Assembly (NCBI GenBank): GCA_014728035.1
Contig: WJMJ01000059.1
Coordinates: 311,758 to 375,757, forward strand
From: Promethearchaeota archaeon
GTDB lineage: Archaea; Asgardarchaeota; Thorarchaeia; Thorarchaeales; Thorarchaeaceae
Direction of reading: 5' to 3'
DNA length: 64,000 bases
In this document: in pieces, positions 1-64,000 of the stretch
Layout: the number at the start of each line of letters is the position of its first letter
Position numbering within the stretch: position 1 is the stretch's first letter
Notes under the pieces: model-generated
The model's database searches: none
Seen by the model: the letters and a program-made list of their open reading frames with translations, nothing else
Told to the model about the DNA's origin: nothing
Translations under genes and position numbers: made by a program

Positions 1-150
1 TCCGGAGGGTATAGCCGTATCGATAATTTCTACTATCACTAATGGGGTTAGCAGATTGAAAACCGTACCTATTACTGCCGATGTCAAAAACCCAAAAAAT
101 AGTGGCTTATGCTTTAATGCATAATTTGTAAGACGAGATACGTACCCCAT
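1..150 (-). CDS. ABC transporter permease/ATP-binding protein, N-terminal part (runs off window)
   Basis: Not in ORF track. ATG at 150 with AGGTGG upstream reads MGYVSRLTNYALKHKPLFFGFLTSAVIGTVFNLLTPLVIVEIIDTAIPSG, typical of TM1 of an ABC exporter. Confidence 0.7.
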   Translation of the reverse strand, partial: MGYVSRLTNYALKHKPLFFGFLTSAVIGTVFNLLTPLVIVEIIDTAIPSG

Positions 151-228
151 TTTCAAAGTCCCACCTTTTGGTGCTCCTGGCTTGATGATAAGGATTGTGT
201 AGTATACACAGTATTTTCGTTTTATGGT

Positions 229-648
229 TTATTCGACACACAAATCTGAGAGAGTTCCACCGATTTTATTACATTTTTTGAGGTCAATTTCACTGGGTTG
301 ATCTTTGACCTTCAATGGTGTTTCAATTGCTGGAATACCCCCTCGCTCCTTTAATGCATCCATTATCATGTCTGGCGCCTCACCACTCCATCCATATGAA
401 CCAAATGCGAATACTGCCAATCCATTCCTAAGCTCTATTTCACTTAGCAAATTTCTGACCTTCGGTAAAGGTCTTTTCATTCTTGTTGAGCTTCCAACCG
501 CTAAAACGCACACGTTCTCAAGCCCTGCAAAATTTTCAGCTGGCAAGACCGTGCAATTCTTTCCCTTATCTATTACTCCTTCGCAGATAGCTTCTGCCAT
601 AGCTTTTGTTCGCCCTCTCGTGCTTTCGTAGATGACAAGAACCTTCAT
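229..648 (-). CDS. Flavodoxin-like protein
   Basis: MKVLVIYESTRGRTKAMAEAI FMN-binding loop, AVGSST, FGSYGWSGEA; start moved to ATG 648. Confidence 0.85.
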   Translation of the reverse strand: MKVLVIYESTRGRTKAMAEAICEGVIDKGKNCTVLPAENFAGLENVCVLAVGSSTRMKRPLPKVRNLLSEIELRNGLAVFAFGSYGWSGEAPDMIMDALKERGGIPAIETPLKVKDQPSEIDLKKCNKIGGTLSDLCVE

Positions 649-810
649 GAAAATCAAAGTAGTCAAGCATTTTCTACTCAAAAGCTTTCTGAAACCGATA
701 CGCATAGACAAATTTGTTCATTTTGTGTGATTGATAGGAGAATTATAATATGTGTAAATGCTGTTAGAAACATACTAGGTTTCAAAACTATTCATTGAGG
801 TATCAGAGCA

Positions 811-1494
811 ATGGAACTTTCCTCGCAGGTTGTATCAGACATCAAACGAAAGGCAAGTAAAATATGTGATTTGCTCATTGCAAACTATGGTGAAACTGTT
901 TCTTCTAAGCAAAGACCTCCCCTTGATGAATTGGTTTATACAATTCTTAGCCAAAATACAACTGATGAGAATGCTGAAATCGCCTATCAAAACCTATTGG
1001 TTGAATTTCCGACGTGGGAACAAGTCATTGAAGCACCAGTAAAGACTATACAGAATCTTATTTTTCCATCCGGTTTTTACAAGGTAAAAACAAAACGAAT
1101 TAAACGTACGTTGAAAGAGATAAAGAAACGAGTGGGAAAATTAGACCTAGATCTTCTTCAAGAAATGGAAATCGAAGATGCAAAAGAATGGCTAACTTCT
1201 TTACATGGGGTAGGACAAAAAACCGCTGCAATTGTCCTATTGTTCTGTTTTAGAAAACCTGTAGTTCCTGTTGACACGCATGTATATCGAGTTACTAAAC
1301 GACTTGGTGTTGTACCTGATGATTATTCCAATGATAGCGCTCAGATATTTCTTGAAGCGATTTTACCACGCTATTGTATATTCTCTCTCAACCATAATCT
1401 TGTGACCCATGGACGACAAATCTGCAAATCCAGAACTCCTTTGTGTGAGGAATGTTTTCTGAACCATCTTTGTGAATACTATTTATCTCAATAA
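811..1494 (+). CDS. nth: Endonuclease III (HhH-GPD DNA glycosylase, 4Fe-4S)
   Basis: ILSQNTTD, LHGVGQKTA HhH, PVDTHVYR, C-x6-C-x2-C-x5-C. Confidence 0.92.
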   Translation: MELSSQVVSDIKRKASKICDLLIANYGETVSSKQRPPLDELVYTILSQNTTDENAEIAYQNLLVEFPTWEQVIEAPVKTIQNLIFPSGFYKVKTKRIKRTLKEIKKRVGKLDLDLLQEMEIEDAKEWLTSLHGVGQKTAAIVLLFCFRKPVVPVDTHVYRVTKRLGVVPDDYSNDSAQIFLEAILPRYCIFSLNHNLVTHGRQICKSRTPLCEECFLNHLCEYYLSQ

Positions 1495-1592
1495 TCATTA
1501 GACCTTTTTTGTCCCTAGCAACATATTCAATAGTCAGAGTAGACCTCCTTCATTTGTTCAAGTCACAACCTATACAAACATAGCAATTTGGA

Positions 1593-2990
1593 GTGTCGCT
1601 TGTGGAATTATTACTAGAAATTACCCCTTTACTCATCATTGGAGTTTCTCTTGTTCTTGCATTTGTCGGTGCAGAGGTTATGAAAAGAGCAGGCATCCCT
1701 CAGATTCTGGGATTCATGATTGCAGGATTAATACTTGGAATGACTGGTTTCTTTAATGACGAGATTAGGAATTCTTTATTTCCATTAGTTGAGCTAGCAC
1801 TAGGACTTATTGGATATAACATAGGGCTTGAAATCAGGAAAGAAGTCTTCAAAGGTCAAGTTCGAAAGATGTCTTTAATTCTAATAATGGAATCGATACT
1901 CACCTTTGTATTGGTTTCAGTGCTTGCATATATAATTCTAGAATTTTTCGGTATTGCTGCTGGATGGGGAATAAATCCTTGGTTTATCGCTATTGTGTTT
2001 GGAGCTTTAGCTAGCGCAACTGACCCAGCTTCCACTGTTATGGTAATTTGGGAGCGGCATTGTAAAGGCAATCTAACTGATACTTTGATGTTTGTACTTG
2101 CACTGGACGACGTAATAGCTATTCTTCTTGCAAACATAACCATTGCAGTTGCCATATCTGCTTTTTCCACTGCTGGAACAATCGCACTCTCAGAAACTTT
2201 GTTTCATACACTAGTTGAAGTTGTTGGGTCGAGTGCACTTGGTGCAATAGTTGGTGCAAGTCTAGTCTATTTCATTAATCGAGAAGATGACAGACGTGCT
2301 TTGCTTGAGTTTGAGCTTGGAATGATTATTCTACTTGTAGGAGTTACTGCAGTACTGGGTCTCAGTTCCATATTATCCTGTATGGTATTTGGATTCATTG
2401 TTGGAAATTACGTAGAACAATCAAAAGACCCAGTTAGTCATACACTGAAGACTGTAATGAGTCCCGTAGTAATGATCTTTTTTGTTATTGTGGGCGCCTC
2501 AATTGATTTAGCCCAGATTGCAGGCATTGCTGCAATCATTTTAGCAGTAGTATATGTTGCTGGAAGAAGCTTTGCAAAATACTTTGGTTCGTATGTTGGT
2601 TCCACGTTAGCCAAGATGCCAAAACTAACAACCAGATATATTGGCTTTTGTTTGATGTCACAAGCTGGTGTTGCCGTTGGATTGTCACTTGTCATAGAAG
2701 AGGCATTTCTAGGAATTGGTACTCCCGAGGCCCAAGCTGCTGGAGTCTTGATTCTAAATATTGTAGCCCTTACTACAATGATTCTCCAGGTATTTGGTCC
2801 TATTTCTGCCAGTGAAGGCTTACGAAAAGCCGGAGAGTATCCTGAATTTCTCGAACCTGGCTATACTGAGATGTTCGAGTTTTATCGACGATGTATTGAC
2901 TGTCCAATGGGCAATACCTCGGACCATGATTTTCTTGGTGAGCCCACCGAGGAACGAATTGAGGATATGCCAGAGGATTACAGAACCTGA
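1593..2990 (+). CDS. Cation:proton antiporter (Na+/H+ exchanger family)
   Basis: ~13 TM; ATDPA, ALDDVIA, FFVIVGA, QAGVAVGL motifs. Confidence 0.9.
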   Translation: MSLVELLLEITPLLIIGVSLVLAFVGAEVMKRAGIPQILGFMIAGLILGMTGFFNDEIRNSLFPLVELALGLIGYNIGLEIRKEVFKGQVRKMSLILIMESILTFVLVSVLAYIILEFFGIAAGWGINPWFIAIVFGALASATDPASTVMVIWERHCKGNLTDTLMFVLALDDVIAILLANITIAVAISAFSTAGTIALSETLFHTLVEVVGSSALGAIVGASLVYFINREDDRRALLEFELGMIILLVGVTAVLGLSSILSCMVFGFIVGNYVEQSKDPVSHTLKTVMSPVVMIFFVIVGASIDLAQIAGIAAIILAVVYVAGRSFAKYFGSYVGSTLAKMPKLTTRYIGFCLMSQAGVAVGLSLVIEEAFLGIGTPEAQAAGVLILNIVALTTMILQVFGPISASEGLRKAGEYPEFLEPGYTEMFEFYRRCIDCPMGNTSDHDFLGEPTEERIEDMPEDYRT

Positions 2991-3040
2991 CCAATAGAGT
3001 CATGAATCAATATACTATATGCTTGGAGTAGTTGATAATC

Positions 3041-3334
3041 ATGGCTGAATCGGAATGTATTCGTGAGACACCGTGGAGTGTCAAGATTAGGGTCATTAAA
3101 CAAAAAGGTAGTTGTGTTGTCGGACATGAAGTAGATGATGAAATCTTCATTACTGATTCTGGAGTAGAAGGAAAAATTTGTATCAGTTTACTCTACTCAG
3201 TATTGCCCAAAGTATATGCTATGATGTATAATGCACGATTTCCTTGGTTACAAAACCAGTGCAAAGCAACTCATGCTTGTCCTGATGCACATAATCCTCT
3301 TGTTGTAGAGTTAACTAGAATTGATTCAGACTAG
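3041..3334 (+). CDS. TIGR04076-family Cys-containing small protein
   Basis: GSC..GHEVDDE, GKIC, FPW, CPD..NP.VVEL pattern. Confidence 0.75.
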   Translation: MAESECIRETPWSVKIRVIKQKGSCVVGHEVDDEIFITDSGVEGKICISLLYSVLPKVYAMMYNARFPWLQNQCKATHACPDAHNPLVVELTRIDSD

Positions 3335-3682
3335 TTCTTCTTCAGCATCCTCTTGAGGTTGTTGTTCTCTAAGCTCAGGGAATGCGGACTCGAGGTCTCG
3401 AAGCACCGCTTCTGATAAATCTCTATTTGACATAACTGCTAGATTTCGTCCATACCATCCACAATCTAGGCAATAATATGCGGGTTGAAATGATCCAATA
3501 TAACCCAAGTCATGATAAGAAGTCAAGTCCACAATTCTGGCACTTTTGCAATTTGGGCAGACTGGAAAATCCGCAGAGATGCCTTTTCTCTTTAATCTAT
3601 CAAGCGCTTCTCTCACAGCTCGAAGTCTTCTTAGCTCGATTAATTCTCTTTTAGAGAGTATGCCACCAGTGAATTGTGTCAT
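3326..3682 (-). CDS. Zn-ribbon protein
   Basis: CPNCKS ... YYCLDCGWYG; start uncertain (3682 or 3706). Confidence 0.7.
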   Translation of the reverse strand: MTQFTGGILSKRELIELRRLRAVREALDRLKRKGISADFPVCPNCKSARIVDLTSYHDLGYIGSFQPAYYCLDCGWYGRNLAVMSNRDLSEAVLRDLESAFPELREQQPQEDAEEELV

Positions 3683-3743
3683 TTGAATCAATACCTTCTG
3701 AAACAAATTTGAATAAACAACTTAGCTTATTCTATTTATTGTA

Positions 3744-4190
3744 CTAGGAAGCACTAGGCATGATCTGAACCATAAACGCAATAATTCCCAACAGATAGGC
3801 AATTAACCATAATATCAAAGTACTAATCATTAGTGGTCTTGTTCTCTTCAACAATTTCAATGGCATATCCTTTCTAGTTAGAAAAATTATTGAGAGAATT
3901 ATCCCAAATGTTACGGCCAGTATGCCCACCAAATCATGGACAATTTGATACCCGTTAGCTACTAAATCCATAAACGCTCCTTCTGCAGCAAGTGTGGCTG
4001 CTCTTGGAATCATCCAAGCTCCAACAGTAATTGAGTGGATTAGTACTACTGAATAGACCGCTTTGTGGTGTAAATCAAAATGCATCCGTCTAGCACCAAA
4101 GTACCACCCTATTGTTATTATCACAAATAGAATTGATTCAACTATCATAATGATTGTAGCAATTTCTAGACTTTGACTCATTATTTGCAC
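3744..4190 (-). CDS. 4-TM membrane protein, DUF420/cytochrome-b-like
   Basis: Four hydrophobic helices with His residues (HH, H, H); GGAGG RBS; start overlaps upstream stop. Confidence 0.65.
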   Translation of the reverse strand: MQIMSQSLEIATIIMIVESILFVIITIGWYFGARRMHFDLHHKAVYSVVLIHSITVGAWMIPRAATLAAEGAFMDLVANGYQIVHDLVGILAVTFGIILSIIFLTRKDMPLKLLKRTRPLMISTLILWLIAYLLGIIAFMVQIMPSAS

Positions 4191-4927
4191 TATTTTTCCT
4201 CCTTGATTGCAATATCACTGACACTGCCTGTTGTAGTAAATAGACTTGACGAGAGCAACGCTTCCCTTCCTTGATGTGCTGTGACAATGGCAGATGCAAT
4301 CATTCCCCATGGACAAAATCGCACATCCAGATTTCGATATGCTTCTGAGTCATGAATTCTAGCAAAGGCGCATCGGTTTGCAGCAATAGTGACTTTGTTT
4401 TTGTCATATTTCACTCTTGCATATCCAACAAAATCGTGCTCCTTTATGAAATCCACATAAGCCTCTAATTTTTCTTTTAGCGGCGCTGTTGGATTTAACA
4501 TACGTTCTGGAAGGTATGCAGAGAGAATATCTGACATTCTCATAAATACATAGTTTTTGATTGCTGCTTCTCCAAGAATCTCGATGAAGACACTCTCGTA
4601 ACCAAATATAGCTGCTCGTAATTTCCAGATGTCCTCCATAGTCAGGTCTTGTACTGACCCTTTATCAAACGCCTGATCCACTTTCTTCTTGAAATTCTCC
4701 ATGAACTTCTTGAGTTCCGAACTCAGTGTATCTGAATCAGTTTCCTCTGAGAATGCCTCCGGTAGAAACTCCTTTACATAGTAGACCATTCTTGGAAGTA
4801 CGTGATCCTCAAGGACGTCTGGCCCTATAAGCTCTGTACCCACAGCTTCGTAAGCGTCTAGAATGCCTTTGTACAGAAAAACTGCTTCCATTGCAGCATT
4901 TTCAGGCTCGCTTTGTTGTGATTGCAT
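4190..4927 (-). CDS. V4R/Bet3-like (methanogen output domain-like) protein
   Basis: C-terminal CAFARIH...FCPWGMIASAI motif typical of V4R-like domains; duplicated N-terminal helical segment. Confidence 0.6.
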   Translation of the reverse strand: MQSQQSEPENAAMEAVFLYKGILDAYEAVGTELIGPDVLEDHVLPRMVYYVKEFLPEAFSEETDSDTLSSELKKFMENFKKKVDQAFDKGSVQDLTMEDIWKLRAAIFGYESVFIEILGEAAIKNYVFMRMSDILSAYLPERMLNPTAPLKEKLEAYVDFIKEHDFVGYARVKYDKNKVTIAANRCAFARIHDSEAYRNLDVRFCPWGMIASAIVTAHQGREALLSSSLFTTTGSVSDIAIKEEK

Positions 4928-4994
4928 CTTTACCCCATCTCAACTTAGGCAACTTATCACACATAGATGCGGCCACTAAAATGTCTACCTCTTT

Positions 4995-6023
4995 CTAGGA
5001 TAGGTTCTCTATAATTATATGACTTCCATCATTACTTCTTTCAAATCTAAGAATTTGAATTGTTTTCTCAATTTGGATAATCATACACTTTTGGATAGCT
5101 CTTCTTAAGAGAGAACGGAATACTCCCTCAACATTGTTCAACAAAGTAGAGAAAAATACAGGAGCCATTGAGGAGAATTCTTTCCCTTTCTTGTGGGTTA
5201 GTTGTCCATTTTTACTAAGTATTGCCTTACTGACGACATGTGTATCATCTATTTTTTCCATGTTTGCTTCAGTATCATCCAAATAACAGATTTCAGCTGT
5301 TACTTTGACAAGGTCTTTTGGTGAAATTCGGATTGCACCTGTAGCAACTCCCAGCAATTTCCCATTATGGCATATAGTTGCGGAATAATTCGGTGATTGC
5401 ATTATAAGATACTCATATGATTCCATAATCTCTAATTTTGAAATTGCACGCATTATTGTTGAATGTGCCAATAGAACTTCTCGTACCTGCTCTGGCTTGA
5501 AGAGTGGCTTGGGGCGAGCAAATCTGGCAAGAGTCTTTTTTTCTTCAATATCTACGACAAAGGCAAGAGGAACATCAGTACGACTAGATAGCACATTTTC
5601 CATATATTCTCCTATAATTTCGCTTCCAAAGAATTGGCTTGCCAGTCGAGCTATCTTATTACTGATACGTTCTTGCTCGTCTTTTTTCATTACTTCTCCT
5701 TGTCCCTCTGGGATATTTGCGTGCTGAAGAATATCTTGTATCTTCTCAAGTATGCGGGAAGCTAATTTTCCTGAAGTTTGTTTTTCGAAGACCCCTACTA
5801 CTACCGCTTTTCCTTCATGGCATGGAATGAATTGGAAAAACTCGCTTTCCGTTGAGAATGATTGTAATGCGTCAGACCTTGTCTGTTCACTGAAATCTCG
5901 AATCGCGCTCATTAACCCTGATGAAAGGACTGCTTGGTCACTATTACTTGTTTCCGTATCGATATCATAATGATAAATGAGCATTCCGTCTTCAATGAGA
6001 TAGACTTCTTTTAGCATAGCCAT
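4995..6023 (-). CDS. Longin/roadblock-like multidomain protein
   Basis: EVYLIEDGMLIYHY...VLSSGLMSAIRDFS N-terminal longin-like signature; second roadblock-like segment (PLAFVVD...YEYLIMQSPNYSATI). Confidence 0.65.
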   Translation of the reverse strand: MAMLKEVYLIEDGMLIYHYDIDTETSNSDQAVLSSGLMSAIRDFSEQTRSDALQSFSTESEFFQFIPCHEGKAVVVGVFEKQTSGKLASRILEKIQDILQHANIPEGQGEVMKKDEQERISNKIARLASQFFGSEIIGEYMENVLSSRTDVPLAFVVDIEEKKTLARFARPKPLFKPEQVREVLLAHSTIMRAISKLEIMESYEYLIMQSPNYSATICHNGKLLGVATGAIRISPKDLVKVTAEICYLDDTEANMEKIDDTHVVSKAILSKNGQLTHKKGKEFSSMAPVFFSTLLNNVEGVFRSLLRRAIQKCMIIQIEKTIQILRFERSNDGSHIIIENLS

Positions 6024-6130
6024 ACTTCCAAATTTGTTCTGATTATGGTATGAATTCAACTATTGTAGAGATTGCTGATGACGTTATATTATTTACCAAA
6101 ATTTCATACCTCTAAGTGGGAGATTAATAT

Positions 6131-6628
6131 ATGGAACATCATACATTCATAAAATTGATTGCAGCAGAAACAAAAACTTGGCGAGATATGGAATTAACCT
6201 TGATGGAGAAAGAAGGTTGGATAGATTTATCATATCGTCCTCGAAACAACATGTCTTCTCTTGGTTGGGTCCTAGCTCATCAAGCTATGGTGCTTGATTA
6301 TACTCTTAACACACTCATTCTTGGAGATAAGCCAGTTAATCCTGAGATATTCTCAAAATATCGTCCAGGAACGGATGGCAGCTGGGATGGTATATCCCTT
6401 AAAGATATTCTTGAACTGTATGACTCTCTCGAAACAAATTTCTTGGAATGGGCTAAGTCTGCTACAGTCCAAGATTTTTCAAGAGTGGTTTCCGGTGATT
6501 CTATCCCCTCCTTCTTTTGTGGAAAGACTGTTCTTGAGATTATCCTAAGCACATTCACACATCTTGATTATCATACTGGGCATCTTAGTGCAATTAGAAA
6601 AGATTGGCTATCAACAAGGACCTCGTAG
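6131..6628 (+). CDS. DinB/DUF664-family protein
   Basis: SLGWVLAHQA ... HLDYHTGHL. Confidence 0.85.
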   Translation: MEHHTFIKLIAAETKTWRDMELTLMEKEGWIDLSYRPRNNMSSLGWVLAHQAMVLDYTLNTLILGDKPVNPEIFSKYRPGTDGSWDGISLKDILELYDSLETNFLEWAKSATVQDFSRVVSGDSIPSFFCGKTVLEIILSTFTHLDYHTGHLSAIRKDWLSTRTS

Positions 6629-6780
6629 TATTCTTTAATCATGACCTGTTGATGCAAATCTAATTCGTCTATACATATCCGAATAGAGTTAATATTTGTA
6701 AGTTATTTAATATCTGATAACAGAAAATTACATGAAAACTGGGGACCTGTAATTTTACTCTGCAGAAATGGTGAAATTAG

Positions 6781-8139
6781 TTGGAAATAGATTTTGTATT
6801 AATCATAGGTTTGGCGCTTGTATTGGCGTTTGTTGGTGCTTTGAGTCTGAAACGTCTAGGTGTGCCACAGATTGTGGGATTTATGTTGGCTGGACTTGTC
6901 TTAGGCCAAATTGGATTAATGAATGAAGCAGTTCTTCTTGATCTGAATTTTTTGGTTTCAATTGCGTTAGGACTCATTGGTTATAATATCGGGCTTGAGA
7001 TGGAACTGAAGGCATTCAAAGGGAAAATTACGAAGTGGATTATTATTGTTCTTATTTCAGCCATTTCTGCATTCGCTCTTGTGACACTCCTTGTTCATAC
7101 AATTACCGGAAATATTGTACTTGCTCTTATTTTAGGTGGACTTGCGAGTGCTACCGCTCCAGCAGCAACAGCTGATGTAATCTGGGAAAATCAATGTGAG
7201 GGGCCTGTATCTGAAACCCTGATGTTTGTTCTTGCTTTCGACGATATAATTGCTGTAGTACTTACAGGTGCAACTATCGCATTTGGTCTATGGGTATTCG
7301 CTCCAGCAATCTATCCTTTTGCATCAGTTATCATTAATCCTTTAATTGAAATCATATTTTCTACTGCATTTGGATTATTCTTTGGACTGATATTTATTCA
7401 AGCGGTAAACCGTTTCAAGGATCGCGGTCGACTTTTGGAGATGGAATTAGGCATGATTTTTCTTCTAGTTGGGTTGGCTAACACATTTCATTTCAGTGAC
7501 ATCTTTGTCTGTATTGTGTATGGGTTCATGGTTGGTAATTTCGTTAAGCGTGATACAGAGCAACTACCTCATTTATTGAAGCGAATTATGTCGCCAATTG
7601 TAATGATATTTTTCGTGATAGTTGGTGCCAAAATTGAAATTGAGTTATTCTTGGGCGAAACTGGACCATTTGTATTCATATTGGCTCTAACATACATCGT
7701 TGGTATGGTATCTGCCAAATATACTGGGACTTTTGTTGGATCAACAATAACTGGAAGTCCTGATACAGTTAGAAAATATTTGGGAGCTTGTCTATTTTGT
7801 CAGGCGGGTGTAGCACTGGGGCTTGGATTCATAATTGAAGAAACCTTCTTAGAAATTGGTGGTGAAGCAGCTGTGATTGGCAGTTTGATTCTAAGTGTTG
7901 TTGGAGTTGCCACTATGATTCTTGAGATGATTGGCCCCATTTCAGTAAAGTGGGCATTAGGAAAAGCTGGTGAGATTCCAATTCACGGAGAACTATTCAC
8001 ACCTCATGACTACATCTTTGATGAGCGAGAAATATTTGATGAACTAGCTACACTCTATGAGATGGATGATGAGGAATCCTCAACAGATGATGTCTTTGAT
8101 GAACTCGGAGCTCTCTATGAAATGGGCGAAGAGGAGTGA
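6781..8139 (+). CDS. Cation:proton antiporter, paralog of 1593-2990
   Basis: Shares ALGLIGYNIGLE, TLMFVLA.DD, MSP.VMIFFVIVGA and QAGVA with the first copy. Confidence 0.9.
   Translation: MEIDFVLIIGLALVLAFVGALSLKRLGVPQIVGFMLAGLVLGQIGLMNEAVLLDLNFLVSIALGLIGYNIGLEMELKAFKGKITKWIIIVLISAISAFALVTLLVHTITGNIVLALILGGLASATAPAATADVIWENQCEGPVSETLMFVLAFDDIIAVVLTGATIAFGLWVFAPAIYPFASVIINPLIEIIFSTAFGLFFGLIFIQAVNRFKDRGRLLEMELGMIFLLVGLANTFHFSDIFVCIVYGFMVGNFVKRDTEQLPHLLKRIMSPIVMIFFVIVGAKIEIELFLGETGPFVFILALTYIVGMVSAKYTGTFVGSTITGSPDTVRKYLGACLFCQAGVALGLGFIIEETFLEIGGEAAVIGSLILSVVGVATMILEMIGPISVKWALGKAGEIPIHGELFTPHDYIFDEREIFDELATLYEMDDEESSTDDVFDELGALYEMGEEE
8035..8136 (+). repeat. 60-nt tandem duplication in the antiporter C-terminal tail
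   Basis: FDELATLYEMDDEE and FDELGALYEMGEEE; tttgatgaact at 8035 and 8095. Confidence 0.85.
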
Positions 8140-8146
8140 AATCAAG

Positions 8147-8174
8147 AAGAGGTCATTAGACCTCTTTTCCTTTT
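8147..8174 (+). terminator. Hairpin plus T-rich terminator
   Basis: aagaggtc-atta-gacctctt followed by ttcctttt. Confidence 0.6.
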
Positions 8175-8223
8175 AATTTCAGGAATTCTCGGATATGAAC
8201 TTCTATCTCTTTTTGTAGCTCTG

Positions 8224-8682
8224 TTAATTCATCTTTGAGATGAGTTGTTTGATTTCCTTTATTCCTAAATTTGCCCAATGGAATTTCTTTATTTCTTCAT
8301 TGTAATGTGTAATTCTTGAGTAGGTTTCCCAGAGCATCTTTCTTTCTGATTCTGGAAGATATTCTGCTCTACCAGAACGAATTCCAAATATCCAGAAGCC
8401 TTTTCGTAGTGGGATTTCATCTTCAAGCAGTTCGAGATTAACAATAAGCTCATCAGCTAAATCATTACTAAGAGTTCTACTAGATTTTTCATTATTCCTT
8501 TTTTTGAAATATTCACCAAGCGATGTCCCTCCCAACATGCCTAAAAAATTGGAGATTAGTCTTGTCCCATCATTAAAAGCTGTTCCAAATGGCAAAAGTG
8601 ATAATACCAAAATACTACCGGAAAGGGCTACACAAAAGAATACACCTAACCATATTCTTGATTCTTTCATATCTCGAATCAC
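8224..8682 (-). CDS. Hypothetical 2-TM membrane protein (possible C-terminal frameshift)
   Basis: Two N-terminal TM helices, then a helical soluble domain. Confidence 0.65.
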   Translation of the reverse strand: MIRDMKESRIWLGVFFCVALSGSILVLSLLPFGTAFNDGTRLISNFLGMLGGTSLGEYFKKRNNEKSSRTLSNDLADELIVNLELLEDEIPLRKGFWIFGIRSGRAEYLPESERKMLWETYSRITHYNEEIKKFHWANLGIKEIKQLISKMN

Positions 8683-8774
8683 AGCTTCTTAAAGTGATCA
8701 AACACTACTCAATTTTCTGTATCAAAAACTATCGTAAAAGATTTCAAGGTATTACTCTCTGATTCTAGAGAGGA

Positions 8775-9788
8775 ATGTTAATGAGAAAACTCGCACGCCT
8801 AACTCCAGTAGTGATATTATTCTCGTTGATTTTCATGAGTTCCACAGGATTTTCTAATATGACAAGCACAGCCCGTCCCATTAGCCAGTCCTATTATTCA
8901 CAATGGGAAGGTGGTCTTATAATAGACCACACCTGTCTTGAATTTGATACTATCCCATTTGGTTCTATTCAAGCAGCTCAATCAAATGTCAAGTTTCACT
9001 ATGCTCATACAAGTCATGGAGGTCAGATCACCACTGGACTGGGGCTAATTGAAGGTACCAACTCATCATACAGTGTGTCAATAGGATATGCTAGTCTTCC
9101 TACTACAGAAGATGCTCTATGTATCTTTGATGGGCAGGCAAATAATGGGGGGGACACATATATCACACCTGATGAATATTGGGAAGAAGAGTCTGGAGTT
9201 CAGTTGACTCAAGGCACACTAGATGATAATCCGTCGTTAACAGTTTCAATGTGGTCTTGGTGCACTCAACTAAACTCATACTCCACCACACAGGCTCAAT
9301 CTTATCTTGATACAATTACTGCTTTGGAGGAAGAGAATCCTGATGTTACATTTGTGTATATGACATGTAATGCTCAGGCTACTGACTCATCGGGATACAA
9401 TAGATGGTTGAACAACGAGCTGATTAGAGAATATTGTATTGAAAATGACAAAGTACTCTTCGATTTTGCTGATCTCGATAGTTGGTATAACGGTGAACAA
9501 AACACCTATCGTTATCATGAGGGCAGTACAAATTATCAGGTACCTGTTGAACACGAAGAGTTCAATGGTGACGAAGCAGGTCACACCACTTATTCTAGTT
9601 GTGAACAAAAAGCGAAAGCTTTCTGGTGGATGGTCGCACAACTTGCTGGTTGGAACACTCCAACGAATACCACCACCGGAGATGAACCAAATCTCCCCAC
9701 CAATACATTTCTATCAAGTGGGCTGATTATTGGTGGCATTGCAGCACTTGTTCTGTTTTCTGCTGTAGTATTATACTACCGGTCTTGA
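8775..9788 (+). CDS. Secreted, C-terminally anchored SGNH-like hydrolase/hypothetical protein
   Basis: Signal peptide, YAHTSHGGQI, LFDFADLDSW, D..GH, Thr/Pro linker and C-terminal TM. Confidence 0.65.
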   Translation: MLMRKLARLTPVVILFSLIFMSSTGFSNMTSTARPISQSYYSQWEGGLIIDHTCLEFDTIPFGSIQAAQSNVKFHYAHTSHGGQITTGLGLIEGTNSSYSVSIGYASLPTTEDALCIFDGQANNGGDTYITPDEYWEEESGVQLTQGTLDDNPSLTVSMWSWCTQLNSYSTTQAQSYLDTITALEEENPDVTFVYMTCNAQATDSSGYNRWLNNELIREYCIENDKVLFDFADLDSWYNGEQNTYRYHEGSTNYQVPVEHEEFNGDEAGHTTYSSCEQKAKAFWWMVAQLAGWNTPTNTTTGDEPNLPTNTFLSSGLIIGGIAALVLFSAVVLYYRS

Positions 9789-9891
9789 GAGTTTCTCTTA
9801 TTGGGGTTGGAGTGCACCGCGCTCCATCAATCCACAATATCAATAAAGCTTCAATTTGTTATTCAATTATAGTAGAAATGGAGAAACTTGC

Positions 9892-10614
9892 ATGCCATTT
9901 GATGAAAAAGACGAAACTCCTGAAGATAGATTTCTTGGATTTGCAATCCCCATTGGGATACTCTTTATTGTGCTCCTTGCTACCGGAGTCATTTGGTTAC
10001 TCATTCCTATTGTGATACTACTTCTTATTTTCATTTCAAATATGTATGAAGAACGGCAGATGCTCTCAGCTCAACATAACATGGATCATTGGGTTGCTCC
10101 TGGAGAAGAAACCTTGTCTTCTGGAACTCGTTCAAGTGGAGCAAGTAAGAAACCTATCTTTGACAGAAAAAAGCAGAAAGAAGAGGGAATTACATGTGGA
10201 ACTTTTATCCCAATTGTGATAATTGGTTGGTTGTATGTTGTTACAACCTCTTGGATTTTTCTAATTCCTCTTTTTGTGTTGTTAGCTTCACTTGTTGGAG
10301 ACCTCGCAAAGCGAACTCAGACCTCTTCAGAAGTTCGTGAGAAACTAGAACGCAGTGAGGGACAATCAATACCTGAAATTGCAGATCGGACTGGTGTTCC
10401 TGAAGAACGCGTTAGACGTGTTATTGTTGAGGACAAGCGTCGTGGTGAATCTGATATTTGGTTCGATCCAGAAACCGGAAGTCGTACTTCTTCACCTGTT
10501 AGTGTAGTAGAGCCTTCTGCTAGTACTAGAACCGGTTGCGTTTATTGTGGTTTCGCACTTAAGGAATCTGATAGATTCTGCCCATACTGCGGAGCTCCCA
10601 TAATGGCTCGTTAG
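9892..10614 (+). CDS. Membrane protein with HTH and C-terminal zinc ribbon
   Basis: Two similar TM hairpins, SIPEIADRTGVPEERVRR HTH, CVYCG...CPYCG. Confidence 0.75.
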   Translation: MPFDEKDETPEDRFLGFAIPIGILFIVLLATGVIWLLIPIVILLLIFISNMYEERQMLSAQHNMDHWVAPGEETLSSGTRSSGASKKPIFDRKKQKEEGITCGTFIPIVIIGWLYVVTTSWIFLIPLFVLLASLVGDLAKRTQTSSEVREKLERSEGQSIPEIADRTGVPEERVRRVIVEDKRRGESDIWFDPETGSRTSSPVSVVEPSASTRTGCVYCGFALKESDRFCPYCGAPIMAR

Positions 10615-10730
10615 TTGTTGAAAGGAAGATGGATCTGTCTTCCATCTCATCTATTTTGAATATCAATGCAATAATTTATAAGCTATTAACAATTGTTAAA
10701 TTAGATGAGAAATCTTTTGGTGGTTAGGAT

Positions 10731-11534
10731 ATGAACTCTATCAATCCAAAAATACTACAAATAATCAACTTCATAGCAGTTGTTGCTACAATTGTATTCA
10801 ATCTTCTAGTAAATATTATTCCTCTAAATGGGGTTTACACTGGAGATGTGGCCAATTCGTATCCCAATTTCTTTACACCCCCTGGTTGGGTGTTTTCAAT
10901 TTGGGGTGTCATATACATACTGTTAATCACTTTTGCAGTCTATCAGGTTCGCTCAAATCAGACGGAAGAACCCTATATTCAAAAAATAGGCCTACTCTAT
11001 CTGTTCAATGCTATCGCTAACATAGGCTGGCTAATAATATTCCATTATTCATTTGGAAATCCGGGACTCTTTCTCTGGTCAGTTGTTCCTATTGTGTTGC
11101 TTTTGGTCATCTTACTATTGACATATGTGCAACTTAGCATTGGCCTGGAAGAGGTCCCTCTGAAACAGAAACTTGCAGTTCATCTGCCAATAAGTGTATA
11201 TGCTGGCTGGATCTCTCTTGCAACTATTGCCAACATCGCATCAGCTCTGAATGTACTAATTCCAGGCATTCCTGCCGATCTTCAGCATCTTTGGACAGCA
11301 GCTGTGATTATCATCGCACTTCTGATTACCTTCCTTATGCTGTATCTCCGTCATGACATTGCCTTCTCTCTTGTCGTGATCTGGGCGGGATTTGGTATTG
11401 CAATGAAACAGATGGCGATTCCAATAATCTTTGGAACCGCAATTGCTGCAATATCTATAGTAGCTCTACTGATTATCATTCTACCGTTCATTCGCAAGCA
11501 GAGTTTTGTAGATTACTATCTAGTTCGATCTTGA
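10731..11534 (+). CDS. Tryptophan-rich sensory (TspO-like) membrane protein
   Basis: FTPPGWVFSIWGVIY, SVYAGWISLATIAN. Confidence 0.8.
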   Translation: MNSINPKILQIINFIAVVATIVFNLLVNIIPLNGVYTGDVANSYPNFFTPPGWVFSIWGVIYILLITFAVYQVRSNQTEEPYIQKIGLLYLFNAIANIGWLIIFHYSFGNPGLFLWSVVPIVLLLVILLLTYVQLSIGLEEVPLKQKLAVHLPISVYAGWISLATIANIASALNVLIPGIPADLQHLWTAAVIIIALLITFLMLYLRHDIAFSLVVIWAGFGIAMKQMAIPIIFGTAIAAISIVALLIIILPFIRKQSFVDYYLVRS

Positions 11535-11543
11535 TTTACTATT

Positions 11544-11571
11544 GCGGTAGCTTCCAGCTGCCGCTTTTTTT
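11544..11571 (+). terminator. Hairpin plus poly-T terminator
   Basis: gcggtagct-tcc-agctgccgc followed by T7. Confidence 0.75.
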
Positions 11572-11573
11572 CT

Positions 11574-12350
11574 TTATGTTTCTTCTATAGAAAATGTTCC
11601 GACTTTGGGATTCTCTTCGAATCTCCAAGAGCCTGTTTTTCCAACTTTTCTAGCTCCAAGTTCTGTGTGTAACATAGCAATACCACAGTCCAGTCTTTTT
11701 GAGAGTTTCAAGTCAAATTTACCATCAAAGGAAATGGTAATTGCTGAGTTTGAAAAACTGAATCTCCATGGCTGGCGATTTATTGCAGATGGTGCCAATC
11801 TTGCCGCATGTATGGCTACCTTCTGCCACTCGCTAATCACACCTTTGGAATCTAGAATCAAATCATCAACTGACTTTCTCTTGTGGTCAACATAATGCCC
11901 GATTGTATCATTCTTTTTGTCTGCAATTCCAACAGGCGAGATGCCAATAACTCTTTCATCTGATCCAAGTGCAGTAACTTCATTTGTTTTATCTGAATGG
12001 AAGAAACCTGTAATCCAACATGTGTTTAGCCCGAGTGCTGTTGCCTCAAGTATCGCTGCTTCTCCAATATATCCCATTACAACCTGATGTTCTTGTTCTT
12101 TTTGATCCACTATAAATTTCATATAGTGTGGAGCATTCTTAACTTTGAAAATTGGGCCAATTATTCCCTTAAACGGATCTATCTCCGGTTCTCGAACTAA
12201 TTCAATTCTAGCTCCGGGAAATGGTCTAAAATCTGTACATATTTTTTGTAACTTGTCTAATTTTTGGTCTTCGACTCTTTCTCCATTATACTTTCTTTGA
12301 GAATGGCGAAGAGGTATCGCATTAAACCATCTTTCAACTGGTATCTTCAT
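11574..12350 (-). CDS. Nitroreductase-family protein (two-domain, TM1586-like)
   Basis: RHSQRKY, LGLNTCWI, ARLAPSAINRQPWRF, DCGIAMLH. Confidence 0.85.
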   Translation of the reverse strand: MKIPVERWFNAIPLRHSQRKYNGERVEDQKLDKLQKICTDFRPFPGARIELVREPEIDPFKGIIGPIFKVKNAPHYMKFIVDQKEQEHQVVMGYIGEAAILEATALGLNTCWITGFFHSDKTNEVTALGSDERVIGISPVGIADKKNDTIGHYVDHKRKSVDDLILDSKGVISEWQKVAIHAARLAPSAINRQPWRFSFSNSAITISFDGKFDLKLSKRLDCGIAMLHTELGARKVGKTGSWRFEENPKVGTFSIEET

Positions 12351-12961
12351 GTTCTGATTCTCGGTAATAACATAGGTACCTCATCCTTATACTCTTGGTA
12401 AGCGGAACCGAACTCGCGAACCATCTCTCTCTCCTCTATCATGCACAATAGGATATTCACCAATATGATAGGAATAGTAGCATACAACGCACTTTCAGCC
12501 TGGAATATTAAGACGATTCCAATGTGTGCCAAGATTCCGCCTATATACTGTGGATGCCTTACTCTAGAATATATCCCAGTTGATACGACTTCTGTCGGAT
12601 GATGTGTTTCAGCAACCTCAATTCCCATCTCTCGAACACCTGCGATGCCTAAATATGCTCCTGGGATTACAAATACAATTCCAAGTATGAGATGATGTAA
12701 GATTAGCTGTAATCCAAATACGGTGATGATTATTGGCTCTAATCCTATATCTAGATAGAATCTCGGTTGAGGTGCTAACCAGATGCCAAACCAGAAGCCA
12801 AAGAATCCCCACCCAGACAACATGCCTAAAGCATTTCCAATCTTTTCTCCCGTTTCTTTACCAAATCTATCTCTCAAGGCAATATGTCTGACCGATATAT
12901 AGTGAAATGGTACCATCAACACCATTCCAACAAGAAAGATTTCAAACCACATTTCACTCAC
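12347..12961 (-). CDS. Isoprenylcysteine carboxylmethyltransferase (ICMT/PEMT) family protein
   Basis: TGIYSRVRHPQY, EEREMVREFGSAYQEY. Confidence 0.88.
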   Translation of the reverse strand: MSEMWFEIFLVGMVLMVPFHYISVRHIALRDRFGKETGEKIGNALGMLSGWGFFGFWFGIWLAPQPRFYLDIGLEPIIITVFGLQLILHHLILGIVFVIPGAYLGIAGVREMGIEVAETHHPTEVVSTGIYSRVRHPQYIGGILAHIGIVLIFQAESALYATIPIILVNILLCMIEEREMVREFGSAYQEYKDEVPMLLPRIRT

Positions 12962-13036
12962 ATTCTACAGATGCAATACATTGCTCTAGAGCATTCTTCA
13001 TTAACCAAGAATACCTATGATATCTTGGTGAAACCT

Positions 13037-13333
13037 ATGCCAAAAGTCTACCGAATAATTGCCAAGGTTCATGAATTACGAGAAGATGCTGGAAACGGTC
13101 CCTGCAAGCTATACACTGTAGGTGATGAATTCGACCTGTCCAAATCAGAGGAGCGAGCCAAAATATGTCGTTGGGCATTTAATTCGATGTTCCCATTCTT
13201 ATCTGTTATGGAGTTCGATGGAACGTTACCTTGGGAGCCCGACTCCGATAAAGCATACATTTCTTGCCCTGATCCACATAATGTAGTCGTGTTTGAGCTC
13301 AGGAGAGAAGGTGAATTCCAACCTGAAGATTAA
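13037..13333 (+). CDS. TIGR04076-family protein (second copy)
   Basis: GPC...VGDEF, KIC, LPW, SCPDPHNVVVFEL; GGTGA RBS before ATG 13037. Confidence 0.78.
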   Translation: MPKVYRIIAKVHELREDAGNGPCKLYTVGDEFDLSKSEERAKICRWAFNSMFPFLSVMEFDGTLPWEPDSDKAYISCPDPHNVVVFELRREGEFQPED

Positions 13334-13422
13334 AGGTTCTGTAATTTGATGTAATCCAATGCACTGAAATAAAGCTATATACATCCACATCAAGTACGTC
13401 ATACCTAGAGGTGTAATATCTT

Positions 13423-13692
13423 ATGGCTTTTGCAGGTGGTGCAGCAGGTGGCTCAACCGCTGCTGCTACAATGCACACTAGTTCTTATCGTGTGAAGTTC
13501 AAAAAGAGGGAATTTCTAGAACTCGTTGAGATTGCCCGTCCTGATGTTATTTACCATGTTGGACGAATCCATTTCTTTGCGTATGACGGTTTTGTTATGT
13601 ATACATTCGAAGGCGAAACAGACTATTTCAGACAAAAGGGAATCACAGTAATTGAGGCAATCGAGTTCTCAAACACTCAGTGGGCTGAATAG
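13423..13692 (+). CDS. Small hypothetical protein with Ala/Gly-rich N-terminus
   Basis: GAGGTG RBS, upstream TATA, downstream T-tract. Confidence 0.75.
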   Translation: MAFAGGAAGGSTAAATMHTSSYRVKFKKREFLELVEIARPDVIYHVGRIHFFAYDGFVMYTFEGETDYFRQKGITVIEAIEFSNTQWAE

Positions 13693-13768
13693 ATTCTCCC
13701 TCCCCCACTTTTTTTCATTGCGTAAGGCTATTAACTGGTTGCTCGTCGCCCTATCATAGTGGTCTGAT

Positions 13769-14722
13769 ATGACAAGGATACTAGTGACAGGCAGTTATGG
13801 CCAGATTGGTACAGAACTAATAGAAGCCCTACGAGCCAAATACGGTGGAGAGAACATTATTGCAACAGGTCGGAAGAAACCTCCAGAAATTCTTCGAGAA
13901 GACGGTCCGTACTATCGGCTTGATGTGCTAGATGTGGACCACCTCCACAATATGCTTGTAGACTATGACATCGATATTATTCTTCACAATGCCTCTGTGT
14001 TATCTGCTGTTGGTGAAAAGAATCCTCAGCTTGCATACCGTACAAATGTTGAAGGGTCTTACAATGTTCTTGAGGCAGCACGAATACTCAAATTGGACCA
14101 GGTAATGATTCCAAGCTCAATTGCAGCTTTTGGTCCTAGCACACCAAAAGAGAATACACCTAATGATGTGATAATGCGCCCTACTTCTGCTTATGGTGTC
14201 ACTAAAGTCTTCATAGAGCTATGGGGAGAGTACTACACGCAACGTTATGATGTAGATTTCCGTTCTCTTCGTTATCCTGGAATCATTAGCTCTGAGGCTT
14301 TACCCGGTGGCGGAACAACTGATTATGCTGTGGAAATTTTCTACGAAGCGTTGAAGAACAAAAAATACACCAGCTTTCTTGCTAAAGATGCTATGCTTCC
14401 GATGATGTACATGCCTGATTGCATCAAGTCAACAATTGACCTTATCGAGGCAGATAAGAAGAGTCTTGATCATCAGAGTTTCAATGTGACCGCGATGAGC
14501 TTCACTCCTGAAGATATCGCTGCTGAGATTAAGAAGCACATCCCTGATTTTGAGATTAGTTATGAGCCTGATTTCAGACAGAAGATTGCAGAGTCATGGC
14601 CTAGATCTATTGATGATTCTACAGCTCGTGAAGAATGGGGTTGGTCCCCTGATTACGACCTTGAAGCTATGACCAAGGATATGCTTGAGAAACTCTCCAA
14701 GCGTCTTGGTATCAAATATTAG
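13769..14722 (+). CDS. tdh: L-threonine 3-dehydrogenase (extended SDR)
   Basis: TGSYGQIG, LSAVGEKNP, SSIAAFG, YGVTK, PGGGTTDYAV. Confidence 0.88.
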   Translation: MTRILVTGSYGQIGTELIEALRAKYGGENIIATGRKKPPEILREDGPYYRLDVLDVDHLHNMLVDYDIDIILHNASVLSAVGEKNPQLAYRTNVEGSYNVLEAARILKLDQVMIPSSIAAFGPSTPKENTPNDVIMRPTSAYGVTKVFIELWGEYYTQRYDVDFRSLRYPGIISSEALPGGGTTDYAVEIFYEALKNKKYTSFLAKDAMLPMMYMPDCIKSTIDLIEADKKSLDHQSFNVTAMSFTPEDIAAEIKKHIPDFEISYEPDFRQKIAESWPRSIDDSTAREEWGWSPDYDLEAMTKDMLEKLSKRLGIKY

Positions 14723-14730
14723 ATGTGTAT

Positions 14731-14771
14731 AGTGATGTGCCTGAATTGGTTCATCACTTATCTCTCTTTTT
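14731..14771 (+). terminator. Putative tdh terminator
   Basis: agtgatg...catcact stem followed by a pyrimidine/T tract. Confidence 0.5.
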
Positions 14772-14986
14772 CGGGAAGCTTCGTTCTATTTTTGATGCGT
14801 TCTAATAATGATGAATGCAAGATTACACCCGCAACCGCCCGCAACCCTCGGCATAACATGGTGTTATCCGTATGACATTCCAAATTGCCAGTAAGACTTC
14901 GGCACTGAATCTGATGTAGATATCCAATAAAATCGAGAACCGTTGTAATCCCTATCAGATGAAATTTTCCATCTTTTATGAATTGC

Positions 14987-15023
14987 AAAAAGAGTTAGGC
15001 CAGCGAGATATTAACCTCGCTGG
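14987..15023 (-). terminator. Terminator of the CPBP gene
   Basis: ccagcgag-N8-ctcgctgg stem, then ctttttg on the minus strand. Confidence 0.6.
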
Positions 15024-15048
15024 ATTAAGCAAGCAGCTCATTCATACG

Positions 15049-16164
15049 TTATTGTTCTGGATATGTTGTTAACGACATTTCAGTTCGTGATTTCATGATT
15101 GACAGTATGAAGAAGATTGCAGCGACTGTAATATAGCTCGCAACGAGAATGATAACGTATGTCATAATCATCTCAGCTGTGAGAAGTTCGCCTCCTAGGA
15201 TTATGATTACTGCAAGTTCTATCAGTGGTAGGAGAGTGATACCTACCAGGTAAATGACAATCATAATAACAAATGCTAAGGTCTTAACATTCTCAAGGTT
15301 CTCTGTCACTTTCGAAATCCACTGGCCCAGTTTCTTGTATGCCATATATGCTCCAATTGGTAGCATAACTAGATAGACCACTCCAACAAATATGATAGCG
15401 ACTATTAGTGATGCACTCAGAGTTCCAATATACGCTACGAAAGCTATTCCATTCATGACAGCATGGATGATTATTGGATATACTACATTTCTCGTCATGA
15501 CATATACGATTCCTATGAAGAATCCTATAATGAATACACCTACAAAGTGTTGGATTGCTCCAGGAACATTTCCGTTCAACAGGTCTAGTGGTACATGTGC
15601 CAATGCAAAAAGCAATGTAGAACCTACTATCGCCTCGCCCTCATGCATCCCTCTCTCTTCCATTAAGGGGATAGCAGTTCTTCTGTAAAGCAGTTCTTCA
15701 AAAAGTGGGGCTCCTACACATCCAACTGCAAAGAATACTATTACATTCATAGGATCTGCAAGATGCTCTTCTTCTAGATAGAGAACACCTGTATATCCAC
15801 TTTCTGAAACAAGTCCAAGTGACAAAAAGATAAGCAATATGACCAAATTTGCAATGAATGCAATAGTCATTATTATCGGAATACTAAGAAATGTGCGTTT
15901 GAATCCTTCAGAGCTAAGAGGATTATTCTTTACATCTCTGAGACCGAGCATAGGTATAAACAATACCCCAATAACTATTGCTGCTATCAGCTGACCTACT
16001 AATGCAGTCTGGAGAGATCGAATGATGCTCTCGTCAGAAAGGATTGGTATGCTCAAGTTGATTCCAAGGAGTATCAGTTGCACAATCGAGAGTAATGTTG
16101 AACCTGCAACCAAAACAGCAGCAGGTACAAAAAACCGTAATGCCTTTCCATCCTGATTTTCCAT
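15049..16164 (-). CDS. CPBP (CAAX/Abi) intramembrane metalloprotease
   Basis: EELLYR, FALAH, HAVMN motifs. Confidence 0.88.
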   Translation of the reverse strand: MENQDGKALRFFVPAAVLVAGSTLLSIVQLILLGINLSIPILSDESIIRSLQTALVGQLIAAIVIGVLFIPMLGLRDVKNNPLSSEGFKRTFLSIPIIMTIAFIANLVILLIFLSLGLVSESGYTGVLYLEEEHLADPMNVIVFFAVGCVGAPLFEELLYRRTAIPLMEERGMHEGEAIVGSTLLFALAHVPLDLLNGNVPGAIQHFVGVFIIGFFIGIVYVMTRNVVYPIIIHAVMNGIAFVAYIGTLSASLIVAIIFVGVVYLVMLPIGAYMAYKKLGQWISKVTENLENVKTLAFVIMIVIYLVGITLLPLIELAVIIILGGELLTAEMIMTYVIILVASYITVAAIFFILSIMKSRTEMSLTTYPEQ

Positions 16165-16237
16165 TATCCTTCAATCCTTGAAATCCCGATACCACAAGGC
16201 TTAATCAGTCTTCTTTACAGTGCAGTTTGATACACAA

Positions 16238-17524
16238 CTAACTGTTCATTTGTTCTAACTGTATCCATATGAGTTCAGCTAGACTTGTACCACCAAATTC
16301 TTCCATTTCCACTTCCCTACTCATATTCTCCCATGCATGATTTCCATAGATGAGTTTTAGCAATGCAACCTCGGTTTCATCATCCCCCTCAGAATACCGC
16401 CACAATTCAATACGATTATTGTTGCTGACTTGGACTGATGGTGTTTCTGAACAATTATTGGCATTTAACCAGAACTGAATCGAATAGTTAACTGACAGGT
16501 CAACTCTATCTGCCAAGAATCCCTTCTCTCCTTTTCCTCCCTCATACAACACCTGTTCATCCAATACTCCATGAACATGAAGTATCGAAAGTGGATCAGA
16601 CGGTTGTGGAATTACATACAGATCGCTGTCCTCTGTCATTCTTCCTCCTACACTTCCAGAAACGGGAGCTATTGCAGTCAGTATTTCTGAATGTTCAGCT
16701 GCAAATCGGTAGGTCATCATTGCTCCGTTGGAATGCCCTGTCATGTAAATCTTTGATTGGTTTACCTTGTATGTTGCAATAAGATCCTGTATCAGATGAT
16801 AAAGAAATGAAACATCACTAGCATTATTCTTGTACGCATATGCATCAATATATCCTGAGTTCCATGTGTGGAATTGATATTCCATATCTCCTAACCCGTC
16901 TGGATATACTACTATGAATCCATATTCATCTGCAATTGTATCAAATCCATACGAGTTCTTCATACTCTTAGCATTGCCTCCTCCGCCATGAAGAGCTAAA
17001 AGTAATGGAATGTCACCCAGTTCGTTATAATTTTCTGGCAGATGTAGGAGATACTGTCGTTGTGTTTCTCCAATGGTTATGTAGCTATAACCAGTAGACT
17101 GTGAACGAAGTGTTGCAAACAGTGGGAGTAAAATTAACAGACCAATTATGGAAATAGCAATCAAACGATTTCGTTTAAGTTTAGATTTATTCCCGTACAT
17201 TATTAGAAAAGCGCCTATAATTCCAAGAATTGTGCCAAGGAATATCCCTGTACCAATCAATACTCCCCATATTGCTGAAAGAATAATGATGATTGGCCCC
17301 ATCATACTCCATCTCGTAGATAGTATTGTACCTAATATCACAAGAATACCGAAAAGCATACCACCTATCGCTAGAATAATACCTGTAGATGGCATTATAG
17401 TGGCAAGTAATAGACCGAAATAGGTGAATCTTAGCCCATTGAGAAGGAGAAGGATACCTCCGACAATAGCAGTTATCCCTCCTAATCTGATGAATCGACT
17501 TGTTTCTTCAGAATTTACACTCAT
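16238..17524 (-). CDS. Membrane-anchored LpqC/PHB-depolymerase-like esterase
   Basis: N-terminal TMs, LALHGGGG, VVYPDG, GHSNGAMM nucleophile elbow, HGVLD, GNHAW. Confidence 0.85.
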   Translation of the reverse strand: MSVNSEETSRFIRLGGITAIVGGILLLLNGLRFTYFGLLLATIMPSTGIILAIGGMLFGILVILGTILSTRWSMMGPIIIILSAIWGVLIGTGIFLGTILGIIGAFLIMYGNKSKLKRNRLIAISIIGLLILLPLFATLRSQSTGYSYITIGETQRQYLLHLPENYNELGDIPLLLALHGGGGNAKSMKNSYGFDTIADEYGFIVVYPDGLGDMEYQFHTWNSGYIDAYAYKNNASDVSFLYHLIQDLIATYKVNQSKIYMTGHSNGAMMTYRFAAEHSEILTAIAPVSGSVGGRMTEDSDLYVIPQPSDPLSILHVHGVLDEQVLYEGGKGEKGFLADRVDLSVNYSIQFWLNANNCSETPSVQVSNNNRIELWRYSEGDDETEVALLKLIYGNHAWENMSREVEMEEFGGTSLAELIWIQLEQMNS

Positions 17525-17576
17525 ATCTCCTGATCCTCTCTGATATGAATAGGCGTTATGGATGATTAATACTCTG

Positions 17577-18026
17577 TTATTCGTTTTCAATAATTGGACG
17601 AATGCTGCTAGGTGTAGTCAATCCTCTAACCTCGACTATTCTGGCACCAAATCCACCAATTAATCCTGCAAATAACCATGTGAGATATGCTGTATCAAAT
17701 CCAAACACAGATGAAATTGTAGATATGGAAAGTGCACTGAAAACGATAACATCAGCAAAGAGTGTCAAGCCCGCAAACAACAAACCCGCAATCATTCCCT
17801 TTACAAGTGCACAGATTTGAAATTTTAGACTACATCCTCCCCCAACTAGATTTTTGTATATGATTGGAGCTGTCATTAGTACTAATATGATTGGAATCAC
17901 CCACCGAAGCTGTATTAGTAGAGTGGATACTGAAGATAATACGATGCTCAAAAAATAAATTGGAACCCAGTAGACGGGAACCCAAAACCATGTTCTAATC
18001 TCATCCAAGTAACTCATTCTCTTCAC
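17577..18026 (-). CDS. Hypothetical 4-TM membrane protein
   Basis: Hydrophobic ORF with GGGCSLKFQIC motif. Confidence 0.7.
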   Translation of the reverse strand: MKRMSYLDEIRTWFWVPVYWVPIYFLSIVLSSVSTLLIQLRWVIPIILVLMTAPIIYKNLVGGGCSLKFQICALVKGMIAGLLFAGLTLFADVIVFSALSISTISSVFGFDTAYLTWLFAGLIGGFGARIVEVRGLTTPSSIRPIIENE

Positions 18027-18080
18027 TGTAACAGTTTTCTTTTTTCTATTGATTACTTCTTGGGTATGGTCTCGTTTTAC

Positions 18081-18099
18081 TAGTCACAAATTGTGACTA
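18081..18099. promoter_or_regulatory. 19-bp palindromic operator
   Basis: TAGTCACAA-A-TTGTGACTA between divergent transcription units. Confidence 0.65.
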
Positions 18100-18129
18100 C
18101 TTCCAGTGTCCTATAATCGTGGCTTTCCA

Positions 18130-18136
18130 TTATATA
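18130..18136 (+). promoter_or_regulatory. TATA box of the small-peptide operon
   Basis: TTATATA about 32-38 nt upstream of ATG 18168. Confidence 0.55.
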
Positions 18137-18167
18137 CTGATTCTGAGTAGTAATCTTGTGAACAATC

Positions 18168-18272
18168 ATGGCGTTAGCGATTAACTCCCGACCCAACTCA
18201 GAGACGAAGAACATCACCTGCAAGAAGCAGAGTACCAAGGCACTCGCATATGCTTACACCTACCGGAGGTAG
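18168..18272 (+). CDS. Small basic peptide 1 (34 aa) MALAINSRPNSETKNITCKKQSTKALAYAYTYRR
   Basis: ATG after TATA; paralogous to the next sORF; 3' end carries GGAGGT RBS for the next ORF. Confidence 0.65.
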   Translation: MALAINSRPNSETKNITCKKQSTKALAYAYTYRR

Positions 18273-18278
18273 AACACA

Positions 18279-18362
18279 ATGGCGGTATCCAAGATTAAGA
18301 TCATCAAGGCAACCAAAACTCCCTCAACCAAGGCTATCACTGATGCCTACTTCAGGAGGTAA
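18279..18362 (+). CDS. Small basic peptide 2 (27 aa) MAVSKIKIIKATKTPSTKAITDAYFRR
   Basis: GGAGGT RBS 8 nt before ATG; shares STKAxxxAY..RR with peptide 1. Confidence 0.72.
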   Translation: MAVSKIKIIKATKTPSTKAITDAYFRR

Positions 18363-18367
18363 TATCG

Positions 18368-18472
18368 ATGAAGCCTAGCGTTGAAGATATTCTATCAATT
18401 CCCACTCACCAAGACTCTAGCAAGAGCGGTGACCTAGCTACAAGCGAAGTGCTCGCGTTGGAAGCAACCTGA
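18368..18472 (+). CDS. Small acidic peptide 3 (34 aa) MKPSVEDILSIPTHQDSSKSGDLATSEVLALEAT
   Basis: AGGAGGT RBS 7 nt before ATG; followed by T-rich sequence. Confidence 0.65.
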   Translation: MKPSVEDILSIPTHQDSSKSGDLATSEVLALEAT

Positions 18473-18654
18473 GCACACACTCTTTCAATTTACTCTATCC
18501 TTCGGACCTTATTCAATAGATATAATTCTGAATAGTGTATTAGAAAAGAGGTTGAATTGTTTATAATTAATTATTCCGACCAACTCATTGAAGAATTATT
18601 TTGGAAGTTGACTTATAAAATACAAATAGTTCAATGTAATGTGATTCTCGAACA

Positions 18655-19377
18655 ATGCCCGATCAAGATAATCGCCCAATCGCATTGGATGTCTATGAAG
18701 AGATTGCAGAAAGCTATGCTGCAAAGGTGGATACCAAAGCGCATAACGCATTTATCGACTGGCCTGCAGTAACATCTTTACTTCCAAATCTGAACGACAT
18801 TCTCGTATTAGATGTTGGTTCTGGGCCTGGAAGATATGCTGAATATCTCCTTGAAAATAGTGCAAAAGTAGTAAGCATTGATGTAAGCTCTAATATGCTC
18901 AGGTTGGCACGTAGAAGAGTAAGGGAGCAGTCAAATTTCATCAGAGCTGATATCGAGTATAATCTTCCGTTCTTGAATTCAGATATCTTTGACTTGGTTC
19001 TTTGCCCCTTGGTTCTTGACTATATTTATGACTGGCATAAGACGTTCAGAAGATTTTCCGAACTTCTGAAAAAAGACGGGCTATTGATTTTTTCTGCTGG
19101 ACATCCATTTGATAAAGCATTCATTCGTTCTAAGCGTGAATACTTCTTGGTCAAAAGAATGGAATATCCCTGGAGTGGTTTTGGAAAGCGTGTTATGATG
19201 CAATATTACCATCGTCCTTTGTCTGACATGATTGGTGCACTTCACAGCTCTGGGTTTATTATTGAAGAGCTTCTCGAACCACGACCTATTAAGGAATGCA
19301 AGCAAATGGACCCTGAAACATACGAAGAGTCTAATTCATGGCCGAGTTTTATCTGCATCAAAGCACGTAACAGTTGA
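18655..19377 (+). CDS. Class I SAM-dependent methyltransferase
   Basis: VLDVGSGPG, IDVSSNML, FDLVLCPLVLDY. Confidence 0.9.
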   Translation: MPDQDNRPIALDVYEEIAESYAAKVDTKAHNAFIDWPAVTSLLPNLNDILVLDVGSGPGRYAEYLLENSAKVVSIDVSSNMLRLARRRVREQSNFIRADIEYNLPFLNSDIFDLVLCPLVLDYIYDWHKTFRRFSELLKKDGLLIFSAGHPFDKAFIRSKREYFLVKRMEYPWSGFGKRVMMQYYHRPLSDMIGALHSSGFIIEELLEPRPIKECKQMDPETYEESNSWPSFICIKARNS

Positions 19378-19431
19378 CAAAACATCTGTAAGTTTATTAA
19401 CTACAGAGAAAAATCGCGCTGAGGAGTTGCT

Positions 19432-20277
19432 ATGAACGAAACTGATTCATCATCTAATCAAGTTTTTGTAAGAAAGCATACATTCTTTGTATTCTCGCTA
19501 TTATCACTTGTAATTGGATTCATTGGTTATCTGCCAATGGTTTTGGCTGAGTATGGGATGTTCTCCCAAGATATAGTTGCACCATTTCTACTCTTAGGTG
19601 GTGGATCTCCTACTATTGCAGCTGTAATTACAGCTATTCTTGCTTTCGGCGGTGATGGGGCAAAGAATATCTTTTCTGGCTTTACTCGAGAAATCACACA
19701 AAAACCAATGATTGTTGTTGCTATTCTTTTGCCGTTTATTACATTCTATGCTGCAATTGCTCTTATGGTCATTGCTGGTTCCTCTCTACTATTCTTAGAT
19801 GCAAGCTATGCCGTGTTTCTCCCCATTTTACTAAGCAATTTTCTAATGAACATCTGGGAAGAAATTGGTTGGCGAGGTTTTGGATTGCCAACCTTACAAA
19901 AAACTCAGAATGCCTTTGTATCTAGCATTATTCTTGGAATCGTGTGGTCTCTTTGGCACTGGCAATATTTTGTAATTCCAAATAGTGCTCAGATTGAAAT
20001 CTATGGGAATTTCCTCATCTTCTCTATACATACAATTGTTGTGACAATTCTTTATACCTGGATCTATAATTCAACTAACGGTAATCTATTTTCAGTTACT
20101 TTGTATCACGCAATCACCAATACTGTTGGATTTCTAATTTATTCCACAGGATTTGTAATTCCTGCAATATTTACTCTTGGAATCAATTCTGTTCTTGCAA
20201 TAGTCGTCATTGTGATTTATAGAGTCAAATCACTATCTTCAGAAGAGAAAGTCACAATTGACCAAATAATGGAATAG
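19432..20277 (+). CDS. CPBP (CAAX/Abi) intramembrane metalloprotease
   Basis: EEIGWRGF, WSLWH, HAITN. Confidence 0.9.
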   Translation: MNETDSSSNQVFVRKHTFFVFSLLSLVIGFIGYLPMVLAEYGMFSQDIVAPFLLLGGGSPTIAAVITAILAFGGDGAKNIFSGFTREITQKPMIVVAILLPFITFYAAIALMVIAGSSLLFLDASYAVFLPILLSNFLMNIWEEIGWRGFGLPTLQKTQNAFVSSIILGIVWSLWHWQYFVIPNSAQIEIYGNFLIFSIHTIVVTILYTWIYNSTNGNLFSVTLYHAITNTVGFLIYSTGFVIPAIFTLGINSVLAIVVIVIYRVKSLSSEEKVTIDQIME

Positions 20278-20322
20278 TTTCTCATTATATGGCAATAATT
20301 TGGGAGGCTTACTGTCTCCTTT

Positions 20323-20904
20323 CTATTTTAGTTTCTCTTTTCTTTCCTTGTATACTTCAATCATGAGATTGGTAAGATCACAGAATGCATCTTCGATATT
20401 TTCTCCTGTTAGTGCAGAAGTTTCCTTAAATAAGACTGGAATATTCATTCGGTCACTAAATACCGATGCAAATTTTTTTCCCTCATCAGTTGTGACGATA
20501 TCATGCCTGCTCTTCTGTTCTCGCAGGTCTATCTTGTTTCCTACAACTACTGATGGTGGTAACGATCCAATGTATTTGTGAGCTTCAACCAACCATTTAC
20601 TTGCATTGTCAAATGAACGTCTATCAACTACTGAATAGACCAGAATCACCGCACTGCATCCTTGATAGTAATAACTCCGAATCTTCTCATAAGCCTCTTG
20701 TCCTGCTAAATCCCATATGACAAGTCGTATAGTATTATCATTGACTTTAACATATTTCTGTGCAAAATCCACTCCAATTGTTGCGAGGTGTTGAGCAACA
20801 AAACCACTTCCCATGTATCTACGCCTGATGCTGGTTTTTCCGACTGATGCATCGCCTATCAGTACCAGCTTAAACATCATGCTCCGTAACTTATCCGAAC
20901 TCAC
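20323..20904 (-). CDS. Rab-like small GTPase
   Basis: GDASVGKTS, TIGVDF, IWDLAGQE, YYQG, NKIDL, ETSA. Confidence 0.92.
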   Translation of the reverse strand: MSSDKLRSMMFKLVLIGDASVGKTSIRRRYMGSGFVAQHLATIGVDFAQKYVKVNDNTIRLVIWDLAGQEAYEKIRSYYYQGCSAVILVYSVVDRRSFDNASKWLVEAHKYIGSLPPSVVVGNKIDLREQKSRHDIVTTDEGKKFASVFSDRMNIPVLFKETSALTGENIEDAFCDLTNLMIEVYKERKEKLK

Positions 20905-20992
20905 ACTGAAATCACACCTACTTTCTATCCTTTGTTTGTATTCAATTAAGGCATTCTAGAAAAGCCGGAAGGAATGAGAACTGCTTCTCTTT

Positions 20993-21997
20993 CTAGAATC
21001 GTCTCATTTTGTCTTGATAATACATATTTGGTTTGTACGTTTGAGGCCACTCTGGTTCATTTTTCATGATTTCTTCAATCTCTTCCAAAGTTGTTGAAGA
21101 TAATGTTACATCTGATGCTTTGACATTCTCAATCACATGTTCAGGTTTTGTGGCACCTGTGATTGCTGCTGATATCTCTGGCCTTCTCAATATCCATGCT
21201 AATGCTAATTGGCTCATTGAGATATCCAACGAGTCTGCTACCGTTTCAAGCTTTCTAAGCTTCTCGATGTTCTCTTCTGTTAATTTTGCTTTGAGTGAAT
21301 CAGATCTACTTCCGCGAGACCCCTCTGGAACCCCATCGTTGTATTTTCCAGTCAGTAGTCCCTGATATAATGGACTCCAGACGGTAAATCCCATACCGTG
21401 AGTCTTTGCAACAGGCATGATTTCAAGCTCAATGTGTCTGAAAAACATGTTATACATTGGCTGTTCGACTATTGGTGGTCTTGCACCTAATGCTTTAGCT
21501 ACTGCATTAGCTCGTTCTAGTTGTGCAGCTGTCCAAACTGAAGTACCCCAATAGTGAATTTTTCCGGCTCGAATTAGGTCATCTAGAACTTCAACTGTTT
21601 CTTTTAGTGGCGTAGTGTAATCATATCTATGCATGTAATAAATGTCAATATGATCTGTATTCAATCTATCAAGAGTGCCGTCTATCGCATTCATAATATT
21701 TTTTCGACTATTTCCCCAATCTGTAATGGCATCTCCTGTTGGCCAAAATACTTTGCTTGAAATTACCAAGTCCTTTCTATCGATTGTTTCTTCTTTCAAC
21801 CATTCTCCAATAACTGCTTCTGCCTTGCCTTTGGCATAAATCTCTGCTGAATCTATGAAATTAATACCATGCTCTATTGCTGTTGTCATGCAAGTCTTAG
21901 CAATCTGATCATCCACTGTGCCTCCATATGTCAACCAAGAACCAAGGGAGATTTCACTTATTTTAAGACCGCTCTTTCCGACTTTTCTGTATTTCAT
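20993..21997 (-). CDS. Aldo/keto reductase (Kv-beta-like)
   Basis: GLKISEISLGSW, DSAEIY, SSKV, MHRYD, WSPL..GLLTGKY. Confidence 0.92.
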   Translation of the reverse strand: MKYRKVGKSGLKISEISLGSWLTYGGTVDDQIAKTCMTTAIEHGINFIDSAEIYAKGKAEAVIGEWLKEETIDRKDLVISSKVFWPTGDAITDWGNSRKNIMNAIDGTLDRLNTDHIDIYYMHRYDYTTPLKETVEVLDDLIRAGKIHYWGTSVWTAAQLERANAVAKALGARPPIVEQPMYNMFFRHIELEIMPVAKTHGMGFTVWSPLYQGLLTGKYNDGVPEGSRGSRSDSLKAKLTEENIEKLRKLETVADSLDISMSQLALAWILRRPEISAAITGATKPEHVIENVKASDVTLSSTTLEEIEEIMKNEPEWPQTYKPNMYYQDKMRRF

Positions 21998-22181
21998 ACT
22001 ATTATCTCCGTGTCACATTCAAATAACAATAACTATAGTTAATTATAAATTAGCCGGTATGTGTTTTTTTTCGCGGTTTCATCTTAACTTTTTCATTCAC
22101 CCTAATAATGACTATATGGACTCCTGTGATTTCTCACATAATCTAGAGGTATTCCACAGAATTTGACATTGGGGACTGCAA

Positions 22182-22463
22182 ATGATTCTTAAACTAAATT
22201 GCCCTGAGTGTTCTGCAGAGGCTACTATTGACTTGCCAACCGATGAGGTTGAGCGAATAAAACAGACGATACTGACAGAGGGCCGATCACCAACTTTGAT
22301 AGCACGATGTAAATCGAACCATAGTTTACTCGTTACACTATATTTTCGTGATGATGCTTTAGGAGTCCGAGATGTTAGAATACCTTTGAACCCAAGCAGT
22401 GATGACAAAGAAACTGATGAAATGGACTGGGTTACTGGAGTATTTGGAGGCAAACGAAAATGA
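22182..22463 (+). CDS. Small Zn-binding protein (CxxC...CxxxH)
   Basis: CPEC and CKSNH; ATGA overlap with the next gene. Confidence 0.75.
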   Translation: MILKLNCPECSAEATIDLPTDEVERIKQTILTEGRSPTLIARCKSNHSLLVTLYFRDDALGVRDVRIPLNPSSDDKETDEMDWVTGVFGGKRK

Positions 22464-22834
22464 CTATCCGTCTTGTAGCTAGAGTTAGGCCAAATGATCT
22501 TCATTCTACTATTCTATATCCTCATGACGATGAGAGTGAAGAAAGGGTCGCCATGTTAGCTGGAATTATTCAACTTGTTTCAGCTGCTCTGGTTAAATCA
22601 ACCGAAGCTGATGGAGAAACTCCATTACGTTTTATGAAATCTGATGATGGTGTAATTGGTTATTGTAAGCAGGGTGATTATGTAATTATCTGTGAAGGTG
22701 ACTCAGAAGATACTGCAACTGAGGCAATTCAGGCTGTCCTTGATAATCCTGGGGCTTCACCAAAAGAATTGGGCTCTAAACTTTCAAAAGTTGTTCATGA
22801 TCGTGGTAAAGAAATAGGGGATTTATGGAGGTAA
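22460..22834 (+). CDS. Longin/roadblock-like small protein
   Basis: beta-beta-helix (AMLAGIIQLVSAAL)-three strands-helix pattern; GGAGG RBS. Confidence 0.6.
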   Translation: MTIRLVARVRPNDLHSTILYPHDDESEERVAMLAGIIQLVSAALVKSTEADGETPLRFMKSDDGVIGYCKQGDYVIICEGDSEDTATEAIQAVLDNPGASPKELGSKLSKVVHDRGKEIGDLWR

Positions 22835-22838
22835 GAAT

Positions 22839-24257
22839 TTGGATTTTGTACTCTCACTAACCATCTCAACAATTTTCTCTGCAATTTTGTTGTTTATTTC
22901 GCTTGGTATCTATTTGAAACGTCTAAGAGGAATTTTACCTAACCTTACGGAAGCAACTGCCAATTCTCTACAGTTGTTCGCATTATCTTTGTTCTTCTTG
23001 GCGTTAGTAGCTACTTTCATCCAGCATACATCATTCTTATCAGTTACAGCAATTGCACTAATGTTTGGTATACTTATTGCTTCATTTCTTCAGTTGGTAA
23101 CTGATGATGCTAAAAAGATGAAAGTGGGATTAATATTAGTTTCAATTGTCACTGGATTAATGACCATTGAAGCATTTTTGCGTTCCGTCTATTTATTACC
23201 CCCATTCTTTCTATCAATCGGTTTGCCTTTGTTGATGGTTACAAGTTTGCTCCTCTCAATCTATCTTGTGAAAGAATCATTCTCTCCATTCAGTGTATCA
23301 GGTCTTTTGCTTGTAATATCTTACATAATCGCAGGCTTTCTATTCACTATTTCCGAGTTGGGTAGTTCTTCTCTTTTCATCCTTTACCTACATCCAAAGT
23401 ATTTCTTTCTTCAAGTAATCCCGTTTGTAATTGGAGCAGCAATACTAGCATCACTTCTCCGTCCATGGAGATACATGGTTTCCCTCGGTCTATTGTTTTT
23501 TGCTTATACAATTGGCCTTGGTATAATGATTCCCGCTTTTATTGACGGAGATGTAATTATTTTTCAGACTATGTTGTTGCTTACTGTTGCATCATCTTTC
23601 GTAGCTATACCTTTGAATTTCTTTCTTGAACAGGTGTCCGAGAGCAGAGCACGAACGCCCAGGTACATTTCAGTAACATTGCTGTTTGTTGCAATTATAT
23701 CAATATTGCATACAATGAATTACGCATTCTTTCTAAGTTATCTGGGTAATTTTGATGAGGGCTTACTATTCTTTGAATGGGTTCTTGGGGTTTCTGCTAC
23801 CAGTACTTTTCTCTTAGCTGCCGCATCTGTTGGATTATCCAAACGCATGCAAATCTATACTAGAGAAATTCTCATTGCTATTGGAGCAATATTGCTAACC
23901 CTTGGATTTCCTCTTATACGACGTATTCAATATGAGGATAGCATGATTACCGTATTGGAATGGGACACTCTATTCATTCCGTTGCTTTTTCTAATTTTTG
24001 TGGCATTTATGGTCTTCTTTGGTGTGGCTAGAAGGATGGTCAAGGCCGGTGCGGTCCAAGCAGCGGTGCATTTTCTTACTTTCATGTTTTCAGCTCTTGG
24101 ATTTGGTATTATCGCAATGTTCATCGAGCTTTTCCCATTACGCCTTCTAATAGTTATTATTGTTGGAATTATTGTACTACTGATTTTGGGTACACCTCGT
24201 ACTATCGATAAAGTGTTTTCATTTTGGCGTTCTAAAGAAAACGTATCGGAAACATGA
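22839..24257 (+). CDS. Polytopic (~15 TM) membrane protein, unknown function
   Basis: Hydrophobic throughout, no transporter motif recognised; GGAGGT RBS before TTG. Confidence 0.8.
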   Translation: MDFVLSLTISTIFSAILLFISLGIYLKRLRGILPNLTEATANSLQLFALSLFFLALVATFIQHTSFLSVTAIALMFGILIASFLQLVTDDAKKMKVGLILVSIVTGLMTIEAFLRSVYLLPPFFLSIGLPLLMVTSLLLSIYLVKESFSPFSVSGLLLVISYIIAGFLFTISELGSSSLFILYLHPKYFFLQVIPFVIGAAILASLLRPWRYMVSLGLLFFAYTIGLGIMIPAFIDGDVIIFQTMLLLTVASSFVAIPLNFFLEQVSESRARTPRYISVTLLFVAIISILHTMNYAFFLSYLGNFDEGLLFFEWVLGVSATSTFLLAAASVGLSKRMQIYTREILIAIGAILLTLGFPLIRRIQYEDSMITVLEWDTLFIPLLFLIFVAFMVFFGVARRMVKAGAVQAAVHFLTFMFSALGFGIIAMFIELFPLRLLIVIIVGIIVLLILGTPRTIDKVFSFWRSKENVSET

Positions 24258-24270
24258 TGGAGGGAGATTT

Positions 24271-24816
24271 TTGGCGATAATCAAGGTAGCGGTGTTAGGA
24301 GATTCAGAAGTTGGCAAGACTTCTTTTACTGAGAGGTGGACAAAGGGTACTTTTCCAGATCCTGCTCTCTTGAAAACTACTGTTGGTGTTTCCTTTGACA
24401 CCATTCGAACTGAATTATCCAATGGTGAAAGTGTAACATTGTCCGTATGGGATTTTGGCGGACAGAAGCGATTCATTGAAACACTGAAACAAATGGTTGA
24501 TGGGGCAAAAGCAGGTGTACTCTTTTTTGATGCTTCTTATCTTCCAAGTCTTGATAGTGTGTACAACTATTGGGTTCCACTTATCCAAGACCACGGTGGG
24601 TGGGATTTTTCTGGTGGAGACGGTTGGAGATTCATCTTAGTTGGAAATAAAATCGATCTTCTTGGAGATGATTTTTCCAAAGTAGAGGAAGAAATGAATG
24701 CATTCTGTGATAAGTACGATACTGGCCATGCTTTGATCTCAGCAAAGACTGGTGTTGGTATGGAACAGCTTGATATGAAATTTCGAGATGTTATTGAAAG
24801 AGTTCTAGAGTCCTAA
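24271..24816 (+). CDS. Ras-superfamily small GTPase (Rab/Roc-like)
   Basis: GDSEVGKTS, TTVG, WDFGGQ, NKIDL, SAK. Confidence 0.9.
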   Translation: MAIIKVAVLGDSEVGKTSFTERWTKGTFPDPALLKTTVGVSFDTIRTELSNGESVTLSVWDFGGQKRFIETLKQMVDGAKAGVLFFDASYLPSLDSVYNYWVPLIQDHGGWDFSGGDGWRFILVGNKIDLLGDDFSKVEEEMNAFCDKYDTGHALISAKTGVGMEQLDMKFRDVIERVLES

Positions 24817-26153
24817 CTTAGGAATTTCTCTACAATTCTTCTGTATCCTTTCACAGTTAGCTCCAACGAACCTATGGATATACGCTCATTTGGACCATGA
24901 ATCATCGCCATGACTTCTCCCATTGACAATTTATCATCAAACAGAGAGAATCCGTACGCCTGTGAATTCCATTTTTGTCTGAAGAATCTACAATCCGTGA
25001 CACCGGGTGACAATAGTGGAACAAGGCAGGATTCCTCTCCTACTAACTCTTTCAGGACCTCTCTCATTGTATCAACTAATGGAGTATCGATATCACTAGC
25101 ATTCCCGTAGGATGGTTCAGAACCTGCTTGTTCTGGAACTGGACCAATCTCAATATCTTGTGCAAGATCACCCAACGCCTCCCTCACTGTTTTTAGAATG
25201 TACTCTCTATCTTGACCCGGTAGGCTTCTCACGTCAATATCGATATATGCTTCACCTGGAACCACATTGACTTTTGTTCCTCCAGATGTGAGATTAGGAG
25301 AGATAGTCATGCGTGTTAATGCGTGAATCAATTTAGCTTGTTCGAGGTCGGTATTTGAGAGAACATCAATCGCTTTGTTAACAGTTAACCTGTTTGATAT
25401 CAGTTTCTTTTGTGCGATACCGATTGGTAGATTCTCAACAAGATGTCTTACATAAGTTGTATCAACAGGTGCTTTGTATTCAGTTAGTCTGAGGATTGCA
25501 TTCGCAATCTTTTCAACTGCATTATCTGCCTTGTATGGCATTGAACCATGCTGTTCTGTACCAGTAGCGGTTAATCTGAGCCAAGTCCCACCTTTTTCTC
25601 CATATTGATAGAGAAAGTGATTTTCCCCCATTCTAAAGCCACCCATCTCTGATATTAGATAATCGACTTTTACTTTTTCAGGATAATTCTCAACCATCCA
25701 TTTTGCACCGTACTGTCCTGCAGCTTCTTCATCTGCAACTATGAGCAGTTTCAGGTCACCTTTTGGTTGAAATTTTTCTTTGTGAAGATGTGTGAATGCA
25801 ACAACTTGACCGACCACCATAAAGAGCATGTCTACCGTTCCTCTTCCCCAGATGAAACCATCTTTTTTTTCTCCAGAGAATGGTGGTATCTTCCATTTTG
25901 ATTCGTCTTCTACAGGAACAACATCAACATGTCCTGGTCCCAACATAAGGCTCGGACCCTCTCCTGTTCCTTGTATCTCGGCAAATAGATTCCCTCGTTC
26001 TGACGCAGTTACAAACACATCATGCTCGATATCATGTAATTCGAGATAGCTTGCTATTGATCTGATAGATTTCATTTCATTTCCTGGAGGATTGACACAG
26101 GTATTTCTAACGAGTTCTTGCAGTAGTTGGACAGCTTCGTCAATCATACTCAT
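24813..26153 (-). CDS. M20/M25/M40-family metallopeptidase
   Basis: GHVDVVP, WGRGTVDM, ADEE, HGSMP, TDCRFF, HGPNERI. Confidence 0.92.
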   Translation of the reverse strand: MSMIDEAVQLLQELVRNTCVNPPGNEMKSIRSIASYLELHDIEHDVFVTASERGNLFAEIQGTGEGPSLMLGPGHVDVVPVEDESKWKIPPFSGEKKDGFIWGRGTVDMLFMVVGQVVAFTHLHKEKFQPKGDLKLLIVADEEAAGQYGAKWMVENYPEKVKVDYLISEMGGFRMGENHFLYQYGEKGGTWLRLTATGTEQHGSMPYKADNAVEKIANAILRLTEYKAPVDTTYVRHLVENLPIGIAQKKLISNRLTVNKAIDVLSNTDLEQAKLIHALTRMTISPNLTSGGTKVNVVPGEAYIDIDVRSLPGQDREYILKTVREALGDLAQDIEIGPVPEQAGSEPSYGNASDIDTPLVDTMREVLKELVGEESCLVPLLSPGVTDCRFFRQKWNSQAYGFSLFDDKLSMGEVMAMIHGPNERISIGSLELTVKGYRRIVEKFLS

Positions 26154-26436
26154 TTCAGTTCATCAATGGAATAACCAATCTGGTATTTAATTTCTACAGA
26201 ATCCTTTTTTCATCTCAAGAAAATCAGAACACGTGTTCTAAATATTTTCACTTCTGAAGTATAATGAGTATCGGTAAGTGTGACCAACAAGATGTCTAAC
26301 AAAACTGTTTCTGCATTCAAAGATTGCTTTATTTCACACAAGGTACTCACAAATGCTGACTTCAAATTTCTTATTGCAAAATCATCTTAACTTATATTCT
26401 ATCAATTTCACATTGGTATGATTTGGAGATACACAC

Positions 26437-28101
26437 ATGGCAACCATTGACGAACTCAGGACTATTCTCAAAATAGGTGAAAATGACACTACTGAGTTCA
26501 AGCAGAAACTGACAAAAACCGATCTGAAAAAGAAACGAAAAGAGAAGCTAATTTCCCGTATTCGATTCATGACACATGATCGCCCCTTCGAAGGAACCTT
26601 TCTTATTGGTGTAGAAGACATCAATGGAGAGTCATGGAATATTTTTGGTCTCTCCGAGTCAGCCCTCAAGCTTTCAGAAAAAGTCTTGACAACCATATGT
26701 GATGCTGCTGACGTAGAAATCATTGAAGAAACCCGAGTTGAAACACCCAAAGGGCTGGTAGGAATCTATCTTCTAAAAAGAATTGCAGATGCTGATATTC
26801 GTGATACTTGCTCGATTAACATTGCAGGACGGGTCAACTCTGGAAAATCAACTCTCATTGGGGCTTTAGTTACTGGAATTCCCGATGATGGCCAAGGAAA
26901 AGCTCGATCGTTTCTATTAACTCATCCACAAGAAATCACACGTGGTCAGACTGCTGATATCCATATGGCCTTCATGGGATTTGATAGAGACAAAGAACCA
27001 ATTCATCTTAGTAATCCATTGAGCAAATCCGAATGGGCCCGTGTGTTGGACCGTTCATCAAAAATCTTGATGTTTTTTGACGCTCCCGGTCACAAAGAGT
27101 ACTCGAAGACAATGATTCGAAGCATTCTTGGCGGAGATGCTGATTACGGTCTCGTTCTTGTGCCCGTTTCTGAGGAAGCAAGTCTTATTCATGCTTCTGA
27201 AATGAAGACAGGCAACAGGCGTTTGGATGATATCACTCGTGAACACCTTATCCTCCTTTCTGGTAGAGATGTGCCTTTCATGATTGCTCTATCGAAAGTT
27301 GACAAGGCGAAATCTGATGACCTGGATTTTGTTAATACAGTTACTCGTCAGACTCTAAAAGAGATAGGTAGAATTCCCGTAAGCGTGAAATCTCACGAAG
27401 ACATAGATCCTATTGTGAAAGAGATTCGTCATGGTGTTGTAGTTCCTGTAATAGAGGCCTCTGCAACTGACCCCGAATCTCTCAAACTCTTGACTAAACT
27501 TCTTCAAGCTCTTCCTACTGACCTCAAAAACTCTGATGTCACAGGACCAGCTATCTCCTATGTAGATAAGGTGTATCGTGGCATCCCTGGCACAAATGTC
27601 GTGGTAACTGGAAATGTACGATCTGGTGTCTTCAAAAAAGGTCAACCTGTTCTCATTGGTCCCGACGAGAAAGGTAGTTACCAGGAGGGTCGTATAGCAT
27701 CTATTGAAGTCTTCAAGAAAAGAGTGGGAACGGTTAAAGCGGGTGATATGTTTGGTTTTGACATTAAAGATGTTGACAAATTCAAGATTCGTCGTGGGCA
27801 GGTAGTAATAGATCCCGACCATTCATCACTCTCCAATCGTGTCTTTGAGGCAGATATTGTAGTAACTAGACATCCAACTCGTATTTCCGTTGGCTATTCT
27901 CCAGTATTGCAGTGCCAGACAATTCAACAAAGTGTGATAATGAAAAAGATTCATGATGCTGAATTTCTATCCGTTGGAGATTTTGCTACTGTTCAATTGG
28001 AGTTCATGCTATATCCGGAAGCTATCTCTGTAGGAGATAAGATTGTACTTCGCGAAGGTAACACTCGTGCCATCGGTACTGTATCCAAACTGATTCATTG
28101 A
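26437..28101 (+). CDS. GTPBP1/GTPBP2-like translational GTPase
   Basis: N-domain TEFKQKL...IGVED, G1 GRVNSGKST, HPQEITRGQTAD, DAPGHKEYSKT, SKVD, EF-Tu domains II/III ending in REGNTRAIG. Confidence 0.85.
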   Translation: MATIDELRTILKIGENDTTEFKQKLTKTDLKKKRKEKLISRIRFMTHDRPFEGTFLIGVEDINGESWNIFGLSESALKLSEKVLTTICDAADVEIIEETRVETPKGLVGIYLLKRIADADIRDTCSINIAGRVNSGKSTLIGALVTGIPDDGQGKARSFLLTHPQEITRGQTADIHMAFMGFDRDKEPIHLSNPLSKSEWARVLDRSSKILMFFDAPGHKEYSKTMIRSILGGDADYGLVLVPVSEEASLIHASEMKTGNRRLDDITREHLILLSGRDVPFMIALSKVDKAKSDDLDFVNTVTRQTLKEIGRIPVSVKSHEDIDPIVKEIRHGVVVPVIEASATDPESLKLLTKLLQALPTDLKNSDVTGPAISYVDKVYRGIPGTNVVVTGNVRSGVFKKGQPVLIGPDEKGSYQEGRIASIEVFKKRVGTVKAGDMFGFDIKDVDKFKIRRGQVVIDPDHSSLSNRVFEADIVVTRHPTRISVGYSPVLQCQTIQQSVIMKKIHDAEFLSVGDFATVQLEFMLYPEAISVGDKIVLREGNTRAIGTVSKLIH

Positions 28102-28163
28102 TGTGTGATTATTTTGGAAATACAATGATAGGGAATATATGTTCCTTTCATCAAGCTATACCT

Positions 28164-28955
28164 ATGTTTACCTTACAGCTTGAAGAACATCATATCTCTT
28201 ATCGGAAAAGTGGGACTGGTGATCCATTACTTCTGGTACATGGACTCGGAGGTGACAACACATCCTGGGAATTTACCGAGCCATATCTTTCAAAAAACTT
28301 TGAACTGATACTACCAGACCTTCGATGTCATGGCGCATCGGGTTGTACAGAGGGCACCCCACCCCCCTCCGACTTTGCAGAAGATATGATTCGATTGGTT
28401 GAGTATCTAGAGATTGCCCCTATTCCTGTTGTTGGTACATCACTTGGTGGAATGGTCGTGCAACAAATGATTCTAGAAAGGCCTGATCTTTTTTCTCATG
28501 CAGTTCTAATTGATACCACCCCACGTGTCGATGAGAGACTAGTTGATATGGTCTATGCTTGGCGTGAGGCTCAGATTGATGAAGGGGATAAAGCATACTG
28601 GTGGACAGCCACAAAAGACACACTAACTCCAAGATTTATTGAAGAAAATCCTGACACCTTGGACTATCTTCTGAATAAATTTCTATCCAGTGAGAACGAG
28701 GCTAATATACTTTCAGCAATTGGATTTGCAACTTTTGATGCGGTTAATCTGTTACAATCCGTTACTATTCCAGTTCTTGTCATTCATGGCGAAATTGACC
28801 AACTTATCATTCTTGAAGATGGTAAATTACTCCACAAATCGATACCTGGGTCTCGACTTGAAATCATTGCTGGATGTGGTCACAGTCCAGATATTGAGGT
28901 GCCTGAGAAACTTAGTTCGCTGATTACTAGTTTCGTAAAGAATGAAGGTGCGTAG
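28164..28955 (+). CDS. Alpha/beta-fold hydrolase
   Basis: LVHGLGG, DLRCHGAS, GTSLGG, HGEID, GH; start uncertain. Confidence 0.9.
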   Translation: MFTLQLEEHHISYRKSGTGDPLLLVHGLGGDNTSWEFTEPYLSKNFELILPDLRCHGASGCTEGTPPPSDFAEDMIRLVEYLEIAPIPVVGTSLGGMVVQQMILERPDLFSHAVLIDTTPRVDERLVDMVYAWREAQIDEGDKAYWWTATKDTLTPRFIEENPDTLDYLLNKFLSSENEANILSAIGFATFDAVNLLQSVTIPVLVIHGEIDQLIILEDGKLLHKSIPGSRLEIIAGCGHSPDIEVPEKLSSLITSFVKNEGA

Positions 28956-28974
28956 CAGTAAAAGCTGCTACGCA
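28949..28974. terminator. Hairpin between convergent genes
   Basis: tgcgtagcag-taaaag-ctgctacgca, 10-bp stem. Confidence 0.65.
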
Positions 28975-28980
28975 AAAGAA

Positions 28981-30411
28981 TTACTCCTCCTCTTCTGGTT
29001 CGTCTGTGTATGCATATCCAAGACTTGCTAAGAGCTCCCTCTCTTTCTTGACATGGATTTCAGCCAGCCTTGCTTTTTTCTCTCTCCATTCAGGTCCTTC
29101 GAGTTTGTAGAACTTCCAGATAACTAAGAATGATATAGTCAACAGAACAACTGGAATCACCATCCATGCTATCAATACACCAATCTCTACAGTGGCTGGT
29201 TGAGTTTCTGCACCCGAAACATATCCAAATGAAGCAAGAATGAGTGGCACTACCCCCTCTGCTATACTAATACCTGGCTTGGTAACGAACGAGTTGACAC
29301 CTGCATACATACCTTCACGTCTTAGTCCTGTCACGCTCTCGTCATAGTCGATCACATCTCCGTTCATGAGTGGGATCATGATGAACGAACCTGCGAATCC
29401 CACTCCCACAAATATCATGCCAATCATTGTCAGGATTACATTCAATCCGAAAAGGAGTATAATCATGCATCCGATTGCAAATGGGCCGATGAGGAGCAAC
29501 ATGCTCTTTTTAGTACCTACTGTTTCATTCTTAGTAATGAAGAACCAGAAGCCAATCACTACTCCCGCAATTAATCCGATTATTTGCAGGAAGAACTCAT
29601 CCATTGAATCTAGTACAAGCTGGACATAGTAAATTAGACCCATTGGAAGAGCAGTCACAAGATAGATGCTTGTGAAGCTTATGAATTCAAAAGCAATGAA
29701 TGAGCGATTTTTGAATGTTAGTTTGAGTGCTTCAACAAAAGGTGTTTGTTCTTCATGTTGTGTATACTTGTTTTCAGTGTAGAAATAAGTGCTTACGAAT
29801 ACAATGAATCCAACAAACAATGCTAGAAGTAAGTGAAATGTGAAGTATGGCATTACTGGATCTGTAGGCCCTGGTTGAATGATTGGCAGAATAATAATCG
29901 GCACTGCTATTGCAATCACACTGAAAAGAGTCTTCCAAACAAAGACTCGCGTTCTTTCTCTGTTCGATACAGCCATCTCATATGGCATGATATACAACGC
30001 AGTAGCTACCGCAGTGTACATAGTATCGTAGATAAACAATGCAAGGATAAGTTGAATAAAAAGCCCTAATTGATTTCCTTCAAGACCTGGAATTGGAGCC
30101 CAACAGAGAATATATCCAACAACAAGAATTGGAACGCCATATCGAATGTATGGGATTCTACGTCCTAGTTCATGTTTTGTCTTATCTGCAATATAGCCTA
30201 TGAGTGGGTCATTCACGCTATTCCAAACAAGAAAAATCATCCATGCAAGGAAGTTCAGTTCTACTGATAGCCCTCGAACATCTGTGAAATAGATTGCAAG
30301 TCCAGCACCTATCAAACCTTGAAGGAGTGCAACACTTGCATCAGCCATTGAGACCGATACTGCGCTCTTAGTGGGGATTTTCTCCTCGACCAGTGTTTCT
30401 GTGGCTGCCAT
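28981..30411 (-). CDS. MFS glycoside-pentoside-hexuronide (MelB-like) transporter
   Basis: WNSVNDPLIGYIADKT, GRRIPY, DVIDYDE..TGLRREGMY. Confidence 0.9.
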   Translation of the reverse strand: MAATETLVEEKIPTKSAVSVSMADASVALLQGLIGAGLAIYFTDVRGLSVELNFLAWMIFLVWNSVNDPLIGYIADKTKHELGRRIPYIRYGVPILVVGYILCWAPIPGLEGNQLGLFIQLILALFIYDTMYTAVATALYIMPYEMAVSNRERTRVFVWKTLFSVIAIAVPIIILPIIQPGPTDPVMPYFTFHLLLALFVGFIVFVSTYFYTENKYTQHEEQTPFVEALKLTFKNRSFIAFEFISFTSIYLVTALPMGLIYYVQLVLDSMDEFFLQIIGLIAGVVIGFWFFITKNETVGTKKSMLLLIGPFAIGCMIILLFGLNVILTMIGMIFVGVGFAGSFIMIPLMNGDVIDYDESVTGLRREGMYAGVNSFVTKPGISIAEGVVPLILASFGYVSGAETQPATVEIGVLIAWMVIPVVLLTISFLVIWKFYKLEGPEWREKKARLAEIHVKKERELLASLGYAYTDEPEEEE

Positions 30412-30548
30412 GTTAATCGACACCTGAGTTTGACTAGTGGTACTTGTGTCTTTCCTTTCTAATTTGAAAGTTATCTTCTATCTTTTATTGGAATCATCTA
30501 ATCTAGCTCGGTTTCGTTTTCTCAGGTTCTGAATCCATTCAAATGAAG

Positions 30549-31805
30549 CTAGTCAGATTCCAGCAATTCATCCAGTGGAGGAGTTGTGATTCTCTTTTCA
30601 AGATAGTCCATCCATTTATTTCCTGTAACTTCTTCCAAGGCGTTTACAAAGTCTTCTGTTGTGGTTCTTGTCTTCTCCAAGCAGGTCTGTGCATATCTCT
30701 TTAATACCTGAATGAAGCCATTGCGTCCAATCTTCTCCCGTATCTCGTGTAGTATTAGTGCTCCATAGAGATAGTAGAGAACTTGTGCATGGGGGTGAGT
30801 CCTCAATATCGATTTGATGGATGGCAAATCTTTCTGTTCTCTTAGATGCTTTCTTGCTCTATGTAGTGTTGATGAAAACCAGTCTTTTCCCAATATTTCC
30901 TCTGAAGCTAGGTACGATGTATATTCCGCACAAGCTTCATCAATCCAGTTATGATAGTCTTCCACAGTAGCTTTGCAGAACCATGAGTGCGCTAATTCGT
31001 GAGCCCAAAATCTCAACAGGTTTTCTTTCTTATCCCGAATGTATTCTTCTGACACATCATCCTGCATTACAATCAATCCACTTCTTGCATATCCTCCTCC
31101 AAAGTCTCTAGGAACCAGAATAATCTTCAGACTCTCAGCACTGGGTTTACCAAACCAGGATCTCATAAGTTTCTGAATTTCATAGAACTTTTCTTCAAGT
31201 GGTTTGAGTAGGTCTAGATTGCGTGGCTCTCCCCAAAATAATGTGCTATCCTCCTCTCTGATTGCATTCGATTTTGGTCTTCCGTGCAGGGTGAGATCCG
31301 TGCGAGGCCCTTCTGTTTTCCAGCGTGGTGGGGAATCAGAAACTTTTGGTGCATTCATGATCCATATCCAATCTTCTGGGGCATGGAGAGTAATTGAGAA
31401 TGAAGGCCTATCTGCGAAAGAAACCATGGGATACCAGAGAGCATAGATTGCTAATTCGATACATTCCGAACGGATTCTACTTGTTGAAAAAGCGTAACGG
31501 TAAATTTTCCCCTCATAATCAAGCTCAAATTCACATTCTTGTTTATTTTCAAACTTGTCTGGAAGTTTTATTTCATAGGTGGTAGCTGGTAGGAAAATGT
31601 CTTCCTGCGTTCTTGTTTCAGTTGTTTTTATAATTACTCTCTCATCATCTGCCAGCAAGTATAGATTGTTAATCTCCAGACATGGATTTAGAAGAAATTT
31701 TACATCCCCTGAAATATTGGCAAATCGAACTTTGCCACTGACATGAATATGTGAAGTATCGGGTTGAATGGTTACATCAATATCTATCTTGTCAACTTCC
31801 ATCAA
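30549..31805 (-). CDS. M1-family aminopeptidase (gluzincin)
   Basis: HELAHSWF...WIDEACAEY, YLYGALILHEIR. Confidence 0.85.
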   Translation of the reverse strand: MMEVDKIDIDVTIQPDTSHIHVSGKVRFANISGDVKFLLNPCLEINNLYLLADDERVIIKTTETRTQEDIFLPATTYEIKLPDKFENKQECEFELDYEGKIYRYAFSTSRIRSECIELAIYALWYPMVSFADRPSFSITLHAPEDWIWIMNAPKVSDSPPRWKTEGPRTDLTLHGRPKSNAIREEDSTLFWGEPRNLDLLKPLEEKFYEIQKLMRSWFGKPSAESLKIILVPRDFGGGYARSGLIVMQDDVSEEYIRDKKENLLRFWAHELAHSWFCKATVEDYHNWIDEACAEYTSYLASEEILGKDWFSSTLHRARKHLREQKDLPSIKSILRTHPHAQVLYYLYGALILHEIREKIGRNGFIQVLKRYAQTCLEKTRTTTEDFVNALEEVTGNKWMDYLEKRITTPPLDELLESD

Positions 31806-31960
31806 TTTTCACCTTCTATCGTGTTTGTTAGATGAATTAAATAAAGTTGTTTTATCTGTGAAATTTTCTCAAATGATTTTTATAATCTTAGAACAAACTT
31901 GTTTAAGGACTTCAACTGAAAATCAGCTTTAATGCTACGATTATATCTGATGTGATTTGA

Positions 31961-32332
31961 ATGAACAAAGAAAATCTCGAGGTTGCACTTCGCTTTAACA
32001 AATATATCAATGAAAGAAATCTTTTAGAATTGGGTAATTTGATGACAGAAGACCACTCGTTCATTTCATCAAGCAACACTGTTGAGTCCGGAAAAGAACA
32101 TATGATAGAAGCTTGGCGAGAATTTTTCGAATCCTATCCAGATTACAGGAATATCTTTGAGTACACTGAAGTACACGAAGAATTGGTAATACTGGTAGGT
32201 TATTCGACCTGTTCTGAAGAATCTCTTGACGGGCCTGCTATATGGACTGCAAAAATAAATGATGGGCTGGTTTCAGAGTGGAGAGTCTACGATGATACCA
32301 TCGAAGTACGAACTAAACTTGGTATCAAATAG
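31961..32332 (+). CDS. SnoaL/NTF2-like protein
   Basis: LMTEDHSF, WREFFESYPDY, SEWRVYDDT. Confidence 0.85.
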   Translation: MNKENLEVALRFNKYINERNLLELGNLMTEDHSFISSSNTVESGKEHMIEAWREFFESYPDYRNIFEYTEVHEELVILVGYSTCSEESLDGPAIWTAKINDGLVSEWRVYDDTIEVRTKLGIK

Positions 32333-32357
32333 ACTCGCTTCACAAACTAAATTTGAT

Positions 32358-32498
32358 TTATTCTTCAATTATTTCTCTGGTCTTTGTTATTAGATTAGGA
32401 TTCAGTCCCATTAGTGTGGCAAGAATTTTTCTGGTTAACGGATCCGCCAGCAGTTCTAATATTCTATCTGTCTGGTTTCCCTTTCCCTCATTTTTCAT
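32358..32498 (-). pseudogene. 46-aa ArsR-HTH fragment
   Basis: MKNEGKGNQTDRILELLADPLTRKILATLMGLNPNL..., overlapping the upstream stop, with GAGGT RBS. Confidence 0.5.
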
Positions 32499-33285
32499 AC
32501 ATATCAACCTCCAGCACTTCTGCATGTGTATATGCTCTCCTGAAGTAGAATACTGCTACAGCGAGAAATACAACTCCTATAACTGACATTACCAATGCTT
32601 CTATTGAAGGAATTACAAGTGGCCCCGAGTATGATAGAGCAATAATGAGAATGGCTAGAACAAAACCTGTTACTGAGGCGATTGTTACCGCAAGGAAGTT
32701 ATTCCTATTTGGCGAGCGTATCAAAAACCAGTCTGGTTGAAGAAAGATTATTGCTGAAATACCAACTTTTAGTCTTCTAATCATTCTTCCCACCTTAATC
32801 ATGGATCTTCCCAAAACTAGAATGCTAATTGTGGCGACGATTGCTCCGATTTGCCATCCAAAAACATTCTCACTGATTGAAATTCCAATGATGATGAGAC
32901 TGAAAATCACTCCCATAAATCCAAAAACGAGACCCATTTGATTCATATAAAGGCTGACTTCTTGTTTTGGACTCATGGATAATACTGCGGATAAGACACC
33001 GTATTTGTCAATCTTTCTTTCTTCTTCTACCTGGTCTAGCAAAATCATTGCTTTTTTCCCAAGTTCAGATATTCTGTATTCTTCTCCTGTCTTCTTAATC
33101 AATCCTACTTCAGTCAGCTCTTTAAGATGATAATTGAACTTCCCACTCATTAGATATGGATCAAGCCCCAATACCTTCATTATCTCTGAATATGTTGCTG
33201 AGCCCTTTCGTGCAATCTGTCGCATGATTGATCTGCGTGTCGAATTAGACAGTGCTTTCAACACATCTTCGGAATCCGCATTCAT
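32488..33285 (-). CDS. ArsR-family winged-helix regulator with four C-terminal TM helices
   Basis: LKALSNSTRRSIM, FNYHLKEL..GLI, Y.ISELG, then TMs. Confidence 0.85.
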   Translation of the reverse strand: MNADSEDVLKALSNSTRRSIMRQIARKGSATYSEIMKVLGLDPYLMSGKFNYHLKELTEVGLIKKTGEEYRISELGKKAMILLDQVEEERKIDKYGVLSAVLSMSPKQEVSLYMNQMGLVFGFMGVIFSLIIIGISISENVFGWQIGAIVATISILVLGRSMIKVGRMIRRLKVGISAIIFLQPDWFLIRSPNRNNFLAVTIASVTGFVLAILIIALSYSGPLVIPSIEALVMSVIGVVFLAVAVFYFRRAYTHAEVLEVDMYEK

Positions 33286-33327
33286 ACTTTTTCACAATAT
33301 ATCCTTCTCAACTGTGTATTTAACCCG

Positions 33328-33382
33328 TTGTCACTAATTTTATTGACAATATCGTTTTTCGATTGTCAAAACTGTTTGACAA
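33328..33382. promoter_or_regulatory. Tandem TTGTCA/TGACAA inverted-repeat operators
   Basis: TTGTCA-N10-TGACAA at 33328-33349 and TTGTCA-N8-TGACAA at 33363-33382. Confidence 0.6.
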
Positions 33383-33595
33383 ATCTGATTTTCTTCTACC
33401 AATACAATTCTCGTGTTTTTGTAATGTCATAGAATTTGAAATCCCACATCTCATTTCTATGTGATATATTGCGCAGATAGAAGCAACCATTCCTTTATTT
33501 ACATCCTACTATCTTGTCCATAGTAACAAATTGAGTCCATTAGTTGTGGCTATCGATTATATATTCATTGGACACAAAAGATATGGTGACTATCA

Positions 33596-35047
33596 ATGAG
33601 CCTGACAGCTAGATTCTTTGGATTTGAAAATCCAACCGAGCAGGGTCTAAAACTTGCAAAGACAATGGCATCTCTTGTCCCTGTGTTCTCTATGACTTTC
33701 CAAATCAGTACAACATTCTATATGTTATTTATTGCTGAAGCATTAGGTGATGGTGATGCAGTTAAAGGAATGGCAATTGTAGGTGGTCTTGTTGCACTCC
33801 AATTCATTGTCCAAGTAATTCTTGACTATCCCACTGGCGCAGTCGGTGATTGGGTCGGACAAAGATATGTCATTATGTCAGCTCTGTTATGTTATGCCGT
33901 GGTGTTTTTCCTCACCTCACAACTCACTCCAGACCCTCCGCTAATACTTCCCATTCTTATCTATGCTCTCTTCGGACTCGGAATCTCTCAGGAAAGTGGA
34001 GCTTGGGGAGCTTGGTTCGATAACAACTATCGTGTTGCTATGCCTCATGATACCAAACGTGAAGAATACGGTGTATTCTCCGGAAAGCTTGGCATGATTT
34101 CGCAGATATCGGCAACAGCAGTTCTCGTTCCTGGAAGTTGGATTGCTCTCTATCTTGGTCGAGCTTGGGTATTTCAATTGCAAGCTTTACTGTTCATTGT
34201 TTTAGCTATACTTGTTCATAGATATGTACGTGACCTTCCTGAAGTAGAGGAACAACGCTCCGAACGTCCAGAAATGGGTGATTATGTCGGACTACTAAAG
34301 GATGGTGTCCGGTTTATCTGGTCAAGTAAGTTTTTCCTGTTACTATTCATTGGTGAGATGATCTTTTTCAGTGTTGGGCCTGTCTGGGGTAATCTAATAC
34401 TCTGGCCATTCTACAATGTGTACCTTCAGAGTGATGTTGCAATCTCAACATTTCGTACTCTTATGTTTCTCCCACTCGCTATGACAAATGAACGAAGTGG
34501 AATTATTGCAAAGAAATATGAACCAAATACATGGATTCCTCGTTTTCGCTTATTTGCTTTCAATGGTGCAGCATTCTATTTCTTGCTGTCGATGATGTTC
34601 TTTATTGTTCCGCCACCTCCAATGGGCACTACAGCAACCGTTCAGTTGGTTATACCTTTCATCAATCTCCCTCTATTCGTGCTTCCTATAGCATCAGTAA
34701 TACCTATCCTAATGATATTCATAATTTTCTTAATCACCTCCTTGTTTGGATCTGTTGGTGGTATTCTTACAAATCGAGTACTGCTTGATGTAGTACCAAA
34801 TAAAATAAGAAATGGCATGTACTCACTTCGTGCAACATCATTTACTGCAGCATCTATACCACTGCTAGTCTTCTTTGGATGGCTGGTACCATCTTTTGGT
34901 TTCTCACTAGCTTTCCTTCTAATGGGCATCATCTCAACAGTTGGAGTTGTCTTGATTGCTATGAGTTTTAAACAGGATATTCCAAAAGCAGGAGATATTG
35001 AGATTGAAGCAGTAGAATCAGAAGAAGTACTTGAAGAGATAACTTAG
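33596..35047 (+). CDS. MFS transporter
   Basis: DYPTGAVGDWVGQR motif A, SQESGA..AWFDNNY, 12+ TM. Confidence 0.85.
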   Translation: MSLTARFFGFENPTEQGLKLAKTMASLVPVFSMTFQISTTFYMLFIAEALGDGDAVKGMAIVGGLVALQFIVQVILDYPTGAVGDWVGQRYVIMSALLCYAVVFFLTSQLTPDPPLILPILIYALFGLGISQESGAWGAWFDNNYRVAMPHDTKREEYGVFSGKLGMISQISATAVLVPGSWIALYLGRAWVFQLQALLFIVLAILVHRYVRDLPEVEEQRSERPEMGDYVGLLKDGVRFIWSSKFFLLLFIGEMIFFSVGPVWGNLILWPFYNVYLQSDVAISTFRTLMFLPLAMTNERSGIIAKKYEPNTWIPRFRLFAFNGAAFYFLLSMMFFIVPPPPMGTTATVQLVIPFINLPLFVLPIASVIPILMIFIIFLITSLFGSVGGILTNRVLLDVVPNKIRNGMYSLRATSFTAASIPLLVFFGWLVPSFGFSLAFLLMGIISTVGVVLIAMSFKQDIPKAGDIEIEAVESEEVLEEIT

Positions 35048-35280
35048 GAAAAATGCGATGTATTCGAGGGGGATATTCTCCCTCTTGTTCCTGCTAATAC
35101 AACCGTGATTTCTGGAAGATACTCCTCTGCCTCCTACGTGGTCTTTGCCCCCAAACACTCGAAACTGTTAATCGTTAGTTAGGTAATCGTCGAAACCGAT
35201 TTTCAATTACTCTGATGATTTAAATAGTACAACTATCTGGTATGTACTTCTAGTAGTTCCTCCAGAATTGGTGAGCAATA

Positions 35281-36150
35281 ATGTGTGAATGGTGCCTAAA
35301 GCATGGTGATGGTGGAAAATGGTATGAGAATGCCAGATTGTATTCTGATGAATTAGCCAACGAATATAACCTACGTGAATATCTTGAAGAGCAATGGAAG
35401 AACATGGAAACTCTCTTCATTCGTAAAATTATGGGCTTTAGTTCAGTTGGTCTCGGCTATAAAATGCAGATGCCAATTATTGGAAAGATTATACGCAGAG
35501 CTGCTGAATCACAGATCCACAGTGAAGACCATGGACGCAATCCAGCCAGAGCTGATGGCCATTTCGGGCAGGTCATACCATTAGAAGATGCCCAACATAT
35601 CATTGGAAACCTCGCAGCAGAACCAATCATCAAGAACTATTGCGTATGTCGATGGATGCAACGCGGAGTAAAAGATGCTGTCTGTATAAACTTTGGACAA
35701 TTGTCTGGTGTGATTGAGAAACTTCCACGGTACATTCCTGAAGATGTAAAATATCGATTAGACCGTGAAGAGGCCATTGCAGCTCTTGAAGAACAGAATA
35801 AGCGAGGTTATGTTGCATCTGTCTGGTTCCAACCAGTCCCTTACATCAATGCTGTTTGTTCCTGTGAAAGTCCAGAATGTGGTGGTCTCAGACTTCGAAA
35901 CGATTTTGGTCTTAAGACTGTTTACAAGGCTGAATATATCATCAATGTCAATCAAGATAACTGCCAAGGTTGTCAACAATGTGTAAAAATGTGCCAGTTC
36001 AATGCATTACGTTATCTTCCATCCGTGAAACGAGTGATTGTGGATTTGGACAAATGTTTTGGATGTGGTGTGTGTCGCCATGCCTGTAAACATGATGCTC
36101 TAGAGCTAGTTCCTAGGAGTGAAGTCCCCGGCCAGGCTGGAAGATTCTAG
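35281..36150 (+). CDS. 4Fe-4S dicluster protein
   Basis: MCEWC..HG...KWY, CVCR, CSC...C, CQGCQQCVKMC, CFGCGVCRHAC. Confidence 0.88.
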   Translation: MCEWCLKHGDGGKWYENARLYSDELANEYNLREYLEEQWKNMETLFIRKIMGFSSVGLGYKMQMPIIGKIIRRAAESQIHSEDHGRNPARADGHFGQVIPLEDAQHIIGNLAAEPIIKNYCVCRWMQRGVKDAVCINFGQLSGVIEKLPRYIPEDVKYRLDREEAIAALEEQNKRGYVASVWFQPVPYINAVCSCESPECGGLRLRNDFGLKTVYKAEYIINVNQDNCQGCQQCVKMCQFNALRYLPSVKRVIVDLDKCFGCGVCRHACKHDALELVPRSEVPGQAGRF

Positions 36151-36158
36151 GAGGTCAC

Positions 36159-36443
36159 ATGATGAAAAAGACAAAAATCAAAATCGACTACTCAAAATGT
36201 GGTCCTGAAGGAGCTACTGATCCTCGGGAATGCAGAAAATGTATGCATGTGTGTGACCCTGCAGTGTTTCTAATGCATCCCACTCTGGATAAACATCCAG
36301 ACCCATGGAATCCTGAATTGTGGAAGGTCACAGCGGTATGGCCCTCTATGTGTATGGGATGCAACAAATGTGTGGAAGTCTGCCCTGAGCAAGCTATAAG
36401 CTTAGACTTTGGTGAATCTCTTCAGATGATTCGTGCTCCTTAA
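36159..36443 (+). CDS. Ferredoxin (2x4Fe-4S)
   Basis: C...CRKCMHVC and CMGCNKCVEVCP; GGAGGT RBS. Confidence 0.88.
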   Translation: MMKKTKIKIDYSKCGPEGATDPRECRKCMHVCDPAVFLMHPTLDKHPDPWNPELWKVTAVWPSMCMGCNKCVEVCPEQAISLDFGESLQMIRAP

Positions 36444-36479
36444 TGGTCAACATCATTAGACCATACTTTATAATTAAGG

Positions 36480-37073
36480 ATGCAAAAACATCAAATCATG
36501 TATAGTGGTGAACTTGTTACTCTTCGTGCATTCGAATTAGATGATCTTGACGAGATAATGCAGCATTGGAATAATTACGAGTTGCGAAAATTCGTGGATA
36601 ATGTGCTTCCTGTTTCAAGTGTAAGTGAGAAAGAATGGCTTGAACGTGTAGCCAAACTAAATCCTTGGAGAGACCACGAACTACTCTTCGCTATCACAGA
36701 AACAAAGACTGGAAAATTAATTGGTGGGGCTGGCTTACATGATATTAGTTTCGACAGCCGCCATACAGAATTTGGCATATCAATCTATAATCCCGATTAT
36801 TGGTCAAAAGGTTACGGAACTGACGCTACGACCTTAACTCTCTGGATTGCTTTTCATATATTAGGTCTGAACTCGGTTACACTTCGAGTTTTTGAATACA
36901 ACACACGTGCGATAAAGGCATATGAGAAATGTGGCTTTAAAAGAGTGGGTATATTGCGAAAAAGGAAGTTTATTGATGGTGATTTTCATGATGAGATTAT
37001 CATGGATTTCTTGGCTGATGAATTCTTCGAAAGGTTTCCTCCTGGAACAAAACCTTGGGGTTGCAAGCGTTGA
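36480..37073 (+). CDS. GNAT acetyltransferase, RimJ/RimL-like
   Basis: YWSKGYGTDA, NTRAIKAYEKCGF. Confidence 0.9.
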   Translation: MQKHQIMYSGELVTLRAFELDDLDEIMQHWNNYELRKFVDNVLPVSSVSEKEWLERVAKLNPWRDHELLFAITETKTGKLIGGAGLHDISFDSRHTEFGISIYNPDYWSKGYGTDATTLTLWIAFHILGLNSVTLRVFEYNTRAIKAYEKCGFKRVGILRKRKFIDGDFHDEIIMDFLADEFFERFPPGTKPWGCKR

Positions 37074-37087
37074 AGGACTTGATTCAA

Positions 37088-37321
37088 TTACCGTGAGAAT
37101 CGTAGTAGTCTTGCTTTACCTGAATATTTCTCCAGTGGAACATTTGTGATATCTTGTCCACTATTGCCAACTATCTTAAAACCCTCAATTTCTTGAAGTG
37201 TATTCGGCAATGAACTAATAACCGCTTGCCGAAACGTCATATCTGGTGTTCCTTTTATTACATATTCTTGGCTCATATATGTATCAATTAAGATTCGATG
37301 AATAATAGATCTATTTTGCAT
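37088..37321 (-). CDS. Small hypothetical protein, possible beta-grasp fold
   Basis: 77-aa ORF with upstream TATAAAA; fills the intergenic space. Confidence 0.5.
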   Translation of the reverse strand: MQNRSIIHRILIDTYMSQEYVIKGTPDMTFRQAVISSLPNTLQEIEGFKIVGNSGQDITNVPLEKYSGKARLLRFSR

Positions 37322-37400
37322 TGTTTATTGCCTGGCAGTAGGTGGCCTACACTTAACTATGGATAAGATTCCTTTTATACTTGGTCATATCTTTGTGGAT

Positions 37401-37427
37401 AAGAAAAGGCATCGATTAATCGATGCC
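37401..37427 (-). terminator. mscL terminator
   Basis: Perfect 20-bp palindrome ggcatcgattaatcgatgcc, then ttttctt on the minus strand. Confidence 0.65.
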
Positions 37428-37437
37428 ATAGAACTGT

Positions 37438-37821
37438 TTATTTCAGCCCGAATTTTGTAGCAATCTTTACGATTAGGAAGATAACAATTGCAATCACAAT
37501 GAATGTAATCAGATCCGCCATAAACAAACCAATTCGAAATTGACCAACAGTCAGAGCTTCCCATTGAATGGCTTCTCCTCCTCCCAGAGCAATTAGAGCA
37601 ATCTCGACCAGTGGCATTATTAAATTATCCACTAGTGATTTTACAAGAGCTCCAAGGTATAGTCCCATTATGAAAGCGACGGCTAGTCCAAGTACTTGGT
37701 ATTTTTTCAGAAAAGTAAGAAATTCATCTTTGATCCCCTCTGGTGGTGGCGGTGGTGGGGGTGGCATAAGTAATTTCTTAATCTCACGCAATTCTTCAAG
37801 CATAGCATCTTCTGTTGACAT
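37438..37821 (-). CDS. mscL: Large-conductance mechanosensitive channel
   Basis: EFLTFL...VLGLAVAFIMG...LVKSLVDNLIMP, GLFMADLITFIVIA. Confidence 0.88.
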   Translation of the reverse strand: MSTEDAMLEELREIKKLLMPPPPPPPPEGIKDEFLTFLKKYQVLGLAVAFIMGLYLGALVKSLVDNLIMPLVEIALIALGGGEAIQWEALTVGQFRIGLFMADLITFIVIAIVIFLIVKIATKFGLK

Positions 37822-38005
37822 TGGAATACACTCCTATCTAGAATAATATATGAAGCGAAGCTTCAATATAGCATTTATTAGCTATTTAAAACAAAATTAA
37901 TCCCTACTCGTTCGATACTTTATCAACTATTTAGATATTAACTCTATTTCTCAATGTTATATTGAAGTTCTTTTTCAGTCGATGTCTTTTCTTCAGGAAA
38001 ATAAT

Positions 38006-38464
38006 TTACATTCGAATCTGTTTAGCTTTGTGAGAATGGTTGCAACGAGGACATTTGAAGGTTAGTGGACCAATCCAAACCACTTCGCTGATATCCAGTT
38101 TTACACCACAGTTATCGCAGTAAGCTGGTATATCATACCCTGTGTAACTTCCACCTGATCCTGATGCCATGATATCTTCATTTTCAATTGAAGGTTCCAT
38201 GATTTTTGTAATATGATGTGATGTTCCTTCCTTCATTGGCTGTTTGAATACTTTGGCAATCATGAATACAACGAATATCACTCCAAAACCTGCCATTAAA
38301 TATGGCAGAAATACAAAAGTTGATGGAAAGATATCTGACCCCTCAATTGACCATCTTGATGTAAATTCGGCAAATTGATTCCCCATCCAGATAGCAGTTC
38401 CAATCCATATGAGTAAGAAAGCTAACGGACATATAATAGCAGGATTTAGCTTTTTCCGAGTCAT
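38006..38464 (-). CDS. 2-TM membrane protein with C-terminal zinc ribbon
   Basis: CDNCG...WIGP..FKCPRCN. Confidence 0.75.
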   Translation of the reverse strand: MTRKKLNPAIICPLAFLLIWIGTAIWMGNQFAEFTSRWSIEGSDIFPSTFVFLPYLMAGFGVIFVVFMIAKVFKQPMKEGTSHHITKIMEPSIENEDIMASGSGGSYTGYDIPAYCDNCGVKLDISEVVWIGPLTFKCPRCNHSHKAKQIRM

Positions 38465-38518
38465 TGTAATCGATTTATATGGTCTTTTAATGATTGATAT
38501 ATTCTTCTGTCTATAAGA

Positions 38519-38905
38519 CTAGTCTTTTTTAACGAAATCTAAAGCTGCTGAATTTATGCAGTAGCGCAAACCTGTTGGTCTTGGTCCATCCTTGAATACA
38601 TGTCCGAGGTGACCTCCACATTTAGCGCATTTCACCTCAGTTCGAACCATTCCATGGCTTCTGTCTTCAACCATCTCAATGTTTTCTTTTGATATCTTGT
38701 CCCAAAAACTAGGCCATCCACTTCTAGACTCGAATTTTGTATCAGATGCAAACAATTCAGTTCCACATCCAGCACAAACATAGGTTCCATCCTCTTTATG
38801 GTGAACATATTTCCCACTAAAAGGGGGTTCTGTCCCACATTGTCTAAGTATCCTGTATTGCTCTGGTGAGAGTTTAATCTTCCATTCCTGATCTGATTCA
38901 TCCAT
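38519..38905 (-). CDS. msrB: Peptide methionine (R)-sulfoxide reductase
   Basis: [33 protein letters not shown]. Confidence 0.95.
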
Positions 38906-39011
38906 CTCAATTAACCTATTTAACAATAGTTAAATACACAAATAAACCCTTTGTATGTTGTAAATAACTAAAGAGCTTGCTTGTATATGCTGAAATTCTG
39001 GTGTGATGCTG

Positions 39012-39641
39012 ATGAATCAAGAATATATTATGAGAGTTCCAACCAAGGACATCGAGTATCCTTCAAAATGTCCCGTCTGTGGTGAAGATGCAGATACTTC
39101 ATCATATGTTACTCTTAATCCATCATCTTCTGGTTTTGAAAGACCTCGTGATATACGATATTATCCCGCTGAGAGATATACTGAGCAAAAAGTTGTAACA
39201 GGTATTCAGCAATCCGCCTATGTACAGCCACTTTCGAGACCTCAAAAGACATACCTTGGTATTCCTACCTGTGAATTTCATGAGAATTCATCAATTCATG
39301 AAAATAGGAAGATAGTTGTTTTGTTTTTCTTGCTAGTTTTATTATTTGCAAGTTTCTTTACAATTTTCCAAATTACTAATTCATATTTTCTTGGTCAAAA
39401 CTGGTTTCCTTCTCTTGTGGTTTTAATTGGAATATTATCGATTATCAGTGTACTCTCTGTTCTCACATATTTTCCTCCTCCGATTCAAAGGGCTTTCAAA
39501 ATACTAGATATCTCTGCAGATGGCAAGTACATATATTTGCAGCTAACTAATCAAGAATATTTTGAAGAATTTGGCATTCTCAATAGAATGCATATCGAGT
39601 ACCTCTCTCCAAAACAAATGAAGGAAGAACTTGAAAAATAG
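39012..39641 (+). CDS. Zn-binding 2-TM membrane protein
   Basis: CPVCG ... PTCEFH, then two TM helices. Confidence 0.72.
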   Translation: MNQEYIMRVPTKDIEYPSKCPVCGEDADTSSYVTLNPSSSGFERPRDIRYYPAERYTEQKVVTGIQQSAYVQPLSRPQKTYLGIPTCEFHENSSIHENRKIVVLFFLLVLLFASFFTIFQITNSYFLGQNWFPSLVVLIGILSIISVLSVLTYFPPPIQRAFKILDISADGKYIYLQLTNQEYFEEFGILNRMHIEYLSPKQMKEELEK

Positions 39642-39733
39642 TATTGATATCAGTTACAAAAAACCAGATTCCATAAATAGGAAAACTTCCATATCCTGTT
39701 ATCACCTTAGTTTCAAAATTGGTGAGATTACAG

Positions 39734-41998
39734 ATGAGGTCAAGAACACGCGAGATACTTAGAATAGTATTTGGTATACTGACGATATGTCTGATTTTGA
39801 TTATATTTGTATTAAGTGACCCTCCTTGGGATACACATGGATCTGGAATAGCCTTCTATTCTGTCCTGGCATTTCTGTCTGTAATTGCTACTGCTACAGC
39901 TCTTGGTAGAGTACGAATGGATGCGTCTCCAACTCACAAAATAATGCTGAGTGGGCTGGCATTTCTGTCACTCCTCAATATTGGTGCTGCATTATTCAAT
40001 TTCTTTGATGTATTTTCTGTAGGACATATTCGTTCATTTGGAGTATTCTTTGCCCTGCTTGAGCTAACTCTATTTAGCATTTTCATGTTGGTTGCAGGAT
40101 GGTTTAACACTCACCGAGCAAAAGAAAATTCAATCTGGCGTTCGAAAAAATTCATTCCTATTTTGATTGTTGTGCTAATTTCATTATATACCTCTAGCTA
40201 TCTTCTTACAATGAATCTCACACTTGATTTCATTTTCATTCCGTTTGGATATCTATTAGGAATCATTGCAATCGTATGTTTTCTTCTATCAGCTTATCTA
40301 CATATCTCGCAACCTAATGGGCTTTCAGATAACGATCCAATACGACTGCTCTTCATGAACATCCTATTTGTATTCGCATCAATTGTTATGCTAATCATTC
40401 TTCCAGCTCCAAGTTCGTTATGGGTTCTATCCCTTACATTTCAAGCCTCAGCTCTATTGTTTGCAAGTATTGCCATCGGCTACCCTATTCTTACTGACCT
40501 TGGCTTGAGTAAAAGAATGGCATATGGTCTCGTGATTGCAATTATTTCTCTAATCATTCTTCCATTCGTTCTCTCTCATCTGATTGAGATATGGCTGCCA
40601 TTGGTAGAATATGTGAATGTGGGGGTTTCCGTGATAGTTCATAGCGGCGGGGTTGTATTTACGCTTGTAATGGGATTCATATTATATATGAAAGCACGCG
40701 CAAAGGCAGCTTGGTATCATTCTCCCATTATCTTTCTTCTATTTTCATGGAGTATTTTTGAATCCTCTATAGTAATCTTCCACCTTTTGCCACAGTATTA
40801 TGGAATATCTGAACCCTTGGTCCCTTATGTTGGAGGAGGTATCATCTCTACAATTGCATTCTTGATTGCTATCAAGAAAATCCTTTCCACTTCCGAGAAA
40901 CCTCCAAAAATATCAAAGATTGCTCATTTGATAGGGTATGCTTTTGTCATTGCCATAGTCGTAATTGGTGAAGTCATTCAGAATCAGCTATTTGCAATGT
41001 TTCCTTTCTTGATTGATGGCATTCTTGGTGGAATTGTTCTGTTAGCTCTTGCATATGTTTCAACGTTTGTAATGATTAGTTTCATACTGCTATTAGTTGC
41101 TGAATCCGGCCAGAAGGCGACATTTGAACTAGTAGCTGCAGGGTCTCAATCATTATGGATTGTTTCTCTACTTCTTCGTGTCAATTTTTCAGTTTGGACC
41201 GCAGGATGGTGGATGGCTGAAGCGGTTATAGGTGGTGCAATAACAGTATTTCCATTCATTTTGACTTATTTCTACATTAGAGACATATCTTTAACCCAAA
41301 GGTATGAAAATCAAAGTAAGGTGTATGCACATCTGCTAAAAGAGGATATAGAATATCCACATTCACTAGCAATAGATGCAATTCATAAACTGAGTGGTGA
41401 TCCTATACTCACCGATAGTAAGTTAGAAAGTCTATCTGAAGCACTTGGTCAGATCTCTCATGCAGATGAGATGACTCGTGTTCTTCGTCTACTTATTGAA
41501 TCTGATATATATGACAAACGTGATTTCGAATCAACTAATCTTGTGAATAGCATTCGTGACGCATTTGAACAACTCCAAGCATCTAATCCTCAAAGACGAC
41601 TAGAATTGAAATTGGAATGTATTCCAGGTGAATGCTCTGTTAGGAGTGATCATCTTCTTTCAACCTCTCTATACTATTTAATGGATGGTATCGTTCAACG
41701 TGCAGAATTAATTACTACCTTTGAAGTTATTATTGACCAACATCCAAAACAATCTGAAATGTGGAGCGTTCAAATCAAAGTAGATATGTCTGGGGAGACT
41801 CTTGAACAACGTCAGAATCTTCTGCGTAGATACATTATTTCTGTGTCTTCTGGGGGATATGAATTCTTATTGATGCGTCGATTGATACGAATGATCGGTG
41901 GCAAAATCAATATGGAAACTCCTTCGGATTCAGAATCAAATGAACTTCTGTTTACTATATTACTTCCAATCGCAGAAGATGCAGAAAGTCCAATCTAG
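39734..41998 (+). CDS. Polytopic membrane sensor with degenerate histidine-kinase-like C-terminus
   Basis: ~15 TM, then HisKA/HATPase-like remnants (LMRRLIRMIGGKI, FTILLP). Confidence 0.7.
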   Translation: MRSRTREILRIVFGILTICLILIIFVLSDPPWDTHGSGIAFYSVLAFLSVIATATALGRVRMDASPTHKIMLSGLAFLSLLNIGAALFNFFDVFSVGHIRSFGVFFALLELTLFSIFMLVAGWFNTHRAKENSIWRSKKFIPILIVVLISLYTSSYLLTMNLTLDFIFIPFGYLLGIIAIVCFLLSAYLHISQPNGLSDNDPIRLLFMNILFVFASIVMLIILPAPSSLWVLSLTFQASALLFASIAIGYPILTDLGLSKRMAYGLVIAIISLIILPFVLSHLIEIWLPLVEYVNVGVSVIVHSGGVVFTLVMGFILYMKARAKAAWYHSPIIFLLFSWSIFESSIVIFHLLPQYYGISEPLVPYVGGGIISTIAFLIAIKKILSTSEKPPKISKIAHLIGYAFVIAIVVIGEVIQNQLFAMFPFLIDGILGGIVLLALAYVSTFVMISFILLLVAESGQKATFELVAAGSQSLWIVSLLLRVNFSVWTAGWWMAEAVIGGAITVFPFILTYFYIRDISLTQRYENQSKVYAHLLKEDIEYPHSLAIDAIHKLSGDPILTDSKLESLSEALGQISHADEMTRVLRLLIESDIYDKRDFESTNLVNSIRDAFEQLQASNPQRRLELKLECIPGECSVRSDHLLSTSLYYLMDGIVQRAELITTFEVIIDQHPKQSEMWSVQIKVDMSGETLEQRQNLLRRYIISVSSGGYEFLLMRRLIRMIGGKINMETPSDSESNELLFTILLPIAEDAESPI

Positions 41999-42006
41999 CC
42001 CAATCG

Positions 42007-42852
42007 CTATGAGATATGTCTTTGGATAAGCTCGGTTATTAACTCTGCAATCATAAGAGCTCCGGTTGAATTAAGATGAAGATAGTCCGCATGAAGCTGA
42101 AATCCGCTATCTTCAGCTATTCTATCCCATGATCGTCGTAACAAGTATCTCTTTAGCACTCCCTTTGCAATCTCAATGTATGAATCTCCGTATTCATAAT
42201 TCGGACTGCTTGGGTTATCTTCTAGATATTTCTCCATTTCTTCATGAAGTGCAAGATATTCTACTCCATGTTTCTGGGCAAGTTCCTTAATGGTGATACT
42301 ATATGCCCGACTTTGTTTACACTCTGTTGAATCAAGATCTTCACCAATTGTCGGTATTGAGAGAATGGCAATGAATGAATCTGTTTTTGTTTTTAGCTGC
42401 CTAATAATTTTCGAAAGATTTGATTTGAACCAAGCATGGTCTGGCTCTTGCGGTAGATTCATTCTCTTAATTGCACGACTTCTATTCTTTGGGGTCAGAG
42501 CGTCATTTGCATCATTTGTACCAATCAAGATTGTAACTACATCTGGATCGCAAGCAATAATTTCGTCTAATCGTTGGAGGAGATTCCATGTCAATTGGCC
42601 ATTTATTCCTGCATTTATGAACTCGAATCTGGAATTGTTTAATTCTCTCGAAACGAATTTTATGTAATTTTCTCCAATTCTTCCATGAGTTATACTATCT
42701 CCCGCAAAAACAATTACCGATTTGTTGCCCTTTTCCTTCTTCTTCAAATATTCACTTGGCGTATTATCTGGTTTTTTCGTTCCTTGATAAAATGCATTTA
42801 GTAGTGCAATAGACATGATGATACTGAAAAGGATTAACACAAGCTCTAGCAT
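42007..42852 (-). CDS. SGNH/GDSL hydrolase
   Basis: GDSITHG, NAGING, IGTND, DYLHLN. Confidence 0.92.
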   Translation of the reverse strand: MLELVLILFSIIMSIALLNAFYQGTKKPDNTPSEYLKKKEKGNKSVIVFAGDSITHGRIGENYIKFVSRELNNSRFEFINAGINGQLTWNLLQRLDEIIACDPDVVTILIGTNDANDALTPKNRSRAIKRMNLPQEPDHAWFKSNLSKIIRQLKTKTDSFIAILSIPTIGEDLDSTECKQSRAYSITIKELAQKHGVEYLALHEEMEKYLEDNPSSPNYEYGDSYIEIAKGVLKRYLLRRSWDRIAEDSGFQLHADYLHLNSTGALMIAELITELIQRHIS

Positions 42853-43021
42853 CAGATTTTCCTTCCTTGCTTTTTCATGTCAAAATAATTTACCAACAGC
42901 AATGCAGAATCAATCTCTTTTGAATGTAATGTCTTACTTTATTAGAGAATTCTATAAATAACACTCCTATCATTGTCAGAAACAAACATTTGATATTGTA
43001 TTTTGTAAAGGTTCAATTACC

Positions 43022-44332
43022 TTGACTGATCATTCTCCAAAGGCTTTGTGTCCAAAATGTGGCAAGCTAGTTCCATCTCAAGAAGTTGTTGACGCAGGAT
43101 GTGTGTATTTAGAACATAACTGTCCTCAACATGGAACCTACAGAAACCTAATTTCTACCGATAGTGAATATTGGGAATGGTCAAGATCCTATGACCGCCC
43201 TGGCACACAACCTGTTGTATGGTCCTCAACTATAGAAAAAGGATGTCCTCATGATTGTGGTATTTGCCCTGATCACGAACAGCATAGTTGTGTTGGAATT
43301 ATAGAGATAACTGGAAAGTGTAACCTGCAGTGTGATGTCTGTTTTGCAGCGAGTCCATTTGGCAATCATGTTTCCTATGATTCTATTGTTGATATGATTA
43401 ATGCTTTTGTTTCATACGAGAGTCAACCAGAAATCCTTCAGCTTAGTGGTGGTGAACCAACATTACACCCCGATTTGGTTGAGATTGTAAAATATGCAAA
43501 ATCTCTTGGAATTGGTGATGTCACTATCTCTACTAATGGCATTAAACTGCTTGATGAAGATTTTAGTCGAGAACTTGCAAAGGTTGACCCAGTCATCTAT
43601 CTACAGTTTGACACTTTCAAACCTGAGGTATCCAAAATGATGCGATGCCGAGACTTGATAGATGAAAAACAAAGAGTTGTTGAGATTTGTAATGAATTTT
43701 CAATGACCACGGTTCTTGTTCCCACTATTGTAAAAGGATTGAATGATGATGAAATCGGTGACCTAGCTAGATATGCTCTATCACAGGAAAAGGTGTTTGG
43801 CATCAACTTCCAGCCGGTTGCCTTTACAGGACGTACGACATTGGAAGATGCCCGTTCACTTACTATTCCAGAAGTATTGAAAAAACTGGAAGAACAGTCA
43901 GATAATTTATTCAAAACCTCTGATTTTCGTCCAATTCCCTGTCCACATGCACACTGTACTGCAATATCGTATTTTCTTGCAGAAGAGAGCGGGTTTTCAC
44001 CGCTTGCAGAATTAGTTGCTATTGATGACTATATTGACTATGCTCGAGATCGAACTTTGGTAAGTGAAGCAATCCTAAAAGAAAAGGCATTTGAGACCCT
44101 CTTTTCTTCAAGTGCTGTTCCGGGTACAGAAAAGAATCTTGAAGCTTTTTGCGAAGCATGCGGAATTGCTATTCCCAATCTCAGTGGAAATATAGTGAAG
44201 ATGATAGCAGTTCATGCCTTCATGGATCGTCAAACATATCAATTAGAACGAGCGAGAAAATGTTGCATTCATGTGATTCAACCAGATGGGAGGATGATTC
44301 CTTTCTGCAATTTCAATCTCTTTCACAGATAA
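43022..44332 (+). CDS. Radical SAM protein, MJ0619/tetraether synthase (Tes) family
   Basis: CPKC, CPQHG, GCPHDCGICPDH, CNLQCDVCFA, SGGEPT, NFQP, CCIH, IPFCNFN. Confidence 0.85.
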   Translation: MTDHSPKALCPKCGKLVPSQEVVDAGCVYLEHNCPQHGTYRNLISTDSEYWEWSRSYDRPGTQPVVWSSTIEKGCPHDCGICPDHEQHSCVGIIEITGKCNLQCDVCFAASPFGNHVSYDSIVDMINAFVSYESQPEILQLSGGEPTLHPDLVEIVKYAKSLGIGDVTISTNGIKLLDEDFSRELAKVDPVIYLQFDTFKPEVSKMMRCRDLIDEKQRVVEICNEFSMTTVLVPTIVKGLNDDEIGDLARYALSQEKVFGINFQPVAFTGRTTLEDARSLTIPEVLKKLEEQSDNLFKTSDFRPIPCPHAHCTAISYFLAEESGFSPLAELVAIDDYIDYARDRTLVSEAILKEKAFETLFSSSAVPGTEKNLEAFCEACGIAIPNLSGNIVKMIAVHAFMDRQTYQLERARKCCIHVIQPDGRMIPFCNFNLFHR

Positions 44333-44353
44333 GTGGTTTGGGAGTGTGATAAG

Positions 44354-45136
44354 ATGTATGAGAAGGAACTTGGTCAGTGTTGTGCAGATTTCTATAATCA
44401 TCCGGTAGTAAAGCACCTCCTTGATGGTGTATTTCATCCGGGTGGAGTTGCTCTTACGAAACTAATGGCAAAGGAGATGGGTATTGATTCTACTTCACGA
44501 GTTCTTGATATCGCCTGTGGAGATGGCATGAGTGCTGCTTTTCTGGCAAAGACACTGAAATGCCATGTCACTGGGATTGATGTAGGTTCTGATATGATTA
44601 GACAGGCAATAGAGAGGTCTCAGAATATGGGTGTTGGTGATTTGACAAACTTTCAGACTTCTCTTGCAACCGAACTTCCATTTCGGACTGGATATTTTTC
44701 CGCTGTCTATAGTGAGTGTGCACTTTGTACATTTCCTGACAAGGAAACTGCGGTGTCAGAAATCCTTAGGGTCTTGGCTGAAGATGGAGTTGTTGGAATC
44801 AGTGATGTTGTAATCTCTGATTATGATTTACTTGATACTGATTTACAGGGTCTATTTGGACAAGTTTCCTGTATTGCTGGTGCTTTATCAGCTGAAGATT
44901 ATATCTCACTCTTTAAGAATGAAGGTTGTCGACTTCTAACGACCTCTAATCATAGTGAACAACTTGAAGTGATGGCTAGACAAGCAGTTGGCAAAGCAAA
45001 ACTCTCTGTAAGTCTTAGTTCTATTGATTCTGATATCAAAGAGAAATATAGGACCGCTTTGGATTTATTGGAATCTATTATATGTCAAATAAAAGATGGC
45101 GTTATCGGCTATCACATCTTCATCTTTCAGAAATAG
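44354..45136 (+). CDS. Class I SAM methyltransferase, ArsM-like
   Basis: GQCCADFY, HPGG, VLDIACGDG, ECALC, SCIAGAL. Confidence 0.8.
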   Translation: MYEKELGQCCADFYNHPVVKHLLDGVFHPGGVALTKLMAKEMGIDSTSRVLDIACGDGMSAAFLAKTLKCHVTGIDVGSDMIRQAIERSQNMGVGDLTNFQTSLATELPFRTGYFSAVYSECALCTFPDKETAVSEILRVLAEDGVVGISDVVISDYDLLDTDLQGLFGQVSCIAGALSAEDYISLFKNEGCRLLTTSNHSEQLEVMARQAVGKAKLSVSLSSIDSDIKEKYRTALDLLESIICQIKDGVIGYHIFIFQK

Positions 45137-45794
45137 ATCTCTTTCTGAAAAGGCATTCATAAAACAGGCCAGAATAGATTAGATTCTCACTAACTAATTC
45201 AAACATATTTGAGGCTATTTCTCTTACAGGAACTGAATATGTTTCTTCATTCCCTCCTAGCTTGGTGGATAAGAAGATAGCAAGTGGATTGAAAACCTCT
45301 AACATCCCATCAAACTTTTGGCAATCCAGTAACATCACGAGTCCATCCGTTTTCAATACTTTTCTAATCTCTTTCAACACGGTCGGTGAATCTGGAATTA
45401 TTGATAGAGAATATGTGGAAACAACAAGGTCGAACTCATCTCTCAAGACCTTGGTCATCTTTTTTGCATCTACTAGCTTCAGACTGATGTCATGCCAATT
45501 ATTTTCCTTAATTCTCTTCTTAGCTCTCGCTAACATCTGTGGAGTGTAATCTATTCCGACTATCTCTTGATAATCTGGATAACGCTTAATCAAATGAGAG
45601 AAATTAGCTCCAGTACCACATGCAACATCAAGCATCTTGGGTGAAGTTAGACCTGGAAGTCGCTCGAACGCCTCAGTTCGCCATTTTGATAATCTCACTC
45701 CCAATATCTTGTATATTCCAAGAATGATCTCATATCTTCTAGCGGTTTCACTATAGATCCGTCTAATATCCTCATTTCTGATTGATCTCTTCAA
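45120..45794 (-). CDS. Class I SAM methyltransferase, PmtA/UbiE-like
   Basis: LDVACGTGANF, GIDYTPQML, FDLVVSTYSLSIIPD. Confidence 0.85.
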   Translation of the reverse strand: MKRSIRNEDIRRIYSETARRYEIILGIYKILGVRLSKWRTEAFERLPGLTSPKMLDVACGTGANFSHLIKRYPDYQEIVGIDYTPQMLARAKKRIKENNWHDISLKLVDAKKMTKVLRDEFDLVVSTYSLSIIPDSPTVLKEIRKVLKTDGLVMLLDCQKFDGMLEVFNPLAIFLSTKLGGNEETYSVPVREIASNMFELVSENLIYSGLFYECLFRKRSISER

Positions 45795-45805
45795 TCATGC
45801 CATCT

Positions 45806-46528
45806 CTATTCGATTTTGTGGACTGTTGATGAGAAACAATGGACTATACCATAAGTGTGCAAGAACTTCACAGTGGTTTCTATTAATTTGGTGTCATGCG
45901 TTTTTAGTTTTTCATCTGCTAATATTTCCGAAGGATGTTTTTTCTCCTCCAAGATATCACATAATCTAACAAGATCGTCCATTGGGAGATTAAGCATATC
46001 TTTCATAGGGGATAAAAGAAAATAATTTGCAAATAGCTTGTTTCCCTTCCACCTCTCATTCTGATGGGATGCTAATTGGAAAGTATGTTTCTCGTCCCAA
46101 ATGAAGACATCATCTTGTTGTGCGAATATTGTTCTTCCACTCTTTGCAATAATCTCATCCAATTTTGCTGTACGTTCACTGGTAATCTCACCAATATCAT
46201 CCAGAAACCCCTCGTCTTCAATGATATCTCCAATTTTTTGCAATTCTTGTCTAGATCTATTGAAGAATTCTGAACTGGCATCATCTGTTAGAAGTACAAC
46301 TAAGCTATTTTCTGTTCGAACGTAAACCAAGTCATATGCTCGGAATCTTATTGTGTCCAAGGCTCCGTCTTCTTCTAACCCCAAGCTCAAACCAACATTC
46401 TCGATTGCTGATAGAAGCCCTCCAAATAGTGCATCGTCGATTTGCAGTTTTCCAGTCCCGACGTGCGCAATTGGCAATCCACTCTTATGGATTACAAACA
46501 ATTCATTTATGCCTTTGACTTTACTCAT
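45806..46528 (-). CDS. Longin/roadblock-like domain plus C-terminal winged-helix-like domain
   Basis: LFVIHKSGLPI...DDALFGGLLSAI; C-terminal HPSEIL...VKFLHTYGIV. Confidence 0.7.
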   Translation of the reverse strand: MSKVKGINELFVIHKSGLPIAHVGTGKLQIDDALFGGLLSAIENVGLSLGLEEDGALDTIRFRAYDLVYVRTENSLVVLLTDDASSEFFNRSRQELQKIGDIIEDEGFLDDIGEITSERTAKLDEIIAKSGRTIFAQQDDVFIWDEKHTFQLASHQNERWKGNKLFANYFLLSPMKDMLNLPMDDLVRLCDILEEKKHPSEILADEKLKTHDTKLIETTVKFLHTYGIVHCFSSTVHKIE

Positions 46529-47536
46529 TTAGTTCCCCTCTTTTTCTGCAATTATCCAATTATCTCCAATAGTTTGTATTATGAGTCCATAAGTTGCAAA
46601 GACTCTCTCAATGTAATCACGGTCAAGTGGTTGTGGATACCCCTCAATAGTCTGCATCAAAATATACGCTGGACTACTCAGTGTTTCACCTTGAGGGAGT
46701 ATTGGATCATTTGTAATTATCTTAGCTCCCGGTCGTAAGTATGATGAAACGATTTCAACACGATTCTCAAGAGTGTCATGATCATATGCAAATAGTTCCT
46801 CTCCATAGATTAAATCCAAGTGTGCATCAATACTTCTTCCAAGGAGATCTGTTGTCAATTTCTCAAGTATTGTACTTTCAGACGAGAGTCTAAGAACCGA
46901 TGTTAATGGTGAGAGCCATCTATAGTTCTGCATGAAAAGATGAATCCGTTTTGGAGAGAGTATGTCTTGTATCTGTTTTAGTGTATATGGTAAACCAACA
47001 TCTGCGAAAGCAGCTACACCAACCTCGGTTGGATTCTTAGGAGCAAATGATTTCAGAAGAACTGCTCGTCCTTTCTCTGTTAGTGTGCTACTAAATACTG
47101 ACTCCAATACTATTCTTGGAACTTGGTCTAATTCTACATTTTGACCTCTGAGAGCAGCTGGCAGATATTGAGCACAGTCATAATAGAAGTTTGTAAGAAC
47201 CGTACCAATATCCTCAGGTCTAATTGGGGACGTCTTTACTTCCTTGATCTGATAGATTCCATCTTTCTCTTGTAAAATATCCTCTTCTTTCATGAGTCTC
47301 AATATTTGATTTAACAATGGAATATTGGTATACTCATATTCTTTGGCTAAATCCTCTGGTGCCATTGGTTTAGATAAAGACACCATCCATCCTTCTGACA
47401 GAATCGTATTGATAATCAATCGAAGAGCGATTTCTTCTGACTCTTTATACTCTGCATATGCCTGTCTAAGGTCCGAATCAGTTAGATACTTTCCAACTTT
47501 TAACAGACCAAATTTTGTTCCTCTAAATCGCTCCAT
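46529..47536 (-). CDS. Winged-helix plus degenerate methyltransferase-fold protein
   Basis: PEDLAKE...LLNQILRLM...DIL wHTH; LDLIY and YLRPGAKII retained, SAM motif I absent. Confidence 0.6.
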   Translation of the reverse strand: MERFRGTKFGLLKVGKYLTDSDLRQAYAEYKESEEIALRLIINTILSEGWMVSLSKPMAPEDLAKEYEYTNIPLLNQILRLMKEEDILQEKDGIYQIKEVKTSPIRPEDIGTVLTNFYYDCAQYLPAALRGQNVELDQVPRIVLESVFSSTLTEKGRAVLLKSFAPKNPTEVGVAAFADVGLPYTLKQIQDILSPKRIHLFMQNYRWLSPLTSVLRLSSESTILEKLTTDLLGRSIDAHLDLIYGEELFAYDHDTLENRVEIVSSYLRPGAKIITNDPILPQGETLSSPAYILMQTIEGYPQPLDRDYIERVFATYGLIIQTIGDNWIIAEKEGN

Positions 47537-48267
47537 TACTTAATGCTCTCCGATTCGTTAGTTAGATTCAGTGACCAATCATAATCGATGTATTTAATCT
47601 CTATCTCTTCTCTGTTTTCTTGAATAAATCTCTGTTTATCCTCATCAATATATTGCATAATAAAATCAATCATTGATTCACCATTTTGCTTAAAGTCGTC
47701 TTCATACCACTTGAATATCATACTTAGAAAGAGTATGCATTCTTCTTGGTCGAGTTTCAGACCTTTTGAACTTTTCAAATACAATTCAGTTGCTTGGTCT
47801 AGTTCATCATCAAGATTCTCTGCACTATACAAACCATCTTTCAGAGCAGGACACCCTTGTGATGAACAATTTAATGCAAAGTGAATTCTTGGGTCTTGGA
47901 ACTCTTTTCTGATTTTATTCTCAATATCTCGCAGAGTATACTTCTTCCCGCCCACAACGAATTTCTGTAATGCAAAGAACCTAACCCGTTGAATCCAGCT
48001 ACTATTACCTTCTTCAGCATATTCTGGGTCGTTTTTCAATTTCTTAACAACACCAGCAATCGAAAGAGCATTATAACAATTAATCCAGAAGGCAAGTTGT
48101 TCATTTTTTGTTTCTAGTTGCTTGGTATCGAATTCTTTCAATGATTCTGCATATTGTACAATTGCAGCATCTCCCATAAGAGCAAAATAGTCAATATTGC
48201 CATCAATACCTCGATATCTCTCCAATATGCCCTGAAGTGTTTGAGACAGCATTCCTTTGTTTTTCAT
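47536..48267 (-). CDS. DUF547-domain protein
   Basis: LAFWINCYNAL, DPRIHFALNCSSQGCPAL, LSMIFKWY..DF, YDWSLN. Confidence 0.92.
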   Translation of the reverse strand: MKNKGMLSQTLQGILERYRGIDGNIDYFALMGDAAIVQYAESLKEFDTKQLETKNEQLAFWINCYNALSIAGVVKKLKNDPEYAEEGNSSWIQRVRFFALQKFVVGGKKYTLRDIENKIRKEFQDPRIHFALNCSSQGCPALKDGLYSAENLDDELDQATELYLKSSKGLKLDQEECILFLSMIFKWYEDDFKQNGESMIDFIMQYIDEDKQRFIQENREEIEIKYIDYDWSLNLTNESESIK

Positions 48268-48350
48268 TTTCAGACCTCAGAAAAGTTTCATTTGGTTGAA
48301 CTATTATTGAAAATAATTGGACGATCAACCAGAATGGTTGATCCTTTAGA

Positions 48351-48719
48351 CTATAAACCCCATTTAGACCAATCAAGAATCATTATCAGGAAGGTTATGC
48401 CGCCCAACACGACTTTGAGTGTATTCAGAAAGTCACCGAGTTGTGGAACTGAAGCCATCGCATCTGGGAAGAATGGGAGTATACCCATGAACAATAAAAT
48501 CAATCCGATTGCGATTAGCCAAATCTTGCCATTTAGCATCTCTATGTCTGTTTCAAGAAATGCTACAACAAGTGTAATCATCGCGACTATAATTTTCACA
48601 ATACTAAGGGGGATTCCCGGAATAGCTTGAGCAATTTCGGGTATCAAAGAAATAGCTCCAACAATAATCAAAGTTATTCCATTGATCCACATCCACGCTT
48701 TGGTTCCTAACAAATTCAT
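48351..48719 (-). CDS. 4-TM membrane protein with internal duplication
   Basis: Two similar W..G..LI..G....P...P....K....IT halves. Confidence 0.7.
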   Translation of the reverse strand: MNLLGTKAWMWINGITLIIVGAISLIPEIAQAIPGIPLSIVKIIVAMITLVVAFLETDIEMLNGKIWLIAIGLILLFMGILPFFPDAMASVPQLGDFLNTLKVVLGGITFLIMILDWSKWGL

Positions 48720-48885
48720 TTCCAATACCAACTTTACAATAGTTAATTTACGATGGTTACAATCCGTAATAAACCTTTGTGAAAAATGTCTATCAGAATA
48801 TTATGCTGTTCTTTTTGGGATTATCTTGACTCATATCAGATTCTTTTTTCTATGCGTTTGTATAATCTTCATAGTGGTGCAAGTA

Positions 48886-49737
48886 ATGTCTTCGCTGAAC
48901 AAGAAATCGTTAGTTATTTTGCTCTCACTTACAGTAATCGGAATCATTCTGAGTGTGTTCTGGGCATTTTTTGCTTCAAGCTGGAATGATATTACTCCTA
49001 TTTTCGGCTTACCAACACCATATCATTTCTTACTTGTAGCTTTTGCAATTCCTATGCTTGGAGGGATTGTTACCGGTTTGATATTTCCAAGAATAATTGC
49101 TCCGATATTCAAGAGATTACTTGGATTGAAGATGCGTGGATACAAATCTGCGTACCTTCCAGTTCATCATGATAGTCTTAGTCTTCGACGATGGTTTGGG
49201 AGAGCTGTACTGACATCTTTGCTTATCCTGGGTCTTTTGGCTGCTATCATCAATGTGATAGATCCACAGCTATTCATGCCGCCTTCTGAATACGCTGCAT
49301 TTTTAGCTGAAACTGGTTTACCACAATACACTCCACCAGTTACTATCTCTCTTGCTGGATTTCTTTCTCCAATTGCTTTTGGACTTTGGGCAGCATCTTG
49401 GGCTTTAGAGGATGCGGGAATTATTCAATACTATCTCCCTGAAAAAGATGGTATTCTCTACGATATCGAACCAATTCATCATCAATATAGTGGATATCTC
49501 AAGGGATATGCTGGATTATCTGCAATCATTTTCTTTGCTTCAATTTTCTTTCTATTTGCAGGTCAGGAAGGACTTGTTGAAGTTGCAGCTTTTACGCTCA
49601 TTATCCCCTTGTTTCTAATTCTTCAGACGATACCAGGTTATATTGTATTCACTCGGACAAGCAAGGCATACCTTCGAAAAGGATTACCAAAGGCTGGACC
49701 TCTGACAGAATCTGATTTAGGTCTATCAGTTGGTTAA
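48886..49737 (+). CDS. Hypothetical polytopic membrane protein
   Basis: ~6 TM; W.LEDAG...IEP...Y.KGYAG; start moved to ATG 48886 (GGTG RBS). Confidence 0.75.
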   Translation: MSSLNKKSLVILLSLTVIGIILSVFWAFFASSWNDITPIFGLPTPYHFLLVAFAIPMLGGIVTGLIFPRIIAPIFKRLLGLKMRGYKSAYLPVHHDSLSLRRWFGRAVLTSLLILGLLAAIINVIDPQLFMPPSEYAAFLAETGLPQYTPPVTISLAGFLSPIAFGLWAASWALEDAGIIQYYLPEKDGILYDIEPIHHQYSGYLKGYAGLSAIIFFASIFFLFAGQEGLVEVAAFTLIIPLFLILQTIPGYIVFTRTSKAYLRKGLPKAGPLTESDLGLSVG

Positions 49738-49752
49738 GTCGTATTGATTCGG

Positions 49753-50592
49753 TCAACGTGGTAGACTAAATTCCACTTTGACCGAGTCTAATTCATCTCC
49801 TATTATTTCAGGTTCAAGAGTACCAAGGTCGTATTTACTTGCTTGAACTAGATGTTCAATCTGGGTCGGATCCAAGCTCATCATCTGAGCCATTACTGAA
49901 TCTACTGAAACTGGTTTCCGTCCCACAATGAACGCACCAATTTCGTGTGTCTTTGGCCCATTCCAACCTTCAACTCCCACTCTTGCATCGATAATACAGA
50001 GTTGTGGTTGTACAATACGATTGAAGTCGATTACAATATCTGTGATTTTTGAATGAAACGATGCCTGTCTCTTTTCTGGCAACAAACCGAATTGATTTTT
50101 CAGTGCTCCAGTAATCCATGTTAGATAATGTGTCTTTGCAACAGGCACTGTGATGAAATAGTGCGGTTTTATCAGTTCTTCTGGAAGCTTCGCTTTTTTG
50201 AAATACCGTCCATCAAAATCGGTTTCTATCATTCTTGACTTGCTTAAATTAACCAATTTGAGATCTTTTTCATCCTCATTATATCTGTCAACTAAATCAG
50301 TATAGCCAAATTTTTCGAATGCTTCATCGGCATATTTGCTTTGGCTGTCTGATTCAATTACTCTAATAGAACTATCAGGTCTCTCTTCAAATAGTATGTG
50401 AATAATTGCATCAATAAGTCTAATGTCGGAAACCGAATGTCCTGTTCCATCTGATATTGTGCAAATATTTGGTTTGATGAGGATTGGAGATGATAACGGT
50501 CCAATGCCTCCAATAAGTTCGAGACCCTCTCCTATTATTTCTCTTAATTTTCCTGTGTGCTTGAGAATTGCGACTCTATTCATTGTATTCAA
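49753..50592 (-). CDS. DUF362-domain protein
   Basis: LIKPN, PVAKTH...TGALKNQFG, IIDA, DS. Confidence 0.88.
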   Translation of the reverse strand: MNTMNRVAILKHTGKLREIIGEGLELIGGIGPLSSPILIKPNICTISDGTGHSVSDIRLIDAIIHILFEERPDSSIRVIESDSQSKYADEAFEKFGYTDLVDRYNEDEKDLKLVNLSKSRMIETDFDGRYFKKAKLPEELIKPHYFITVPVAKTHYLTWITGALKNQFGLLPEKRQASFHSKITDIVIDFNRIVQPQLCIIDARVGVEGWNGPKTHEIGAFIVGRKPVSVDSVMAQMMSLDPTQIEHLVQASKYDLGTLEPEIIGDELDSVKVEFSLPR

Positions 50593-50764
50593 TCCTAATG
50601 AGTGGGATTATGTATGTAAGTGCTGTTATTTCGAAGCCAACCATGAGAATGGCTGAGAGTCCGGGAATTATAGTCCTTTGTGGTGATATTAATTGATATC
50701 AGGTTCGTGTAACCTCTTGAGATATTTGAATGAGTATCTATTTTGGTTAGCTGAATCTGTCTTA

Positions 50765-53700
50765 TTAGTCATAAGATATTGAATCATCAGTGTGCGTTTC
50801 ATCTTCATCAACTGGTTTGATTAGATCTTTCTTAATGGCTTCCATAATGAGATAGTAGACACGTCCTTCCTCGATACCACACATTGCCATCTTCTTCGCA
50901 AGTTCGTCAAGTTCAAGACCGCTGTCATCAGCAGTGCCAGCACCTAACTCGAGACATTTCATACCTCTTGGAATTTCCTTATCCGCATCAAGTTTGTATC
51001 TATTTAGTAATGAGCCATCAAGGATTTCGTTGAACAATTCATCAAATGCATCCTGTGTTTCTAGATCAAGAATCTCTGCTGGAGTAATTCTGAAGAACTC
51101 GTCAAATTGTTCACCTACCGCCTCTCCGAATTCAATCATCTTCTCCCGATGATACATTGAGGGGCTTTTTACTGTGATAAATGCACAGACCAGAGTTTCA
51201 GTAGAAATCACTCTGATAATATCTGACACTGGTATTAGTGCATCTGTTGGAATCAGACTGTCTTGTTCGACTTCCATTCTAAACTGAGTTACGGCTGTAA
51301 TGAATGCTGAAATCATAGCCTCGTCGAAACCCCCTCTGAGGAACTTAGAATAGACAGGTAGTCCGCTTGATCTATGAAGCACTAATACCCCGATTAAGTT
51401 GTGCAGGTCGTCAAATTGACGTTTGACTGCTTGATTTCTGAGAATTTGCGCTCGTCTTCTCCTGTCATAAATCTTGTAACCTACTACAAGTGCAAGTGGA
51501 CCTCCTATTACAAGAGCAATAATTGGCGACCAACTGACCACAACTGCTGTTAGCCTTGCATTGTCATTGTACCTAGGTACCAGACTTGTTTCAAAGTATG
51601 TGTCCTCTAAAGTATGAAATTCCTTATCAACGAATATCCGAATAGAATATGTCTCTTCTCCATAAGCAATTGGCATCGTTATTGTTGTAGTATAGACACC
51701 TGCTTCTTCTTCAGTCATTTGAATTAGCGATTGTGGGTCGTTATCATCAAGCGATATTCCACATGTAACTTCTGCTCCAATTACTGGATTTCCTGTGTCA
51801 CTCTCAATGAGTTTGATTCTGACTTCAAAATCCATACCCTCCATTGCACTCAATGATGACAGAACATCTATTTCAATAGGTACTTGAATGACTGTATAAT
51901 CAATTAGAAATCTCTGAGATTCAAATCCCTCTCTTTCAAAACGAATTGTGGTCTGGTATCTCCCTAATGCGATTGGCACTAATTTGATACCATAGCTTCC
52001 ATTCTCGAAGCTAAATACCTCAAGCCAATCTGTAGAGTTTCCCAGAAGCACAGTTGAAGCTCCTTGGATTCGAGTATCGTTAGATGAAATGATGTAATCT
52101 TCAATCCACGTGTAATCTCGCCCATATACAATCTGGCCCAAATCAATATCTTGAATCGAATCAGTTTCGATGTTGCGTACTTCAAGAATGAATTGTTTTG
52201 ACTTGCTCTGGTAATTATCTTTTGAAGCGGATATTGTAAATGTCCATGTTCCAGTAGAGGTTGCGGTTATTTCTATACAGTAAAGTCCCGTGTCTTCGAA
52301 AATTGTGATGACCAATCCATCAAGGTCTGTAGTGTAGATATTGAGTTGAGCATCAGTAATGTTCTGAATCAAATCGGTACGTGAATACTGCACTAAAATA
52401 TCGTGTGACTCTTTGTATCTAATCGATGCTGAAGTATCTCCAATGAATGAAAGAGCTGTTGGAATCTCGGTTACTATGAGGCTGAATCCAACTGTTGCAT
52501 TCTCATAATTTGATTGTACTGCTCTGAATGCAAGTGTATATGCTCCGATTGTGCTTGGTATTATTGTCACGTTATACTTGCCTGAACCCAGTGGAATCAC
52601 ATCAGAGAAGTTAAGACTACCAGGTGGGTCTAAAACTATGATTGTAGCTAAATCAAGCGTATTCATGTCTTCGTCAGTGAATATCATCTGTAACGTGTAT
52701 GTCTGATCCAAAGCTATTGTTTTGCTTCCTGTATTTACCGTAAGTATTGAGGGAATATCATTGACCGTCAATGTGAATGTGATTGTTCTCGTCAAATAGT
52801 TAGTCCGATTTGCTTGAAACAGAATTGAATAAGTCGCTGTGAGATTTGGTCTAAGTGTGACTTTATACCGTCCGTCACCGAGGGGAATTGCATCATCAAT
52901 ACTCATACCCCCTTCTGGATCTATACTTAGAACTGAGATATTTGCGCTGTCAAGACCATACCCTGTGTTGTTAGTGTATTGAATAATGATAGAAAAATTC
53001 TCTCCATACTGTATCATTGCAGAAGTACCATTCAGGATTTGTATCTTAGTTCCAATAGACTCCACAATTACTGAAAATGATGTTACCTGACTCTGATAGT
53101 TCGAGAGATTAGCAGCCAATGTTACCAAGTAACTTCCGGATTGATTTGCAATCACAGTGATGGTATAGTTTCCATTATCACTTTCGCTGATTGACATATC
53201 TAATCCAGAATACGAATTAACTAGACTTAGTGTAGCTCCTTCTAATCCATTATCCTCAAGGTCTGTGAATGAAGCTTGTACATTAAGCACATCCGAAATA
53301 GCAATAGTAGCACTTGTTACATTAACAATGAGAGATGTTGGAACTTCAGAACCCGTCAAGGTGAATGTGGTTGTTTGGGTGACATGATTTGTGATATTTG
53401 CTCTGATTACAATAGTGAATGTTTCTGTATTTTGTGGGGACAGGTATATCGAGTAATAGCCATCTGTAATATCACTAAAAGTTCCATATGTCAAACCTAT
53501 GGACGGCGAAACTTCCACTATAGCTACCGTTGCATTTTCCAATCCAGAACCAGTGCCATTTAGATAGTGAACGACTAGATTATACGACTGATTGACTTGT
53601 ACTATTCCTGAGGTACCATTGGCTCGAAGAAGTGAGGATGCTTTTGGCTCAAATATTAATGAGAATGAGGTAACACCGTCAACGTAATTGGATAAATCAG

Positions 53701-56700
53701 CAGCCACCTTTATGAGATATGTTCCCTGAAGATTTGCACTCAGAGTGAGTGTATAGTCACCATCTGATAATTCTGCAATTATCACACTGATATTTGCCGG
53801 TTGGTCAATAATGCTGACTAGTGCCCCGTCTAGACCATTTGCATATTTATCTGCAAAGGAAACTTGGACATTAATCGAATCGTAAACTGGTAATGTTGCA
53901 CTTGTAATGTTCACTGTTAGAGTTGTAGGAATTTCAGAACCACTTAGGGTGAAGGTTAGAATTTTCGTCGCATGATTTAGACGTTCTGCTGTAATCTCTA
54001 TTGTGAATGTGTTTTTGTTTTCAGGGGTTAGTAGAATATCGTAGTATCCATTATAGAGATGTGAAAATGAGGTATTTGTTAATCCTGTGGACGGTGTGAT
54101 GCTTGTAATTTGGATATTTGCATCATCAAGACCAGATCCAGTACTATTCGTATATCGGACAACTAGTCTATACTCATCGAGTATCTCTACTATTCCTGAT
54201 GTACCATTGACACTCTGAAAGATGGTCCCTATTGGATTAACTGTTAGCGAAAATGATGCATAACTTATCTCGTAATTAGTTCGGTTTGCTGAGAACCTTA
54301 AGATATAGGTTCCAACCAATGAGGACTGAATTGAAATTGAATAGTTACCATTCGTTTCCTCTTGAATGTTTATGGAAACTTCTGTAGGTTGATCTATTAC
54401 TGAGATTGTTGCCGAATCGAGCCCATTTGAATATACGTCTTCATAAGATGCTTGAACAAATAGCGTGTCTGTGAGACCCATACTTACCGATGAAACATTT
54501 AGCGTAAGTGAAGTCTGAACTGGGGTGACCGCTAAAACAAAGGTAGTTGTCTGTGTTTCATGATTGGTTTTATTGGCACGTATCGTAAAGGTATACGTTT
54601 CGACCTGTGTTGGAGTTAACTCAATAGAATAGTATCCATTTGTATCATCAACAAAAGTACCATAGGTCACTCCTGAGCTAGGTGACATTGAGGTTATCTG
54701 AACAGTAGCTCCTTCCATACCATGTCCAGTTGAATTCTCATAAAATACTGTGAAGTGGTAGCTCTGAAACACCTCTTGTATATCTGAGGTTCCATTCATA
54801 CTAGTCAAGTCTGTATTTATTTTGACCACAATAAGAGTAAATGTTTCTTGAGTTGTTTCGTAGTAATCTTTCACTCCTGATAGGGTAACTGTATAGGTAC
54901 CTGTTTGGAGAGTGGAAACGATCAGCGTATAGTTACCATCTCCATGATCATTTGTGGTTCCTTGATTTAATCCTCCTGATGGTCCCGAATAGCTCATCTG
55001 GATATTCGCACCACTAATTCCGGTTCCATTTTCAAAAGCATATGTCAAATCTATTGTTTCATCCATAAACACTTCAGTTTCAACTGGCTCGGAACCAACG
55101 TTAGTAAGTGTAAATACTGTTGGATATATTGACTCTATGATGAATTGGCAACTGACCGAATCATAGTATGGTTGTGAGGCATTTACTACCACTGTAAATT
55201 GACCGTTGGACTCGAGTGAGGTATCAAAGCTTCCCTCCCACCAATTTCTTAATAGATTTGGTTCGAAATTAACCGTACTTCCTGACCAATTGCCCTTGAT
55301 TGTAGCTGCATCATTCATCAAATATTGACCATTATCTGCATCCAAAAATTGAATGAAGTTTGTCACAACTAACCCATGTTCTGTTTCAATTAGAGAATTG
55401 GCCGGGGTCAAAGTTGTTGCATGATACAACTCTAATAGTGCAATTCCATAAGCCACCTCGGTTCCATTATTCCAGATGTAATCATAGAACCATTGCCCAG
55501 CTGTTGTATTTATGCCACCTAAAGTCCATGAGCTTGTGTTCACTTTGTAATCTACCTCATTAGTAATAGAATCATCCGCCCATATTGTTCCATTTGGCAT
55601 TATGAGTGAAACATTGACTGAATCATGCAGAAGGGGTTGATATGTGCCATGACTTATTTCTATGGTTGCTCTGGTTTCGTTTCCGCTTCTGAATGTTGAA
55701 GTATTTTCCCATTGTCCCAAAGAGTTGTCATATTTTTGAACTGTTGCATTTGCAGCATAATTAGGTGAATCAATTATAATCTCCCACCAACCTAATCTGC
55801 TGATTAATGATGTGGGAATAGCAATTTCTCCATTTGTAATTGTACACTGTGAAGTGACATCGTTTAGAAATGGGTCATATATTGTAGCATTCTCCCAATC
55901 TATTGGGTAATACAGAAATAGCTCTTGATCTTCATATGTGCTCGTAGAACCAAGATAGAAATAGAATTCGTTATCTGAGCTAGAACCAGGTTCTATAGAA
56001 TATGTAACACCCGGTTTTGAGTTATCTGTTGTCCATGAGGAATTTGTAAATCTGTGATTCAGTAGTCTTGATTCGTAATCGTATGATATGCTTGCATTGG
56101 ATGATACTGTGATGTTGACTGGTGAATCGGTCCAAAAATTGTCGGCATATATCGTAGCATTTCCAATTCCTGATGCTCCTTCTATACTTGTAGAATTGGT
56201 ATTTGCTTCAAATTGGAGATTGACACTCTCCGGGGTTGGTGCTGTTTCTCCAATCAAATGTACATTATCTAGATGAACTGTGATATATGCTGCGTTATCC
56301 AATCCATCTGCAACTGAGTCATTATCAAGGTCTTCTGCTCCATTAAGATTCATTGTTTCATCGATTTCCAAGGCAATCTTGAAATCGAAATCACCAATTT
56401 CTGAAACTGTGAAGTCAATATCTCCTGTATTATACCATGTTCCCCTAGAAGTAAGTGTGGTCAGACTTTGATTCCATATAGCGGTATTATTTACATATGC
56501 TACTATTGAACAGTTACCAGAAAGTGAATCTCCACCTGGTTTTTCTAAGGGGCCCCGCAAATAGAAATAATCGAAGTTTAATGTGAAATTTTGGATTGTA
56601 GGAGTGTTTTGAATCGTTTGCATCCAATTTATCCAAGTTCCAGCAAAATGGTCATACTTTGTTCCTTGGTTCTTATATGCACCTTGATTTTCCAAAATCA

Positions 56701-57226
56701 CATATACTGGATTGGTTGAGTCGTATGATGCTACTTGAGTCTGTGAAGGATCCGTATTGGAGCTGTAGGCATCCCATCCAAATGGATAATGACTCACAGA
56801 ACCACTTGGATTGTAATTATAACCCGGTATGCCTTCATCAAAAGTCCCATTGTCTGCATAGAGCCGTTCAAGATTCCATAAGTTAATCTCTGCAAGACTT
56901 GCTTTCCAATTGTTATCCGTGTCGATTGGAAGCTCGAAGATTTCATTAAAGCCGGGTGCGGTAATCGTGCTGATAGTCCCTGTTGTGTAATAGCCTATAG
57001 TTTCCACTAATGCTGGTTCTAAAACTCCTGTCTTCAAACCACCCTCTGCTAAGAACCTCTCTGGGATGACCCCTTCTCTGTTTCCGCTGTCCGGCACAAT
57101 CCTCTCTGAAAGTACCTTTTCCGTGAAATCATCTTGCTCGTCTTCCAATGTGGGATGTCCCACAAAGGCTGAAGCCACCAATAGAAACACCAAGGCAAGA
57201 ACAGGGGTCATGCGAATTAATCGCAT
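50765..57226 (-). CDS. Giant single-pass surface glycoprotein: Ig-like repeats, TM and cytoplasmic longin-like domain
   Basis: Signal peptide, many NxS/T sequons, beta-sandwich repeats, TM near 51480-51545, then VLVLHRSSGLPVYSK...MISAFITAV; GAGGTGA RBS. Confidence 0.88.
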   Translation of the reverse strand: MRLIRMTPVLALVFLLVASAFVGHPTLEDEQDDFTEKVLSERIVPDSGNREGVIPERFLAEGGLKTGVLEPALVETIGYYTTGTISTITAPGFNEIFELPIDTDNNWKASLAEINLWNLERLYADNGTFDEGIPGYNYNPSGSVSHYPFGWDAYSSNTDPSQTQVASYDSTNPVYVILENQGAYKNQGTKYDHFAGTWINWMQTIQNTPTIQNFTLNFDYFYLRGPLEKPGGDSLSGNCSIVAYVNNTAIWNQSLTTLTSRGTWYNTGDIDFTVSEIGDFDFKIALEIDETMNLNGAEDLDNDSVADGLDNAAYITVHLDNVHLIGETAPTPESVNLQFEANTNSTSIEGASGIGNATIYADNFWTDSPVNITVSSNASISYDYESRLLNHRFTNSSWTTDNSKPGVTYSIEPGSSSDNEFYFYLGSTSTYEDQELFLYYPIDWENATIYDPFLNDVTSQCTITNGEIAIPTSLISRLGWWEIIIDSPNYAANATVQKYDNSLGQWENTSTFRSGNETRATIEISHGTYQPLLHDSVNVSLIMPNGTIWADDSITNEVDYKVNTSSWTLGGINTTAGQWFYDYIWNNGTEVAYGIALLELYHATTLTPANSLIETEHGLVVTNFIQFLDADNGQYLMNDAATIKGNWSGSTVNFEPNLLRNWWEGSFDTSLESNGQFTVVVNASQPYYDSVSCQFIIESIYPTVFTLTNVGSEPVETEVFMDETIDLTYAFENGTGISGANIQMSYSGPSGGLNQGTTNDHGDGNYTLIVSTLQTGTYTVTLSGVKDYYETTQETFTLIVVKINTDLTSMNGTSDIQEVFQSYHFTVFYENSTGHGMEGATVQITSMSPSSGVTYGTFVDDTNGYYSIELTPTQVETYTFTIRANKTNHETQTTTFVLAVTPVQTSLTLNVSSVSMGLTDTLFVQASYEDVYSNGLDSATISVIDQPTEVSINIQEETNGNYSISIQSSLVGTYILRFSANRTNYEISYASFSLTVNPIGTIFQSVNGTSGIVEILDEYRLVVRYTNSTGSGLDDANIQITSITPSTGLTNTSFSHLYNGYYDILLTPENKNTFTIEITAERLNHATKILTFTLSGSEIPTTLTVNITSATLPVYDSINVQVSFADKYANGLDGALVSIIDQPANISVIIAELSDGDYTLTLSANLQGTYLIKVAADLSNYVDGVTSFSLIFEPKASSLLRANGTSGIVQVNQSYNLVVHYLNGTGSGLENATVAIVEVSPSIGLTYGTFSDITDGYYSIYLSPQNTETFTIVIRANITNHVTQTTTFTLTGSEVPTSLIVNVTSATIAISDVLNVQASFTDLEDNGLEGATLSLVNSYSGLDMSISESDNGNYTITVIANQSGSYLVTLAANLSNYQSQVTSFSVIVESIGTKIQILNGTSAMIQYGENFSIIIQYTNNTGYGLDSANISVLSIDPEGGMSIDDAIPLGDGRYKVTLRPNLTATYSILFQANRTNYLTRTITFTLTVNDIPSILTVNTGSKTIALDQTYTLQMIFTDEDMNTLDLATIIVLDPPGSLNFSDVIPLGSGKYNVTIIPSTIGAYTLAFRAVQSNYENATVGFSLIVTEIPTALSFIGDTSASIRYKESHDILVQYSRTDLIQNITDAQLNIYTTDLDGLVITIFEDTGLYCIEITATSTGTWTFTISASKDNYQSKSKQFILEVRNIETDSIQDIDLGQIVYGRDYTWIEDYIISSNDTRIQGASTVLLGNSTDWLEVFSFENGSYGIKLVPIALGRYQTTIRFEREGFESQRFLIDYTVIQVPIEIDVLSSLSAMEGMDFEVRIKLIESDTGNPVIGAEVTCGISLDDNDPQSLIQMTEEEAGVYTTTITMPIAYGEETYSIRIFVDKEFHTLEDTYFETSLVPRYNDNARLTAVVVSWSPIIALVIGGPLALVVGYKIYDRRRRAQILRNQAVKRQFDDLHNLIGVLVLHRSSGLPVYSKFLRGGFDEAMISAFITAVTQFRMEVEQDSLIPTDALIPVSDIIRVISTETLVCAFITVKSPSMYHREKMIEFGEAVGEQFDEFFRITPAEILDLETQDAFDELFNEILDGSLLNRYKLDADKEIPRGMKCLELGAGTADDSGLELDELAKKMAMCGIEEGRVYYLIMEAIKKDLIKPVDEDETHTDDSISYD
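52440..54820 (-). repeat. Four 588-nt (196-aa) two-domain repeats
   Basis: NGTS codons (ccatt on +) at 54792, 54204, 53616 and 53028, exactly 588 nt apart. Confidence 0.85.
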
Positions 57227-57365
57227 CCTGTTTCACCTCTTTTTACCTGATTGTGGCTATATTCTTTTGATAGCCACGATGCACACCAATGATAACAATA
57301 GGTATTTTCTAATATAATAGTTGTGAGAATATTTTACGCCTTTGAATGTGGCAAATCTGCTTCTT

Positions 57366-57584
57366 TTAGATGAGGTCTATACAATCAATAACAGAGGCTA
57401 CCACCTTGAATGCTTCAGAACTAATCCAGTCTCCGTGGATATAGACTTTATTTCCAATAATGGAAACAAACTTGTCTTGATCGTCTGGATTTTTGTATAT
57501 AGCAATTCCACCATCCTCTTCTCGTTTGACATAGATTTTGTAAGTCCCACCTGACTCGTTATTCTTGATAGATATCTCTTTCAC
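57366..57584 (-). CDS. Small hypothetical protein
   Basis: 72-aa ORF, protein-like composition, same strand as neighbours. Confidence 0.55.
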   Translation of the reverse strand: MKEISIKNNESGGTYKIYVKREEDGGIAIYKNPDDQDKFVSIIGNKVYIHGDWISSEAFKVVASVIDCIDLI

Positions 57585-57677
57585 TATTTCACGCTCAGAC
57601 TATCGTATTCAGTACTAGCAGTCTTTCATTCTATATTAGATATTTCCTGTTGAACACACTTTTGTGTTAATTGATGG

Positions 57678-58871
57678 TTATTTTCTTCTTTTGGATGCTA
57701 ATGCTATTGCCGCAGAAAATCCACCTATGATAGCTATCAGAATTATGAGTGTATAATTTGGCAAGTTTCCATTGTCTTTTATTGTCGCTTTGAATGCGGA
57801 GGTAGCTTCAGTGTAGAATGGTGCGGTACTGTCACCAGATAAAGCGTCTATTAAGAGGCTATCATTATTCTCTGGCTCGTTTAACTCAAAGATACTAAAA
57901 CCTGAAATATTGTTCAGCCTCCCATATCGGATTTTATTCACTATCTCAGTAGCAACTTGTTCCTGTGTAATTGTTTCTTCTTGCCAGACACCAGAATACC
58001 ATCCTAATCCCATGAATGTCTGTTCAACTACTTCTTCTGGAAATGTGTTCCAGATGTCTACTTCTCCCTTCCACCAATCTGTATCAAAACAGTATTCCAT
58101 TGATATGTGATAGTCCAGCTGCTCATTTGCAATCCAATCTACAGGATCCTGTTGGACTCCAAAACAGGTTGGATATCCATCATGGTTGTAACCAGCTTTA
58201 TTCCAGCGATTTACAGAATCTGTTTCATATTCATTGAACCAGTCTATATACCATTGTGGAAGTTGATCTTCAGATGCACGAATCTCTCCAGAAAGTGGCC
58301 AGCCTGCAGTTGTTAAGAATTTATCTGGAAATAAATTAGATATTTCCACTTTTGCCTGACCAATCAAATCACTTATCGCATTCATTTGAGTCGAGTTGAC
58401 AGTTTCAAGTTCTTTTGAACGAATATAATCGAAATGAATCCCATCAAGTTTTGGATATGTGGTTAAAAGTTGCTTTACCCAGCTGATTTGTTGAATCTGT
58501 TCCGTTTCATTGGTGAAATCAGCTGCAACCCCCTTCAGACGATAGAGATTTGCAATCCATGCATGAACACTAAGACCATCAGCACTCAGCACATCAAGCA
58601 TCACTGCGAAATCGTTTGGATCTGACCACCCTTTATTACCCCCGATGGGTGGTGCAATAAGGAATACTGTATTTAGATTTGCAGTACGAATTTTATTGAT
58701 GGTATCATTTCGTATATTGTCAGAGTTAAATGCATAATCGTTGAGCCAGACTGCACGAGTTTCAATAGTTTGATTTGCAAAATTATGTTCTCCATTGGTT
58801 GGCATGAATGATATGCAAACTGTAATTAAACAAAAATAGACAAGTTGTTTCTTTGTAATTTGACAAATCAT
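57678..58871 (-). CDS. Secreted, membrane-anchored glycoside hydrolase-like protein (GHL10/DUF187 TIM barrel)
   Basis: ETRAVWL, LSVHAWI, LDGIHFDYIR; signal peptide and C-terminal TM. Confidence 0.8.
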   Translation of the reverse strand: MICQITKKQLVYFCLITVCISFMPTNGEHNFANQTIETRAVWLNDYAFNSDNIRNDTINKIRTANLNTVFLIAPPIGGNKGWSDPNDFAVMLDVLSADGLSVHAWIANLYRLKGVAADFTNETEQIQQISWVKQLLTTYPKLDGIHFDYIRSKELETVNSTQMNAISDLIGQAKVEISNLFPDKFLTTAGWPLSGEIRASEDQLPQWYIDWFNEYETDSVNRWNKAGYNHDGYPTCFGVQQDPVDWIANEQLDYHISMEYCFDTDWWKGEVDIWNTFPEEVVEQTFMGLGWYSGVWQEETITQEQVATEIVNKIRYGRLNNISGFSIFELNEPENNDSLLIDALSGDSTAPFYTEATSAFKATIKDNGNLPNYTLIILIAIIGGFSAAIALASKRRK

Positions 58872-58987
58872 TCCTGTCCCTCAGCGAACAACTCTCTCTA
58901 TTGTTTTTAAAAACAATGCTAGTTCTTCTGAGCCTTCAAATAGAAGAACTTCGATAGCATCAAGAGATTACTTTGTCTGGATCTTGA

Positions 58988-59437
58988 TTAAGCAAGTCCT
59001 TTCCAAATTCGAATAACCTCTGCCCATAGAAAGGCACAACCCGAAATGCCTAGGACGAGGGCGAAAACATTGTGAGTACTATAGTCAAATCTGACAATTG
59101 CAACATAGATTACAAGAACTATGGTCAAGAATACCGCATAGAACAAAGTTCGGGGAACAATCTTCTCCTTCAGGAATAGGAAGTTATCCAAGAATCCTAT
59201 GTCTGCTTTAGGATCTATCTGATATTCGCCATGAACATCCTTTACCACCAGCTTGTGGTCTTTGAGTTTATCAAGATGGTAAAGAGCTACACTGGGACTA
59301 CTCAGGTCAAGATGACGAGCCAGCTCTCTGGGCCCTATGGGCCTCTTGATACTTAGTATGGTGACCAAGACCTTCCAAGTTGTTTCACCTAATTCAAAGA
59401 CCAATGAAATATCCAATTCATCATCATCTTTGGTCAT
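58988..59437 (-). CDS. Winged-helix regulator with two C-terminal TM helices
   Basis: IGPRELARHLDLSSPSVALYHLDKL...GEY, then PR..FY and TMs. Confidence 0.85.
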   Translation of the reverse strand: MTKDDDELDISLVFELGETTWKVLVTILSIKRPIGPRELARHLDLSSPSVALYHLDKLKDHKLVVKDVHGEYQIDPKADIGFLDNFLFLKEKIVPRTLFYAVFLTIVLVIYVAIVRFDYSTHNVFALVLGISGCAFLWAEVIRIWKGLA

Positions 59438-59453
59438 CTCTATCACCTTATCA

Positions 59454-61349
59454 TTAGGTGTATTTCTTCAATGCATATGTTAGTATCCATGACACAGGAA
59501 CCAGAATTGCAAGATATACACCTGGTAGTAGAATCAATGGTACATCTAACAAGTTCGCTACAATCAGAAATGACCCTGCCATAGCTAGAGGCCCAAGCAT
59601 TGCTACCAAGTTAGGTATCCTTACCTGCCAAATATTGTCCTCTCTTAGTATATATAACATTGCCAGAAATGGAACCCAGAATAGAGCTATTACAATAACG
59701 CTTACAAAATTCTGTGGGAATCCAGTGGGAAATATCAAACTACCCTCATTCCATGACACTAATAGCAATAATGGTACAAAACCTAGATAATTGATTTCAT
59801 ACATGTCAATAAACGGACCACTTTGCATATTTACTATGAACCAAGGTACAAATATACTGCCTAGTGATAGCCAAAATGGGATAGATTTTACATTCTTTAG
59901 TTGTGAAATCCATTTTTGATTTTCTGTATTTTTCCATAACGTGATGATAGCTGCAAAAATCAGTGAAACCGCAACGGTGATGACTATGGTTTCTCCTGGT
60001 GAGAGTGCAAATCCCAAAAATTCGAAATATGCTAGGTCTATGTCCAGAATCAAGTCATTCGATCCTGAAATATCCTGCTGGATGTCAATATCTGTTTCTG
60101 AACTGATGAACATTATCTGATCCATTACATATATTCCCAGAATTAGTGAACCCATTATAGCTGGAATATAGAGGTAATCTATTTCGTGGACAGCTATACT
60201 CCAAAATCGGTAATATGAAAATGAAATCCAAGGCCCATCCTGAAACTTGTATTTGACAGTGGAGTTCTCATTAAATAATAGAACCGACATCTGTAGATGT
60301 GGAACTCTGGGATTAAGGTCTATTTGTAGCTTTAGAGTACCAATTGGAGCGTGTACTATGGTTTTCTTTCCACTCTCAACTAGAAATAGTATTGAACTCT
60401 CCTCCCAGAAGTCGAAGGAAACATGCCATCCTATAACGCCTTCATATTCGCCCTCTGGCAAATATATGGTTTCATTTCCCACTGGAATATAGATTCTAGA
60501 ATAATTCTCCTTCATTGAATTGGTTAGACGTAGATAGGGCGTTGGTCCTAACTCTTTTGAATATGGATTTGAATACAGACTATTTCCATCTGATGCTTTC
60601 ATGTCAATCGTCACAGGATACAAATCGATGTCATACTCTGCTGTGATTTGTACACTCTTGATAATGATGGATGAATAAAGGACAGAGTCCAATCTAATTC
60701 TGAAATCAGCTTGAACCATCCAGTCATCAGTGGCATTATTAATCATCCAGAGTGGAACATCCACCTGCATAGTATACATCTCTGGAGTACAAGTGGAATA
60801 ATATACTGTATATCTGGTATGATTCGCAAAGGTGTTATTAAATGGCACCGAGAGAAGGTCTTTCCATCTTTCAATTCCAATGTACATGCTTAGGTTTGTG
60901 GTACCTTGTAAAACCTCAACATCAGCCTCAAAAGTAAGCTTTGTAATGTTGTGAAGAGGTATGTTCACATCAGTTGAGAATACCATCTCAGTATCTTCAA
61001 AATCTATTTTCAACCCAGTTTCTCTTTCAGTATACGAATATTGAGCAACACCTCCAATAGAGTATACCTCAAAATCCCATTTTCTATCACCTGGAAACGG
61101 AGTGGCGTTCAACAGCATGCCATCAAAGGGCATTTCCAAGTCCTCTAGGTATGATACCGCGTCCTGTTGATCATTTATCTGTTGCCCCTCTATTATTCTC
61201 GTCTGGGGAATGGTTGACATTGGTACAAATGCAATAATAGCTGAGCTAACGACAATTGCAAGAATTAATGCTGCCAATACACTTTGAATAAGTTCTCTCC
61301 TGAACCGTGTGTTCATTCTCTCTGGCGACCTATTTGTCATTTGAATCAA
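59454..61349 (-). CDS. Membrane protein with large extracellular beta-rich domain
   Basis: N-terminal TM, ~400-aa beta-rich region, 5-6 C-terminal TMs. Confidence 0.75.
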   Translation of the reverse strand: MIQMTNRSPERMNTRFRRELIQSVLAALILAIVVSSAIIAFVPMSTIPQTRIIEGQQINDQQDAVSYLEDLEMPFDGMLLNATPFPGDRKWDFEVYSIGGVAQYSYTERETGLKIDFEDTEMVFSTDVNIPLHNITKLTFEADVEVLQGTTNLSMYIGIERWKDLLSVPFNNTFANHTRYTVYYSTCTPEMYTMQVDVPLWMINNATDDWMVQADFRIRLDSVLYSSIIIKSVQITAEYDIDLYPVTIDMKASDGNSLYSNPYSKELGPTPYLRLTNSMKENYSRIYIPVGNETIYLPEGEYEGVIGWHVSFDFWEESSILFLVESGKKTIVHAPIGTLKLQIDLNPRVPHLQMSVLLFNENSTVKYKFQDGPWISFSYYRFWSIAVHEIDYLYIPAIMGSLILGIYVMDQIMFISSETDIDIQQDISGSNDLILDIDLAYFEFLGFALSPGETIVITVAVSLIFAAIITLWKNTENQKWISQLKNVKSIPFWLSLGSIFVPWFIVNMQSGPFIDMYEINYLGFVPLLLLVSWNEGSLIFPTGFPQNFVSVIVIALFWVPFLAMLYILREDNIWQVRIPNLVAMLGPLAMAGSFLIVANLLDVPLILLPGVYLAILVPVSWILTYALKKYT

Positions 61350-61485
61350 GTAAGAATTCTCTTGTAATTACTTCAATCTAAAGTTTAGAACGGATAGAAC
61401 TTTCTGTTTCAAAGTGTAGAACGGTATAATCAACCGTTGAATTCTATATGACCTTCATATGAACAATATACTTCATAATCTTAGT

Positions 61486-62082
61486 TCATCTGATGAGGTT
61501 CAGTGTAAAGTTACTGCCTTTTCCATAGATTCGTCTTTGTCGAAAACCAGCTAGTTCAGCTATTTCCAGAATCTCCTTTGTTGTGAGGCTATCCGGGTCA
61601 CCGGGTTGTTCAGTAATTGATAGTAATCCATTGTCCGTTAGAATTCGATTTATCTCTTTCAGACACATGAGCTTATCTGGAATCTCTCCAAGAACTGCGA
61701 CTAAAAAGACAACATCAAATGTTTTATCCAAGAACGGCATTTTTTCTCCATTTGCTTGGATGAATCCTGTTCGGTTATTGCTTCCTAGTCTGCTTCTTAC
61801 TTTCTCAAGCATTTCTTTTTGGATATCTGCCATAATGTGTTGACCGTTATCCACTCGATTTGAAATTTCTCTGCTGAAATATCCTGGACCTGGTCCTAGC
61901 TCTAGTATTCTAGAGTCTGACATGAGATTTAGTCTGTTTACTAGTTCACTTGGAGATAAGATGAACCTTCTAAATGGATTTAACAAACCAAATGAAAATT
62001 GATAGGGACAAACTCCTTTTCCAAAGAAGCTTCTCACTATCTTTTTCATTCTTGAGAATCTTGATTGTTTTTTCTTATCCAT
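61486..62082 (-). CDS. Class I SAM-dependent methyltransferase
   Basis: ILELGPGPGYFS, DIQKEML, FDVVFLVAVLGEIPD. Confidence 0.9.
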   Translation of the reverse strand: MDKKKQSRFSRMKKIVRSFFGKGVCPYQFSFGLLNPFRRFILSPSELVNRLNLMSDSRILELGPGPGYFSREISNRVDNGQHIMADIQKEMLEKVRSRLGSNNRTGFIQANGEKMPFLDKTFDVVFLVAVLGEIPDKLMCLKEINRILTDNGLLSITEQPGDPDSLTTKEILEIAELAGFRQRRIYGKGSNFTLNLIR

Positions 62083-62098
62083 TAAGATATCCTCTCAA

Positions 62099-62908
62099 TC
62101 ATGTTTCCTCGTTCACAAGTCGTTCCTTCCCGAAGGTTATGATGACAATGATTGCTGTAATGAAGTTCCCCACAAGGCGAATCATGTCTAGAGGTGATTC
62201 CATTGTGAAAATTTCTCCTCCCAAGTTATTCACCAAATGATATAGCATTGCGGCAAACAAGGAACTATTGTTGTTGTTATACAACCAAGTGATCAAGATG
62301 CTTGTAGGAATAACTCCGATCATATACACCCAAAAACTCAGTGAACCAAGAATCAACTCATATTGATATGTTCCTGGCATAAGGAATAACGGAGTGTGCC
62401 AGATTGCCCAGATGAGTCCTAGTATTAGGCTTGAGGTGAGTGCGGAGAAATCTTCCTGTAGTTTGTCCAATGCAAAACCTCTCCAACCAGGCTCTTCAAA
62501 GATGACTGCTATCAGGTTGAACATCACAGAACCAAGAACGCCAATTGGAGCTGAGATATATACAATCATTGTGGAGATTGGTGACCAATTTGATAGAAAT
62601 AGCCCACCAAGTATGATTGTGACAAATATTGGAATGAAGACCACTGCCAACATGATGAAGCCCCATCTAATTGACATACTTCGAAATTGAACCATTCTGG
62701 ATAGAAGTTGCTTGATTCCTGTTTTTCCATCTTTAAACGCAATTAGTATAATTGATGCTGATAGTGGTCCTGTTCCACCGATAATGTAACATACCAATCC
62801 AATTGTGTTTGATAGTCCTCCTGTTGCGATTGCGGTAAACCAGAAGACCCAAGTAAATAGAATCGTCAACACGAAGAAGTACAGATATGTGGTTCGATTG
62901 GCATCCAA
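62099..62908 (-). CDS. CPBP (CAAX/Abi) intramembrane metalloprotease
   Basis: EEPGWRGF, WAIWH, HLVNN. Confidence 0.9.
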   Translation of the reverse strand: MDANRTTYLYFFVLTILFTWVFWFTAIATGGLSNTIGLVCYIIGGTGPLSASIILIAFKDGKTGIKQLLSRMVQFRSMSIRWGFIMLAVVFIPIFVTIILGGLFLSNWSPISTMIVYISAPIGVLGSVMFNLIAVIFEEPGWRGFALDKLQEDFSALTSSLILGLIWAIWHTPLFLMPGTYQYELILGSLSFWVYMIGVIPTSILITWLYNNNNSSLFAAMLYHLVNNLGGEIFTMESPLDMIRLVGNFITAIIVIITFGKERLVNEET

Positions 62909-63002
62909 AGTTAGTGTCCTCTCGTGAAAAAAGTGAGATTATTCTGGTATTTAATATTCTAGGTAAAAAGAAAAATGAGAGGCTCGGAAGAGCCTACTGT
63001 GA

Positions 63003-63206
63003 TTATTCCTCGTATCCGAAAGCTGCTTTGAGGTTTACTTTGTATCTGACAATTTTACCATCTTCAATATCACAGTTCATGCTGATGACATCGAGACCAT
63101 GGATATTCCTTATGGATTTAGATGCAGTCTTTAATGCTGATTCGATTGCATCGTCAAAACTTTCTGTTGAAACGCCAACTAACTCAATAACTTTTGCTAC
63201 TGTCAC
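63003..63206 (-). CDS. Dodecin
   Basis: VAKVIELVGVSTESFDDAI..A...ASKSIRNI...YKVNLKAAF. Confidence 0.9.
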   Translation of the reverse strand: MTVAKVIELVGVSTESFDDAIESALKTASKSIRNIHGLDVISMNCDIEDGKIVRYKVNLKAAFGYEE

Positions 63207-63429
63207 TATTATTTTCTTTCTAATCAATTAATAGCTCTTAACTCTTCTTTTTCAGTATTGGGGTCTATGATATGACTATTTGCGTAGAAAATAATTATGA
63301 GCTCCGTTTCCAAAATCGTCCATTTAAATTATGTGTCGAAATGGTTATTTGCTTCCATACTTATGCCAAAATAATCTAACAATTATAGAAAAACCGCATT
63401 GATTTTTCTTGTTGTAGCTGGTGCGAAAT

Positions 63430-64000
63430 TTGAAATGGGAAAGCAATCCAGACTTTGGGAATTATAGGTCTGAAATTAGTGATTCAATCGTCGAGAAGCG
63501 CATTTTTGAAAATTTGATTTCTAGGGATCCCTATCTTGTACTGGAAAAAATTAAGACATCACCTGAACCGTGGTGGGGGATTAGTCACTTATCCAAGTCT
63601 AAAATTGCGGACGATGCACAAGCTCATGAAGTCATCAAAGGAACAGCTGAAACAATTGCAATCGGGATGTCTTCTTCTGATCTCTATTGGGAAATACTCC
63701 AAAAAATCAAGTACTACTCCTGGCTATTCGACAATGAATTCATCGTGAAAGTCATCTCTGAAAAGATTCGAACTTCTAATAGTCCGGTTCTACTACAACA
63801 AATACAACCCTATTTTGACAGATTGATTAAACATAACTCTGTGAGAAACGCATTGCTACACTATCTAGAAACAAGTGATTATCCTCAGGCTGTCTTTGAA
63901 CTAGTTGAGAATCACCCATCTTTCTACACTGAACAAGACACAATATCCACAATTGAGTCAGTAATCAAAACCTCTGAATCTCCGTGGCATCTAATTAAGG
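63430..64000 (+). CDS. Helical-repeat protein, N-terminal part (runs off window)
   Basis: Not in ORF track. Open from TTG 63430 to window end, with repeats KIKTSPEPWW, KIRTSNSPVL, YLETSDYPQA, VIKTSESPWH. Confidence 0.7.
   Translation, partial: MKWESNPDFGNYRSEISDSIVEKRIFENLISRDPYLVLEKIKTSPEPWWGISHLSKSKIADDAQAHEVIKGTAETIAIGMSSSDLYWEILQKIKYYSWLFDNEFIVKVISEKIRTSNSPVLLQQIQPYFDRLIKHNSVRNALLHYLETSDYPQAVFELVENHPSFYTEQDTISTIESVIKTSESPWHLIK

Follow-up and report, generated by a model that had tools for sequence, protein, structure and literature searches.

A multicopy micropeptide operon specific to one family of Thorarchaeota, with a presumed operator that also precedes MFS transporter genes

The window, by which we mean the entire 64,000-nt stretch of DNA that was analysed, contains a gap of 628 nt (18027-18654) that separates two long ORFs, the first ending at 18026 and the second starting at 18655. 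A preliminary description, made from the sequence alone, had reported in a gap of more than 500 nt three head-to-tail small ORFs (sORFs) of 34, 27 and 34 aa, with their own promoter and operator upstream and a T-rich tract downstream. Each of these elements was recovered: three sORFs of the reported lengths on the forward strand, hereafter P1, P2 and P3, a palindrome and a TATA box in place before them, and a T-rich tract that follows a hairpin. The features of this region are as follows:

18081-18479, forward strand: complete unit, comprising palindrome, TATA box, P1, P2, P3, and hairpin with T-rich tail
18081-18099: presumed operator, a perfect 19-bp palindrome, at the 5' boundary of the repeated unit
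18106-18111 and 18119-18124, forward strand: two additional conserved boxes, similar to half-sites of the palindrome
about 18130-18137, forward strand: archaeal TATA box
18168-18272, forward strand: P1 (ORF1), 34 aa, basic, net charge +6
18265-18270, forward strand: Shine-Dalgarno (SD) sequence GGAGGT for P2, made of the last Arg codons and stop codon of P1, 8 nt before the P2 ATG
18279-18362, forward strand: P2 (ORF2), 27 aa, basic, paralogue of P1
18355-18360, forward strand: SD sequence GGAGGT for P3, made of the last Arg codons and stop codon of P2, 7 nt before the P3 ATG
18368-18472, forward strand: P3 (ORF3), 34 aa, acidic, net charge -4
18449-18476, forward strand: 11-bp hairpin (arms 18449-18459 and 18466-18476, 6-nt loop 18460-18465)
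about 18481-18492, forward strand: T-rich tail, 3' of the hairpin
18655-19377, forward strand: SAM methyltransferase gene, downstream of the unit
19432-20277, forward strand: CPBP protease gene, downstream of the unit

DNA searches recovered three more copies of this unit from its own genome (G000), with 96, 93 and 88% identity, on contigs C151, C25 and C9, as well as five copies with 80-82% identity in a congener (G001, a MAG labelled Candidatus Thorarchaeota archaeon BC) and partial matches in most genera of the same family. The similarity among the paralogues begins sharply at the palindrome and ends a few bases past the stop codon of P3, and it is these borders that delimit the unit as 18081-18479. 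The GC content is 0.46-0.50 within the unit versus 0.26-0.37 in the flanks. An inverted repeat further out (18045-18055 and 18510-18520) flanks only this copy and was taken to be a chance occurrence, and a tRNA scan of the whole window returned none.

The palindrome is presumed to be the binding site of a dimeric transcription factor. Across about 15 genera, 40 units carry it with little variation and at a constant distance of 46 nt upstream of the motif containing the TATA box, and the two half-site-like boxes keep a fixed spacing in 36 of the 38 units that were first found by similarity. A promoter consensus was also derived from 111 units, in which those positions that had been set by the search pattern are invariant by construction. 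Going by the usual archaeal spacing, in which the TATA box is centred near -26, transcription is predicted to start about 8 nt before the ATG of P1, and for this reason the leader of P1 is expected to be short or absent; P1 itself is not preceded by an SD sequence. At the opposite end, the hairpin overlaps the last codons of P3, its TGA stop codon and the next four bases. Across 17 distinct sequences 93% of the cells are paired and three of the pairs display compensatory changes; none of 500 shuffles reaches the score of this hairpin, and registers obtained by sliding the arms pair in 21-50%. The copy in the window has one C-C mismatch, and T-runs are found downstream of the hairpin in relatives. 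We presume that the hairpin functions as a terminator or as a stabiliser of the 3' end, and that it marks the 3' boundary of the unit. The double constraint of peptide and stem is reflected in the DNA identity of this stretch at the end of P3, which is 91-94% in most matching genera and as low as 83% in a few.

The paralogues in the same genome have unrelated neighbours: copy B has a DsrE-like gene on one side and the RNase P RNA, followed further out by Cbf5, on the other, copy C is preceded by a DsbD-like gene, and copy D is adjoined by a luciferase-like oxidoreductase. These differing surroundings, the sharp borders of similarity at both ends, the promoter that the unit carries and a hairpin backed by covariation establish it as a regulated and autonomous operon that has a promoter and a presumed operator of its own. 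High expression of the unit is a plausible prediction.

The Arg-Arg-stop codons that close P1 and P2 do double as GGAGGT ribosome-binding sites 7-8 nt before the next ATG, as had been pointed out in the preliminary description, and this overlap of each SD sequence with the preceding stop codon is a layout that indicates coupled, and roughly equimolar, translation of the three peptides. Its further proposals, that P1 and P2 are paralogous and basic while P3 is acidic, likewise hold: P1 and P2 share direct repeats at 18234-18257 and 18327-18350 (75% identity) and at 18260-18271 and 18350-18361, and at the level of families both carry a net charge of +5 to +6 with a pI of 10.6-10.8, against an average net charge of -3 for P3. 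The P1 family, with 101 distinct homologues, has a mean length of 34.5 aa and a pI of 10.6. In the family alignments P1 is conserved at its N-terminus and in a C-terminal motif, with a variable middle, and P2 is conserved at both ends, varies in the middle and usually terminates in Tyr-Phe-Arg-Arg. The best-conserved part of both is made up of the approximately 13 C-terminal residues next to the stop codon. P3 has a variable N-terminal part of about 25 residues followed by eight nearly invariant terminal residues (EVLALEAT). The basic peptides are hydrophilic, with GRAVY values of -0.47 and -0.54, contain 0.2% Trp and nearly no Cys, and possess neither a signal or leader sequence nor a hydrophobic segment. 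AlphaFold2 modelled P1 as one helix spanning residues 8-33, with low confidence (mean pLDDT 65, which is too weak for a fold search), and a prediction of a P1-P3 complex using alignments scored 0.00, a value that counts neither for nor against binding.

The patterns of substitution in the three sORFs are those of protein-coding genes. Conserved Ala, Thr and Asn columns of P1 use 2-4 synonymous codons, Ser, Thr and Ala columns of P2 that are invariant or nearly so (one Ala is kept in 50 of 50) use four codons each, and a Leu located 13 residues from the end of P3 is kept with six different codons. Between copies, substitutions are concentrated at synonymous sites, and the pooled pN/pS is 0.53-0.75. 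Indels within the ORFs measure 3 or 6 nt, including a 3-nt in-frame indel in P3 by which the paralogues differ, whereas a 1-nt indel is seen in the spacer between P1 and P2, in three of the copies of the congener. The frame of P3 stays open across unrelated N-terminal sequences. A six-frame search with the P1 profile yielded more than 400 matches, and all among the matches listed are open and span 26-60 codons, nearly all of them 32-39. Conversely, a search of positions 17000-20000 against Rfam at E <= 1 gave no match and the whole transcript folds no better than its shuffles (z = -0.69), and a structured non-coding RNA was rejected on these grounds together with the codon-following substitutions. 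The preliminary description had named, as observations that would speak against it, homologous loci without conserved frames, starts or ribosome-binding sites, or with covariation of RNA structure in place of codon conservation. What we find at the homologous loci is conservation of frames, starts and SD sites alike, with substitutions that follow the codons and with covariation at the 3' hairpin only. Judged by these signatures, the three sORFs are protein-coding and specify translated micropeptides.

Units were collected by the promoter alone, first from relatives and then by searching 185,579 species genomes with a promoter pattern of fixed spacing. This pattern was found at no fewer than 118 loci, and wherever these have a lineage name it is Thorarchaeota or the broader label Asgard. 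In virtually all complete units the first ORF is a homologous one of 32-38 aa, the ATG of which lies 88-89 nt from the start of the palindrome. Of 85 genomes belonging to one Thorarchaeota family (f1), 79 gave between 1 and 12 matches each to the P1 profile, as against none of the 315 genomes searched from other Asgard families. Searches of Pfam and NCBIfam with P1, P2 and P3 at E <= 10 recovered no match, look-alikes of P1 in the ESM Atlas included no usable match, and the three peptides of the window, together with four from relatives, were absent among 15 billion predicted proteins. A profile search of 1.84 billion representatives gave 42 matches, about 40 of which are metagenomic singletons of the same family, 30-100 aa in length and either unnamed or called 'hypothetical protein'. 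Two of the 42 are long proteins in which many stretches matched; the one that was identified, a Bartonella YadA-like adhesin, was taken to be spurious. We found no literature on such peptides in Thorarchaeota. Thus, this is an undescribed, lineage-specific family of micropeptides, confined to one Thorarchaeota family. HMM-based calls of modules on 119 units showed that the architecture seen in the window, P1-P2-P3, is present in 37, P1-P2 in 24, P1 alone in 19 (some of which are cut by the ends of loci), P1-P1-P2 in 11 and other architectures in 18; in the remaining 10, which are truncated or have a P1 of a divergent subfamily, no module was called.

A comparison with the congener bears on how the copies have come to be alike. 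Both flanks of copies B, C and D match those of three copies in G001 (g1e, g1b and g1d, respectively), and for the copy of the window (copy A) only the upstream flank matches, at g1a; at this orthologous locus the upstream genes for a membrane protein and an esterase are kept and those downstream encode a DinB-like protein and a P-type ATPase. The identity between units is 84-95% within G000, 87-94% within G001 and 77-83% between the two. Given that syntenic copies thereby resemble their paralogues more than their orthologues, concerted evolution is indicated: the four dispersed copies of G000 occupy old, fixed sites and are kept alike by gene conversion. A MITE-like element was considered and rejected, as the ends of the unit have no inverted repeat common to the copies, no target duplication is common to their flanks and the copies sit at syntenic sites in the two species; moreover, viral contigs contained no match to the promoter pattern.

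The palindrome and TATA box are not confined to the peptide operons. In the window itself they also precede a gene for an MFS transporter (operator at 33521, ATG at 33596), and elsewhere in the genome they are found at the end of contig C8 before a divergent P1-like sORF with an MFS gene behind it, before a membrane protein gene (contig C10) and before a bactofilin-like gene (contig C16). The last two instances, involving a bactofilin-like protein and an unrelated membrane protein, imply that the regulon is broader than peptides and pumps. Of the 93 units that have a long ORF in the same orientation downstream, 16 have an MFS_3 (DHA3-type) gene at a distance of 6-97 nt and 15 an MFS_1 gene that is lineage-specific and belongs to one family with the gene at 33596. 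In NCBIfam the MFS_3 type falls with TIGR00900, an H+ antiporter subfamily, and its weaker matches, namely EntS, Mef, Tet(V) and, at 38 bits, a 'ryptide export' transporter, are all exporters. P3 occurs in 0 of the 31 MFS-linked units versus 44 of the 88 others (Fisher p = 4e-8, a value that is overstated since related genomes are not independent). As both P3 and the hairpin are missing from the MFS-linked units, about a quarter of the total, P3 with its hairpin and the pump gene are alternative endings of the operon. About 40% of the units have neither P3 nor a pump in cis. The MFS_1 family is multicopy within the Thorarchaeota family; in the near-complete genomes G005 and G016 neither MFS_1 nor P1 was found, and two others (G020 and G011) have MFS_1 without a clear P1. 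Two candidates for the regulator that binds the operator were examined and set aside: an ArsR-like regulator with an upstream ORF of the RR-stop type (G000 contig C25, 306393-307366), the promoter of which lacks the palindrome, and a membrane-anchored ArsR-type protein encoded divergently from the MFS gene of the window (32488-33285), which has upstream repeats of another type.

These observations point, tentatively, to a reading that we prefer without regarding it as probable: P1 and P2 may be trans-acting basic effectors that are handled by the co-regulated MFS pumps, with the acidic P3 as an alternative partner. P1 and P2 would be made in bulk when the regulator fires, the pumps, of which the MFS_3 type belongs to the DHA3 class of drug/peptide exporters, would deal with them by export or by protecting the producing cell itself, and in the stand-alone cassettes P3 could take the place of the pump as a protective or escorting partner. 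The cassettes are stand-alone, numerous (1-12 P1 matches per genome) and homogenised at syntenic sites, suggesting products that are required in large amounts and work in trans. Likewise, the sharing of operator and operons with exporter-type pumps and the interchange of P3 with the pump suggest effectors that are exported or guarded against. However, the peptides lack a signal or leader sequence, about 40% of units would have to do without P3 or a pump in cis, genes for a bactofilin-like and an unrelated membrane protein are under the same operator, MFS_1 is present in two genomes without a clear P1, and the co-regulation of the pumps is equally compatible with other readings. The hydrophilic composition (GRAVY about -0.5), with scarcely any Trp or Cys, is unlike that of membrane-active bacteriocins or modulins and argues against an action of that kind. 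A more specific version, in which unmodified leaderless micropeptides are exported as antagonistic or signalling effectors, with the DHA3-type MFS pumps as both exporter and immunity factor and the acidic peptide as an intracellular antidote, seems rather doubtful to us.

A second suggestion of the preliminary description, that the products are small nucleic-acid- or ribosome-binding peptides with an acidic partner, is possible but on the whole we lean away from it. Here P1 and P2 would be intracellular stress proteins that bind nucleic acids, ribosomes or another acidic surface, P3 would be their acidic partner or chaperone, and the pumps would simply be fellow members of a stress regulon. 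The strong positive charge (net +5 to +6, pI 10.6-10.8) of hydrophilic peptides devoid of an export signal is what such a function would entail, a single helix, as modelled for P1 with low confidence, would be compatible with it, high copy number with concerted evolution is as seen for dosage-sensitive abundant proteins, and the non-transport genes under the operator would find a natural place. Nevertheless, this proposal leaves unexplained both the presence of pumps within the same operon and the mutual exclusivity of P3 and the MFS gene as the third cistron, and no similarity to known chromatin, ribosomal or RNA-binding families was seen in Pfam, NCBIfam, the ESM Atlas or the 1.84 billion representatives.

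Bacterial micro-proteins such as MntS, MgtS and AcrZ tune transporters, and P1 and P2 could by analogy act as small regulatory subunits, binding to the co-regulated MFS proteins and adjusting their activity. Two MFS families share the operator and operons with the peptides and their presence is correlated across genera, but 4-12 stand-alone cassettes per genome lie far above any stoichiometric need, the peptides have no hydrophobic segment, and P3 is left without a role, making this an unlikely explanation. We consider it still less likely that P1 and P2 are cis-acting leader peptides that arrest the ribosome and thereby gate the next cistron, be it P3 or a pump, a role that leader peptides have at certain bacterial efflux and resistance genes. 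The concentration of conservation in the roughly 13 C-terminal residues by the stop codon, the overlap of this codon with the next SD sequence, a length of 33-38 aa, close to that of the ribosome exit tunnel, and the position directly upstream of DHA3-type pumps in 16 units would all suit such a mechanism. The peptides lie upstream of an MFS gene in 31 of 119 units. However, most units, such as that of the window, are stand-alone, with a terminator-like hairpin and nothing but a 34-aa peptide to regulate. Furthermore, multiple copies and gene conversion speak for a product that is required in trans, conservation extends to the N-termini as well, and no alternative RNA structures were found, with z = -0.69 for the transcript and support for the 3' hairpin only.

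The preliminary description had also proposed, from the methyltransferase and CPBP genes that follow on the same strand, that the peptides are precursors of RiPPs or signals matured by these enzymes, and had called for a check on the conservation of this neighbourhood. The proposal did not survive that check: the adjacency is local to this one copy, the three other paralogues have quite different neighbours, and neither gene is found downstream of the orthologous unit in the congener. Since the neighbours differ in this way, a RiPP reading built upon them fails. The methyltransferase gene has a TATA-like box of its own about 35-43 nt before its ATG, and no methyltransferase or CPBP cluster recurs among the 93 units, beside which the only recurring families are the MFS transporters and a GNAT protein 650-750 nt past the last module (8 units). 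Neither a conserved leader with a variable core nor the reverse is discernible in P1 and P2, both ends being conserved with no hypervariable core. Taken together, maturation by the adjacent enzymes is highly improbable, though maturation by a modifying enzyme encoded elsewhere would be compatible with these findings. Least probable of all is a non-coding element with incidental ORFs, be it a structured RNA or a mobile miniature element, which could be imagined from the multicopy state with sharp boundaries and from a promoter region (unit positions 1-87) and 3' hairpin better conserved in DNA than the bodies of the ORFs, but which is already contradicted by the strong synonymous-codon signature and the in-frame indels.

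No part of archaeal genomes is charted less well than the small proteins, and we know of nothing on record concerning small proteins of Asgard archaea; a conserved, multicopy and tightly regulated micropeptide operon offers a clear case for this group. It also provides a defined regulon for study, comprising the operator, the peptides, two MFS families, a bactofilin-like gene and a membrane protein, as well as a clean example of concerted evolution in tiny genes, and illustrates that 'empty' intergenic gaps in Thorarchaeota genomes can contain entire operons. If the exported-effector reading were true, the operon would represent the first interaction system built on peptides in Asgard archaea, lying below gene-calling thresholds and maintained in up to a dozen gene-converted copies.

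Among known systems, small toxin-antitoxin pairs share with the unit a coupled operon under a palindromic operator, in which small basic products come before an acidic one. The peptides described here are far smaller than the partners of type II systems, and such an assignment was rejected because they have no Pfam or NCBIfam match and P3 is absent from most units, in some of which a pump stands in its place. Leader-peptide control of efflux genes, as exemplified by the mef/mel and cmlA/fexA leaders, likewise involves short ORFs that immediately precede DHA-type MFS pumps and have their stop codon close up to the ribosome-binding site of the following gene. However, most of the present units regulate no downstream gene, and their peptides are long, wholly conserved and multicopy. 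The psm-alpha operon of Staphylococcus aureus encodes the phenol-soluble modulins, which a dedicated pump exports, protecting the producer as well. It too has tiny paralogous peptides arranged head to tail on a short transcript, with no signal peptide, is highly regulated, and too long went unannotated. In contrast to the peptides studied here, the modulins are amphipathic hydrophobic helices, their exporter is of a different type, and psm-alpha has no acidic third peptide, multicopy state or such palindromic operator. Finally, aureocin A70 and enterocin L50 are products of leaderless multi-peptide bacteriocin operons of Firmicutes. Tandem paralogous cationic peptides of about 30 aa without leader or signal, a small protective gene and/or transporter in the regulon, and a variable number of peptide genes are common to these and to the operon described here, and the tandem small cationic peptide genes without leader or signal by which leaderless bacteriocins are recognised are indeed found in the Thorarchaeota unit. 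Bacteriocins are amphipathic, hydrophobic and usually Trp-containing helices, whereas P1 and P2 are hydrophilic and free of Trp; the sequences show no similarity, MFS proteins take the place of ABC transporters, and the unit is archaeal, chromosomal and present in 4-12 homogenised copies. Leaderless bacteriocins are also characterised by antimicrobial activity and a dedicated immunity or export function, and in this respect the observations comprise the association with MFS pumps and the exclusivity between P3 and the MFS gene. Hence, although it is not a member of these groups and bears no sequence relationship to them, the Thorarchaeota operon would resemble leaderless bacteriocin and modulin operons in its logic.

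A palindrome and TATA box that represent a variant of those heading the cassette (the presumed operator and promoter of the P1-P2-P3 micropeptide genes) were detected at 33521-33560 of the window, upstream of an MFS transporter gene that is followed by two genes for 4Fe-4S proteins and faces a divergent gene for an ArsR-type wHTH protein. An operator of the cassette type together with a TATA box was also found before two further genes elsewhere in the same genome, which indicates that the regulon is wider than the peptides and pumps.

Genes at or near cassette-type operators in the window and its genome
33596-35047: MFS transporter
35281-36150: first downstream 4Fe-4S protein
36159-36443: second downstream 4Fe-4S protein
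32488-33285, minus strand: ArsR-type wHTH protein, 265 aa
Contig C16, 15748-17075 (locus L059): bactofilin-domain protein, 411 aa
Contig C10, 33648-34608 (locus L058): membrane protein, 290 aa, without a family match

The sequence of the ArsR-type protein suggests that it bears a C-terminal membrane domain, and the intergenic region adjoining its gene contains a different, TTGACAA-type repeat at about 33338-33385.

In units where two P1-type ORFs precede an MFS_1 gene, of the same family as the transporter at 33596, the spacer at unit positions ~200-345 is highly conserved at the DNA level (L069, L082, L094, L107, L124, L129, L134 and others). It contains three or four GGTCAC/GGTCAG/GTGACC boxes followed by a P1-like start context. 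Although this spacer can be read as a 42-codon ORF, its appearance is rather that of an additional operator or promoter.

About 5.3 kb before the window (contig C25, 306393-307366; L060), a 36-codon ORF with the same start context as P1 ends in an Arg-Arg-stop that spells the SD of an HTH_20/ArsR-like regulator; no palindrome was found upstream of this ORF.

The window's cassette copy is bracketed by an 11-nt inverted repeat (91%; 18045-18055 and 18510-18520), whose arms lie 26 and 31 nt outside the conserved boundaries. As it is absent from the other copies, it is probably a chance occurrence.

The cassette promoter with a typical P1 was also recovered from one MAG labelled Candidatus Hermodarchaeota (L084, JBHLLF010000018.1). 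Either this bin is contaminated or wrongly labelled, or the cassette is also present, though rarely, beyond the Thorarchaeota.

Paralogue B, the copy on contig C151 of the window's genome, is convergent with an archaeal RNase P RNA (41695-42028, L002:1153-1486; RF00373, 160 bits), with 15 nt between the two 3' ends. A convergent tRNA, lying ~60-190 nt past the cassette end (~560 nt in L086), is seen in L063, L072, L086, L088, L089, L103, L106, L122, L140, L171 and L173; it is an intron-containing tRNA-Leu in all except L072, which has a tRNA-Ser with no intron noted. These tRNA-linked loci probably represent one locus conserved across species.
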